Positions 1 through 64,000 of a stretch of 64,000 nt of DNA are shown here, in pieces. Position 1 is the stretch's first letter. The number at the start of each line of letters is the position of its first letter. The DNA comes from the human T2T-CHM13v2.0 reference genome, Homo sapiens. The DNA is taken from the NCBI RefSeq assembly GCF_009914755.1, contig NC_060926.1. One strand, written 5' to 3'. The notes below the pieces were generated by a model. The model was not told the DNA's origin. It made no database searches and saw only the letters and a list, made by a program, of their open reading frames with translations. The translations under genes were made by a program, and so were the position numbers.

Positions 1-1016
1 TTCATGGAAAAACCAGAGTTCACCCTCCTACTCCTCATAGTCACTACTCAGAAAAGAACAACTTAATTGGGTAGCTTTTGTGTTCCTCCTGTAGACTAAG
101 TGGGATCATGGTTAGCTTCCTCTCACATCCCTTTTGCTTGCAATACTTACATAGCTGTCTTGTATTTGGCAGGGGGAAGAGGATATCTATTTCACCACCT
201 CATGAGTCCTCTTTCTGTTTCTTGATGCTTGTTCTCTGAGCAATACAGATTGACCACTGATGATTTCTATGTGACTGATTTCTAAATGCAGACTCTCTTG
301 TGGGAGGTATGTGCAAAACATGTGGATTTTCTTTGGGAGTTCTCCCAAGTACACACTTCTCTGAAGAAGAAAACTTGCTGCAGCAAGACTTCTTAAGTAT
401 GATACTAGTAGAGGTTTTAGGACAGCTACTTATTCTACAGTCCAATTGACCCACTAGAAAGCATTCAGTGTAGATCTACCAAATAAAAAGAAGGCAGGTT
501 GATTGACTATCATGGTTTTGCTATTGTCTTCACACAATCACAGTAGATGCAAAGCTGATCAATACAGCTGCGGCTTCAGTTGGTCTTGTCCAACAGGAGG
601 ATGAGATACCAATCTTCTTTACATTGCAGGTACTCCCAGGTCCTACTAATGAGTTTCTCAGAACAACTTTCACTTGAATTTTTAGGAGAAAAAAAAAAAA
701 AAAAGCTTTTCTGCCAGCCTGAGAACACTCTTTGGTGTGAACATGTTTTGTTTTCATCTACAAAATCAGCAACACTACATGTTTAATGAATCCTACCATT
801 GGGAAGGAATTGTATTAGTACACAGATGACATATGTGTAGGAGAAAATACAACATATCAGTGGGGAATTATTAATAAAGAATTACCAAAAAATTAGGAAG
901 GTAAAAATTTAGAGGGAAAGGAAATTATGGCTTGAAAAACAGAGAAATTTTAGAGTGGGCAATATATTGACTCTGCTGTGAAAAAGCAAACTTCTCTCAA
1001 GAAAGTCAGTTCATTA

Positions 1017-1217
1017 AAGGCAGAGACAAATTTTCTGTAAATGGCCAAATAGTAAATATTTTAGACGTTATGGGCCACATATGGTCTCTGTCACATAGTA
1101 TTTTTTTTCTACAGCCTTTACAAATGTAAAGAAAGATAATTCTTAGCTTAACAGCCCTACAAAAATAGGCAACAGATAGGATTTGGCATGTGGGCCAGTC
1201 ATAGTTTGCAAATCTTG
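1017..1217. mobile_element. MER58-family (MER58C-like) hAT-Charlie non-autonomous DNA transposon
   Basis: 'caaattttctgtaaatggccaaatagtaaatattttag...gggccacatatggtctctgtc' and terminal 'ggatttggcatgtgggccagtcatagtttgc' match the recalled MER58 consensus ends. Confidence 0.75.
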
Positions 1218-2392
1218 CCTTGCGAGAGAAGATATTTAAAGCTATCAGATGTATCATGTTTATCATAAGAGAAAAATATTTTGTTTTTTATAAAATTGAT
1301 ATTACATTCAAGTATGTTGGCATTATTGACACTCTAGTGGCAAATTTATTCTTCAATGAGAGAGAGGGCGCATTGTTTAGAGCACACCCTTCCACATTGT
1401 CTGATTCTGATTCTAACAGGAGCTTTGATAAACCCTGTGAGTTGTAGACATGCAAATGAATTCTGTCAGGTAGAAGGACAACCTTATTGACCTTCCCACT
1501 CACCTGAAAACAAAACAGAAGCAAAAACAATATAGTTTTTTCTTCATTTACACCTTTATTTTTAATATTTCTGCTCAATACATGCGTCTGTTTATAGCTT
1601 CTCCTCTTAGCCATCCGTAACATAACATTCTCTTTTGATTCATTGAAGCCTATGAAGAATAAATTTACTACCTGTAGTTTTCAGTGCCTACGATGAATAA
1701 AATAAACGTATTTTCAATAAAAAATCCTAATATGTCAATTGCTATCACACCTAGCTTCTAAGTCTGGGGTTTATCTGAAAGAAAATTCTGAAGTTAAAAA
1801 GTACAAAAACAAAATTCTGGCATAATGCCCAGCTACACCTTAACTTATTTATTTTACTGACTTATTTTTTAACACTCTGCTTAGTGAAAGAAATGCCAGG
1901 TGGGCAGCAGTAGGGAAAGTGAATTGCTTTGGACTGAAATGGATTTCCTGCCTCTTCCCAAACACTACCTTCTACATTATCAGAAACAGTTAAATGTCCT
2001 TTTGTGTTTCATATCTATAGAACACTATGGAGTTAAACAAACTCAATAATCTGGATATTTGAGAAGTTTTTTGTGTGTTTATGGGAGTAGGCCAAGAGGC
2101 AGAGTGCCTTGGGAGAAGAATAGAGAAGAAAGTATAATAGGGCCTGTAAGTGACAGATTCCAGGGCCCATCCTGACTCTATATTGTGAGATTTGTTTGGA
2201 ACCTAAGAGGTTTTGGGGTTTGTGAGAAAGGACTATATCTGCTGGTAATCCATATAGAATTAGTGCCTGGAAAAGCAGCCACACTGCCACTTTGCAATTT
2301 GGTAAACCTTAGCCTTGAAAGTCCTGAGAGGAGATCGTGCCCAGTAGCTATTCTTACCACTGCTTGAATCAGAGCTCACACATTTCTGTTAC

Positions 2393-2468
2393 AGAGGGAA
2401 CACAGTGTAGCATTTAAGAGCACAAAGTCTAGAATCAGACGTATTGCGTTTATACCTCAGTTCTAAGA
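2393..2468 (+). mobile_element. MIR fragment (5' part), apparently split by the downstream LTR
   Basis: 'cagtgtagcatttaagagcacaaagtctagaatcagac' is a MIR head; the MIR-like 'ccacttgctagctatg' resumes at about 2939. Confidence 0.55.
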
Positions 2469-2470
2469 AC

Positions 2471-2932
2471 TGTATAGACAGACAATTGGCATCTCTGTAT
2501 ATAAAAATAGAACTCTGACCCATAATCAGCAGTCACCAGACTAGAAAGGCAAGCATGACCTCTGCAGCAAATGGTAAGGGAGGTAAAGCCATAACATGTG
2601 TAGCAATAAACCCCCAAAGGCCAGGACTTGATTAATAACTGACAGCATCCCTAATTTTTACTCCTGCTTCTGATGTGGGACCAACCAGAGAAAGGCAAAT
2701 CTGTTTCCCAAACCATTCCCTTAGGATCTAGTTAGTCCACCTCCAGCTTCCCCATGCCAGCAGCCTCCAATAAGAGAATAGCTGAAACCTTCCCTTTTCT
2801 CCACTATAAGTCTTTACCACATTTTTCCTGCCTTTGAGTCTACCAACTGAAAGGGATAGTGACTAACTCCCTTGTATTAGCAAGCTCTGTATAGCCTTGT
2901 TTTCTTGCAGGTGATCTTCCTTTATTTCTATA
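2471..2932 (+). mobile_element. Solo LTR, ERV1 class (subfamily uncertain, MER110/MER89/MER90-like group)
   Basis: Starts TG; LTR-type motifs 'aaaatagaactctgaccc', 'ggaccaaccagagaaag', 'ccactataag' (TATA), 'gactaactcccttg...agcaagctctg'. Confidence 0.6.
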
Positions 2933-3913
2933 TCTCCTCCACTTGCTAGCTATGCTACTCTGTGCTTATCATTAGTGAAAGACAAATGGCCTTACCTCAT
3001 TGAAGCTTCCATCTAAAATTGTTCAAAACAGAAATTTGATTTCTACTACCTTCATTGCTGTATTACCACATTTATACACAAGTCTTAGCCACCCCAAACA
3101 CCTATTTTGTTCCACAGTCATCTCCATTTCAGGAACTGACACAAGAGTTTCGTAGATTATTTTAAAGCTCAACATTAAATTGTGCTTAATTTTCTTTAAA
3201 ATACTTAAGCTAGACAAAGCAATACATTTCTGTGTTACGAGTTTTATTGCCTTCCCTCCATTCTTCAGTGGTGAGTTAGTATTTGGAAGTACTCTAAGTA
3301 TATACACTTAATATACAATGTAGGTGGTTGGTTAGCATTTGAATGACTATCCAGAGACAACCAGTAAATTTTCCATTAGCAATGAAGACTTTGCTATTTA
3401 GTAGGGGAAATTAAAGATAACACCTTATTAATAAAAAATAATGTAGTTTAAGAATTCTGGATTGGCTAGGAATACTGTGCAGATATCCCTACTATTGGCT
3501 GAACCAGCTATAAGAATAGGTTTTGTCAGCAGCCATTATCCAGGATATTCTTGGTTTGGAGTTTGTTTTGTTTTTTTGGCCCCATGTGTAAAATGGTATG
3601 ATTTAATTAATGTAATGTTACATAACTTCATTTATTAAAAGAAAAGTTGAACAGCTGTTCAGTTTATTCAAAGTTTTAAAAAATATTTCTTCTTATATTG
3701 AATAATATGCATTTAAAAATTTGACGTTTCTATAAATATGCACAATTTCTTTATATACCTTAAACGGTAACTTTTTTACATATGTCAGTAGTATTTCCTT
3801 GTTATATAATTTTGTAGTTTGTCTTAGTTCAGCTATTCTTAGTAATAAGTACTTTTTGTCATTTGTTTATTTTTTAAATCTTTCCATTGCCTCTGTGGTT
3901 AAAGCCTGAGGTA

Positions 3914-4602
3914 TGTAAGGACAAATACAGATTGAAAATAAGAGTCTTACTTTTCTCTATTGAAAATAAGAGATTGTTCTCTGTTTCTTTTTCTTAGAGC
4001 ATTTATTTTGAAAAATTGTAATTTTAAGTACTATCTCCTCTCTTTGAAACATATATAACTTCTTTTGAAGACTATATAAAACTTTTGTCAGCTCTGTGAC
4101 CTAGGAATGTGTTTCTCAAGGATCTGGGAGCCATTTCCTTTGAATGTAAACAGTAAGAGAGGTAGCACCACACATCTCCCAGGTTCTGTGGGAGGATAGG
4201 ATCCTAATTTCAGCAGGTTCCCAGCTCTAATTTGTAAAACCACCTCCTGCCATAATGATATGAGAAGGATGTTTTTCCTCTGGAAAGAGCTAGCTAACGT
4301 ACGTGGTTACCCCAATTATCAGGTAAAACTGGGATAAACTCTATGTGATAAATGGTGCTATTAACTCCTCTTACTTGAAAAGCAGTTAGTGTGTATCTTG
4401 AAGACATGTATGTAATGGGTTGTGTCTGTTTGATGCAAAAGGGTGAGATTTTTGTCTTTACAATTTATTGGCAGACTGTTTATGATGCACGTCACATTCT
4501 GGATTAAAGTTTTTTAAATGGTGAGTGTTTTCTTTCTCTGTCACCTTTGTAGAAAGTATTTCTGGGTTGAAAGAAGATTTTGTTTTAATTATATTTCCCC
4601 AG
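3914..4602 (+). mobile_element. Solo LTR, ERV1 class (MER89/MER90/MER34-like group; subfamily uncertain)
   Basis: Starts TGTAAG; 'tttttcttagagcatttattttgaaaaattgtaa', 'gacctaggaatgtgtttctcaaggatctgggagccat', 3' end 'ttttaattatatttcccca' resemble MER4-group LTRs. Confidence 0.6.
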
Positions 4603-6139
4603 GAAATAGGCAGCAGTGAGTAATTTATTATTAACTATGCAATTTTTGGCAATTGTGAATAAGCTCTTTTTTATTGTGGTTTTGTAATAATCACTAATGA
4701 ATAATTACTAACATATAACAATGTTGTTGATTTCTGGATGGTAATCTAGTATCTACCAATATTGGTGAGCTACCTAATCACCTTTCCTACCAATATTTTT
4801 ATAGGGTCTCTTTCTTAATAGTAATATTATTTAAAATATTAGTGTGTTCTTAGGGTGACTGCAAAAGAAACTAATGTCTATATAAAATTATATTTTGTTA
4901 AAATACTTTTAAGGACAATATGAAATGACACAGAAAGTTGGGCAACATGTTCTTTCAGAATCATATGGAACTTTTAATGCCCTATCCCTCTTAGTCATTA
5001 TTTATTTGTTTCTTGTTAGGCTTGCTAAATTTTGATGTATTTGAAATTATTTTTCCCATTGCCTTCATATGTGAACATGGACTGTACAGGGGATAGAATT
5101 TTTATATAACATGTATCCTCAAAACCCTGTAGGATTTCTCTATTGAGATCAACTACTCTGACAGCAGATCCTATATTTAATACATAGTGGCGACCCCAGG
5201 GTTTGACTATGGCTGTCCCTGGCTCTTAGCAAACTCTTAGTAAATATTTGTTCAGTCTTCAGTGAAAGACTTGGTATTTCTGCTAGTCCCATGATTAAAA
5301 TTTACTATGGTATGGAGAAGCTATAAGAGAGACAGTTGGCAGGTACCCAAGACATCTTCTAACAACATGGTTCAATAAAGACTTGATAGCTTTGAAATAC
5401 AGTGAAAGTATTGCTGCTGGAGTTTTCAAAAAAAAATAAAGCACATCAAAATGCAAACAAACACAAAAATGCTGGACAAATATTGGCCTGGGTTGGCTGT
5501 GATATTATAAATAAAATTTAAGCAAAGCTATGTACGTTGTTTACACATGCTTCAAGATTCTGTCCAAGCCTATGATTTGATGCTTATCATCACCGAATAT
5601 GTATCATTCTGCTATTGCTAAAGGATTTATTTTATTTCAAAAGAAAATTTTATTCACGTATATTCAGCCCTTATAGTTTGCTTCCTTTGACATATGGCAG
5701 CCTACATACAGCAGCAAGTTTTTATGTTTGATACTGAATTTTTATAAGGATTATAATCTGCTTTTTAAGGTAGTGCATAAGCTTTGGGCTTCACCCCAAA
5801 ATGAAGCTTAATCATATTTAGAACAATGATCTGGATATGAATGAGAATAATTTATACCAAAATGTGTACATTGAAGTTAATAAAATGTATTTGGATATTC
5901 ACATTATATCAGGCTACTCTAAGCAACCTAATATTATAGCTGTTTAGTCAGGACTATATATAGCATAAAATATATTTAATGATTTAAGATCAATCTGACT
6001 AATGACCATGTGTTCTTCTGCTTAGTGTAATTTATTCAGGGTTTCAGAGAGGACTGTGGTTTCTAGAAACAAAATAAAACCAACCAACCAACCAATCAGA
6101 CAAATAAAATCACCTACTCATTGATTTATAAAATTTAAG

Positions 6140-6305
6140 TTAAATTCAAGCCTTCTTACCACAAGTAGTATGACTTGTGGCAATATACTTAACCTCTGTG
6201 AACCTACTTTCCTTCCATATACATGGTATTGATAATAACATTTACCAAATAGCATGTTAGTAGACTGTAAGAATTAAATGTAGAAAATAAATCTATGTAT
6301 TTAAA
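6140..6305 (+). mobile_element. MIR fragment
   Basis: Core 'gcaatatacttaacctctgtgaacctactttcc...ataataacatttacc...gtaagaattaaatg'. Confidence 0.6.
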
Positions 6306-6947
6306 AGTTTTATGAAGATGTCACTAAGATGGCAAGTAAACTTGTCTTCAATTTATATGTAATTGAATCTGTTTCTTATTATAGAATCTAAAATCAATTA
6401 TTTATTAACTGCATTTATTGGATTGCTTTGATCCACTTCATAAAAGATATAATGCTAAAGAAATCTCTAAGCTCCTAAACAGCCAAGACTGTGTTTTGCT
6501 AAGAAACCACAGTTCCCTAAACATCATTGAATCCATGGTCCATTTGGATAGAACTTTGCATTTGAAATTGTATTTATTCTATTTACTATCATTGCCCAGT
6601 AAAGACCACATTCTGCTTGAAATTATTATGTTAATCAATATTGTAGATGTTTTCCATCAAATTAAATCCATTTTTGTGTCAGAATTTGAAATTTGTACAT
6701 GAAATCATTTTTCTTCTGTAATTGTAAGAACTGCTTGAGTATCCTCCCTCCCCAGATGGTAGCCTAGAAACCATCTTCTTTGTGTTTGTCTGAGAGTTTG
6801 TCATGGAAATATTATTGATAACATGAATGACTAATAATCATATTCACACATTGTGTCACATGTGTTCAACCTTCATCAACTATTGAAAAATAACCATTTT
6901 CGCTCTTGCTTTATTTGATAAAAGAAATCAAGTTTCGTTTAGAAAAA

Positions 6948-7392
6948 ACAATAGCAAAGACTTGGAACCAACCCAAATGTCCAACAATGACAGACTGGAT
7001 TAAGAAAATGTGGCACATATACACCATGGAATACTATGCAGCCATAAAAAATGAAGAGTTCATGTCGTTTGTAGGGACATGGATGAAGCTGGAAACCATC
7101 ATTCTCAGCAAACTATCGCAAGGACATAAACCCAAACACTGCATGTTCTCACTCATAGGTGGGAATTGAACAATGAGAACACTTGGACACAGGAAGGAGA
7201 GCATCACACACCGGGGCCTGTTGTGGGGTGGGGGGAGGAGGGAAGGATAGCATTAGGAGATATACCTAATGTAAATGACAAGTTAATGGATGCAGCACAC
7301 CAACATGGCACATGTATACATATGTAACAAACCTGTACGTTGTGCACATGTACCCTAAAACTTAAAGTATAATAAAAAAAAGCTGAAAAAAA
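6948..7392 (+). mobile_element. 5'-truncated L1PA (L1PA3/4-like) 3' end: ORF2 C-terminus, 3'UTR and poly(A)
   Basis: ORF 6906-7169 ends TIAKTWNQPKCP...MFSLIGGN*; G-rich 3'UTR; 'taccctaaaacttaaagtataat'; TSD agaaaaaa at 6941-6948 and 7393-7400 after TTT (L1 EN site). Confidence 0.95.
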
Positions 7393-7661
7393 AGAAAAAA
7401 TTCTAACTATAAACAAAGACAATATAAATTTCTATCAATAATCATACTCGATCATAAATGCATTCTATTCATTTTTAGAAGATATTTTCTTTTTTCAAGT
7501 TTCAGATATACAGAGAAATTCAAAAGATAGTAGAGAAGATCCACATATACCCCATCAACCAGTTTCTACTACACCTTAGACTAATATGGTAAACTTGCCA
7601 CAATTAATAAAATAATAATGATACATTATTATTAACTAAAACTCACAGCTTTTACTTATAA

Positions 7662-7960
7662 TTTTTATTTTTATTTTAAGACAGGGTCTCACTCTGTCAC
7701 CCAGGCTGAAGCGCAGTGGCACCATCATGGCTCACCTCAGCCTCGACCCCTCCTGGGCTCAGGCAATCCTCTGATCTCAGCCTCCTGAGTAGCTAGGACT
7801 ACACACACCCACCACCATGCCCAGCTAATTTTTGTATTTTTCTGTAGAGAGAGTTTTGCCATCTTGCCCAGGCTGGTCTCAAATGCCTGGGCTCAAGCAG
7901 TCTGCCCACCTTGGTCTCCCAAAGTGCTAGGATTACAGATGTAAGCCACCGTGCCAGGCC
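7662..7960 (-). mobile_element. AluJ (Jb/Jr-like)
   Basis: Antisense Alu dimer with J diagnostics 'agacagggtctcactctgtcacccagg', 'cctgggctcaagcag'. Confidence 0.93.
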
Positions 7961-8872
7961 CCCAGAGTTTATTTAGATTTCTTTAGATTTTTGCCACTGC
8001 TTATGTGCAGTTCCTTTTGTATTCAGTCTTACTGACTCTACTCATATCCAAAGCTAGATAGTTAACCATTTCCCCCCACCTGCCAAGCCTCTTCACCAAA
8101 GTTTTTTCATACATTTGTAATACAGTTTGATTTATTTGTAACCATCTTCATTCCTTCCTAAGATTCTCCCATCTACCAAATGATTTGTTTTAATTTGCAT
8201 ACAATGTGTCATTCTTTGTGCTGTAAAATTTTGTGACATTTGACAAATGCATAATTTTATGCATCCACCATTACAATACCATATGTATTGTTTTCACCAC
8301 ACAAAATCCTGTGTTTCACGTATTTAACTCCCTCCTTCTACCTGTACCTATGATGATCACTGGTATTTTTAGTGTCTAGAGGTTTTCCTTTCCAGAAAGT
8401 CATACAATTGGAATTGTACAGTATGTAGCCATATCAGACTATATTCTTTTACTCAGCCACATGTATTTAAGTTTTATAAATGCATTTTCATGGCCTGATA
8501 GCTCATTTCTTTTTAGGGCTGAATGAATTTTATTATATAGATGCACGGCAGTTAATCTACTAATCTATTGAAGGGCATCTTGGTTTCTTCTAGTTTTGAG
8601 CAATTATGATTAAAGCTGCTATAAATGTTCATATGCAAGGTTTATGTGAACATAGTTGTCAAATCTGTTTGATAAGTACTTAGGATGTTATCATATGATA
8701 AAACTATGTTTAGCTTTGTAAAAATTATCAAATTCCCTTCATAGTGGCAGTTTGATTTTGTATTCCCACCAGCGATGAGCAATGATTTAGAGCTTTTTAT
8801 GCTCTGCTTTGTTTCTCTAGCATTTGGTTTTGCTTTTAAATAATTTTAGCCATTGTAATAAATGTGTTGTAG

Positions 8873-9164
<292 letters not shown>

Positions 9165-9403
9165 GCATTTTATTTTCTTAATTTTCAATTCCCTAATGAC
9201 AAATAATTTGAACTTGTATTTTTACCTACAAAAAAGGCATTTTTATTTCAAGAAAATATGGAAAATATATCTCTATCACTATCCCTATCTATAGTATCTA
9301 TGTCTATCGATATTAATACCAGCCAGAAAGTCAATGTTACAATTATACATATATATAAATATAAATTTGTAACTTCTGAACATTTTTATTTGTTTATAAC
9401 AAA

Positions 9404-9769
9404 TGCCATAGATTGAATATTTGTGTCTTTTCCAATTTATATGTTGAAATCCTGGCCTCCAAAATAATGGTATTTGGGAGCTGGGGACTTTGTGAGGGCC
9501 CCATGCTCATGAATAGAATTAATTCCTTGCATCATCAAGAATTAATTCCTTGCATCAACAAGAATTAATTCTTGTTCCTTGCATCATGTGAGAACACAGC
9601 AAGAACGCACACTTTTAAGGAAGTGAGCCCTCACTAGATACTTAATCCACTAGATCTTCATCTTGAGCTTCCCAGGCTCCAGATAATATCTGTAAGAAAT
9701 ATATTTCTGTTGTTTATAAGCCACCCGGTTGGTGATATTTTGTTAAAGCAGCCTGAATAAATGAAGACA
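9404..9769 (+). mobile_element. MLT1A-family MaLR solo LTR
   Basis: TG...CA termini; 'atttctgttgtttataagccaccc...tattttgttaaagcagcctgaa...aagaca'; near-matching 5-bp TSD acaaa/ataaa. Confidence 0.85.
9515..9586 (+). repeat. 23-bp tandem duplication (about 3 copies) inside MLT1A
   Basis: agaattaattccttgcatca(t/a)ca at 9515 and 9538, plus a degenerate copy at 9561. Confidence 0.9.
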
Positions 9770-11206
9770 ATAAATATAAGGAATTTCTAATCTAGGCTTT
9801 GATTTGGTCCTCCAATCTCATGCTATTTTCATGAAGTCTAACAAAACTCCAGTGCCTTTCTCATTGGGTGATCCTCACTGTTCTTTCTTTATGTTCTTAC
9901 CAAAGGTCTTTTTCTTTCCTTCTATTAGTGTTTATCTCTGGCCATTTTTATTAATTGGAGAGGTCTAATGGACAGCTTTCTTTAACGCTACTTTTTGGTT
10001 GTTTGTTTGTTGTTTATTGATTGTGTTTTTTTTTTCATTATCAAAGAAAGAAAAACATTGCTGGCAAGAGAAAAACAAAATGCTAAAATGCAGGGAGTAA
10101 CACACCATGTTTATAAACTAAAAAGTAGGCAGCCTAGGGAAAAACTGTGAGGTTCTCTGTGGGCTTCATGACAGCCACTAATACCAATTTGAGCCTGTAA
10201 ATTTGGGACTGGAAATGATGATAAAGTTCTGACATAGATTGGCATGGTAGAAAACTTTCTAAAGTGAAGAAGGAATTAAAAGTTATTCATAATTGTTGCA
10301 AGTTCCCTTAATCTAGCTCTTAGAGGTTTTGTTTTGTTCATTTATTTTCCCTAACATAATAAAACAAACAATTGCTGGGGAAGGGGAAAGAAAGAATTCC
10401 TTTTATAATTACAGAATAACCCTATTAAAATTTTTACAACACAAAGCTCTTACAAATAAATCTCTCCCTAAAATAAATGTGTCATTACTAATATAACTTT
10501 TAAAACTTAAAGTAAAAACATTTTCCTACATTCTATCTTGTGAAGTATAATTACTAAATAATTTCAGGATGCTTGAGATGATCAAATTAAAGAAAGAGTT
10601 AAGAAGTTATGTTAAATAAATGAAACTATAATTTATCAATTAAATGTACAGTAATACTTGAGACTAATTTATTACATTTGATTTTTATCTTTTACCATAA
10701 TCACAAAAAGAGCTATATTAACATAAAGTTAATAACAATGCTATTAACAGACAAAATAAAGCAATAATTTTGCCATTTTTATAAGATTATGTTCTAAACA
10801 GTTAAAATATATTTTTACACTTTCACTCTTTCCATGGTGAGCATATTCATAGCAACTTCAGCATTTTTTCTTTTCAAACGTTTCATGAGTTTTTGGTAGA
10901 AACAATTTCTAATGCTACATTAACAACTCTACTATGGAAAACCTGGTCAAAGGTTTAACAAAAATAATCTACTAGAGACCCTAATACCTATTCTCATTGC
11001 CATCATAAGCATCTTTTGCTTTCAAAATCAAAACTGCAAAGAATTAAAGGTAAAAGTCTCATTTGATCTCTATGTATAACTGCATAGAGATGAGTCTTCT
11101 CAGAAATACAGCATTCTCGAGAACTAATTAATATTAATTCCATTATAAATACGGCTAAATGCAGTTAAAAAGAAAATAACTCATCACTTAGAAATAAGTC
11201 CATATC

Positions 11207-11554
<348 letters not shown>

Positions 11555-12708
11555 TTATTTAATTGTTGGTGAATAATGTTTGTCTTTGTTATTTACAGAT
11601 TTATCAGAGATCAGAGATCAGATACTGTAAAGACTCAGGTTAAAAAGTAGATTTTTGTCTGATAGGAAGATAACGCTTTGGGGGTTCAAAGGGTATGATT
11701 TTATTATTATGGAGAAAATGTTCTAATTTCATCTAGCAGCAGTCTTGTTCTGATACTTTTTTAACTTCTGCACTTTCTAATTAGCTGATAAACTCCTGTT
11801 TCCCAAATGTTCTTAGCATTAATGAGTTGAATAAAATTTTGGGCACATGTTCATTATATATTCTTAACAGTGTCAAATTTTAATATTTAATTGCTATCCT
11901 TTGACAAGTAAATAATTTTCTTTCTGATATATGTTCTTTAAATACTTAATTAAAATGCATTGCATGAATACATGCTTGTAAAAAGTGCACAGAAACAGTA
12001 AAAGACCAAAGATTCTTTCATTCTCAGAATCTCATCTCTTCCTCATAAATTATTATTGTCAATTTGATGTGTTCTGTTCCAAATTATTTTTAAAAGTGAA
12101 AACATACATGCAAACTTTTCCCTAAACAAACAAAAACACACCTTTAAGTATATGTTTGAATAATTCTGTGTAGCAAAGAATTTAACTTTGCCCAAAGAGA
12201 GGTCTGGACTTTGTCCTGGGGTCCTGGGTAATACTCTCTAAACCCTTAAAATTTCCTGCTGGATAAGAATACCTTTGTGTACCTGGGGGCCTTGTACCAT
12301 GCTAGACAGTCTGGTATATGTGGAAGGTTTGGATCACCTGGTATCACCTTTGTCTACAGACAAAGGTCAGCCACTTTGGAGGCCAATAATGCCCATGTGG
12401 CCAAGCCTCAGTAGCATCTCTGCTACTGAGCATCTCTGGTTGACACGTTTTTTCACACATTATTGCTAGAAAAGTTAACACTGTTCATTACTCCGCTGGG
12501 TGAAGAACACTGCACGAATAATTTTCTGGATTCTGTCCCATGCATAACCTCTCTTGACTGTCTTTAACCTGTATCTTTTTTCTGTAATAAACCACAACTC
12601 ACTATAACAGCTTCCAGTGATTTCTGTTTAGACCTTCTAGTGAATAACTGAAATTGAGGATAGTCTTAGAGACTCCTGAACTTCAAATCCACATCAAAAG
12701 TGAGGGTA

Positions 12709-12841
12709 GTGTGGGATGCAGTGGCTCACACCTTTAACTCCAGCACATTTAGAGGCTGAAGTGAAAGGATTAACTTGAGACCATAAGTTCACAAATGGCC
12801 TGGGCAACATAGTAAGACCCTGTTTCTACAAAAATAAATAA

Positions 12842-12882
<41 letters not shown>

Positions 12883-13033
12883 CCATCTGTGATGGCATGC
12901 AACTGCAGTCCCACCTACTAGGAAGGCTGAGGTGAGAGGATTGCTTGAGCCCAGGAGATTGAGGGTGCAGTAAGCTATGATCAGGCCATTCCAATCTGCA
13001 AAATAGAGTGAGACTCCATCTTCAAATAAAAAA
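12709..13033 (+). mobile_element. AluJ (Jo/Jr-like) with (TAGA)n expansion in the central linker
   Basis: Alu dimer with 'ggattgcttgagcccaggag', 'gggcaacatagtaagaccctg'; TSD aaaagtga(g/a)ggt. Confidence 0.9.
12843..12880 (+). repeat. (TAGA)9.5 microsatellite
   Basis: Direct read; preceded by TAAA units of the Alu linker. Confidence 0.95.
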
Positions 13034-13157
13034 AAAAGTGAAGGTGATCATATGGACTGTTTCCTAAGTCTGCAATTACGTGCATGCACACTTTGGGGCA
13101 TATATAACAATTTCTTAAATTAGGGTGCACATAGTTAAGATGCCTCACTAATTTTAA

Positions 13158-13990
<833 letters not shown>

Positions 13991-14974
13991 GTCTTTGCTA
14001 TTGTCAATAGTGGTGCAATAAACATATGTGTGCATGTATCTTTATAGCAGTATGATTTATAATCCTTTGGGTATATACCCAGTAATGGGATGGCTGGGTC
14101 AAATGGTATTTCTAGTTCTAGATCCTTGAGGAATTGCCACACTGTCTTCCACAATGGTTGAACCAGTTTACAGTCCCACCAACAGTGTAAAAGTGTTCCT
14201 ATTTCTCCACATCCTCTCCAGTACCTGTTGCTTCCTGGTTTTTTAATGATCGCCATTCTAACTGGTGTGAGATGGTATCTCATTGTGGTTTTGATTTGCA
14301 TTTCTCTGATGGCCAGTGATGATGAGCATTTTTTCATGTGTTTTTTTGGCTGCATAAATGTCTTCGTTTGAGAAGTGTCTGTTTATATCCTTCGATATAA
14401 ACTTTTTGATGGTGTTGTTTGTTTTTTTCTTGTAAATTTGTTTGAGTTCTTTGTAGATTCTGGATATTAGCCCTTTGTCAGATGAGTAGATTGCAAAAAT
14501 TTTCTCCCATTCTGTAGGTTGCCTGTTCACTCTGATGATAGTTTCTTTTGCTGTGCAGAAGCTCTTTAGTTTAATTAGATCCCATTTGTCAATTCTGGCT
14601 TTTGTTGCCATTGCTTTTGGTGTTTTAGTCATGAAGTCCTTGCCCATGCCTATGTCCTGAATGGTATTGCCTAGGTTCTCTTCTAGGGTTTTTATGGTTT
14701 TAGGTCTAACATGTAAGTCTTTAATCCATCTTGAATTAATTTTTGTATAAGGTGTAAGGAAGGGATCCAGTTTCAGCTTTCTACATATGGCTAGCCAGTT
14801 TTCCCAGCACCATTTATTAAACAGGGAATTGTTTCCCCATTTCTTGTTTTTGTCAGATTTGTCAAAGATCAGATGGTTGTAGATGTGTGGTATTATTTCT
14901 AAGGGCTCTATTCTGTTCCATTGGTCTGTATCTCTGTTTTGGTGCCAGTACCATGCTGTTTTGGTTACTATAGC
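13991..14974 (-). mobile_element. L1PA (about PA4-PA6) ORF2 segment, inverted 5' part of a twin-primed insertion
   Basis: ORFs 14258-14989 and 13987-14355 translate to L1 ORF2p (TAWYW...IFDK...[19 protein letters not shown]...[13 protein letters not shown]), with a frameshift. Confidence 0.95.
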
Positions 14975-15162
14975 AATCCAAATGTCCATCAGTGTTAGAA
15001 CGGATTAAGAAAATGTGGCACATATACACTATGGAATACTATGCAGCCATAAAAAGGATGAGTTCATGTCCTTTGTAGGGACATGGATGAAGCTGGAAAC
15101 CATCATTCTCAGCAAACTATCGCAGGGACAAAAAACCAAACACCACGTGTTCTCACTCATAG
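14974..15162 (+). mobile_element. L1PA ORF2 C-terminal segment (non-inverted part), ending at CTCACTCATAG with no L1 3'UTR
   Basis: 'aaatgtccatc...gattaagaaaatgtggcacatatacactatggaatactatgcagcc...gttctcactcatag'; the normal continuation gtgggaattga (present at 7159) is absent. Confidence 0.95.
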
Positions 15163-16160
15163 AGCTGCCCTGAGGAGTGACAAAGGGCGTGAATTGAGGA
15201 GGCTTGTGAAGAGGACTTGAACACTGTACCAGCTGTATATCCCTGGCTTCCTCCTGAGAGCTCCTGATGGGATATTCTCCATTATTTCTAAGACCACCTG
15301 GAGTTATTAGTCCCTTGAGGACCCCCATAAGATGCTTTATTATCCTTTCCTTTGCTCCCCGGGTGCCTTAACTCAGATCCTCATTCAGTGTGAGATTGGG
15401 AAAACATGCAAGTGCAGGTCTTGTCTTAGGTAGCAATAAAATGCTATTACTAGATCCCTAAATGTAAATGACACAGGCAACTATTTCTTAACATCAATAA
15501 ATCTAATGTCTGTGTAATCAGAAACCAGAGATCTGAACTCTACCTTTGGGCTAACTCAAAATCTGTATCGTTGCAGTCATTAGAGACCAGTTTTTATTCC
15601 TTGCTTTATTGAAGGGACTGCTGTTGATAGTTTTTAATTTTTAAATAATGAGTTTTTCTTTTTAGATATAAGCCATGAGGCAACTTTAAAAGTTTGTTTC
15701 TGAGGAGGTAAGAGTTGAATTTAAAACAACAAATGAAGCCTTTGCATCACTAGCATTCTTTTCCATGTATATTATCCAAAACTGGAATGTTAGAAATATT
15801 TTTGAAAATATTTTTGTAAAAAATATGTATTTCTAAAAAAAAAAGCATCAATGAGAAAGAAATGAATTTATGTAAAATTTTTTTCAAATAAAAGTGTAAA
15901 AATTTTCACCTAGGGTGCACAAATAAAATAATTGTCTGAGAATATGGTCATTTTCAGTAATATTACACTAATAATTTCTAACTGTATCTCTATGTACGGT
16001 TTAAATTTTTATGAACACGAATTCATTATAGAACAAATTACTGCATTTAAGAGAAACATCAAAAGCTGACTGTTTATTTACTTTTACCAGTTATTCTTCC
16101 TCCATGGAAATTATGCTTCTGAATATAGTGAATAAAACCAGAGGTGATTACACTGAAAAA
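15163..16160 (+). other. Non-L1 transduced cargo (putative captured terminal exon/3'UTR) with AATAAA and short A-tail
   Basis: Lies inside the 15-bp TSD aaattgtttgtctac (13976-13990 and 16161-16175); AATAAA at 16131-16136, A-run from 16156. Confidence 0.8.
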
Positions 16161-16175
16161 AAATTGTTTGTCTAC

Positions 16176-18420
16176 TTGTAATTTATTTTAAAAAATTTAT
16201 TTATTTATTATTTTTTCTTTCCCCATACCTCAGTCTAGAAGGAATTTATTATATAGTATAAATATTTCCCAAATACTTATTGCAAGTACTTTCTTCTAGA
16301 TCATTTCATATTTAAAAATTATGTTGTTGTTGAATGTAAAGACATTTTTCATTTTCCTTTTTTTGCTTAAATCCGTCAATATTTCTATTTTTTAATATTC
16401 TGTTTCTTTAAATGTAATGCCTGATTTTAAAAATCTCATATTTTGAATATATTCATCAAAATTTTGATTTACATCAGATTTTTGTCTTTACTGTATTTTA
16501 TTTATATTTTTTAGAAAAAATATTTTAATATGAATAATTAATTATCCCAGTAGCTTTAAATGCAGTACTTTTTAAAAGAGTGATTATACATGAATTTATA
16601 TAAAAGATAACATTCCTACTTATGCATAGATATATTGCTGGATTCTATTCTGTTATATTGTATTTTGTCTCCTGTATTTTCAAAACATGTAAACATTCCT
16701 TATTGGAAATTTTGATATGACCTTTCTTTTTTTTACGTTAGTGATGACCTGTTGAAAGTTATATATGAAATAGTTTGACAGTTAGCAAGAAATTAGAGAC
16801 AATTACACTTCAATTTTTACCATATTATGAATGTCTTTTTATGATTGAATATACTCCAAGATTTACCACCTCAACCCTTTTTGGGACTGGCTCTGCATTC
16901 ACAAGAAAAGTAAAGATTTGTTCTTATATACATCAGACTAAAGAGGAGTCATAAGATAAATTCAAAGCAAAAGAGGAATATAGCTTTGAATATCTCTAAT
17001 GCAGCCCTGAAAGATTTGCAAGGGAGTATAACATTTAGAACATTTAGAATATTTGAATCTCTCTCTTTCTCTCTGTCTGTCTCTCTCTCTCTCTCTCTCT
17101 CACTCTCTCTGTCTTTTTGTCTTTCTCTGTCAGATGACCTATTTTTTCATTTTTATTACATGATATAAACTATGTTAATAATGAAAAATGAAGGACATGA
17201 TTTCTTCTTTGCTAAACCCTCTCTTTAAATTGCCCTAACTATAAAGTATCTTGAGGTTTGATTTCTGGTAGGGAAAATGTATGTTCACTGCCACTTCACT
17301 TATTATTATTAAAATATATTTTATTATTTTTTGAACAATTACTATTTTACATTACATTTGTAATAGACTGGCATGTTTTCCTAAATCAACTTTGAGTGTT
17401 TAAGTATGATCTTGTTGAATGTATAGTTTATTTGTAGCAAATAATTTGAAAATTTTAGTTATGATATCTCAGAACATGATATAGATATTTATTTGTTTGG
17501 ATGCCATTATAAAAACTTTGAAAACATTTTATAGTTTTTTAATATAATTATTACCCATTTCTTTTTGGATGTTTTCAAAAGTTTTTTAAAGTTTTTATTT
17601 TTATTACAAGTAATCCCTTTAGTTTATTATATATGTATAGTCATCCATGCTGTCTAGTAGACTCATATATTTTCTCATATGTTACTCTGGTATGAAAGCA
17701 TTACATTTTACTTGTCTAATAATTTTATATTTGAATATTTTTTCATGTATATTTCTGGTAGCAAATAACATGGTTTGCAAGTATTTATTCTATAAATTGT
17801 TTATTGCTTCAGGTAGAACCTCTGTAGTATTCTTGTATAGTGCAGATTATAGTAAATATTCTACTCTTATTTTTAACTTTAATGGGAATACTTTTTATAG
17901 TTTCAAAATATTAGTGATATTTTCTGTTGGTTTTTGTAATTTGTATTTGTTTTAAAGTAGACAACCTATATTACAGTTTGTAAAATTATTTTTTGTCGCC
18001 GAGTAGTGAAATCATAGTGCTATTCACTTAATTAAATTAATTATGAGAATATTTCACTTGACCTATTGATCATTCCATTCCTGGGACAAACTTTACTTAG
18101 TAATGATGCATTACATTAATTATAATTAGACTTTATATGCTAAGGTTTTAATTAAATTTGTCAATTTATACTTTAAGATATCATTACATACAGCTTAGTT
18201 TTATGTTTACCATGATTATGTTTACCTCATAATTATCAATTATGTTTACTTCAATTTTGGGCATTAGGGTTATCCTACTCTCAAAGAACGAGTTGACACA
18301 TAATCTATTTTTTAATTCAGTGATCTTGAAATGTTTATCAGAGAATATATTCTCTTGCATGTTTGGTAGGATATCATAATACATTTGACTTAATTGCAGG
18401 TGGATGTGTTTTGTTTTTAG
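16176..18420 (-). mobile_element. Highly degraded L1ME-type ORF2 remnants
   Basis: Patchy antisense L1 motifs ('tcttatttttaactttaatgggaatac', 'cattccattcctgggacaaac', 'gggttatcctactctcaaagaacgagttg'); ORF 18184-18423 has ORF2-like NSFFESRITLMPK. Confidence 0.5.
17058..17130 (+). repeat. (CT)n imperfect microsatellite
   Basis: Direct read. Confidence 0.9.
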
Positions 18421-18998
18421 CATTCCCGTTGTAATTTATTTCCAAAGAGCCCATGAATCATTTCTTTTTTCATTAACTTAAGAAATATTGTCAGAAAAAC
18501 AGATGTGTCTGTATATGTGTATGAGTGTGCTGTCAGCTATCTTGGACCAAAAGCAAAATTATATATTTTAAGTTATGTAGCTCTAAAAAACCTGGCTCCT
18601 AAAATTACAGGTTTATAGTCAGAAAATAATCATAAAAATCAAATACATTAAAATTTTTGGTTTATTTTTCCAATAAATTTTATACATTAATACTTGTCAT
18701 AAGTAAGTGCATCAATCTTAAAAAATAATAATTATTAACTTGAAACTCCAAAAAGAGTAAAGAACTAAAGATTGTCAAAATAGCCACTTGTCGCTTAGAA
18801 GTGGTGTGTACATAAACACTCGCTACTCCATTTAAGACCTGTATTGACAGATGACATCCATGTGTCTTTTGCTACTCCATGGAGATGATTTAGTTCAATC
18901 TGAAGAGTGTTGTCAGTCTGTGGATGCTACTTTTTAACATTAATCCTAACATACAATTAAAAACAGTAAGAGAACTTGTCATAAAAATATAAAATCTT

Positions 18999-19402
<404 letters not shown>

Positions 19403-20254
19403 TTATTTTTCACTGCAAAGCCCTTGATATTACTCTAACTATAATTAAAATGCATGTAAAAGAACATTGTACTTGCTTCTCCTAAACATTATTTATTCAT
19501 ATAGCATTATCTTAAATTAATAAGGGCAGCAAAGTAGTTTACATGATTTATATTGTCGCATATATTTCTTCGGGTATGTAGTATGCCACAGCATTTCTGG
19601 GCATCATTGAGCCAACTTTTACCTCTCTGATTATAACTTTTCTTCTGAAGTTTTTATGTTAAAATCTACCTCTTAAAATGTTTTCAGTCACAGGTACGCT
19701 TATTAATATTTTTATCTATTTTTTCATATTACAGATAATCTCAGAGCAGTAGTTTTATGGTTTCCCTAGTTTTTCAGCGAAAAAAGCAGGGTTTTAGAAG
19801 TTATGTTTAAGCCATCTCCTACACCCAAACCTGATTGAGCCAAAGTTTTGTTAATAGAGTAATAGAACAAAAACAATTCCCTCTTCTTTTAGCTCCTCAC
19901 CTCTCAGCTGTAGCTGTTGTTACTACAAATGATAAGGCAAAATGACCACAGTTAATTGCTGCAGGCTAGTGAATCTTAAAACTGATTATATATTGGAATC
20001 GCAAGGCGAGACTTCTAATTCCTTGATGTTCAGGACAAACCTCAACCAATGTAATGAGAATCCCTGGTGATGGAACCTAGATAATGGCAGTTTTTAATCC
20101 TCCTTAAGTGACTCAAATGTACAAAGCAGAGAAAGTTCAGGGTGGCAGGAGCAGGAAAGAAATTGTGAATAATTCTGGGCATCCTATTTTCTGAGTCAGA
20201 ATTGCATAAATAAGTAAAGTGTATGAGTAACTAGCAAATCAAAAAGACCAAGAA

Positions 20255-20790
20255 GGGCAGAAACAGAATAACTTTACAGTGCAAAAACCTGAGAAACATC
20301 GCCACAGCCATCAACATTAGCATCAGCAGTGAAGTCGTAGCCTTGATATGATAATATGAAAATGTCAGTTTTGCTCTGTGATCTTTTTCCTCAAAATACA
20401 TAACCTGAGTCTAACATAAGAAAAACATCAGAAAAATCCCAATAAATGGGCATTCTGCAAAATACCTGACCAGTACTTCTCAAAAGTGTCACAGTCATCA
20501 AAAACAAGGAAGTACAGGAAACTCTGACAACCAAAAGTAACCTAATGAGACATGAAGACTAAATTCAATATCACATCCTGAATGGGATCCTAGGAGAAGA
20601 AGATAACATTAGGTCAAAACTAAGAAAATCTAAATAAAATATAAACATTAATAGTGCATCATTATTCATTCATTAATTGGGACAAATATATCCTACTAAT
20701 ATAAGATGCTACTATGGGAATCTCTATACTCTCTTTTTTATTTTTCTGTAAATCTAAAACCCTTCTAAAGTTAAAAAACAAAGTTTATCA
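20255..20790 (+). mobile_element. L1MD/L1MC-type 3'UTR fragment
   Basis: 'taactttacagtg...aaacctg', 'ggcattctgcaaaatacctgaccagtacttctcaaaagtgtc', 'atcctgaatgggatcct', 'ttttctgtaaatctaaaac'. Confidence 0.8.
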
Positions 20791-22274
20791 AAAAGAGAAC
20801 GAGAATGCCAAAAAGTCATTGTGCCTACTTTATGAAGGCAGTCTTACAAGTGGCTTTACTTGTAAGTAAAATATGAAAATATAAAATTGACTATTCTCTG
20901 TATATTTTTTGAGTGGCACTGGAAATTCCTGCTAATTAGAAATATTCACTAGGTGTTCTATGTCAAAGACTTTCTCTGGATTTATCATTTTTGGCATAGC
21001 TCGTATTTCTAATTAACTTTATGCGGATAATTTCCAAATCTATGTTCCTCCAGCTCTGTCTTCCCACAGTAGCTGAAGTCATATTTCCTTCTTATGCAAA
21101 GTTTTTCACAGTTTCATTTTTCAGATATTTGCACAGCAGTAATGTGCTAGGAATTTTGTAAATCACTATGCCCCACCTTCTTATCCAAATAAATTGTTTG
21201 TTCCACCTTCTCCAACCCAACAACAACAACAACAAAATCGGAACCTTTCAAAATGTCTGTAAGTTTTCTACTTCAATGTTAATCTATTAATAATATTCTT
21301 CAAATTCCATATTTAGAGAAATAAATCCTATTTATGTTATCATGAAAATTTTTTATGTACCACAGTGAATTGCTGCACACTAGTGAATCTTAAAACTGAT
21401 TATTGGAATTGATTGTGTAAAATTTTTCATTTTTACACAATTATGCTTAACATGCTATGTGTGTTCTACAGTTCCTGACACATTCTTCACTAGCATCGGT
21501 GACCTCAGTTTTCTCTATCCTCTGTAGAGCTTCAAACTTCATTATCACATCCACCTTACAAACAGCCTGCGAAGACTCCCTCTTTCCAGGCAAAGCAAGG
21601 AAGAGTTTCTAATCTTGGCACACTAGATCTTTTATATTCTGACCCGAAGCCATCAACCTTATTTCCTTTGTTTCATAAAACGAGTTTCCAAGTTCTCTGC
21701 TCTGAAAGTTAGCATCATGTGGTCAGGTGAAGCAGTTGTTCACATTCCTGTTGGAGTGGCTTTTTGTCTTTCTCTTTCACATCAAATCCTCCCACACAAT
21801 AACGTTGCTTTCCTGACCCTTGTGTTTTCTGCACTCCTATTTTTCATCAAAACTTTAAATACTTTCTAGCACAAATAATATAGCCCAATTATGTTATGTC
21901 TTATTCTAAATGTTACTCAATTTTAGATCTAATCTTCTTGAAAACAGATGCTATTTTAAATAATTTTCAATAGCTGCCCCTTCTCCATTGAATCAAATAT
22001 GAAAATTTAGGTACCTCAGGGAGACATAAGTAATTGTGAAAAAACTAACATGAGTTTATGCTCCAACAGGGAATTTCTGTTTTTAGAATAGTAAGATCAC
22101 AGAGGGAACAGAAAATTAAATTAGGGAGAAATAGTACAAAAATTGAGAAAATCTAGGGATAGGGCATGGTTGACCGAAGTGAGAAATCCTTACAATTAAG
22201 TCACTAACTTGACAGTGCAAGGCCCTCAGTAAAGGAGAAAAGCTCTAGTTGAGGACTTAATGGACACTATGCTA

Positions 22275-22745
<471 letters not shown>

Positions 22746-24057
22746 AAAAATGGTGAGAACACAGGTCTCTCAACTCATCTCTGAAGGATCCAACAGGAAC
22801 TGGTAAGTTCATCTACCCTGTTCTCAGAAGTTATTTCAATGAGATGCCTATATGAAAAGCATATAACCTTCTCTTGACTGGGAACTTTGACTTACGAATC
22901 GACTCTTGGATTTTTTTTCCCTCAGATACAAATAATATATCGATCCCTGAAACCTACTGGAAAATCATATATGAATATCATTAAAGGGAGTAAATAAAAT
23001 GCAAAAATCATGGTAAGACTTTTGAAGAAAACATCTGCTACCCGATAGCTTTCATTTGTCATAACATTTATAATGCATTTGGTACCCAAAACTAAATGAC
23101 TTGATAGCCTTTTCTTATTATGAAAATGCTGCTCTAGACTCTGTTAATTTTCCCACAAATCTGGCTATATTTAACAAGCCATTAGAATGACCTAAGCCCA
23201 TGGAGGATGAGAATGACACTAAGAAAGCAGGCATAGATCAGAATAAATTCCTAGCCACAAATTACTCATACTAGGGCATTTTAATAAAAAAAGTATGGTG
23301 AGCTATGATGTTATTTTTTTCAGTTAATGAAGAAAGAGATATTTCTATAGATTAATGTAGTCTTGTTTTTAACATGTTTCTATGTAAAGTCTAGTAAACA
23401 TTTTGAAATAAGCCCATAAAGCAAGTCTTCTTGTCCTTGAGAAAAAAAAAGTATTTGGAATTATTTTGGAAGTTTTCAAGTCTAATAATGATGAGTGGGC
23501 ATGTGGTGAAAGAATCGACCATTTACTAATTCTAGGTAGTGAAAGGCGAATAACACCTTGTAGGTATGAAGCAGGTAAAGAGTATGCTTGAAGGAAAGAG
23601 AGTGACAGAAAAATTAAAGGGAGGAAAATATAGTTGACCTACTTAGATGTTGGCAAGTTGATGAGAACTACTTATACATACAGAAGAGTAAGACTTTGAA
23701 TTGAGGATTGTGAGTCTCGATCTGGTAAACTACTATGAAAGAATAAACAACAAAGCAGATTTGTTGGTCATTGATATTGAAATCCAAAGCCAAATATCCG
23801 CAGTGTTCTCATTGGGAAATCTCTCCTACTGAAATGCATAGTAAGGTTCACAAGTAAAAAATAAAATCCAACAGAGATAAATGTATTTATTTCCTTGAAT
23901 ACAATTTAACATCATTTTTAGCTAATAAGAAGCCACATTAACCATAGTGGTCCAAAGTACATATATTAATATACTGATAAATTATTCAAGGCATAAAATT
24001 TTAAAAGAAATTTCAAACAAATAAGTAAACAGGAAAATGAGAAGAAAATCCTCATTA

Positions 24058-24396
24058 TGCTGAATATTTTCTGTTTGCTTTGCTGGATCAACTGGCTGCC
24101 CTTCAATGCCCTGCTATGTTATGTGAGAGGATACTATGTATGCACTATATCAATAGAGTCTCTTTCTCTTTTTCCTGGTGTGCTTGGCCAGTGGCAGGCA
24201 GTGGCAGAAGGAGGGAAGCAGAGAGAGAGCGATGTTGAATTATTTATTCCCCTGGCTCTTTTCCTGCTCTCTCGAGTCATTTCTTTGTTTGCTTAAACTC
24301 TGCACACAGGTTTGTACATAATCTTTTTATTAAGCTGTCTTAATTTACCTAATTTGAATGTGACTTATCTTTCCTATTTGGACCCTGACTGATACG
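24058..24396 (+). mobile_element. LTR33-like ERVL solo LTR (internally deleted)
   Basis: 'tgctgaatattttctgtttgc', 'tatttattcccctggctc', end 'ggaccctgactgatac'. Confidence 0.75.
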
Positions 24397-25157
24397 ATTA
24401 TATCCAACAGAATCAGAAAGAAAATTCGGGTCTTATATAAAATGCAATTATCCCATGCATTTGGTAGGAAAAACTATAGCTATTTAAGTACAATTATAAA
24501 GTAGCTGTAATAAGATTTAAATTTACAAGATCAATACTGAAAAGTTACTGTAAGAGTATATGGTTATAAATTTAGTCACGGAAATATTAAATAATTCAGT
24601 GATTAAATTGTTAACTAAGATCAACAGCTGAGAGCATAAGACACTGGGAATCCCACTGTCAAATTTTTCCAATTTAGTTGACAGAAACAATTTTATTACA
24701 GTTTTAACTACCACCCACCTTCCCAGGTGATTAGAGAGGCATGTAGGAAGAAAAAGAAACAATCAAATTTGAGAAATACACTGTTCCTTAAGAAAGGGCA
24801 GTCCTTCAATTTAGCTTGTTCCTCTTCAAAACACAGGTACAGAGGCTCCAGATATAACCTTGAGTATATGAATGGATGTATAATTCATTAGGTATCTGAT
24901 ATTCTGATATTCCTCTGTTCTACCAAAAATGGCAAATAATATTTGTGAAAAGATGGAATCACTGAGAAAAGGCAAGATGAGAGGGGGCCACATTGCTTCA
25001 CCTTGATGGCAAGGTTTGTGAGAGATACAGAATTCAATGTTATGGTTGCACCAGGCATAGTTAGAACTACAGAGGTATGTGACATAGAGTCCATGCTCTG
25101 GATGTATAGGGCAAATCAGAGAACTGTGACCAAAAGTGATTTTAAAAAGTGACTGTT

Positions 25158-25466
<309 letters not shown>

Positions 25467-27529
25467 AAAAAGTGACTGTTTATGTTGCGAAAAAAAGTGA
25501 CTACAAATACAAAAAATTCTGAACTGAGATATTTTTAAGACTGTTACCATCCAATAAGAAGAGGAGCTGGTCCTATACTGTAGAATACTCAAAACACAGA
25601 TAGAGAATTGCTGCTCAAATTGTGGAAAGTACTGGTATTTATTGGTAGATTATAAAATAGTGATCACCTAATTGTGCTAAAAATACCATTTACTACAAAT
25701 TTGTGCTAGATGAGGAAGTGACAAAGAAGACTCGTACCATGAGACTATATACTGATATCAGTGATTGGTAGTCTTGATTATAAACTTATTTTATATACAT
25801 ATAGGTTTCAGACACATAGCGGACTAAGAGATGAAGAGTGAGTTTATTATCTATATAAAAACTCTTAAAATAAAAACATAGTGGTTCGTTAAAACTAAGC
25901 TAAAATTTAAACAAACTGAAAACCTTACCTAATATATTGAATTGAATGAATGATATTCCAAGCTTCATCTGTTCTATTCTTCCATTAAAGCTACCATTTT
26001 CTTCCACGTATCCATGGTACATTGCTTTCTGATATTGTTTAAAATGTTTAATATATAAGCAAGTGGTTACTCCATAAGCTCTTGAAATTCATTATCAGCA
26101 GATATAATTGATAAAAAAATGTTCTCACAGAAGTAAAATGTGGTAGTATGAAATGCTCACATAATCATCCTAAAATCTGGCTGTCTGGAGCCTCATAGAA
26201 CTAGTGTCCATTATAGGGAGTCATTACATATAGGAAGGTACCATTTATATTCTATATGTGAAATAACAAATTGATTTTGCTTTATTGTAGGTTTTTCCCC
26301 CAAATTTTGTGGTATAAAATACCTTTGCCATTGTACTTATGCACCCAGAAAAAATCACACCAGTTTCCAGTGTGTTTAAAGCTTATTTGAGATCAATTAA
26401 ACTATGTCTTCTGAAAATACAGTCATCACATTGCACAGCTTTTATGGCATTTACATTTGTCTTTTGTTTACCTTTAATTGTGGCCAAGATCCATTCCCCA
26501 GATGTAGCTCATAGTAATTGTTCAAAATATTTTTTTTGAAGTAGTATATTGAGAAGAAAGACAGCAAAGGCCAGAAGAGCTACTATTCCTATGTATTTGT
26601 TAAATAACACTGGCTAGCCCATGTAAATTTCCATTCAGAATTTAATTTCAGTCACAGCAGATTTCTACACTATGCCTCTGGAATTTATCTCTGCCACTTA
26701 CTTCTTACCTGCTCTGCTCTGCTTTTTTTTTTTCTTCATTATTCTCACTGTCTGAAGTTGAACTCCTTTTTTTCTCTAACTTGTATTATATTATGAATGA
26801 ACTCAGAATTCTCCTGTGACAAATTCATGTGTGTTTGATTTTCAGTCTTCTTGGCAGACTGTTTTGCTTAGATAGCACAGCACTCCTCCCCTATAGCCAG
26901 CAGAACCTAGGGGTAATCATACGATTTCAAACCAATACACTTTTGAGAAAGACAGTACTATGGATAATCACTCAGGGGCAACGTACTTAAGCTCAGACTG
27001 TCCCTCCTAAAAGTTTATATGTTTGCCTTCCAAAAACCCAGTCTTCACTGGATGACATAAACAAATTAAGAGGTCATTTCATATTTTCCTTCATAAAAAT
27101 ACAACTTTGTAATCAAGAATATAATAATATTAATAATAATATTCATTGCTGAGAAGTGAGTAAAATGCATTTCTCCTAATAGAAATATGCTGAGTTTAAT
27201 ATGAAATTGATTATTGGATCCTCATGTTTGTCATTTACCTCTGAGAAAACTCACCTTCCGAAAAGGTTGGTTTAGTTCTGCTTATTATTTTTACCAAATC
27301 AAGATAACCACTGTTTAGAGGAACATTTATAATTAAATCAAATTCAATACCTAATTTTTAAAGTCAAATTGGATGACATTCTTCACTTAAACTAGCACTC
27401 GATATTAAATGTGTTTAATAAGCTTTGGGCTTATCAACATTTCTTTATCAGTTTTATTACTGAAAGATGTTACTTTTCACCATTTTACTTTCCTAATGGT
27501 TTACATAAGTATTCTTCCATAAGCCCAAA

Positions 27530-28616
27530 TCTGTGCTCCTGTGCTCTAATTCTGGGGGACTGGGACCAAGCCCTCAGTTTTGTTCCCTGGTCCCTTGAGG
27601 TTAAGTATCTGCTGTGCTGGTGGAGCTGAGGTGTTTCCCATCTGCTAGCAGCAACACTCCAATAGGGCTTACTAGCAAAAGTGCTTCACTATGGTGGCAA
27701 CAGCTGGGTCCGTGCTTGCGCACATGTGTGGGTGATAGCAAAGTGGCAGTATGACAGAGCCCACATGCACATGTGTGCTGGCAGCAGCTTGGGCAGAGCA
27801 GCAGTGGTGAGGTCCACACATGCACATGCCCATAGTGGTGGGGTGAGGAGGTCCACCTGCATGGGCTGATAAAGCAGTATAGGTAGCCAATGGGAGGGTA
27901 TGTGCTTGCACTGTCAGTCTGCAGAACTCTCCAACAGTCAGATGAGGTCTGCCAGCAAAGAAGCTATAGTGGCAGCCATTGGAAAATGTCCTGGTTGGGC
28001 AACTGAAGCTGTGCTACAAGTGCAATAAGGCAGGGACCTGCGGAGAGGCCAGTAGACAGACGGGTGCTCAGTTCAAACTGGCCCCATCTCATGGGCAAAA
28101 TAGCCCTATTCTGTTCAGGTTCAAGGATCTGAGAGTGAACAAAGGCCAAAGCTACCCAGAGGAGCATGGTGAGCCTTAGGTGATGGATGTCCCTGGCCTG
28201 GCCATGCTCCATTGCAGCTGTTCCCATGCCAAACCTTCTGGACTCCACACAGGATAGAGTCCTGTCCCTGCCAACTCTCCATGTAGCTCTTCCTGCCAGC
28301 TCAAATGTACATTGGGGTCTTGGGGTCTCTGGTAGCTAATACTCTGGAGGTCCGTGGTGAGAGTCAGCCATTGCACACATATTTAATTCATCCCCTTCCC
28401 CAGAGTCACTAGGAGCTAGGAATTAGTCCTGGTGCTCAGCATCCCGTAGAAGGTTACCCGCCTTCTTCTTCAGCTGAGGCTCTGTGTGCTCCCTCAGTCT
28501 ACTCCCAATGCCTTGCTTCTGAAGATCTTCTTGGGATGTGCTGGCCTTCCTTACAGTATGGTCTCAGTGGAAAAGCTCTTCTTGGCTGCCTCTAGTCAGC
28601 CATCTTGGCTCCTCTC
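27530..28616 (-). mobile_element. Isolated 5'UTR of an older primate L1 (L1PA13-16/L1P4-type)
   Basis: Reverse complement starts 'gagaggagccaagatggctgactagaggcagcc' (L1 5' end with YY1 motif); GC-rich with internal cacatgcacatg repeats; no ORF1 follows. Confidence 0.75.
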
Positions 28617-30293
28617 TGTCCTACTATTAAATAAGATGTATATTTCAAGATTCTTCTCCTATAACAGCAACAGTTGCATATGTGTGTATCACCTGGTCTT
28701 CACTGCATGTTCTTACAGGATTGGGAGAAACAGAATAAATGTAGTCATGATGCTCTTCCTTCTGTTTGTCCTGTAAAGAAATCTTGTGTTTTCTATCAGC
28801 ATCAGTGAAACAGTAGCAGGCTAACCTGCGAGGTTACAAGAACAGGATAATAGAAGACCCTTCATATTTCTTGACACAATGAGCATTTCCGTCACCGAAG
28901 TTTTTTATTCTGAAAACTTTGCAGAATAGAAAGTTTTGCAGCAGGAAAGTTTAGTAATGAGTTTCATATGGGTCAAATGTTAAAGTGCTTAATTCAGATA
29001 ATAGGCAACCATTCAATCAAACATTTAGGTTCTACTACATTATTAGCATTTTGTTAGCCCTGTGAATAAATGAAAAGCATATGTCTATGTAAAATATGAC
29101 ATAATGCAACAAGTATACTACATATTATAGCAGTCACATTCTCCTCTCATGATCTAATTACAAAATTAATATACATTTTTATGACTAAAACTTGGTAGAT
29201 TAATGATTAATACATACAGATATTACGGCAAATTAGAGGGTGACTTAAAACTTCAAATGCATTAAATGTAGAAGAAAAGCTTCCTTTAAATTTAAGATCT
29301 GGCAAGGTCCTTAAGGTAAAAAATAGCAAAGTGAATAGGAAGAATTAGAGCAACATACTCAAGAGAAAGTGTAGAAAAAAAAATGAAGGTGAGGATTATA
29401 AAACATGTATGTATTAAACTTATAATGTATCATACATGCATGTATTATAGTCAATCCAACCACACTGAGGAAATGAAGCAAATAAAAATTGAACAAATGG
29501 CAACTGATTGCAAGAGGCCTTTAATTTCACTCTGTAGAGGTTTTTCTTTGTCCTCTCATTAACAGGGAGGCATTAGAATCTTTTTAAAATAATCAGCAAG
29601 TGTGGTTTTAGGAAATTAAATCTAAGATATCGCATAATAAAACAGTGTGACTTAATATTCTAGAATATACCAAGTAAACATGAAGCCAGTATGTATTTTA
29701 TGATAATGTTTTATAATCAACATACTGATAATTTTCTGAATTATTTTCATAGAATGAAAACCACTGTTATGCTCTTTTGATATATCATTGATAATATATT
29801 TCTAAATCTCAGTAATATACTTCTAAAAATAATAAAAAGCAAAAGCAGAGTAACAGGTTATAAAGGAAGGTGCTTTCTGCTCAAGGCAGGAATGTTTTAA
29901 ATTTTCTCATAAGAGTTCAAGTATCAGTTCAGTAAATGAATAAATAAGGAATAAATAAAGGAATAAAAATAGTAAAACAAAAAAAGGCAAGAAAAAGAAA
30001 CCAACATATAAATTAACTATGACTTTTTTTTTTTTTTTTGCAGATAACCTGTGCCTTTTTAATGAGCTGTTCTAGGACAATGTTGTTTCCTTGTCTTTAA
30101 TCCTCAAAATAGATTCTAGGGGCTACAAATAAATTTTAGTTAAGGAAGAATAGTTAGAGGGTGATAAGGCCTATTCATAAGTAGAGTCATAAGGTCAATT
30201 CATACGTAGAGAGTTTGATGGTACTTAAAAGGATAGACTTATTGGTAATGACGCTTCACGAAATGTGAACACTGAAGGTCTATATGTATAATA

Positions 30294-30688
<395 letters not shown>

Positions 30689-30738
30689 TTATGTTAAAGT
30701 AGCATAACATGAACATTTTATTTCATGCTATTCCCGAG

Positions 30739-30820
30739 ATTGCATTTAAGACTTAGAGAGTATACCATTTTTTATGCAAAACAATTGCATTTAAAACTTA
30801 GAGAGTATACGATTTTTTAT
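30739..30820 (+). repeat. Direct repeat, 37 bp x2, period 45
   Basis: attgcatttaa(g/a)acttagagagtatac(c/g)attttttat at 30739 and 30784. Confidence 0.9.
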
Positions 30821-33800
30821 TAATTCAATGTAAACAAAGCTTAATGACATAAATGCAATTAAAGTACAAAGAAAAAACAGATGAGCATGATGAACATAGC
30901 TTTAAATTACAAGAAAAAGGAAATGTGTAAATGATTCGGCTAGAAGCAAAAAATAAACCATGCAATATAGTGATCTCTGTAACAGAGTAGCTAATTATTA
31001 TTGAACTAAAAACAGTAATTAGGATATTTTGTATTTTTTGCATACCCACCTACCTCTGCGATAATTGGCAATGAAGGAATTAAATGGTTCACTAACTACT
31101 GAATTCAGCATCCCAATACCACAGAGAACCATCCTTGCTAATTGAAATGTGATGCATTAACTACTTGGCAATACAAATATATTGTTTATTTTCTTATAAT
31201 ACTTGTATACTGATGAGTATGCCTTAACATTATGCTTATTTCACTATAGAATTATCAAGAAATTAACATTGAATCATTTTAAATTATTTCTGATCTTATG
31301 GATAAGCTAAAAATATTATTATAGAGGGCATAGTGTATGATACACATGCATTTTTCTATATATATATTATATTTGTATCTGTCTACTTACAACTATATAT
31401 AAATATTTACATACTATATGTACATAAGTGTATACATTTAGATTTATAGATGTATATTTGTTTACTTATGGATAATGGATAAAATGAAACGAGCAAGATA
31501 ATGTAAGGAAGAAGATAGAATTGATCTTATTTTCACTATTGTGGCAACTGTCTTATCCATAGACCACAGAAAGATGACTCCTATCCTGGGCCCTACACCT
31601 CTGGGGGCTCTACCATGTTGAGTGCATTTTATGAAATTTCCTAAGTACCACCCTTGTACCTGGACCTATCTGACTGGTAGCAATATCCGCTGAATAACAA
31701 GGCATAGAACCTCTTTCAAAATGTTCTACATCCTTCTCAAGTGACTGCGACCAGCCCAGGACACTGGTGCCATTTGGGTAGGATGGTCTGAGCCAAGATC
31801 TAGATTGATATAATGTTTGATCTCTGTGTCTCCATTTCAAAGCACTCTCTAACCCTTTATTCCTTGTGTAATCCAGATGCCCAAAGGAGGTCAGAATTCA
31901 TGCTTATGTGTTTTTCCTAGGAGACTGGCTTTGTGAGCAGCTCACACCCACTGGTCACCATGGTCTTTCATTTGCAGTATTAGGGGGCTGTCAGAATGGT
32001 GACAAGATGCTGATTTTGGTTGACTCTCTGATGGGTAGCCAGACAGAGATTTAAACCAATCATAAGTCCGTGGGCTATGTTTATACCCACTTATGGTCAC
32101 CTAAATTCTCCCTGAGGTAAAAGTTTGGTTTCTTCTGCAGTGTATTGGTTTGAGAATAGGGAGGGGAGAAAGGCCAATGTTTTGAAAGACACACAGTTCT
32201 TTAAAGATCAGAAATTAAAGTATCAGCTTCATTTGTAGTCCTAGGTTGATGTGGACAGAGAAATATTTGTTATATGTTATAAACTATGGCAAGAAAAAGG
32301 AAAATTGTTCTGAGACACAAAGGAAGGGTGGCTGATGATGAGATGACCTTGTTTAATATATAACAATATTATACAGGATGGTAAACATAAGAAAGTGAAA
32401 GAAATTGAAACATTGAAAGACAACATTTAAAGGAGAACATAGCTTCTGTATTTCTGATTGCTTCCCTTTAAAGTATGTTAATATGTTAAAGGTTTAGTGA
32501 ACATTTATTTCCCCTCACATATATTTGGAGGAGACACTTGAAATAGCAGCCAGAAAGTGCACCCCTTGATTTGCACCAAAATCTAATGTGAATCTAATGG
32601 AAGCAAAGCCTCAGGGTATTTCCTACCCCTTCTGTGAGTATTTCGTATAAAGCTCAATTGGTAAATATTGGTGAATAAAAGAGAGGAACACTTTTACAAT
32701 TTCTCTAATGATCTTTAGTCAGGTCAATATCTTATTAAAACAAAATTTTTTTTTAAATATTATGTATAAACTATTAAAATTTTGGAGTGATAAGGCAGGT
32801 GTTTAATGAACAAAACAGACATTTCCTTTCTACAAACTCTTCCTGAGTAAGAATCAGTCACTTGATTTCACTCTGCAGGGTGTCTCCTGGGAGGATAGGT
32901 TTCCCACTAACCCATATGTGCTTTCTGAAGAGTCTCTGCCTACTCTTCCACCCAGGCCCTGATTATCAGCCCAGCACCTGGAGAGCAGGAGGCAAATGGA
33001 ACCCTTACATAACTGAATTCCTGTTTTGCATAGTTACGGTGCTAGTAGATTTGAATGCCTCTTACTGAGCCTAATTCACTAGTAGTTGAAGGAACAGTTA
33101 TAAAATTAAGTTGTGAATAGAGAGGTGGGTAACAGTGACTTCAATGACCTGATTCATTTTCCAACGAGTAGCTTAAGAAAATACAAACGCATCTACTCTG
33201 GCTTCCAACCCTAAAGGTGGTTGATGTAATAGGGTCCCTGCCTTGTTTAGACTTTCTTTCTGGGGTGAATTTACTTGCTAAGAAGTCAACAGGCTACAAT
33301 CTGTCTCTTCTAATTCTATTCAGCCAGAATGAAAAAGTTGGGGAAAAAATGTGTTTTTAAACAGATGGTGAAATAGAATAAATTGATCTTTGGGGCTCAG
33401 TATAGGCTCTGTGCCCTCACAGTGCTAAGTAGCAATGTTTGTATAATTTAGCATAAAAGTCAATTTTAAAAAGAACTATAATTCTACACATATGATGAAT
33501 ATATGTTCACCAACATATATCTTTAGAGAATAATATATTCTATGGTTTTTATTTTACATTTATACTTGCCCCATGTGCAACATTATATACTAGCATACTC
33601 ACACACATACACTCAGAGAGGGGTTTTAGCCCCTACTGCTATTTTTATTTGGAAGTTAAAGCTTGAGACATGATAAGATACAACTGGAAAACAAAATGAA
33701 TTTAAGACATGAAAAGTGAATGAACACAAGATAATACCAAAAAATAATCTCTTGTAATGCAGTTTATCCCACTTTCAATGTTAATTCAGTGTTTAATGCT

Positions 33801-34249
33801 TGGAAGCCAAGCAGGAAAAGCCCAGCCTTGTACTTCGTACTAATGTAAGAAAATAGATAACAAGGTTTAATTCAGCATAAAGAAGTGACCTGAGTATTAT
33901 GTCACTTTAAAATTTTTTTTAAAGTGTGCACTATAATTTATTGGTGATTTTGGTAAGACTGCAACACATTCAGGGTAAATTTTCAAATATTTTATAGACA
34001 TAATTCTAAAGAGTTAGGTAATGTGAGAAGGAAACTACAGATATGAAAATTAACTACAAATAAGTAGTGCAGAGAGAGGATGCCAAGTGCCATAACTCTT
34101 TCAAATTTAAAACCCTTTTTGTCAATCTCACTTGGATAGTCCAGGTGCTTCAACCTTAAGTACAACATGTTCCTCTTTATCTTCTCACTCTAAACAAGCA
34201 CCATCTGCGTTCATTATTTTCCATTCCTGAAATGGTCTCACTGTAGTGG

Positions 34250-34367
34250 CCTCCCTCTTTTGCTCTTCCTCCATCCCCACCTCACCTCTCTCCCTCCCAC
34301 CCTCTCTCTCTTTTTCTCTTCCTGTGTCCCTTCTCTCCTTCCACTTTCTCCCCCTTCCCCTCCTCAG
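34250..34367 (+). repeat. Polypyrimidine low-complexity tract
   Basis: About 115 nt almost entirely C/T. Confidence 0.8.
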
Positions 34368-34912
34368 ATCAGAATTTATTGCCTCCTTGCAATGGCCCCC
34401 TTTCCCTGCTTATTTATTATTCTGCGTTATACATTCTTATTTGAAAATAGTCCGAAGAGCAGAATAATCACCCTTCTGTCTAGCCCATAGATGGTATCAG
34501 CCATGAAAATGAGTTATTGTTATAAATTAAGCTTTAGAACTGCTACCCTGGGATAAATTATGTCACTACAATATACAAGTATATTCCATATTTCCAACAA
34601 CATTTTCCCTTATTTTTAACTAGATTGAAAATGGTTTCAATCCAGAATCAATGGGAACCATATACCATTGTAATCGAGGACTGAATAGGAATAGGGAGAA
34701 TGAATAAACACCGCATATCTGTTTTCTTCAGATTATACATCAAAGAGTGCAAACACATTCTATGCACAAGAGATTGTATAAAATTTTAATTAAAAACAAA
34801 AATATCCAAAATTATAGATAAACTTCAGAAAGACCTTTTATAATTGTCTTGTTTCTTGATGAATTGACATTCTTAATACTATCAAATATACATTTTGCTC
34901 TGATAATATTCT

Positions 34913-35379
34913 TCGTATGGTGTGAATGTTTTTGTCCTCCCAAAATTCATCAGTTGAAGAATTAACACCCATGAGGATGGTATAAGGAAGTGGGATCTTT
35001 AGAAGGTGATTAGGGCTGGAGCCCTCATGAATGGGATTAGTGCCCTCTTAAAGAGGCCCTCAGAGGCTGAGGCATGAGAATCCCTTGAACCTGGGAGGTG
35101 AAGAGCCAAGATCACACCACTGCACTCCAGCCTGGGCAACAAAGCAAGATTATGTCTCAAAAAGAAAAACATAAAAGCTCAACCACCATGAAGATATAGA
35201 AAGACGGAGGCAACATCCAGAAACCAGAAAGCAAGAAAGCAGCTCACCAAATCCAAATCTTCTTATCACTGAACCTTGAACTCTCCATTTCTCCAGAACT
35301 GTGAAAAATAATTTTCTGTTGTTTATAAGCTACCCAGCATTACAGTATTTTGTTATGGCAACCCAAAATAACTAAGACA
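34913..35379 (+). mobile_element. MLT1A-family MaLR solo LTR interrupted by an Alu fragment
   Basis: 'gagccctcatgaatgggattagtgccc', 'ccagaactgtgaaaaataattttctgttgtttataagctaccc', end 'actaagaca'. Confidence 0.85.
35063..35170 (+). mobile_element. 5'-truncated Alu right-arm fragment
   Basis: 'gaggctgaggcatgagaatcccttgaacctgggagg...cactgcactccagcctgggcaac...tctcaaaaag'. Confidence 0.85.
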
Positions 35380-35579
35380 ATACCTTATCTCAAAGTGTAC
35401 TCTTGCTAATATTAACATAAACATTCAAGCTTTCCAATGATTAAAGTTTCCCTGGCATAATGTTTACCACTATATTTTTAACCTACTATTTTTAAAACAT
35501 TTAAAGTACATTTCTTGGAAATGTATGTATGTGAGCCTTGGTATTTTACCCTAGTCTACCAAACCTAGGCTTTGTTTTT

Positions 35580-36830
35580 TTTTTCCCAATAAATTTTTAA
35601 AATTCTAGAATAGTTTAGATTTCCAAATTACTTAGACAATACAGAGATGTCCCATAAACTCTATTCCCCTAGTATTAACATCTTAAATTATTACTGTACA
35701 TTTTTCAAAATTAATAAAAGATACTCATATAGTTATTAAATAAAGGCCATACTTCATTTAGAGTCCTTAATTTTTTTAACCTAATGCCCTTTATATGTTT
35801 GTTTGTTTATTTGTTTGTTTGTTTCAAGATCCCCTCCAGGGTATGACATTACATTTAGTTATCATATCTTCTTAGGCTCTCTGAGTATGATAGTTTCTCA
35901 AACTTGCCTTGTTTTTGATGACCTTGATATTTAAAGGAATACAAGTCATCTATTTTGCAGAATACTTTATTCAGGATTTGTTACTGTTAGAGGGGAAGTA
36001 TCAGTTTGGAAGAGGAAGATCGCAAATGTAAAGTGCCATTTTCCTCATATTCTATCAAGGGCGTGAACTGTTAATATGATATATTACTGTTGATGTTGAC
36101 CTTGATCACTTGACTGATGTAGTGTTTGTCAGATTTTCTCCACTTTAAAGTGCCCCTTTTTCCCCTTTTGCATTACGTTCTTGTTGGAAGGAAGTAACTA
36201 TACACAATCCCTACTTAAGAAGTGGAAAGTTAAAGTTTATGTCCTTAAAGGTGAAGTGTTTATATAAATAACTGGAAAATCCGCTCAAGAGAGTTTTTGT
36301 TTTCTTTTCCCCAACTTTTACTAAATTTATTAATTTCATTATGGGCAAATATATTTTTTATACTTTCAGCTATAATCCAGTGTTTATTTAGTAAGTTTAG
36401 TTTTCCATTTCAGCCATATGGAGTTCTTTCACTTTTAGTTTCTTTGTCCCTTTGACATACTTTCATCACTGTAGATTTTTATTATATTATCATCGCTTAC
36501 TTTATTAAAATACATGATGCTTCAGGTTCATCTTTTATATTCCATTCCCAAGTCCTAGAATGACTCATTCCTTTAAGGAGCCATGTTCTCATTAATGGAC
36601 AATGGTATTACTAAACAAAATCTGTGTGCTTGGTGAGCTCATTGATACTGGGATGCCACTGTGTCCAGGTCTCTCAGCTGGGAAAGAAAATATATGTGTG
36701 TATATACACCACACACAAACACCCACAAAACATACATAATTATATGGATATATTTTAAGCTTATTGAGTTCATATTGACGTTGTCAAATCTCATTCTTTA
36801 TCATGTGGATCTTACCAGCCTCATCTCTGT
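35580..36830 (-). mobile_element. L1MD/L1MC-type 3' region
   Basis: Antisense 'cattacatttagttatcat', 'ccttgtttttgatgaccttga', 'gatgttgaccttgatcact', 'ttttctccactttaaagt'. Confidence 0.75.
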
Positions 36831-37829
36831 CTTTTAAGTGTAGATTTGATTTTATTTTCATTTAAAGTACTGATTACATTGTTTGGCTTGTCTATTAGCC
36901 TTCCTTCCTTCTTTACTTCTCTCTTTTCTCCTTTCCTTCCTCCCTTTCTCTCTCCCTTTATCCTTACTCTCTTCTTTCCTATTTAATGACCTATCACTTT
37001 CTGAAGAAAGTCTCATAAAAACCTAACAGTATTTTGATGCATTCATTGTTTATAAAATATTTTTTAACACTTTGGTTTCTTATATTTTAGTGATATAATT
37101 TTTGTTATTTTACCTTCTTTCTCTGGTAATCTCTTCATTTTAATATTGTGAAATAAATTATGGTTATTTCAAATCCAGCTTTTTTCTTTATAGTGTATTT
37201 TATCTGATTTTAATACAGCTGCAGAAGCTTACTTTTGAATAGCATTTTTTTGCAGGGGAGGGTGCTCTCTTCCCATCTTTAGGCCTTTAACCTTTTTGTT
37301 TTTTTTCCTATTAGCTCTTTCTTGTAAACATTATATAACTAAATTTTTGTTCTTTGCACATTGTAAAGAAACTATTTTTAAATTCAGTTGAAATTATTAA
37401 TACTTATTGTGATTCTGAAGAGATATGCTCTGTGAAAAATAAATTTTTGCAGCTTTTGTTCATTTATTTATCTCTCACACTAGGAAAATTCATAACAAAT
37501 ATTAGATATACAAAAATAATTAAATAAATTAATTAATTACTGTTTTTTAAGTTTCCCTGCCATTATATTTTCTGACTTATATAGCAATTATATAATATGA
37601 CTTATGTAAACTATGGTTTATTTTTAGTTTTTTCTCTTGTCCTGAAAATTAGTAATTTGATTACATCTGCCCTATTTTATCTACTCTAATTTTCAATTGC
37701 ATATCTATTTTCTATTATTGCATGATACTCATGTATTTTAACTTGTACATCTTAATCAATCCCTCTGTCTTTTTCCTCAAAGTACTAAGAATGTAAGAAC
37801 TCATCAATTCTTTACAGCTTCATAACTGC

Positions 37830-38025
37830 CAGAATCCAAATCTCACCTCAACTGCTTATGACCTTAGAAAAGTATACAATTTACATTCCTTTTTTCCTTC
37901 ATTTTTAAAATATGAGGAGAAGATGAATATCTATTGGAATGAGTCACAATGAGAAGTAAGTGAAATGTTATATGTAAAGCAAATAAAACTCTAAGCAAAA
38001 TATTAGACAGCTTGTATCATTATTG
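37830..38025 (+). mobile_element. MIR fragment
   Basis: 'actgcttatgaccttagaaaagt...ccttcattttttaaaatatg...gaagtaagtgaaatgttatatgtaaagca'. Confidence 0.5.
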
Positions 38026-38689
38026 TGGTAGGTTTCATTTTCTATTTAAACTTCAAATTAAGTAATATTAGTCAATCATTATTTAAATTTCTGAAACTTT
38101 TACCTACCAGGGTTTCTAATTATTAACATTTTCTGCATCCAATTCTTTCCCTTAAGTTTTAGTTTCTTCTTACACTTTTGGTAGTCCTTTAATTGATGAT
38201 ATTTGAGTGTGAAATTTGTTTAATATTTAGTTTTTGCCTAAAAAAATAACTTCATATTTCTTCTACACTTTTGTGAACATTTAGCTGGGCATAGAATTTT
38301 TGGTTAAGAATTATTTTCATTAGCAATTTCAGGATATTTTATATTGTTATGGATCTTATTATTACTGATGAGAAGTAAGTGGTCAATCTGATTTTCCCCA
38401 CTTTAGGAGTTTTATCTTTTTGCAATTGTGACTATTACTCATCCATAATCACTGTAAAAAATTCTCAATATATTTATTTGCTTTTCAAGAAACTAGAGTT
38501 ACATGTGTTTTTATTATATGTTTTCTATTTTTCATAAATTTATGTATCCAGCTTAATATTAATAATATTTTCAGATCTATCTCAAAGTTTGCATATTATC
38601 TCATTAGCATCTGGACTGCAATTTAACATGACCATTGATTTCTTACAAAATTTCAATAATTAAATATTTCAAAGAGTCACTTTGTATTT

Positions 38690-43318
<4,629 letters not shown>

Positions 43319-44533
43319 TAATTTTGCATTATTTTTAAGTATTTGTATTTTTTCTACACTTATTTTTTAAAGTCTCTAATCCATCATTCTTAATAACTTT
43401 AAATATTCAATTATTATAATTACTTTAAGATTGGTCTCTTATTTATGTGGTAATATCTTGATATGCTAATGTTCTACTTTATTATATAAGTTGACTCCAT
43501 GTTAGATATTATATGGTTTCCTTTATTTGTGTGTTCATTATTTATTTTTACCAGATGATCTTTTTATTTTCTTTCTGCCTACTCATGGCTCCTTCCCACT
43601 CCAGTAACGTCCCACGTGCTCTGGGCTTGGGTAGTGTCTATATAGCATGGTTATGTGTTTTCTTTCCCCAGGTTCTCTACATATTTCACATATTCTGTGA
43701 GATTATTTTATGTTTAGTTATTAATTTTTGATTCTGGTACGTCATAGTTCAAGGTTAAAAAGTCACATGCAATATGATTTTGAGGTTTTAGTTTTTCATG
43801 GGTTTGCTTATCTCCAACATGGCACCAGGAAACATAGTTTTTTGTCATGTCTGAGGATCATATCAGATTTCGTGTGTGAAGAGATTTAGTTACAATGTGG
43901 TTGTTTCATCAAAGCCTCAGGTTATAATGTTTTCTGATTGTATTAGTATGTCTATGGGAAGAAGAAAGATTCATGGGAACTGAAAAAAGGGAGTTGAGGC
44001 AGGCAAATACCTGGTCTGGGGTAATGGTCCACCACCCATCCTTATCTTAAAAACAGTGCTTCCCATCAACATGTTCTAAAGCTGTATTTGAGTCTCACTT
44101 CTAAAGGTATAGTTGGGCACTCAGTATTGAGGTGACTTAGGAAACAGATATTTAATACATTGTTATTTGAACAAGCTTATTGTGGGTCTAGAATCCCTGG
44201 ACTTTATGTGAATAATCAGAACGATCTGTTAATATAAAAATGTAGATTTTATTTCAAAGATGCTATGACTGTATGGACATAAGCGGGTCACTGGTATAAA
44301 TTAGATGACAAACTGTGTTCTATTAATTTCTTTCATTATATACTTTTCTTTCTCCTTTAAAAATATTCAAACAGATACATAAGTATGAGCGCACAAAAAA
44401 GTGAACAGATAAAAATCTCTACAAATGTATTGTTCACAGGTGGCCTCCCAATCTGCATCTTTGAACATGAGTGGCTGATACTGAGAAGCATGTGGGTAGA
44501 TGTACTAATGACTGTGTTACTTATTTCTTCACC

Positions 44534-44595
44534 TTTATTTTATTTTATTTATTTTATTTTATTTTATTTTATTTTATTTTATTTTATTTTATTTT
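44534..44595 (+). repeat. (ATTTT)n pentanucleotide repeat, about 12 units
   Basis: Direct read. Confidence 0.95.
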
Positions 44596-46902
44596 CTAGC
44601 TTAGAAAATTCAAAACCTAAACGTTTTGTTGTGTCATATATTCTACAACATTGTCAGGAAAAGTTTAGCTTTCCTATCAGTCAGTAAGTCCTTGGGGATG
44701 TTTCCCAGAAGGAAACTGAAACTGACAAGCCTCTCCTACATAGAAGAGGACATGCACTAGATTCCTGTGTGAATTGGAGGGATCTTATTTGATAAATACA
44801 CATATTTGCAGAGCATTCTCAGAATTCTATGAGTTCAGAAAAGATTTTTTTAATAAAGTATTTCAAACATCATTTTTTAGCAATGAAAAACCAATGGAGG
44901 TAGATGCTTCGAACAGGCTTTTCAAAAGAAGAAAAGAGTGACTCATACAATTTCCACATTGTAAAAGAAAACTAAGTGCAAGGGTTACAATAGGCCAAGG
45001 TGGCAAAAATTAATTTCTAATCAATGTCTCTCTCTTTCTTCTTTACTCAGTAACTCTTTAAGGTGCTTTATCAGAGATGATACTGCTCCCAGTTTCCTAG
45101 TTAGTTTGATAAAAAATAAGAAAACTAAATAAGTGAGGCATTATCTAAAATAAAATTAATCTTAGGGGAACCATTTTACTAACTTGGAAGTCAGAAAGCT
45201 ACAAAAACTTCTACTCTTCATGGAGAAGAGGGAAGTGGAGGGTCTGAAAAGCATCAAAGATTAATGTGACAAACTTCATAGATTATCTGTGCTCCTGCCT
45301 GCCTAGGCAATCAAATATAGTCGATTCAAGGAGGAATTCAATGATGTCACCTCAGCACTTCACATACTTCGGTCATTGATCATAATAGCTTGTTAGTAAG
45401 GTTACACAGACCTGATTAATTTGTTTTTCAGTCTTTCTAATCATGCATCTCATACTGAAGAATGACATGTCCTTTGGTCTTAATTGAGAAAATTACATTT
45501 ATTGAATATTGAATATAGTTCAATGCTGCTTATGACACATTGGGAAATATGCACAGATTAAATTTTATTATTAAAAAATTGAAAAATTTATACAATTAAT
45601 ACAAAGCCTATAATTTATGGGCAAAGATTATATTGTCCTGAGGTTTCTAGGAGATCTCTTGATGAAGGCCATGATTGACATCAGTCTTTAACAGTGCAGG
45701 TGGAAGAAGATGAGATAGGAGGTTGTTGCAGTTAAGGAGAATAGTTGTAAAAAGGATTGTCTTAATAAATGAAAGGAGCATCTATGGAGCAGTGAGAAGT
45801 TAGTAGAGATGAAAATATTTTTGGACTATGATTTCTCTTGTGGTCAGATGTCTTTATGTTTTTACATTTCAGTACATTGGAGAGTGCTAATTTTCACAAC
45901 ATATATTTGACAAATAAGTCAATTTTGAATTACTACTATTTGTAAGCAGGAGAGAGCATAATGAAAAGTATATTTATGAAAAATATAAGTAGAGCTAAAA
46001 AACTATAATGTATTAGAAATAAGTAAAATACATAAGAGAATGCTGACATGTTCACAATGACATGGAAAAGAAGCAACAAATTTAAACAGTATTATGAAAT
46101 AAGCTTACCAGACTTGTCAATTGATTGGATTTGTTGAGTGAAGAGGGAGGAAGAAATTTAGTTAACTGTAAAGCTTAGAACCAAGATTAATGAGACAATA
46201 GTTTTATTATCCAATGATACTCAGAAGGAAAAGGGCTAACACATTTAGAATAAAATCAAGAGTGTCACTTTCAGCAGTGACAACAGAACCATACAAAAGG
46301 GGTATTTTTTCATGCAAGGATGTTTGGTTTTTGAATATCTGAAAACTTTGGAGAAACAGAATTCATCTAAACATTTACTGATGTTAATAGGAATGATATA
46401 GCCCAACTATTACTTTCAAATACATTTTTACAGCAAAGAGAAAGCAGCACACAACAAACAAGGACTCAAGTTCGGCTTCTGTTTCACTGAGGGACAAGTA
46501 TTCTTGTTATTGAAGTAAAAGCTAGATTAACAAGACTGCTTCCTACAGCTGCTCCTCAGAACTCCTTAAAGGCAATATATCATGTACTCTCCTGCATTAG
46601 ACATTTGATTTCTTGAATACAGTAGTATGGAATGGCTCTTCTACATGCTAAGAAAGTATGTGAGATGACATGATTGCCTTACAATACGCACAGCCAATGT
46701 GACAGGTTTAGATATATATTTCTTTACAAAGGTCTATAGCTTTACAAATAATCACCCCTAAATTTAAGCATGCTGGTTATTTCTCAACACTTAATGCATC
46801 TACTTATGTTGAATGGTCATTAAGTCAAAGTTTTTTAATATTAAATCACTTAGCAAGTAAGATACAGCCATACTAAATGATATATATGTATACACGCACA
46901 CA

Positions 46903-46925
46903 TAGATGATAGATAGATGATAGAT

Positions 46926-46970
<45 letters not shown>
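46903..46970 (+). repeat. Complex (GATA)n STR with GAT interruptions; (GATA)11 core
   Basis: Direct read; perfect run 46926-46969. Confidence 0.95.
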
Positions 46971-46971
<1 letters not shown>

Positions 46972-47015
46972 GATATATCTGAGGTTATTGTGATTCTAGT
47001 TTAAGATTTTTCCAA

Positions 47016-47307
47016 GGCCAGGTACAGTGGCTTATGTCTGTAACCCCAGTACTTTGTGAGGCCGAGTTTAGAGGATTGCTTGGTGCCAAGAGTTTGAGAC
47101 TAGCTGCACAACACAGCAAGACTCTGTCTGTACAAAAAAAAAAAAAAAAAAATTAAGAAATTGAGTGCACCAGCAGTCCTAGCTACTCAGGAGGTTGAGG
47201 CTGGAGAATCCCTTGAGCACAGGAGTTTGAGGTTATAGTGATCTATGATCTTGCACTCCAGCCTGGGTAACAGAGCAAGATCCTGTCTCTTAAACAAACA
47301 AACAAAA
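47016..47307 (+). mobile_element. AluJ (Jo/Jr-like)
   Basis: Diverged dimer 'cttgagcacaggagtttgagg'; TSD aagatttttccaa / aagatttttctag. Confidence 0.9.
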
Positions 47308-47384
47308 AAGATTTTTCTAGATGTTCTCATGGACTTTAGGGAACCAGAAAGGTATTCTACTGAATATAAAATATAACTTGAGTC

Positions 47385-47600
47385 ATTATAATAATTACTG
47401 ACATGTAACAAAATATTGTTAGGTGACAGATATTGTACAAAGTGCTTCAGATATATTATCTCATTTTATCCCCAACCAACCAATTTTACAAATGAATAAA
47501 ATATGCTTTAGAATGGCTAAATAAATTTTTCAATATTAGACATCTAATAATCATTGCAGGAAGAAATCAAGGTAAAACCTGAACTAACATTAAAAACCAA
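47385..47600 (-). mobile_element. MIR fragment
   Basis: 'aagtgcttcagatatattatctcatttt...attttacaaatgaataaa'. Confidence 0.6.
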
Positions 47601-47728
47601 GCCATCTGAAGCACTGTACAGGGTAGACTGTGCCACTACTAGGTCCTGGAAGGGAGACAAAATAGAAGTGCGGGATATGAAAATGGAGCTAGAATGAGTG
47701 ATAAAAATATATTAAACTAAATAGTTCT

Positions 47729-48092
47729 TGTATTATTCTGTTTTCTCACTGCTATAAAGAAATGCCTGAGACTGGGTAATTTATAAAGGAAAAAGGTTTA
47801 ATTGACTCACAATTCTGCATGGTTGGGGTGGCCTCAGGAAACGTGCAATCATGGAGGAAGCCAAAGGAAAAGTAAGTATCTTCCTTATAAGGTGGCAGGT
47901 CTTGAGAGGAACTATCAAACACTTATAAAACCATCAGATCTCGTGAGAACTCACTATCACGAGAACAGCACGGGGGGAAACTTCCTCCATTATCCAATCA
48001 CCTCCCCCAAATCCCTCTCTTGAAATGTAGAGATTCTGGGGATTACAATTTGAGATGAGATTTGGGTGGGGACACAGAGCCAAATCATATCA
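47729..48092 (-). mobile_element. THE1 (THE1D-like) MaLR solo LTR
   Basis: 'cctgagactgggtaatttataaagg', 'aaaaccatcagatctcgtgagaactcactatc', end 'tttgggtggggacacagagccaaatcatatca'. Confidence 0.9.
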
Positions 48093-48715
48093 GGAGGTAA
48101 ATATGGTAAATGCCTAATCTTCAGGTATATAGCCTCAGTGAAAGCATATGCACAGTAGCATGTTTTGGAAAGGCACACTTTCACCAAGTCCTGATCATCG
48201 TAGAAGACAAGTGTGAAAATTGGAGAAAAAAGAAAAAAATAAAAAAAGGAGGAAGAAGAAAATAGATGAAATTATATTACACATATTTCTCCCATGTGTA
48301 ATATAACACATAAAGAAATCCTATTTCTCCAATGAAAATAGGAGAAAAAAGAAAAAAATATGTCTGATAATTTGAATCTTTTATTTATTTCTCTGTGGAC
48401 AAAATATTATAGTTCATAGTACTCATTTATGTGTGTATATATGCATTAATTATATACTACATATTTTATATATTTTTCCTTTGGCAATATATAGGGAATT
48501 TATCAAGTGCTCACTGTGTGATTGAGAAGTGGCAACGTGAACACAATAGGAAAAAGAATATTTAATTTTTTGAAATATATTTCAATAATATAAAATGGCA
48601 TTATGAGGTGTTCTATTTCATTTCTACTTGTTGAGTTATATTAGCATAACTCTTTTTTTGTCTTTAGGGAGTTGATATTTGTGGAAAAGGTTGCTCCAGA
48701 GACATGTACATATTA

Positions 48716-49024
<309 letters not shown>

Positions 49025-50389
49025 AAAGCATACTTATGATACATAAAAGAGAATAAGAAAGGCAAGGGTACCAAGAGAGTTTGTAAGGTAAGAAATTATA
49101 GTTAATATATGAAGAATAAGTTCTTCAACTAAATTGGGTAACTAAATAAGAATTACCACCTTTTTCTTGTATTTAGTACAAACCCAGGTTAAGAGAAAAT
49201 CAGATTTACTTCTGTGCTCATTGCCATAGTAGTGGTATAGACTAGAGGAAGAAAGTATAATAGAGAAAGGAAAATGTAATATATTCTTGATTGAGAGAGA
49301 GAGGGTAGTCTCCTGCTTCACCAAAACAGGATTTTCCATGTGTAAACTTGATTATCTTATCTGAAAATATTATAAGATTAAGTATATGACTCAATGAAAT
49401 ATCTTTAGCACAAAATTGAGTTGTAAAACTCCCTCTATTTTTAACTTACCGAGTAGTGTTTAACAAGACAATTTATATCCCTGTCATTCATTCCTTCTTG
49501 CAGTAAGATGTATTCTTCTGTATTATTATATATTTTTTATATCCAGAGAAAATGTGAAAGAATTTGAGAAAAGTGAAAAACACAAGAGAAAACAGTATTC
49601 TCCTCTGGAGAAGGAGATGTATACACTGTGTTATGTAGATTCATGGCTGGATCAGAGACTTCAAGTTAATGGAAGAGCCTGAGGAGTCATAAAAGATGCA
49701 TTGAAGGGTTTAGTGAAATAAAGTATTATAGATTATGGTAATGTTTCTTAGGTAGCAAAAGGAAAAGCCCTCAAATCCTACTCAGAAGAAACAAGCAGTT
49801 AGGATAACTCAGTCTAAGGAAGTAAGCTGGAACCAATTATCAGATATTCTGGGTCAATGAAGAGATCCCAGAAGGCCAGAGGAGCTCTCCCACCATGGCA
49901 CCATTCTGGTGACAGCCCACTCCCTACTGACTGGAGATTAGTTATCAAGCATCCCACATGCTCTTTGAGGAAAATGGAGTAAATAAAAATAGCACATAAT
50001 AGGAATCAAGTGGTAGAAAGAATAACTAAACTAATTTTCTAGTTAGGCATAGGGATGCCTTGATTCAGAGAATCAAGGGAATGAGAAAGAATAGTTATAC
50101 TATGTAACATTAGATAAGATCTAACCTAAGCAAAATATTTTCAGAAAATGTAATCATTGACATCTACCTCCTAGCCTGTATTTACTCATCCTTTTAAAAT
50201 GTTGCAATTTTGTATATCTAATAATTCTCATCAGAATGGGCTCCATAGGATAAAGCTGCTGTCAGTCTTCATGTTTACATACGACTGCCAGTCACCATGT
50301 TCTGTCTCCTGGATGGATGTGTAATTCAGTTAATAACTTGTGAATAAGAATGACATGCATATTTTTAATAGGCATTCTTATAACCAAAA

Positions 50390-50510
50390 AATAATTGTGA
50401 ACACTTCACACGTATTAGTTTATTTCACCCTTATAATTAATTCTATTAATCATATTTTTATACTCCCAATTCTACAAATGAGAAAACTGAGGCACAGAAT
50501 ATACCAAATA
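50390..50510 (-). mobile_element. MIR fragment
   Basis: 'cccaattctacaaatgagaaaactgaggcacaga' MIR core. Confidence 0.7.
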
Positions 50511-51411
50511 CTGATCATACTTGATTAAAAGTGGATAGACTTTTCAACCCTATGGACAATATGGAGTCAAAACTACCATATTTATTCTTTAGCTGGAAAC
50601 AATCAAAACAGTGACAAAATATATAAAATAACAATTTCAATGTACTAGATCTCAGGCAATGAAGGACAGTTATCCTTGAGACAGGATAAACAAATAAGGT
50701 AAGTTCCATCTTTACTACAACTTACTGTTTTGAGAGAGTTTCCAGACCAACATGAGGGAGGGGGAAGTCAGGCAGAGCCCAGATGATTGGTTAATTAAAG
50801 AGAAAAATTTGAGAGCCCAGAGAGAAGTTAGCTAGAGCTCTCATTACAGATCTCTGAAGTGGAGATTGCTGCATAGAGAGAGAACACTAGAAATATGGAG
50901 AGGATCCCCCCTTGAGTATCCAGCTGAGTAATGATTAGCATATACATGTGGCAGAGCTAACCAAGATCAGACAAGAAAAGGTCTGAAACTATTAGAGAAA
51001 GTGGTGCCCAAAGCTCATAGGGTCATAAATTGTGTTTCCCCAACAGCCAGGCTAGAAAAACATTATAAATAGCATAAATAGGATGAGGGGAGGCCCTTGA
51101 CTTGGGCAAATAATTTATGAAGATGCCGAAAAAAACTTGCAATCAAAATGCATGTCAATATAATGCAATATTTTGTAAAAATCAATATCGAGGAAAAGAA
51201 TACATGATGAAAAAAATAATTTTAAATAAAGATAGAATCAGCTTTAGAGCCATGCTGTCATATTATAGCCTGAGGCAAAAGGAAAAGGCAGTGATACTGA
51301 ATAGCTGAATTTCTCTTTCACTGAACACTACTCTGAACCCATCTAACATATAAAACAAGTCCCAAAAGAATCATAGTATTTCCAAGTAGCATAATTTCAT
51401 CCAGAAATAGC

Positions 51412-51413
<2 letters not shown>

Positions 51414-51450
<37 letters not shown>
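51414..51450 (+). repeat. (AC)18 microsatellite
   Basis: Direct read. Confidence 0.95.
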
Positions 51451-51455
<5 letters not shown>

Positions 51456-52514
51456 AAATAAGAAAATATCCGTACCCCTAAAAATAAGAAATTTAAAATC
51501 CCTGGCTTTCAATAAGCTGACTAGACATGAAAAGAAGCAGAAAAATGCAACCTCTAGTGAGAAAAAAAATCAGCCTGTCAAGACTTATACCTATGTTGGA
51601 ATTAGGAGTGAAGTATATTAAGATAGTTCATAATCTCATCCATATGTTCAAAAGTTAAGTGGAAATACAGTAGATGTAAAAAAATCCAGTATCTAGAGAT
51701 AAACACTACCGTGTGGCACGTGAAAATAAACTGAGTGGAATTAACTATCAATTCCATATTGAAGAAGAAAAATTTAGTTTACTTGAGAACATAAGAATTT
51801 AGTGAACCCAAAACCAAAACTTAAGGGAAAATTTATGGCACTAAATGCTTGTGTTAGAAAAGAAAAAATATCTCAAGTTAGTGGCTTTCCTTCCTCTTCT
51901 TAAGGAAACAAAGAATTCCAAAGAATAAACAAGAAGTCACTAGAAGAAGGGAAATAATAAATATCAGATCAGAAATCAATATAATAAAAATACGATGAAG
52001 AAAATAATGAAATCAGAAGCTGGCTCCTTGTGATGAGCAATAAAATCGATAAACCTCTGGAAGACTGACCAAGAAAAAGAAAAAAGAAAAATTACTAGTA
52101 TCAGGAGTGACTGTGGTGATAATTACATACTCTCAGATGTTAAGTGAAAAATAAGTGAATCTTATGAACCACTTTATGCCAATAATTTAACAACTTAAAC
52201 AAAATAGAAAAATGTCTCAAAATATGCAAACTACTAAAACTGGATTAAAACAAAATACATAACTTGAATAGCTCTATTTAAAAAATAAATGGAACCAATT
52301 CTGAAAATATATCCCACAAAGAAAACTTTTGTTCCAGATAGTTTCATTAACAGATTCTACCAAATAGTTATTAAAAAGATAATTACAAATCTACAAGAAC
52401 TTTTCTACAAACATAAAACAAAGTAATATTTCTTAACTTATTCCTCGAGGCCAGTATTACCTTGATATGAAAACCACCAAAGATACTATTAAAAATTATA
52501 ATAACAAACTATTA

Positions 52515-52612
52515 ATTTCTAATAAATATTTCTAATAAATATAGATAAAATTTCTATAAATATAGATTTCTAATAAATATAGATAAAAATTTCGAATAAA
52601 TATAGATAAAAA
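52515..52612 (+). repeat. AT-rich minisatellite, about 5 copies of tttctaataaatatagataaaa
   Basis: Direct read; lies within the old L1 ORF2. Confidence 0.85.
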
Positions 52613-53789
52613 ATTATAAATTAAGGTTTAGCAGGTCAAATCCAACAACATATATAAATAACAGTATGTCATGAATAAGGTTTCTATCAGGTCAAGGGTT
52701 TAATATTTTAAAAAATCAATAAAAGTTAATTGACCATACTAATAAACTAGAAAAAATCATTATAATCTCAACATGCATATAAAAAAATTTAATAAAATAT
52801 ACCATCTGTTTCTGATAAAAATTATGAAGCTAAATAGTAAGGAGTCTACATCAACCTGATAAAAGTATTAAAATATAATACAATCTTCATCATAATTATG
52901 AAATGCTAAATGCTTTCCTCCTGACTTGTGTAACTTAATAACAATTCCTACTCCCAACAATGGACTGGGGGTTCTAGTCAGTAAAAAAAGAAAGATTAAA
53001 AAAAAAAACGTACAAACTGGAAAGAGAGAAAACTATTTTCTAGCAACATGATTGTCTATTAGAAAATCTGATTATATCCACAAAAAAATTTGGTAGAAAT
53101 AATAAATGAGTTGATGAAGGTTGGAAGACACGAGATCAATATACAAAAATAAATTGCTATTTTTTATACTGGGAATGAACAACCAAAAATTAATATTAAA
53201 ACAATATCATTTACATTGCTATTAAAAGTATGAAATGCCTGGTGATAAATCTGACATAACAGGTAAAATATATGCACAGAAATAACTACAAAACATTGCT
53301 GAGAGAAATTAAAGAATTCCCAAGAAAATGTGTATTGTGTTCATTGATCAGATACTCAAAATTAAAAACTATTTTTCTATGGACTCAATACAATTCTAAT
53401 CAAAATCTTATATTTGTTTTGTAAAAATTTACATACCAATTCAAAATTCATATTGAAATGCAATAGATCTAGTACAGTGAAACAACTGTTCAAAAGAAGA
53501 ATACGTAATAGTAGGACTCATACTACCTGGCAAAGAATAGAGAATCCAGAAATATACCCACACATGTACAGATGACTGATTTTAGAAAAAGGAGCAAAGG
53601 CAATCCAGAAAAGAAATGGTATATCTTCCAATAAATCTTCCTGGATAAATTGGAAATCTATATGCACAAAAATAACTGATGAATTCCTTGCGGAATATGC
53701 AAATATCCATTTAAAATCAATCATAGATGTAAATATAAAATCTAAATCTATACAACTAATAGAAAAAAATTGGAGAATACTATTTTCAT

Positions 53790-54160
53790 TGTTATAATTA
53801 ATCTTATATGTCAACTTGACTGGAAAGCAGAATGCCCAGATTTCTGGTTAGACATTATTCTGGGTGTGTTTGTGAGTGGGACACATCCAAAACATTTTAG
53901 GCCTAAGTAGAACAAAAGGTTAAGGAAGGGAGTATTCCTTCTTTCTCTGCCCGTTTTTGAGCTGGATCATTGGTCTTCTCTGGCACCCAGACTGGAACTC
54001 TCACTTACCTCTCCTCTTTCCCAAGACTTTGGACTTGGTCTGTAATTACACTACCAGCTCTCCTGGGTCTCCAGCTTGCAGACAGCAGATGATGGGACTT
54101 CTTAAGCTTCATAATCACTTAAGCCAATTTCCTAAAAATGATTATCTTTCTGTCTCTCCA
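53790..54160 (+). mobile_element. MLT2 (MLT2D-like) ERVL LTR
   Basis: 'tgtcaacttgactgg...tgcccagat', 'ctcctgggtctccagcttgcagacagcagatgatgggacttct'. Confidence 0.85.
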
Positions 54161-54431
54161 TTTACCTAGCACTTTCAATATTTTATATGTAAAAATTGCC
54201 CTTTACTAAATTATTTTTCCTAAAATATCTAGAGTAGTGTCTTACATTTGTAACTGAATTCTGACTGAGATATTGACACTTCATAGTGACAAATCATATT
54301 CCGCAGACAGATATCTGTCACTCTTAAGAAAAGCCTGGTATGGACTTTAAAATTAAGGAGAATTTAATTACAAACTACATGTAGAGAATTTACTTTTATC
54401 TACAGCATCATTTATTAAAGATGAGGGTTAA

Positions 54432-54487
54432 ATATATATATATATATAACTATATATTTATATATATAGATATAAAACTATATATAT
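54432..54487. repeat. (TA)n-rich low-complexity tract
   Basis: Direct read. Confidence 0.85.
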
Positions 54488-54727
54488 GTTTTATTTTGTT
54501 TCTATAGTTTTTGTGGAACAGGTGGTTTTTGGTTACATGGATAAGTTCTGTAGTGGTGACTTTTGAGATTTTGGTGCATCTGTTACTCAAGGAGTGTACA
54601 CAGTGTACACCCAATATGTAGTGTTTTATTCCTCAGGCCCCTCCCACCCTTCCCCTTGAGTCCCCAAAGTCCATTATGTCTTTATTATGCTTTTGCATCC
54701 TCATAGCTGAGCTCCAACTTGTAAGTA

Positions 54728-54732
<5 letters not shown>
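54488..54732 (-). mobile_element. L1PB1-like 3'UTR fragment
   Basis: 'ggaacaggtggtttttggttacatggataagttc...agtccccaaagtccatt...catcctcatagct'. Confidence 0.85.

Positions 54733-54779
<47 letters not shown>
54733..54779 (+). repeat. (AC)23 microsatellite
   Basis: Direct read. Confidence 0.95.
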
Positions 54780-54781
<2 letters not shown>

Positions 54782-55859
54782 ATTAAAACTGTGTGATTGT
54801 CCAGGAAGCTCCATGTGCTTAGACTTTTAAAGGACTTTCTCATTTATATGCCTTTCATCAAGTTTCCATGTTGCTTTACAGTGAATCTAAATTTAAGTGT
54901 AAGCCAAGAACGCCACGGTAGTGTCTTCCTTGTCTGTGCTTAATAGAGTGATATCCTGTGCTTATGTAGGCATTGGTGTATTTAGGCATTGATTTCTGCA
55001 CCTAATGGCTCACTAAACTACATAGTAAATATGTACATCATATGAATTTTTAAATATCACATTTTATTAAAAATGGAAAACATAAATTTGCTATAATCAA
55101 TGCAAGTGACATAGTCGTGAATAGCTATGAAACCCATTATTTGGTAGAAATGTTCCACTATTATTATAGAAAATAATCAATCTTTAATATACATACCATC
55201 TCTATCTTCTTTCTTCATATGATTTTGTGAATTCAGGCAGATTATTTCATTTTTTTACGTTAACTTCTACATTTTTTGAGGAAAAAGAATAACAATAGGT
55301 CAGGGGAATAAATGGAATGGCCAAATTGGGCAGAGCCACAAAATTCAGTTGAAATAGAATCCACTGGTTTGTGTAAATATGAATTAATGAAAAACATTCC
55401 AGGAGACATGAAACCCCAAATAATAAATGGCAACAGGAATTGAATTGGAGAAGATATTGTTTAATATTTATAAATTTCTGCTACAAATGATAATTGTTTT
55501 GGGGAAATCTTACATCATAAACAAGACTTTTATATATATGACTCAAGTTATAGGCTAAAAATAAATTTTTAAAAAATTTTTAGCTCTGTATGTTTCTGTC
55601 TATGCCTGTGTACACACACACATTACTACTCAAAAATTAATAAATATAATTTTATTGGAAAATGTTTAGAAGAACAAAATATGTATAACAAAAGTGATTC
55701 AAAGTCATTTCATACTCTTTCAGAAAGTCTTTGCAAAAATCTCCAATATCTTTCAACAAATCACTATAGAAACTGTCCTAGGGTCTGAAAATCAAAATAA
55801 TTACAAAAATATTTAGAATAAGAAAACAAAAATAGAAATAATATGGTGAAGTATGAAAG

Positions 55860-56413
55860 TGTCAGAGGCGTTTGAACCACAGCAACTCCATCTTGAGTAG
55901 GGACCAGGCAAAATGAGGCTGAGACCTACTGGGCTGCATTCCCAGATGGTTAAGGATGGTTAAGGCAATCTAAGTCACAGAATGACATAGGAGGTTGGCA
56001 CAAGATACAGGTCATAAAGACCTTGCTGATAAAACAGTTTGCAGTAAAGAAGCCAGCTAAAACCCACCAAAACCAACATGGCAACAAGAGTGACCTCTGG
56101 TTGTCCTCACTGCTACACTCCCATCAGCACCATGACAGTTTATAAATGCCATGGAATGTCAGGGAGTAACTCTATACGGTCTAAAAAGGGGAGGCATGAA
56201 TAATACACCCCTTGTTTAGCAAATCTTCAAGACATAACCATAAAAATGGGCAACCAGTAGTTTTTGGGGCTGCTCTGTCTATGGAATAGCCATTCTTTTA
56301 TTCCTCTACTTTCTTAATAAACTTGCTTTCACTTTACTCTATGGACTCATCCTTGAGTGGCATATAAAAAAATCTTCTCTTGGGGTCTAAATCGGGACCC
56401 CTTTTCTGTAACA
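55860..56413 (+). mobile_element. MER41A solo LTR (ERV1)
   Basis: 'tgtcagaggcgtttgaaccacagcaactccatcttg' to 'ggaccccttttctgtaaca'; 554 bp; 4-bp TSD aaag (55856-55859, 56414-56417). Confidence 0.92.
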
Positions 56414-58289
56414 AAAGCAAGATTTCAACAAAATTATTAGGCAATTATTAAATCCCTGGAATGACTATTACATGTTCCAGAACCTCATTCTCACTCCTAC
56501 AGACCCAAATCGAAGCACAGGGAAGATAAAGCCTTGTTCAAAGTTACTTGCAATTCTCGTCAGAGCTGAATTGTAAGCAAGCAACCCAGTCCTGTACTTT
56601 TTCCTTTCCCTTGAAGAGGTGGCATTTATTTAAACTAAGACTAAAAATGTAAATGTTTGCATAGGAGTGAATGATCAGGATAATTGAGCCTTAAAGTTCT
56701 CATAATCTCTTTCTCCAGTGGAAAAAAAATACACACATTATCTCTCTCTCTCTCTCAATTGAAAGGGCATTGAAACCTAATGCCATCTAATTTTCATCAG
56801 TAAGTACATCAATTAGAATGGAAATTCATAAGGGCCAGCATGCTGGTTAATATCCATTTAAGTAATATAATGTATTCTATTGGGCTGATTTGGTTGAAAG
56901 TCACTTATGATGAGGATAATAATCTGTTTATATTCCCACAATCTGTTCACCCAAGCAATCCTAGAGACAAGATATCTTTCATATTTAGTAGAAGCAAGGC
57001 CATTGTCTGTTAGTGTTAGAGAAATAATGTTGATTAGAAACAATATTTTGAAATAGGAGGATTATTCTTAAAAAATTATAAGGAAATATTTGTGTAAGAG
57101 ATTATAAATTTAGGACCAAAAATTTCATATGTTAGTTTTTTTTTTCTAATTGCTCATATATAAGATTATTGTGCTATACTGTAACATCTCAGTTTTTATA
57201 TAATACAGATGTGAAATAACATCAAAATGTGTTTATGTACTTAGTTTGTGGTTTTAGGCATAATAACAGAGTAAAAGGTGGTTACCAAATGTCAAGGTAG
57301 TTGATTATGGCTAATTAAAATGTAATTTAATTTTTTCATTTGTTCCAAATAGTTTTGTTTGTGACACCCCCAAAATCTTGTATATTATAGCTCTAAATTA
57401 GCTTCCAAACTGTACTCAAACTATTATTTGATACTTGTCTCTCCCACATATATAAGCTAACAAACCACCTTCTCTCTCATTTGCTCTGTCTTGTTTATAG
57501 CCTTTGCTCATGCAATTCTGCCTTTCTAGAAAAGATTGTTTTATTGTTTTTGGATTGTTTCTTGGTTTTATTTACTTACTCAATTTAACTAAAATCTATT
57601 TAGATTTCAAGGGAAAGCTGAGATGATTTTATTTCTTGGAAATTTTTCAAGATAACATTTCCCATGAGAATACCACTCTGCCCATCACTTGTTTTCCCGA
57701 ACACTTATAATATTTAATATGAATATTTAAATAGCTATATGAATTTTTCTGCTTTGTGACTTTTGCACTGAGGGTTTGTGTTTCATACTGATACTTATAT
57801 GTTCTTTAATTTTATTAGTCTCACTAATCCATGTATATCATAAACATTTTGATTAAGGAGAACTTTCAAAATATGTCTTCCACCTCTTAAAAGAGCTCTG
57901 AGTGGAATTTATAGAACAAGAAGTCAGAATATGACTTTTTAGTGCTTGTTCCCTACAGAAGCATCAATTTGAACAATTATCCATTCATAAAAATACCTTC
58001 ATAAGAGTTAAGAAATCCAAATGAGTGAGTATAATACTTGAAGCATAGAAATAAAAAGAGATACACTGATGAGAGAAGGAGGGATAGTTTCACATTTCCT
58101 AAGTCACCCCTGCCCCAAGTCCAGAAAGCACAGCATGGACAAAATACCCTTCACATGGGAAAAGAAGAGTAAAGTGAATACCTGGCTTTGCTGTGGACTT
58201 CCAGCAACTGGCGTGCCCCATGAAACCCAGGTCGAAGACTCAAGCAACACCGGAATGACCTCTGTGACCCCACACTGCAGGTTACCCCG

Positions 58290-58900
58290 AAAGACACATG
58301 AGCATAGCCTCCAGTTCAGAACCCATGGTCCTAGGCTTTTTGGCAGGCATCCGTGGTTCCAGGCACCATGGCAGTACATATAGGCCCAAACTCCAGACTG
58401 ACCCCTGGAGACCCAGATTCCAGTGGACTCAGGGGCCAGGCCTGCTTCAATAAACTCCAGTTGTGGTCCAAACCCATGGACCCAGACTCCAGGACCACTT
58501 CTGCAGACCCAGAACTCAGGCCTGCTGCCACAGCTAAGGATCAAGGTCTGGTCCATTGTCAGATCAGCCCTCATTGACTCAGCCTTCAGTCTTGTCCTCA
58601 TGGATCTGGGCATCAGGCTCATCGTAGTGCAAGGGCTGCCCTCACAGACTCAGGCTTGAGGCCTGCCCCAGCACTGTGTTGGCTTCTGTCTACCCAGGTT
58701 CCAGGCACACTCTCTACAGGCCCAGTCAGCAAACCAACCATAGTAGACCCTAGAACCAGGATGGAACCCCTGGATTCAGGATCCAGGCTTATCCCAGTGG
58801 ACCTAAGCTCTAGGCCTGCACCAGCAGATGCAGAGACCAAAGTGGCCCCAATGAACTAGTGCCTGACCAGCCCACAGGCTGATACAGGCAACAGACCATC
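58290..58900 (+). repeat. Degenerate GC-rich tandem repeats of the L1M 5'UTR
   Basis: Recurring 'ggacccag(a/g)ctccagg' / 'ccagtggac' / 'aggcctgc' units. Confidence 0.7.
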
Positions 58901-60658
58901 TTGCCTAAGAATTCCTGCAGAAAGCCTCTCCATGAACCCCACCAGATGGTCTACCCAGAATCTCTAGACAGGAAGACTGATGAAAGGATTTCCCTGACAA
59001 AGCCAGTCTATAAAGACTGGAATAAGTGCCTATTTCTTCAAATGTGCAGATACTAATTCAGAAACACAAGTCTTAAAAAAAAAATCAAGGAAAAGGACAT
59101 AACCAAAAAAGTAACAACAAAAGCACCAGTAACCAATCTGAAATAAACAGAGATTTATGAAAGGCCTGAGAAATAAATTTTAAAAACACCTTAAGTTCAG
59201 TGAGCTACAAGAAAACACAGACAACTAAACATAGTTAGGGAAAACTACATGAAAAAAATGAGAGTTCAACAAATAGATAGAAACCATCAAAAAGAACCAA
59301 TCAAAAAACTGGAGCTAAAGTTCACAAAGACTAAGCTAAAAAATTCTACACAGAGCTTCAATAGCAGACATAAACAAGCAGAAGGAAACAGTGAGCTTGA
59401 AGTCAGATATCTGAAATTATGTAGTCAGCGGAAAAAAAAACTAAAAAGTAAGGAAAATTTATGGGACTTAAAGGATATTGTTAAACATATCAATGTATGC
59501 ATTATAGATTTCCCAGAAGGAGCAGAGAAAGAGAAAGGGGACAGAATGCTTATTTAAATAAATAATGACCGAATACTTTTCAATTCTGGAAAAGGAAACA
59601 AACATACAGATTCAGAAATTTCAAATAACTATAAATAAATTAAATAGAGATTTTTACTGAAGCATGTCACAACTAGATTCTCAAATGTTAGAGAGAATTT
59701 TGAAAGCAGCAGGAGAAAAGCATCTTGTCACATGTAAGGGAGCCTCCATAACAGTATCAGTGGATTTCTCAGCAGAAACTTTGCAGGACAGGAGAGAGTG
59801 TGGTCATATATTCAAAGTGTTGGAAAAAACAAACAAGCATGACAACTACCATTAAGTATACTATACCTGGCAAAGTTTTCCTTCAGAAATAACAGAAATA
59901 AGGCTTTTCCCAGACAAATAAATGCTATGGGAGTTTGTCACCACTAGTTTGCCTTACAAGAAGTGCTAAAGGGAGCTCTTCAAGTTGAAATAAAAGGATA
60001 CTAACGAACGACATAAAAACATATGCAAGTATGAAACTCACTGGTAAAAGGAATGTACTCAGATTGAGAATATTGTAATAGTGTTATGGTGCGTAAATCA
60101 CATTTAAAGCAGATTTAAAAGTTAAAAGACACAAATATTTAAAGTAATCATAGATAAATATTTTGTTAATGGGCACATAATATATTTAAAAGTTTAAGTT
60201 GTGACATTAGTGACATATAATGTGAGAAAAGGAAATATTAAAATTTACATTTAAAAAATGTGAAGTTGCTTAACTGCTTAAAATATACTGTTATAACTAT
60301 AAAGTGTTTTATATAAGCCTCACAATAACCAAAAGGGATATATGTATAATAGATACACAAAAGATAAAGAGAAAAGGATCAAAGCCTACCACTACCAAAA
60401 AAAAAAAAAATCAAACCTAAAAGAAAAAGAGCAGAAGATTAAATGGAACAAAGTAACTGCAAAATAATCAGAGAACAATCAACAAAAGGAAAGCAGTAAG
60501 CCATTTTCTAACAATAATTACTTTAACTAGAAATGGATTAATAACCTCCTAATAGATGAAATAGACATTAAGTCAAGAACAGTGGTAAGAGATAAAGAAA
60601 GTCATAGTACAATGATAAAGGGGTCAATTTATCAAGAGGATTAAAAATTGTAAATTTA

Positions 60659-61059
<401 letters not shown>

Positions 61060-62999
61060 TCAATACCCCAATTTCAACAAAGGATAGAACATCCAGGCTG
61101 AAATTCAATTAGGTAACAGCAAAGCAGACTTCAGCAATATAGACCTAAGAGACATATACAGAACCTTCCATGCAACTGCAGAAAAATATATACGTAAATG
61201 CACATGGAATACTCTCTAAGATCAATCAAATGTTAGACCTCAAAACAAGTCTTACCAAGTTTAAAAATATTTAAATCTCATAAAATATTTTTTCGGACCA
61301 CAGTCATATGGAAATGGAGATCAATAAAAAGAAGAAAATTGTAAAATTTACAGACACATGGAAGATAAAAAAGACACTCCTGGATGACGAATTGTCAAAG
61401 GAGAAATAATCAAAAGAGAATTCAAATAGTATCTTGAGACAAATGAATGGAAACATAAGCCTACTAAGACTTATGTGTTGCAGCAAAATGAGTTATAAGA
61501 GTGAAGTTTATAGAAATACATGCCTACATTAATAAAAAGAAACATCTAAAATAAACAAACTAATGTCACCTGTTAAGGAAGTAGAATAGTGAAACATGCT
61601 AAACCAAAAATCAGCAAAAAAGGAGTTAATAAACTCAAAGCAGAAATAAATAGGAAACTACAAAAACAATTGAAAAGGTAAATGATATTGAGATTTTTTT
61701 TTTAAAAAAAGAAACTCACATTTTAGAAACCTGTAAGTAAGCTAGCCAGTAAAAAAGAAAGAAAAATAAATAAATAAAATTATAAATGGCAGAGCAGACA
61801 TTATTATCAGTACCACAGAAATGCAAAGGAGTACAAGAAACTAACCTACACAATTATATGCCAACATATAGGATAATTTAGAAGAAATGGATACATTTCT
61901 AGAAACATACAACCTACCAAGACTGAATCGTGAAGAAATAGAATATATTAATAAAGAAATAATGAGTAAGGAGATTGAATCAGTGACTAAAATCCTCTTA
62001 AGAAAGAAATGCTCAGAACCTGATGTATTCACTGGTAAATTTGACCAAACATTTATGGTAATTATGCCAATCATTCTCAAACTCTTCCAAAATTGAAAAG
62101 GAGGAAACATTTTCAAATTTATTTTACAAGGCTATCATTACCCTAATACCAAAATAAGACAAAAATTCTAAAATAAATGAAATTTATAGGCCAATATCCC
62201 TGATGAAATAGCATCAAGAATCCTCAACAAAATGCTAGCAAACCAAAATCAACAGCACATGAAAGTGTTCATACACAAAATTTAAGTGGAATTTATACCT
62301 GGGATGCAAGGATAATTTAATGTATGCAAATAAAGAAAGGTGATACACCACATTAACAGAATAGAAGATAAAACCATACTATCATCTCAATAAATACAGC
62401 AATAGCATTTGAAAAAATGCAACATCCATTCATGATAAAAATTCTCAGCAAATTGGGTATAAAAAGAATGAATCTCCACACGATAAAGGACATACATGAC
62501 AACACCACAGCTAATATTATACTTAATGGTGGCAAGCTGAAAACTTTTCTTATAAGATCAGGAAGAAGATGAGGAAGCCCACTCTCACCACATATATTCA
62601 ACACAGTACTGGATGTTTTAACCAGGACAATTAGGAAAGAGAAATAAATAAAAGACATCTAATTGGAAAGGAAGAAGTTAAATTGCCTTAATATGACACA
62701 ATCATATATAGAAAACCTAAACACTCCCTCAAAAGAGTATTAGAGCTAATAAATGGATTCAGTAAAGTTTAGAATAGAAAATCATCATACCAAAATAGTA
62801 GTGTCTCTAAACAGTAACAAGAAACTATCTGAAAAAGCAATCAAGAAAATGATTTCACTCTTCTCCTGCCCACTCTGGCCCATGCTTGGCTAAGGTCCAT
62901 GGGTGCCTGTGGGCTATCCAGTGAGTAGGCAACTCTGTGCTGCCAGACCACCCAGCTCAGGTCTCAGCACCCAGCACAACTGTGCCCCTCCTCCTCCAA

Positions 63000-64000
63000 G
63001 AGAGAAAGATGGCAGATAAGAGGCAGGGCTAACGTGCAGCTCCCACTTGGACAGATGGAACAACATGTGGAGACTCACGCTATGGACTTTTGCTCCAAGA
63101 ACCACTGCAGGAACCTACCAGGAAAACCTAAGTAATTCAAATATCCTTGAAAGAAGCAGCACACTGCTGCAAACTCCACAAGACAGATAAAAAACATGGG
63201 TGCTCTCTTGCAAGCACCACCTCCTGACTGGAGGCCAACCAACTTAAGACATTACAGTAACTCATGACAGAATAACCCTGCTTCAAGGAAAGAGAAAACA
63301 ACAGGTAATTCCACTGCCTGAAACATCCTAGCTAATAAGAAGTCCTGAGTCTGTGCACATGACAACTTCACTGCTAGTATAACAAGCATTCAAGAAAGCC
63401 ATCACACTAAACACATCTACCACCAAGGACTCTCATATAGTCTACTTCACTCCCCTGACACCTACATGAAAGCAGGTGCTGTTATCCATGCCTGGAAGAC
63501 CTGAAGATGGATCACATCACAGGGCATTTTGCAGACATTCTCCAGCAACAGCCCAGAATCTGATAGCCCCGCTGGGTGACTAAGCCCAGAAGAGCTATAA
63601 CAATCTCTGCAGTCTCCCAAAAAGCCTTATCCCTAGGGAAAGGGGGAGTGCACCACATCAAGGAATCACCTCATGGGACAAAAGAATCTGAACAGTAGCT
63701 CTTGGGTTACAGATTTTTCCACTGAAAAGGTCTAACCAAATGAGATGAAATCAGAAAAGTAAGTCTGATAATATTACATAACTAGGTTTTATAAAACCCC
63801 ACAAATACCACACTGGCTCCCCGGCAATGGACCCTAACCAAGAAGAAATCTCTGAATTGCCAGATAAAGAATTCAGAAGATTGATTATTAAGCTACTCAA
63901 GGAGGTATCAGAGAAAGGTGAAAAACAACTTACAGAAATAAAGAGAAGAAAAATACAGGATATAGATGAGAAAGTCTCTGGGGAAATAGATACCATAAAG
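63000..64000 (+). mobile_element. L1PB 5' end (5'UTR and start of ORF1), runs off the window
   Basis: 'aagatggcagataagaggcagg...gcagctcccacttggacag...gtggagactc'; ORF1-like 'atggaccctaaccaagaagaaatctctgaattgccagataaagaattcagaag'. Confidence 0.85.

What the first reader, a model, noticed from the sequence alone, without database searches (positions are those of the whole stretch)
13976..16175. Retrocopy of an L1 transcript spliced to a foreign terminal exon (splice-mediated 3' transduction)
Seen: a perfect 15-bp TSD aaattgtttgtctac (13976-13990, preceded by TT, an L1 EN-type site; and 16161-16175) encloses L1PA sequence plus ~1 kb of non-L1 DNA ending in AATAAA, 19 nt, then an A-run. The L1 part stops exactly at ...CTCACTCATAG, where intact L1 continues GTGGGAATTGA (compare 7148-7169 in this window). 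The L1 3'UTR and poly(A) are missing. Known: ordinary 3' transductions keep the L1 3'UTR and A-tract before the flank, and AG|GTGGGA fits a 5' splice donor. Inference: the source L1 RNA was spliced from this site to a downstream host exon, polyadenylated there, and retrotransposed as one unit. That is an exon-shuffling route that repeat annotation would split into unrelated pieces.
Basis: partly seen in the sequence, partly recalled or inferred. Interest (0 to 1): 0.88.

Follow-up and report, generated by a model that had tools for sequence, protein, structure and literature searches.

The report
L1 retrocopy ending in a captured host exon
An old L1 jumping-gene copy on chromosome 2 lost its own tail and instead carries a 1-kb transcript end from chromosome 8, joined exactly where splicing signals sit, which suggests L1 RNA can pick up a host exon by splicing and copy it elsewhere.

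Summary
An exact 15-bp target-site duplication (13976-13990, 16161-16175) encloses one 2.2-kb insertion. Its L1 part ends at ...CTCACTCATAG, which is ORF2p residue 1272 of 1275. About 1 kb of non-L1 DNA follows, ending in AATAAA, 19 nt and a short A run.

13991-14973 is antisense, 14974-15162 is sense, and 7 bp are lost between them, the twin-priming geometry.

The cargo has one parent, chr8:63,889,820-63,890,811 (CHM13), at 95% identity. The parent starts directly after ...ctcactgcag and has no genomic A run after the cleavage site. The L1 breakpoint is the second-best donor-like site of 1601 positions in an intact copy.

The third fails: the 280 kb upstream of the parent holds no same-strand L1 of matching lineage.

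Best reading (about 0.7): a retrocopy of a spliceosome-made L1-to-exon chimeric RNA. Whether splicing was in cis (source L1 lost) or in trans is open. RT template switching remains a rival at about 0.15.

This is a 3' mirror image of the published spliced 5' mRNA/L1 chimeras. It is a single old, non-coding case of moderate interest.

The parts
13976..13990 (.). 5' copy of the 15-bp target-site duplication AAATTGTTTGTCTAC. It is preceded by TT, so the bottom-strand nick site reads ATTT/AA.
   Evidence: exact match to 16161-16175, no extension on either side, and the only two copies in the window.
13991..14973 (-). Inverted (antisense) L1 ORF2 segment, ORF2p about residues 881-1207. This is the twin-primed 5' arm.
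   Evidence: the minus-strand translations match solved LINE-1 ORF2p chains at residues 879-1094 (E 1e-121) and 1087-1207 (E 8e-74); the segment is collinear with contiguous L1 copies only when reverse-complemented.
14974..15162 (+). Sense L1 ORF2 C-terminal segment, ORF2p about 1210-1272 of 1275, ending ...CTCACTCATAG. It starts 7 bp downstream (in L1 coordinates) of where the inverted arm starts.
   Evidence: the plus-strand translation matches ORF2p 1233-1272 and ends in FSLI. TTGGAAC is missing between the arms, and base C at 14974 could belong to either arm.
15162..15163 (+). L1/cargo junction. Intact L1 continues GTGGGA here (TAG|GTGGGA), and the parent is preceded by CAG|.
   Evidence: by donor score this is rank 2 of 1601 positions in an intact L1 3' 1.6 kb; acceptor features.
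15163..16155 (+). 993-bp non-L1 cargo: a retrocopy of a terminal-exon-like segment from chr8:63,889,820-63,890,811 (CHM13, + strand).
   Evidence: only 2 genomic matches, self and chr8 at 95%; 49 mismatches in 990 aligned positions, 5 gap columns, K2P 0.0515.
16131..16136 (+). AATAAA polyadenylation signal, 19 nt before the cleavage site. It is conserved in the parent.
16156..16160 (+). Short A tail: 5 A before the duplication, or 8 A counting the first three bases of the duplication. The parent has no A run here.
16161..16175 (.). 3' copy of the target-site duplication.

Best explanation
This is one L1-mediated insertion made by target-primed reverse transcription, with a twin-priming 5' inversion. 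Its template was a single chimeric polyadenylated RNA.

In that RNA at least 1.18 kb of L1 ORF2 sequence ran up to a GT lying 11 nt before the ORF2 stop. From there it was joined to a roughly 1-kb terminal-exon-like segment from chr8:63.89 Mb, which carries its own AATAAA and cleavage site.

The join was most likely made by the spliceosome, from an L1 5' splice site (TAG|GTGGGA) to a host 3' splice site (CAG|G). This removed the last three ORF2 codons, the L1 3'UTR and the L1 poly(A) signal.

Shown: the insertion hallmarks, the exact break points, the parent locus and its flanks.

Inferred: that splicing made the join, and that the RNA was an L1 transcript.

Unresolved: cis splicing of a read-through transcript from an upstream L1 that was never fixed or was later lost, versus trans-splicing.
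For: 1. One unit. An exact 15-bp duplication brackets the L1 plus the cargo, with an ATTT/AA nick site and a terminal A run.

2. Twin-priming geometry. The antisense arm starts 7 bp upstream (in L1 coordinates) of the start of the sense arm. This is what one continuous RNA spanning L1 and cargo predicts. In a published survey 639 of 2068 species-specific L1 insertions are 5'-inverted (section read).

3. The L1 break is at a donor-like site. Intact copies continue GTGGGA. Using a donor weight matrix with recalled frequencies, the break point ranks 2nd of 1601 positions, 53 of which are followed by GT, in an intact L1 3' 1.6 kb.

4. The cargo has a single parent (2 of 2 genomic matches are self and chr8). 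The homology starts directly after ...ctcactgcag. Only 20 of 2971 nearby positions are at least as acceptor-like by a simple rule: an AG, at least the same pyrimidine fraction, a pyrimidine at -3, and no upstream AG.

5. The predicted spliced junction, CATAG+GGCTGCC, differs from the observed CATAG+AGCTGCC by one substitution.

6. The parent has AATAAA and a T/G-rich downstream stretch but no genomic A run, so the tail was added to RNA.

7. The break leaves ORF2p intact to residue 1272 of 1275, so a full-length chimeric RNA could still encode both L1 proteins.

8. Precedent for the mirror image. Seventeen mRNA/lncRNA-exon-to-L1 5' chimeras have been described. Six end exactly at splice donors, and 15 of the gene loci hold no intronic L1, which led the authors to a trans-splicing model (sections 24 and 32 read).
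Against: - No same-strand L1 of matching lineage lies in the 280 kb upstream of the parent. The best same-strand fragment has 113 mismatches in 1124 aligned positions, against 49 in 990 for the cargo.
- An exact 23-mer carrying the retrocopy's lineage marker (CCACGTG) has 122 genomic hits. All 5 on chr8 were listed. None is on the + strand between 14.9 Mb and the parent. A later mutation in the source would hide it from this exact search.
- The acceptor is only moderate: 59% pyrimidines and no obvious branch point.
- L1 (ctcactcatag) and the parent's upstream flank (ctcactgcag) share ctcact...ag. This hints at homology-guided joining, although such a join predicts a different junction sequence.
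- I could not see any annotation or transcript evidence that the chr8 segment is an exon.
- No outgroup empty site was checked.
- Breaks at this L1 position are not clearly enriched genome-wide. There are 14 sites with the 15-mer followed by three non-L1 bases. A control position 6 nt downstream gives 13 sites, 9 of them sharing one matched sequence. For scale, 11,830 copies carry the exact intact 21-mer.
Confidence: 0.7

Rival explanations
1. Template switching by the L1 reverse transcriptase. Reverse transcription started on the poly(A) tail of a chr8 RNA and copied about 1 kb. It then jumped to an L1 RNA at ...CATAG, with a 2-nt AG microhomology or at the 5' end of the chr8 RNA. The splice-like context would then be coincidental.
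For: - Chimeric retrocopies made by template switching are an established class, for example U6/L1 (introduction passages of the Law & Burns preprint; reference lists).
- AG is shared by both partners at the junction, and ctcact lies just upstream in both.
- No cis source L1 exists within 280 kb.
- The first cargo base differs from the parent.
Against: - It needs two coincidences. The L1 landing point would be the 2nd-best donor-like site of 1601. The chr8 RNA would be left exactly at one of the 20 most acceptor-like of 2971 positions.
- The chr8 RNA would have to be unspliced or to start exactly there.
- A switch guided by the ctcact homology predicts CTCACT+GCAGGG..., not the observed CTCACT+CATAGAG....
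- The twin-priming geometry would require the top-strand primer to have engaged the second (L1) RNA 189 nt from the landing point.
- In the known U6-type chimeras the 5' partner is a complete small RNA and the 3' partner is the L1. Here the order is reversed.
Confidence: 0.15
2. A host (lncRNA-type) transcript rather than an L1 mRNA. A long non-coding transcript ran through an L1 fragment, used the same GT as a donor, spliced to its own terminal exon, and was mobilised in trans as a processed pseudogene. Because of 5' truncation and inversion, the copy happens to retain only the L1-derived exon and the last exon.
For: - The junction evidence is the same as for the main explanation.
- The retrocopy is 5'-truncated and inverted, so the 5' end of the RNA is unknown.
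- A 5'-truncated same-strand L1 fragment does lie 38 kb upstream of the exon, with an even stronger-looking donor (TAA|GTGAGA) at the homologous site.
Against: - That fragment is too divergent to be the template: 89.9% identity against 95% for the cargo, plus a 44-bp gap.
- At least 1.18 kb of uninterrupted L1 ORF2 precedes the donor. That is long for an internal exon and is simplest as the body of an L1 mRNA.
- No other candidate lies within 280 kb.
Confidence: 0.08
3. DNA-level origin. Either an ordinary L1 3' transduction or two adjacent insertions later lost the L1 3'UTR, A-tract and intervening flank by deletion, or the fusion pre-existed in a source locus that is now lost.
For: L1 copies broken at or near this position by other causes do exist: 13 other sites, several of which look like small internal deletions because the sequence after the break, CATAG+AAC, matches L1 again 10 bp further on.
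Against: - The duplication brackets the whole unit, not either part.
- A deletion would have to start exactly at the GT of L1 and end exactly after the AG-preceded base of a sequence whose parent lies on another chromosome.
- No remnant of the L1 3'UTR or of chr8 sequence upstream of the AG is present.
Confidence: 0.04

Closest known systems
L1 3' transduction (read-through of the weak L1 poly(A) signal; Moran 1999, Goodier 2000 and Pickeral 2000, seen only as citations)
   Same: Non-L1 sequence lies 3' of L1 sequence inside one target-site duplication. The unit ends at a downstream host poly(A) signal with an RNA-added tail. It moves host DNA to a new chromosome.
   Different: The L1 3'UTR and its A-tract or poly(A) signal are absent. 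The cargo is not contiguous with any L1 flank found in the assembly. The join sits at splice-site-like sequences on both partners.
Spliced 5' mRNA/lncRNA-L1 chimeric insertions and spliced 5' transductions (Law & Burns 2025 preprint, sections 24 and 32 read; Salvador-Palomeque 2019, passage read)
   Same: A host exon and an L1 are joined exactly at splice sites and retrotransposed with full TPRT hallmarks. The expected cis L1 is usually absent from the host locus (15 of 17 loci), which led to the same cis-lost versus trans-splicing question.
   Different: In those cases the host exon donates the 5' splice site and L1 supplies the acceptor, in its 5'UTR, so the host sequence lies 5' of L1. Here L1 supplies the donor at the end of ORF2 and the host supplies a terminal exon with its poly(A) site, so the host sequence lies 3' and replaces the L1 tail. 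That pipeline looked only at sequence 5' of L1.
SpIREs, spliced integrated retrotransposed elements (Larson 2018; abstract and passages read)
   Same: Retrotransposed copies of spliced L1 RNA. They show that L1 splice sites are used and that the products can integrate.
   Different: In SpIREs both the donor (position 97/98) and the acceptors lie inside L1 (5'UTR or ORF1). Here the donor is at the ORF2 end and the acceptor is outside L1.
SVA exon trapping and 5'-transducing SVA groups (Hancks 2009 and Damert 2009, cited in the review read)
   Same: Retrotransposition of chimeric transcripts made by splicing between a host gene and a retrotransposon.
   Different: The element is different and non-autonomous. 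The host exons are upstream and are spliced into SVA acceptors.
U6/L1-type chimeric retrocopies made by RT template switching (Buzdin 2002, citation only; Law & Burns introduction passage)
   Same: A bipartite retrocopy inside one target-site duplication, built from two different RNAs.
   Different: The 5' partner there is a full-length small RNA and the 3' partner is the L1 3' end. The junctions are not at splice sites.

Membership tests
L1 endonuclease-dependent TPRT insertion | Target-site duplication of about 7-20 bp flanking the whole insert | tested here: met
   Exact 15-bp duplication, the only two copies in the window.
L1 endonuclease-dependent TPRT insertion | T-rich/A nick site (TTTT/AA-like) at the 3' junction | tested here: met
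   The top strand reads ctaTT|AAATTG, so the bottom strand reads ATTT/AA. The consensus is recalled.
L1 endonuclease-dependent TPRT insertion | 3' poly(A) tail not encoded at the source | tested here: met
   The retrocopy has 5-8 A. The parent reads TGATTTTGAC at the same place. The tail is short.
Twin-priming 5' inversion | A 5' arm antisense and a 3' arm sense, adjacent in L1 coordinates, with a small deletion or duplication at the join | tested here: met
   The arms are ORF2p about 881-1207 (antisense) and about 1210-1272 (sense), with 7 bp missing.
Classical L1 3' transduction | Complete L1 3'UTR with its poly(A) signal or A-tract retained before the transduced flank | tested here: not met
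   L1 stops at ORF2p residue 1272 of 1275, and no 3'UTR is present.
Classical L1 3' transduction | Transduced sequence maps immediately 3' of a source L1 | tested here: not met
   The parent is flanked upstream by unique sequence, and there is no matching same-strand L1 in 280 kb.
Retrocopy of a spliced L1-host chimeric RNA | L1 break point is followed by GT in a donor-like context in intact copies | tested here: met
   TAG|GTGGGA, rank 2 of 1601 positions (matrix frequencies recalled). 11,830 genomic copies carry the exact intact 21-mer.
Retrocopy of a spliced L1-host chimeric RNA | Host segment is preceded by an AG acceptor with a pyrimidine tract at the parent locus | tested here: met
   cag|G with C at -3 and no AG in -15..-3, but only 59% pyrimidines. 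20 of 2971 positions are as good.
Retrocopy of a spliced L1-host chimeric RNA | Same-strand source L1 upstream of the exon (cis model) | tested here: not met
   280 kb scanned. The best same-strand fragment is 89.9% identical. There is no + strand chr8 copy with the lineage 23-mer between 14.9 Mb and the parent.
Retrocopy of a spliced L1-host chimeric RNA | Parent segment is a documented exon with this 5' boundary and poly(A) site | not testable with these tools
   No annotation or RNA data for chr8 are available here. Only the poly(A) site use is implied by the retrocopy itself.
SpIRE | Both splice sites lie inside L1 | tested here: not met
   The acceptor partner is unique chr8 sequence.
U6/L1-type template-switch chimera | 5' partner is a complete small RNA and 3' partner is the L1 3' end with its poly(A) | tested here: not met
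   The 5' partner is L1 ORF2 and the 3' partner is a Pol II-type 3' end.

The most novel reading that the evidence does not exclude
The GT that lies 11 nt before the L1 ORF2 stop is a working 5' splice site. It lets a coding-competent L1 mRNA swap its 3'UTR and weak poly(A) signal for a host terminal exon, in cis or by trans-splicing, and still retrotranspose. If so, this case is one of a hidden class of '3' exon-capture' L1 chimeras. That class would mirror the recently described 5' mRNA/L1 chimeras, and repeat annotation would split each member into a 3'-truncated L1 plus unrelated unique DNA. The 13 other sites found would include further members.
Probability: 0.25. Interest if true: 0.7.

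Novelty: new variant of a known kind. Interest (0 to 1): 0.5.

Why it matters
L1 3' transduction is the textbook route by which L1 moves host DNA, but it only carries sequence directly adjacent to the element. A splice from the end of ORF2 into a distant, or even unlinked, exon would let L1 pick up exons from far away while keeping both of its reading frames almost complete. That is the exon-shuffling route long proposed for L1.

Such events are invisible to 3' transduction catalogues, which require the L1 3' end. They were also outside a recent survey that looked only at sequence 5' of L1.

This single example is old (about 5% diverged from its parent), non-coding and in a gene desert. Its value is as a proof of principle and as a search template, not as a functional element.

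Tried and rejected
- Source L1 within 280 kb. I fetched chr8:63,609,821-63,899,820 and ran blastn with both L1 arms. The + strand fragment at 63850112-63852057 is rejected as the source: 113 mismatches in 1124 positions and 56 gap columns, against 49 in 990 for the cargo. The 93.8%-identical L1 at 63868691-63870675 is on the wrong strand, and it is no closer than random copies elsewhere, which reach 94-95%.
- Genome-wide search with the L1 arms. Only 40 of 10,960 and 40 of 2,431 candidates were scored. Many copies reach 94-96% and none is near chr8:63 Mb, so this is uninformative for finding a source.
- Lineage-marker 23-mer. It gave 122 hits, of which 100 were listed, including all 5 on chr8. 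No usable chr8 hit was found. A mutated source would be missed.
- Enrichment of breaks at the donor. There are 14 sites, against 13 at a control position, 9 of those sharing one matched sequence. A stricter pattern gave 5 hits but excluded our own site. No clear enrichment was seen.
- Pfam on the three L1 peptides: 0 families for 3 of 3. Identity was established against solved ORF2p structures instead.
- Literature. Seven full-text searches plus one search found no report of an L1 ORF2-end donor spliced to a host terminal exon and retrotransposed. Belancio 2006 and 2008 and Solyom 2012, which could bear on L1 donors and on processed orphan transductions, are not held, so a precedent there cannot be excluded.
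- A supplement of PMC13221650 lists a sense intra-L1 junction 5421_5806 in L1.3. I could not map that coordinate onto this site.
Full report
**What is there**

AAATTGTTTGTCTAC occurs at 13976-13990 and 16161-16175. The two copies are identical, do not extend on either side, and occur nowhere else on either strand of the window. The 5' copy follows TT, so the bottom-strand nick site reads ATTT/AA, an L1-endonuclease type of site (the consensus is recalled).

Between the two copies lie the following, in order:
- L1 sequence up to 15162, ending CTCACTCATAG;
- 993 bp of non-L1 DNA (15163-16155);
- within it, AATAAA at 16131-16136, followed by 19 nt to the cleavage site;
- then eight A, three of which belong to the duplication.

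The L1 at 7148-7169 in the same window continues GTGGGAATTGA after the same CATAG.

**The L1 part is inverted**

A blastn of the insert against the window shows that 13994-14974 and 14974-15161 match one contiguous older L1 (38943-40115) in opposite orientations.

Translations matched against solved structures give positions in LINE-1 ORF2p (1275 residues):
- the minus strand of 14261-15004 matches residues 879-1094 (E 1e-121);
- the minus strand of 13990-14382 matches residues 1087-1207 (E 8e-74);
- the plus strand of 15009-15170 matches residues 1233-1272 (E 5e-15).

An alignment with three other L1 copies shows how the arms relate. The antisense arm begins, at the 5' duplication, 7 bp (TTGGAAC) upstream in L1 coordinates of where the sense arm begins. 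This is the geometry of a twin-priming 5' inversion. In a published survey, 639 of 2068 species-specific L1 insertions were 5'-inverted (section 8 of PMC2912911 read).

This bears on the question at hand. Both arms are most simply copied from one RNA that ran continuously from at least 1.18 kb of ORF2, through the junction, to the poly(A) tail.

**Where the cargo comes from**

A search of the window's own assembly with 15163-16155 gives 2 matches: the window itself and chr8:63,889,821-63,890,811 on the + strand, at 95% identity. A realignment gives 49 mismatches in 990 aligned positions, 5 gap columns, and a K2P distance of 0.0515. Eleven of the mismatches are in CpG context. At a recalled neutral rate of about 1.2e-9 per site per year, this suggests an age of roughly 20 Myr.

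The flanks of the parent read as follows:
- upstream, ...gtaattattgctcactgcag|GGCTGCC;
- downstream, ...gattacatTG|attttgacttagtg.

The homology therefore starts directly after an AG. The parent has the AATAAA but no genomic A run. The chr8 copy has no target-site duplication and no tail, so it is the parent and chr2 holds the retrocopy.

**Are the break points splice sites?**

*Donor.* I scored every position of an intact L1 3' 1.6 kb (the chr8 minus-strand copy) with a 9-position donor matrix whose frequencies I recalled. The break point TAG|GTGGGA ranks 2nd of 1601 positions, 53 of which are followed by GT.

*Acceptor.* The parent boundary has CAG|G, C at -3 and no other AG in -15..-3, but only 59% pyrimidines in -20..-4. 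By that simple rule, 20 of 2971 neighbouring positions are at least as good, out of 210 AG sites. The acceptor is plausible but not strong.

*Junction.* The junction predicted by splicing, CATAG+GGCTGCC, differs from the observed CATAG+AGCTGCC by one base. That is in line with the 5% overall divergence.

*Coding consequence.* The break removes only the last three ORF2 codons. In the retrocopy the frame reads ...FSLI-ELP-stop. With the parent's present sequence it would read on for 34 further residues. A full-length RNA of this kind could thus still have encoded both L1 proteins; this is inference.

**The failed prediction**

I fetched and scanned the whole 280 kb upstream. This reaches the exon encoding the YTHDF3 YTH domain at chr8:63,612,425. 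The fetches were, and the blastn runs were.

The same-strand L1 ORF2 3' fragments found are:
- 63850112-63852057, a 5'-truncated piece of about 1.95 kb that reads TAA|GTGAGA at the homologous site;
- 63854613-63855810, at 74% identity;
- 63720999-63721398, at 74-78% identity.

The first fragment has 113 mismatches in 1124 positions and 56 gap columns against the retrocopy's L1 (89.9% identity). This is about twice the cargo's divergence, so it is not the template.

A 93.8%-identical L1 at 63868691-63870675 is on the opposite strand. It is no closer than many unrelated copies, which reach 94-95% (40 of 10,960 candidates scored).

An exact 23-mer carrying the retrocopy's CCACGTG variant has 122 genomic hits, which shows that the variant marks a lineage. 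All five chr8 hits were listed, and none is a + strand copy between 14.9 Mb and the parent. A source that mutated later would escape this exact search.

The cis model therefore needs a source L1 that was never fixed or was later lost. The alternative is trans-splicing.

**Rivals**

*Template switching of the L1 reverse transcriptase* from a chr8 RNA to an L1 RNA is the main rival.
- For it: AG is shared at the junction; ctcact lies just upstream in both partners (L1 ctcactcatag, parent ctcactgcag); and no cis L1 exists.
- Against it: the landing site would have to be, by chance, the second-best donor-like site. The leaving site would have to be an acceptor-like AG. The chr8 RNA would have to be unspliced or to start exactly there. 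A ctcact-guided switch predicts a different junction (CTCACT+GCAGGG...).
- I give it about 0.15.

*A host transcript with an exonised L1* gets about 0.08. *A DNA-level deletion or fusion* gets about 0.04. Both fit less well, for the reasons given in their entries.

**Is it a class?**

The 15-mer before the break, followed by three bases that all differ from L1, occurs 14 times in the genome, including here. For comparison, 11,830 copies carry the exact intact 21-mer. A control position 6 nt downstream gives 13 hits, 9 of which share the same matched sequence.

That is no clear enrichment. Several of the 14 look like small internal deletions, because the sequence after the break matches L1 again 10 bp further on. 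Whether more examples exist stays open.

**Comparison with what is known**

- Ordinary 3' transductions keep the L1 3' end and carry the adjacent flank. Both features were tested here and are not met.
- SpIREs are retrocopies of L1 RNA spliced within L1 (PMC5860796; abstract and passages).
- Spliced 5' transductions and 5' mRNA/lncRNA-L1 chimeras are documented. Law & Burns (bioRxiv 10.1101/2025.02.02.635956; sections 24 and 32 read) report 17 of them. Six end exactly at splice donors, and 15 come from loci without an intronic L1, which led those authors to propose trans-splicing. Their pipeline examined only sequence 5' of L1.
- A spliced 5' transduction is also described in PMC6425141 (passage read).

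The present case is the 3' mirror image: L1 gives the donor, and the host gives a terminal exon with its poly(A) site.

Eight full-text searches found no report of such a retrocopy. Belancio 2006 and 2008 and Solyom 2012 are not held and might contain a precedent.

**Verdict**

The insert is a real single TPRT insertion whose template was very probably a splice-made L1-to-exon RNA (0.7). The 'downstream exon of the same locus' part is not shown.

I class it as a new variant of a known kind. It is of moderate interest as a proof of principle and a search template. The insert itself is old, non-coding and sits in a gene desert.

Noticed in passing
window 6943-7409: A 5'-truncated sense L1 3' end with the intact CATAG|GTGGGAATTGA site and an interrupted A-rich tail at about 7376-7400. 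It is 90.5% identical to the sense arm of the insert.
   Followed up: partly
window 38943-40115: An older contiguous minus-strand L1 ORF2 3' segment, 79-82% identical to the insert's L1. At the homologous site it reads ATAA+GTGGGAG, not ATAG+GTGGGA.
   Followed up: partly
L007/L006: chr8:63850112-63852057 (+): A 5'-truncated L1 38 kb upstream of the parent exon and on the same strand. It reads TAA|GTGAGA at the homologous site, which looks like a stronger donor. It is too divergent to be the template, but it could be spliced to the same exon today.
   Followed up: partly
window 15150-15162 and L002 1487-1499: The L1 end (ctcactcatag) and the parent's upstream flank (ctcactgcag) share ctcact...ag. 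The L1 site is both acceptor-like (YAG|G after a CTCAC) and donor-like (AG|GT). This may be coincidence or may be relevant to the joining; it is unexplained.
   Followed up: partly
window 15113-15146: Relative to three other L1 copies, the sense arm shows three A-to-G differences within 9 nt (CGCAGGGAC against CACAAGAAC). The nearby CCACGTG variant is shared by 122 genomic copies and so marks a lineage. Whether the A-to-G cluster is inherited or arose later was not tested.
   Followed up: no
supplement of PMC13221650: A table of intra-L1 splice junctions lists a sense-strand junction 5421_5806 on L1.3. If 5806 is the G of CATAG, the same site is also used as an acceptor. I could not map the coordinate.
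   Followed up: no
genome sites (C10:126791001, C13:9915270, C14:3395533, C14:4948731, C15:5274900, C21:6360239, C21:7077995, C22:6504736, C24:62112991): Nine sites show an L1 broken at the same base after ...GGTGGGA and followed by GCA. They look like one event amplified by duplication.
   Followed up: no

What the first reader, a model, noticed from the sequence alone, without database searches (positions are those of the whole stretch)
15144..15173. Junction keeps ORF2p in frame and swaps only its last three residues (SLIGGN* to SLIELP*)
Seen: cac gtg ttc tca ctc ata gag ctg ccc tga reads H-V-F-S-L-I-E-L-P-stop across the junction, the same length as the canonical ...MFSLIGGN* at 7143-7169. 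Inference: the spliced source RNA could still encode a full-length ORF2p and mobilise itself in cis with a replaced 3'UTR, so it may have been a source element with siblings. A stop at this position could also be chance.
Basis: partly seen in the sequence, partly recalled or inferred. Interest (0 to 1): 0.7.

Follow-up and report, generated by a model that had tools for sequence, protein, structure and literature searches.

The report
Spliced L1–host exon retrocopy, no siblings
An old, broken LINE-1 copy on chromosome 2 carries a 1-kb piece of chromosome 8, likely joined to it by RNA splicing; the tidy three-residue protein ending at the join is likely chance, more likely than not a later mutation, and no sister copy turned up in this genome.

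Summary
The codons are as described: 15144-15173 reads HVFSLIELP-stop, the same length as canonical ...FSLIGGN-stop. They lie in one 2,170-bp insertion (13991-16160; perfect 15-bp TSD, short poly(A), 5' inversion). Its L1 part stops at an AG|GT site inside codon 1273 and continues into a 993-bp cargo, 95% identical to chr8:63.89 Mb, where the match starts at CAG|G and ends at a poly(A) site. CpG decay after insertion is the likelier direction (56-81% by my estimates; no outgroup). A stop at that codon follows 4.7% of arbitrary YAG sites, and keeping the frame is automatic because the break lies in the third-last codon. No sibling was found: four searches gave only this copy and the source, plus two chance pattern hits. 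No sense L1 of matching age lies within 280 kb upstream of the source exon. Published C-terminal tags suggest a tailed ORF2p could still work, so cis mobilisation stays plausible but unshown. What remains is a rare spliced variant of 3' transduction whose source L1 is missing.

The parts
13976..13990 (+). left target-site duplication (15 bp), behind a TATT|AAAT site that fits an L1 endonuclease nick on the bottom strand
   Evidence: identical to 16161-16175; nick motif YYYY/RR as in PMC4859970 passage
13991..14974 (-). inverted piece of L1 ORF2 (about codons 880-1206), twin-priming type inversion, one frame switch
   Evidence: 95.2% to an L1 on C14; abuts the sense piece with about 10 bases lost; best genome matches 94-95%
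14975..15162 (+). sense piece of L1 ORF2 end, stopping at the ATAG|GT site inside codon 1273; one frame switch
   Evidence: an intact L1 end for comparison at 7143-7169
15144..15173 (+). the finding: junction reading HVFSLIELP-stop; junction at 15162|15163; bases 15163 and 15171 differ from the source exon
15163..16155 (+). cargo: 993-bp copy of one contiguous stretch of C8:63,889,820-63,890,811 (likely a terminal exon), AATAAA at 16131
   Evidence: 49 substitutions in 990 aligned bases, 4.95%; only other match in the genome
16156..16160 (+). remnant poly(A): 5 A plus 3 A of the TSD
   Evidence: absent from the source, which continues T-rich
16161..16175 (+). right target-site duplication

Best explanation
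This is a single old L1-made insertion whose template RNA was likely spliced from a cryptic donor in the third-last ORF2 codon to a likely terminal exon on chr8, and whose three-residue ending is likely chance, more probably made by a CpG change after insertion than present in the RNA. Shown: TSD, poly(A) remnant, inversion, cargo source, GT and AG at the two sides of the join, CGA in the source, no sibling. Inferred: an L1 of primate age lay upstream of the chr8 exon as an allele that never fixed (or lies beyond 280 kb); read-through RNA was spliced, which removed the L1 3'UTR; ORF2p ended in a foreign tail, 34 residues as the source stands or 11 if the copy's extra base at about 15182 is ancestral; this protein likely copied its own RNA, with twin priming; the copy then decayed, G to A at 15163 and C to T at 15171.
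For: Perfect 15-bp TSD and A-tail. Cargo matches one other place at 95%. The match begins right after CTGCAG, with no other AG for 28 bases upstream, and ends about 19 bases after AATAAA, before a T-rich stretch. L1 breaks exactly before GT. Source reads G-L-P-R... for 34 residues. Among 7 CG versus TG/CA differences, expected CpG gains are 1.3-3.1, so P(decay) is 0.56-0.81. Null chance of this stop is 4.7%. L1-part divergence to its nearest relative (56 of 1,169) equals cargo divergence (49 of 990; Fisher p=0.92), so both parts are of one age. TAP (530 bp) and FLAG-HA tags on the ORF2p C-terminus, with 3'UTR nt 5818-5953 deleted, had little effect on retrotransposition (PMC2951350). An older L1 copy ends SLISER*, so the last three residues vary among copies (one decayed copy).
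Against: No outgroup was available, so TGA may be ancestral (about 1 in 3); CpG differences split 4 source-CG to 3 copy-CG. The source L1 was not found: in 280 kb upstream the best sense L1 end differs at 109 of 1,168 sites (p=9e-5 against the cargo) and lacks most of ORF1 and ORF2, and the one of matching age is antisense and 5'-truncated. Donor and acceptor share AG|G, and both have CTCACT just upstream, so a microhomology join gives the same sequence. No splice-site scorer or RNA data was available. Tags were added after GGN; they do not test replacing it. Only 16% of trialanine mutants kept wild-type activity overall (10.1101/721357), and the value for residues 1273-1275 could not be seen.
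Confidence: 0.62

Rival explanations
1. One reading: the TGA was already in the template RNA, ORF2p kept its exact length, and the chr8 site later changed to CGA; the source was active in cis.
For: The copy reads a three-residue tail. At near-equilibrium, TG-to-CG gains explain 19-44% of CG/TG differences.
Against: The source has CGA and a different first exon base. The length match needs no selection (4.7%; long tags tolerated). No sibling. Even if TGA is ancestral, nothing shows it mattered.
Confidence: 0.3
2. Trans-splicing: an L1 RNA from another locus was spliced to the chr8 pre-RNA, so no L1 ever lay upstream. This would mirror the 5' exon/L1 chimeras of Law and Burns. It concerns how the join arose, not the stop.
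For: No matching sense L1 in 280 kb. In PMC13174262, 15 of 17 host loci of 5' chimeras lack an intronic L1 and trans-splicing is proposed (passages).
Against: A lost polymorphic L1 explains the absence more simply; non-reference sources of transductions are documented (PMC9311842 Table 4). Sequence beyond 280 kb was not read.
Confidence: 0.2
3. Template switch: reverse transcription began on a chr8 poly(A) RNA and jumped to L1 RNA at short homology (CTCACT...AG|G), with no splicing.
For: Both sides share AG|G and a CTCACT six-mer within 10 bases of the join. Template switching is a listed route to L1 chimeras (PMC13174262 Fig. 7 legend).
Against: The join falls on a GT in L1 and on a YAG with a 28-base AG-free zone in the source, as splicing predicts. 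The homology exists only in unspliced chr8 RNA.
Confidence: 0.1
4. Processed pseudogene moved in trans: a host transcript held a dead L1 fragment as an internal exon spliced to this last exon, and another L1's proteins copied it; the tail was never translated to any effect.
For: The insertion preserves only about 1.2 kb of ORF2, so an intact template is not shown.
Against: It needs a fixed sense L1 of matching age in the locus; none in 280 kb. L1 proteins prefer their own RNA (10.1101/721357 introduction).
Confidence: 0.08

Closest known systems
L1 3' transduction (as reviewed in PMC4859970)
   Same: Non-L1 sequence from another locus with its own AATAAA, carried 3' of L1, with poly(A) and TSD.
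   Different: No L1 3'UTR, no internal poly(A), no source TSD, and no L1 next to the source stretch; the join is at splice-like sites inside ORF2.
Spliced integrated retrotransposed elements, SpIREs (PMC5860796)
   Same: Retrotransposed copy of a likely spliced L1 RNA.
   Different: SpIREs splice within the 5'UTR or 5'UTR/ORF1 and lose promoter or ORF1; here the donor is at the ORF2 end and the acceptor is in host DNA.
5' mRNA/lncRNA-L1 chimeras (PMC13174262)
   Same: Host exon and L1 joined at splice sites in one TPRT insertion of primate age; no source L1 found at the host locus.
   Different: Mirror image: L1 gives the donor and the host the acceptor; that study screened sequence 5' of L1 (section headings and passages seen).
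Twin-primed 5'-inverted L1 insertions
   Same: Inverted upstream piece, small loss at the breakpoint, one TSD pair.
   Different: No difference; this part is ordinary.

Membership tests
L1 TPRT insertion | flanking TSD of 4-20 bp | tested here: met
   15 bp, identical
L1 TPRT insertion | 3' poly(A) not in the source | tested here: met
   A5 plus 3 A of the TSD; source continues T-rich; short
L1 TPRT insertion | YYYY/RR endonuclease site | tested here: met
   bottom strand ATTT/AA at 13975|13976; one purine off consensus
Twin-primed inversion | upstream L1 piece inverted, abutting the sense piece with a small indel | tested here: met
   pieces map to 86-1064 and 1077-1262 of one L1
Canonical 3' transduction | unique sequence from another locus ending at its own poly(A) signal | tested here: met
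Canonical 3' transduction | L1 3'UTR, internal poly(A) and source TSD retained before the cargo | tested here: not met
   L1 stops in codon 1273
Canonical 3' transduction | source L1 directly upstream of the cargo | tested here: not met
   none of matching age and strand in 280 kb of this haplotype
SpIRE | donor and acceptor both within L1 5'UTR or ORF1 | tested here: not met
   donor at ORF2 end, acceptor on chr8
Spliced L1-host chimera | GT donor and AG acceptor exactly at the join | tested here: met
   ATAG|GTGGGA in L1; CTGCAG|G in source; 28-base AG-free zone
Spliced L1-host chimera | RNA evidence that these sites are used | not testable with these tools
   no transcript data; finding's table covers only the chr2 window
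5' exon-L1 chimera (Law and Burns) | host exon lies 5' of L1 | tested here: not met
   host piece is 3'
Active source element with offspring family | two or more insertions sharing the cargo | tested here: not met
   2 matches each (copy, source); 2 extra pattern hits were chance
Active source element with offspring family | intact ORF1 and ORF2 in the template | not testable with these tools
   source L1 not found; copy is truncated and decayed

The most novel reading that the evidence does not exclude
Younger primate L1s carry a usable splice donor in the third-last ORF2 codon that lets an intact element trade its whole 3'UTR for a host terminal exon, possibly by trans-splicing, and stay mobile with a tailed ORF2p. 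This insertion and two unverified junctions at the same site (C11:25.48 Mb, C1:107.70 Mb) would be the 3' mirror of the published 5' exon-L1 chimeras: a route that moves distant exons with no source L1 beside them and so escapes transduction catalogues.
Probability: 0.2. Interest if true: 0.6.

Novelty: new variant of a known kind. Interest (0 to 1): 0.27.

Why it matters
The narrow claim (a length-preserving three-residue swap marking a source element) matters little: the stop is absent from the source exon, the length match is a 1-in-21 event, and there are no siblings. The structure around it is worth a line to an L1 specialist. It appears to be a natural case in which L1 RNA lost its whole 3'UTR and last ORF2 codons by splicing to host sequence and was still retrotransposed. 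It suggests a simple test of whether this donor is used and whether such RNAs move in cis. Pipelines that need a source L1 next to the cargo would miss such events.

Tried and rejected
Siblings: whole cargo (3 candidates scored, 2 matched), source 5' region at E<=1 (2 of 2), last 227 bases at E<=10 (2 of 2) and the junction pattern with 2 mismatches (3 matches, two of them without L1 or cargo homology). The tool warns that it scores only its best candidates, so very short or diverged siblings could be missed. Source L1: 280 kb upstream (14 BLAST rows). The antisense L1 at 63.869-63.871 Mb has the right age (p=0.30) but the wrong strand, is 2.5 kb long and has its own TSD. The sense L1 at 63.849-63.852 Mb is too diverged and internally deleted. 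The best genome-wide match, C14:60.39 Mb, has an ordinary 3' end. Outgroup for CGA/TGA: no paralogue, and the genome tool holds no relatives of this genome. Reverse direction (chr8 from chr2) rejected: TSD and poly(A) are on chr2. Recurrence of the donor: exact-match patterns, read by eye from 12-13 bases. At the donor, 3 of 19 (one more uncertain) and the same 3 of 14 look non-L1, this copy included; the C1 case may be a deletion into the 3'UTR. A stricter pattern gave 1 of 8. Control breakpoints gave 1 of 32 plus 3 apparent fold-backs, 3 of 9 rows, two independent, 1-2 of 20 and 0 of 3. No enrichment is visible; the pools differ in size, and the candidates' flanks were not read. Value for trialanine mutant 1273-1275: not in the three of five text parts read or in the term search; its supplementary table was not available. 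Literature searches and passages of PMC6425141, PMC6681178, PMC9719517, PMC7026601, PMC2896524 and PMC9311842 showed no account of this donor or locus; most subscription papers and three requested papers were not held, so absence from print is not established.

Full report
Observation. Window 15144-15173 reads HVFSLIELP-stop. The short L1 at 6943-7390 ends HCMFSLIGGN-stop, and solved human ORF2p chains end FSLIGGN at residue 1275.

Anatomy. The junction belongs to one insertion, 13991-16160, flanked by an identical 15-bp TSD at 13976-13990 and 16161-16175. From the left: 984 bp of ORF2 on the minus strand, 188 bp of the ORF2 end on the plus strand, 993 bp of non-L1 cargo with AATAAA at 16131, and five A. 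The two L1 pieces map end to end on a related L1 with about ten bases lost, the usual twin-priming inversion (PMC4859970, passages). They cover about codons 880-1272 and each has a frame switch, so the copy is dead and says nothing about whether its template was full length. Its best relatives are 94-95% identical (40 of 8,861 candidates scored). That suggests a mid-age primate L1PA family, roughly 15-25 million years old; the family label and rate are recalled, not from a call.

Source of the cargo. It matches one other place, C8:63,889,821-63,890,812, with 49 substitutions in 990 aligned bases and no internal gap over two bases. On chr8 the match begins right after CTGCAG, with no other AG for 28 bases upstream, and ends about 19 bases past AATAAA before a T-rich stretch. 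In L1 the break falls just before GTGGGA. GT on one side and YAG on the other point to splicing to a terminal exon; the splice consensus is from general knowledge and no scorer was run. Against this, both sides share AG|G and a CTCACT six-mer, so a template switch could leave the same letters. The L1 part and the cargo are equally diverged from their nearest relatives (56 of 1,169 against 49 of 990, p=0.92), which fits one event.

The stop codon. The source differs from the copy at the first exon base (G, not A) and at the stop (CGA, not TGA). Read in the ORF2 frame it gives G-L-P-R... for 34 residues. The copy also has one extra base near 15182; if that is the ancestral state the tail was 11 residues (read from the alignment). 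The direction is not certain. CG versus TG/CA differences number seven, four with CG in the source and three with CG in the copy. Expected CpG gains, from non-CpG transitions in the cargo or from three L1 copies (3 of 527 opportunities), are 1.3-3.1, so a given difference is a decay with probability 0.56-0.81. I take about two to one that the TGA arose after insertion. No paralogue exists to polarise it.

Chance. The break is inside codon 1273, so the frame up to 1272 is kept whatever follows. A stop at exactly the canonical place follows 4.7% of 3,843 YAG sites in the window and 4.7% of 18,086 on chr8; the median tail is 12-13 residues.

Would a tailed ORF2p work? Probably. A 530-bp TAP tag or 72-bp FLAG-HA tag on the C-terminus, with 3'UTR bases 5818-5953 deleted, had little effect on retrotransposition (PMC2951350, passages). 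An older L1 copy on chr8 ends SLISER-stop, one decayed copy. These points keep cis mobilisation plausible and also remove any need for the exact length. Against: tags follow GGN rather than replace it; the C-terminal domain is required (PMC10830420, passages; PMC7617806, passages); and only 16% of trialanine mutants were wild-type-like (10.1101/721357, parts 1, 3 and 4 of 5 read). The value for the last triplet is in a supplement I could not see, and it bears directly on this claim.

Siblings and source element. Three DNA searches gave only the copy and the source. The junction pattern with two mismatches gave the copy and two chance hits. In 280 kb upstream of the acceptor the only L1 end of matching age is antisense, 2.5 kb long and has its own TSD. 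The best sense L1, 38 kb upstream, differs at 109 of 1,168 sites (p=9e-5 against the cargo) and lacks most of both ORFs. So the source L1 was lost as an unfixed allele, lies further away, or never lay in cis. Non-reference sources are documented for recent transductions (PMC9311842, passages and tables). Trans-splicing is proposed for 5' chimeras, where 15 of 17 host loci lack an intronic L1 (PMC13174262, abstract, outline and passages).

Is the donor used recurrently? Exact patterns for L1 ends that turn non-L1 at the donor gave 19 and 14 matches. By eye three look non-L1 in both lists: this copy, C11:25.48 Mb and C1:107.70 Mb, the last possibly a deletion into the 3'UTR. Control positions gave 1 of 32 plus three fold-backs, 3 of 9 (two independent) and 1-2 of 20. 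No enrichment is visible and the candidates' flanks remain unread, so a class is neither shown nor excluded.

Comparison. It works like a 3' transduction but lacks the 3'UTR, internal poly(A), source TSD and adjacent source L1. It is not a SpIRE, whose sites lie in the 5'UTR or ORF1 (PMC5860796, passages). It mirrors the 5' exon-L1 chimeras. Seven literature searches (listings and abstract starts) and passages of six further papers showed no account of this donor or locus. The library lacks most subscription papers, including three I asked for, so I do not claim it is unpublished.

Verdict. Observation confirmed; interpretation partly supported. Spliced template about 0.85; same-length stop without functional meaning about 0.9; stop younger than the insertion about 0.67; sibling family not found. 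New variant of a known kind, interest 0.27.

Noticed in passing
G000:C8:63,849,260-63,852,060 (L007/L006): A 2.8-kb sense L1 with a 5'UTR joined directly to mid-ORF2 at an AG, a 48-bp further deletion and a 16-bp TSD; an internally deleted or spliced retrocopy, 38 kb upstream of the cargo source.
   Followed up: partly
G000:C11:25,480,004-25,480,038 (+): L1 ORF2 end turns non-L1 exactly at the same ATAG site; the next 13 bases resemble the start of an antisense Alu arm (resemblance recalled), a possible second splice chimera.
   Followed up: no
G000:C1:107,695,640-107,695,675 (-): Another L1 end that departs at the ATAG site; the first bases also match the L1 3'UTR, so it may be a deletion.
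   Followed up: no
G000:C23:134,071,502 (+) and 134,097,468 (-): Two identical L1 ends that appear to jump from the ATAG site into the G-rich 3'UTR, in inverted orientation 26 kb apart; likely one internal deletion or splice, duplicated.
   Followed up: no
G000:C9:24,750,462; C10:73,312,632; C14:37,062,538: Three L1 ends that appear to fold back into the reverse complement just after CATGTT near the ORF2 end.
   Followed up: no
matches; L006:1991-2026: Many L1 copies have ATAAGTG where others have ATAGGTG at codon 1273; the G form gives the AG|GT context used here, so the donor may be better in one group of subfamilies.
   Followed up: no
window 6943-7390: Ordinary short 5'-truncated L1 end with intact GGN-stop, 3'UTR and A-rich tail.
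   Followed up: partly
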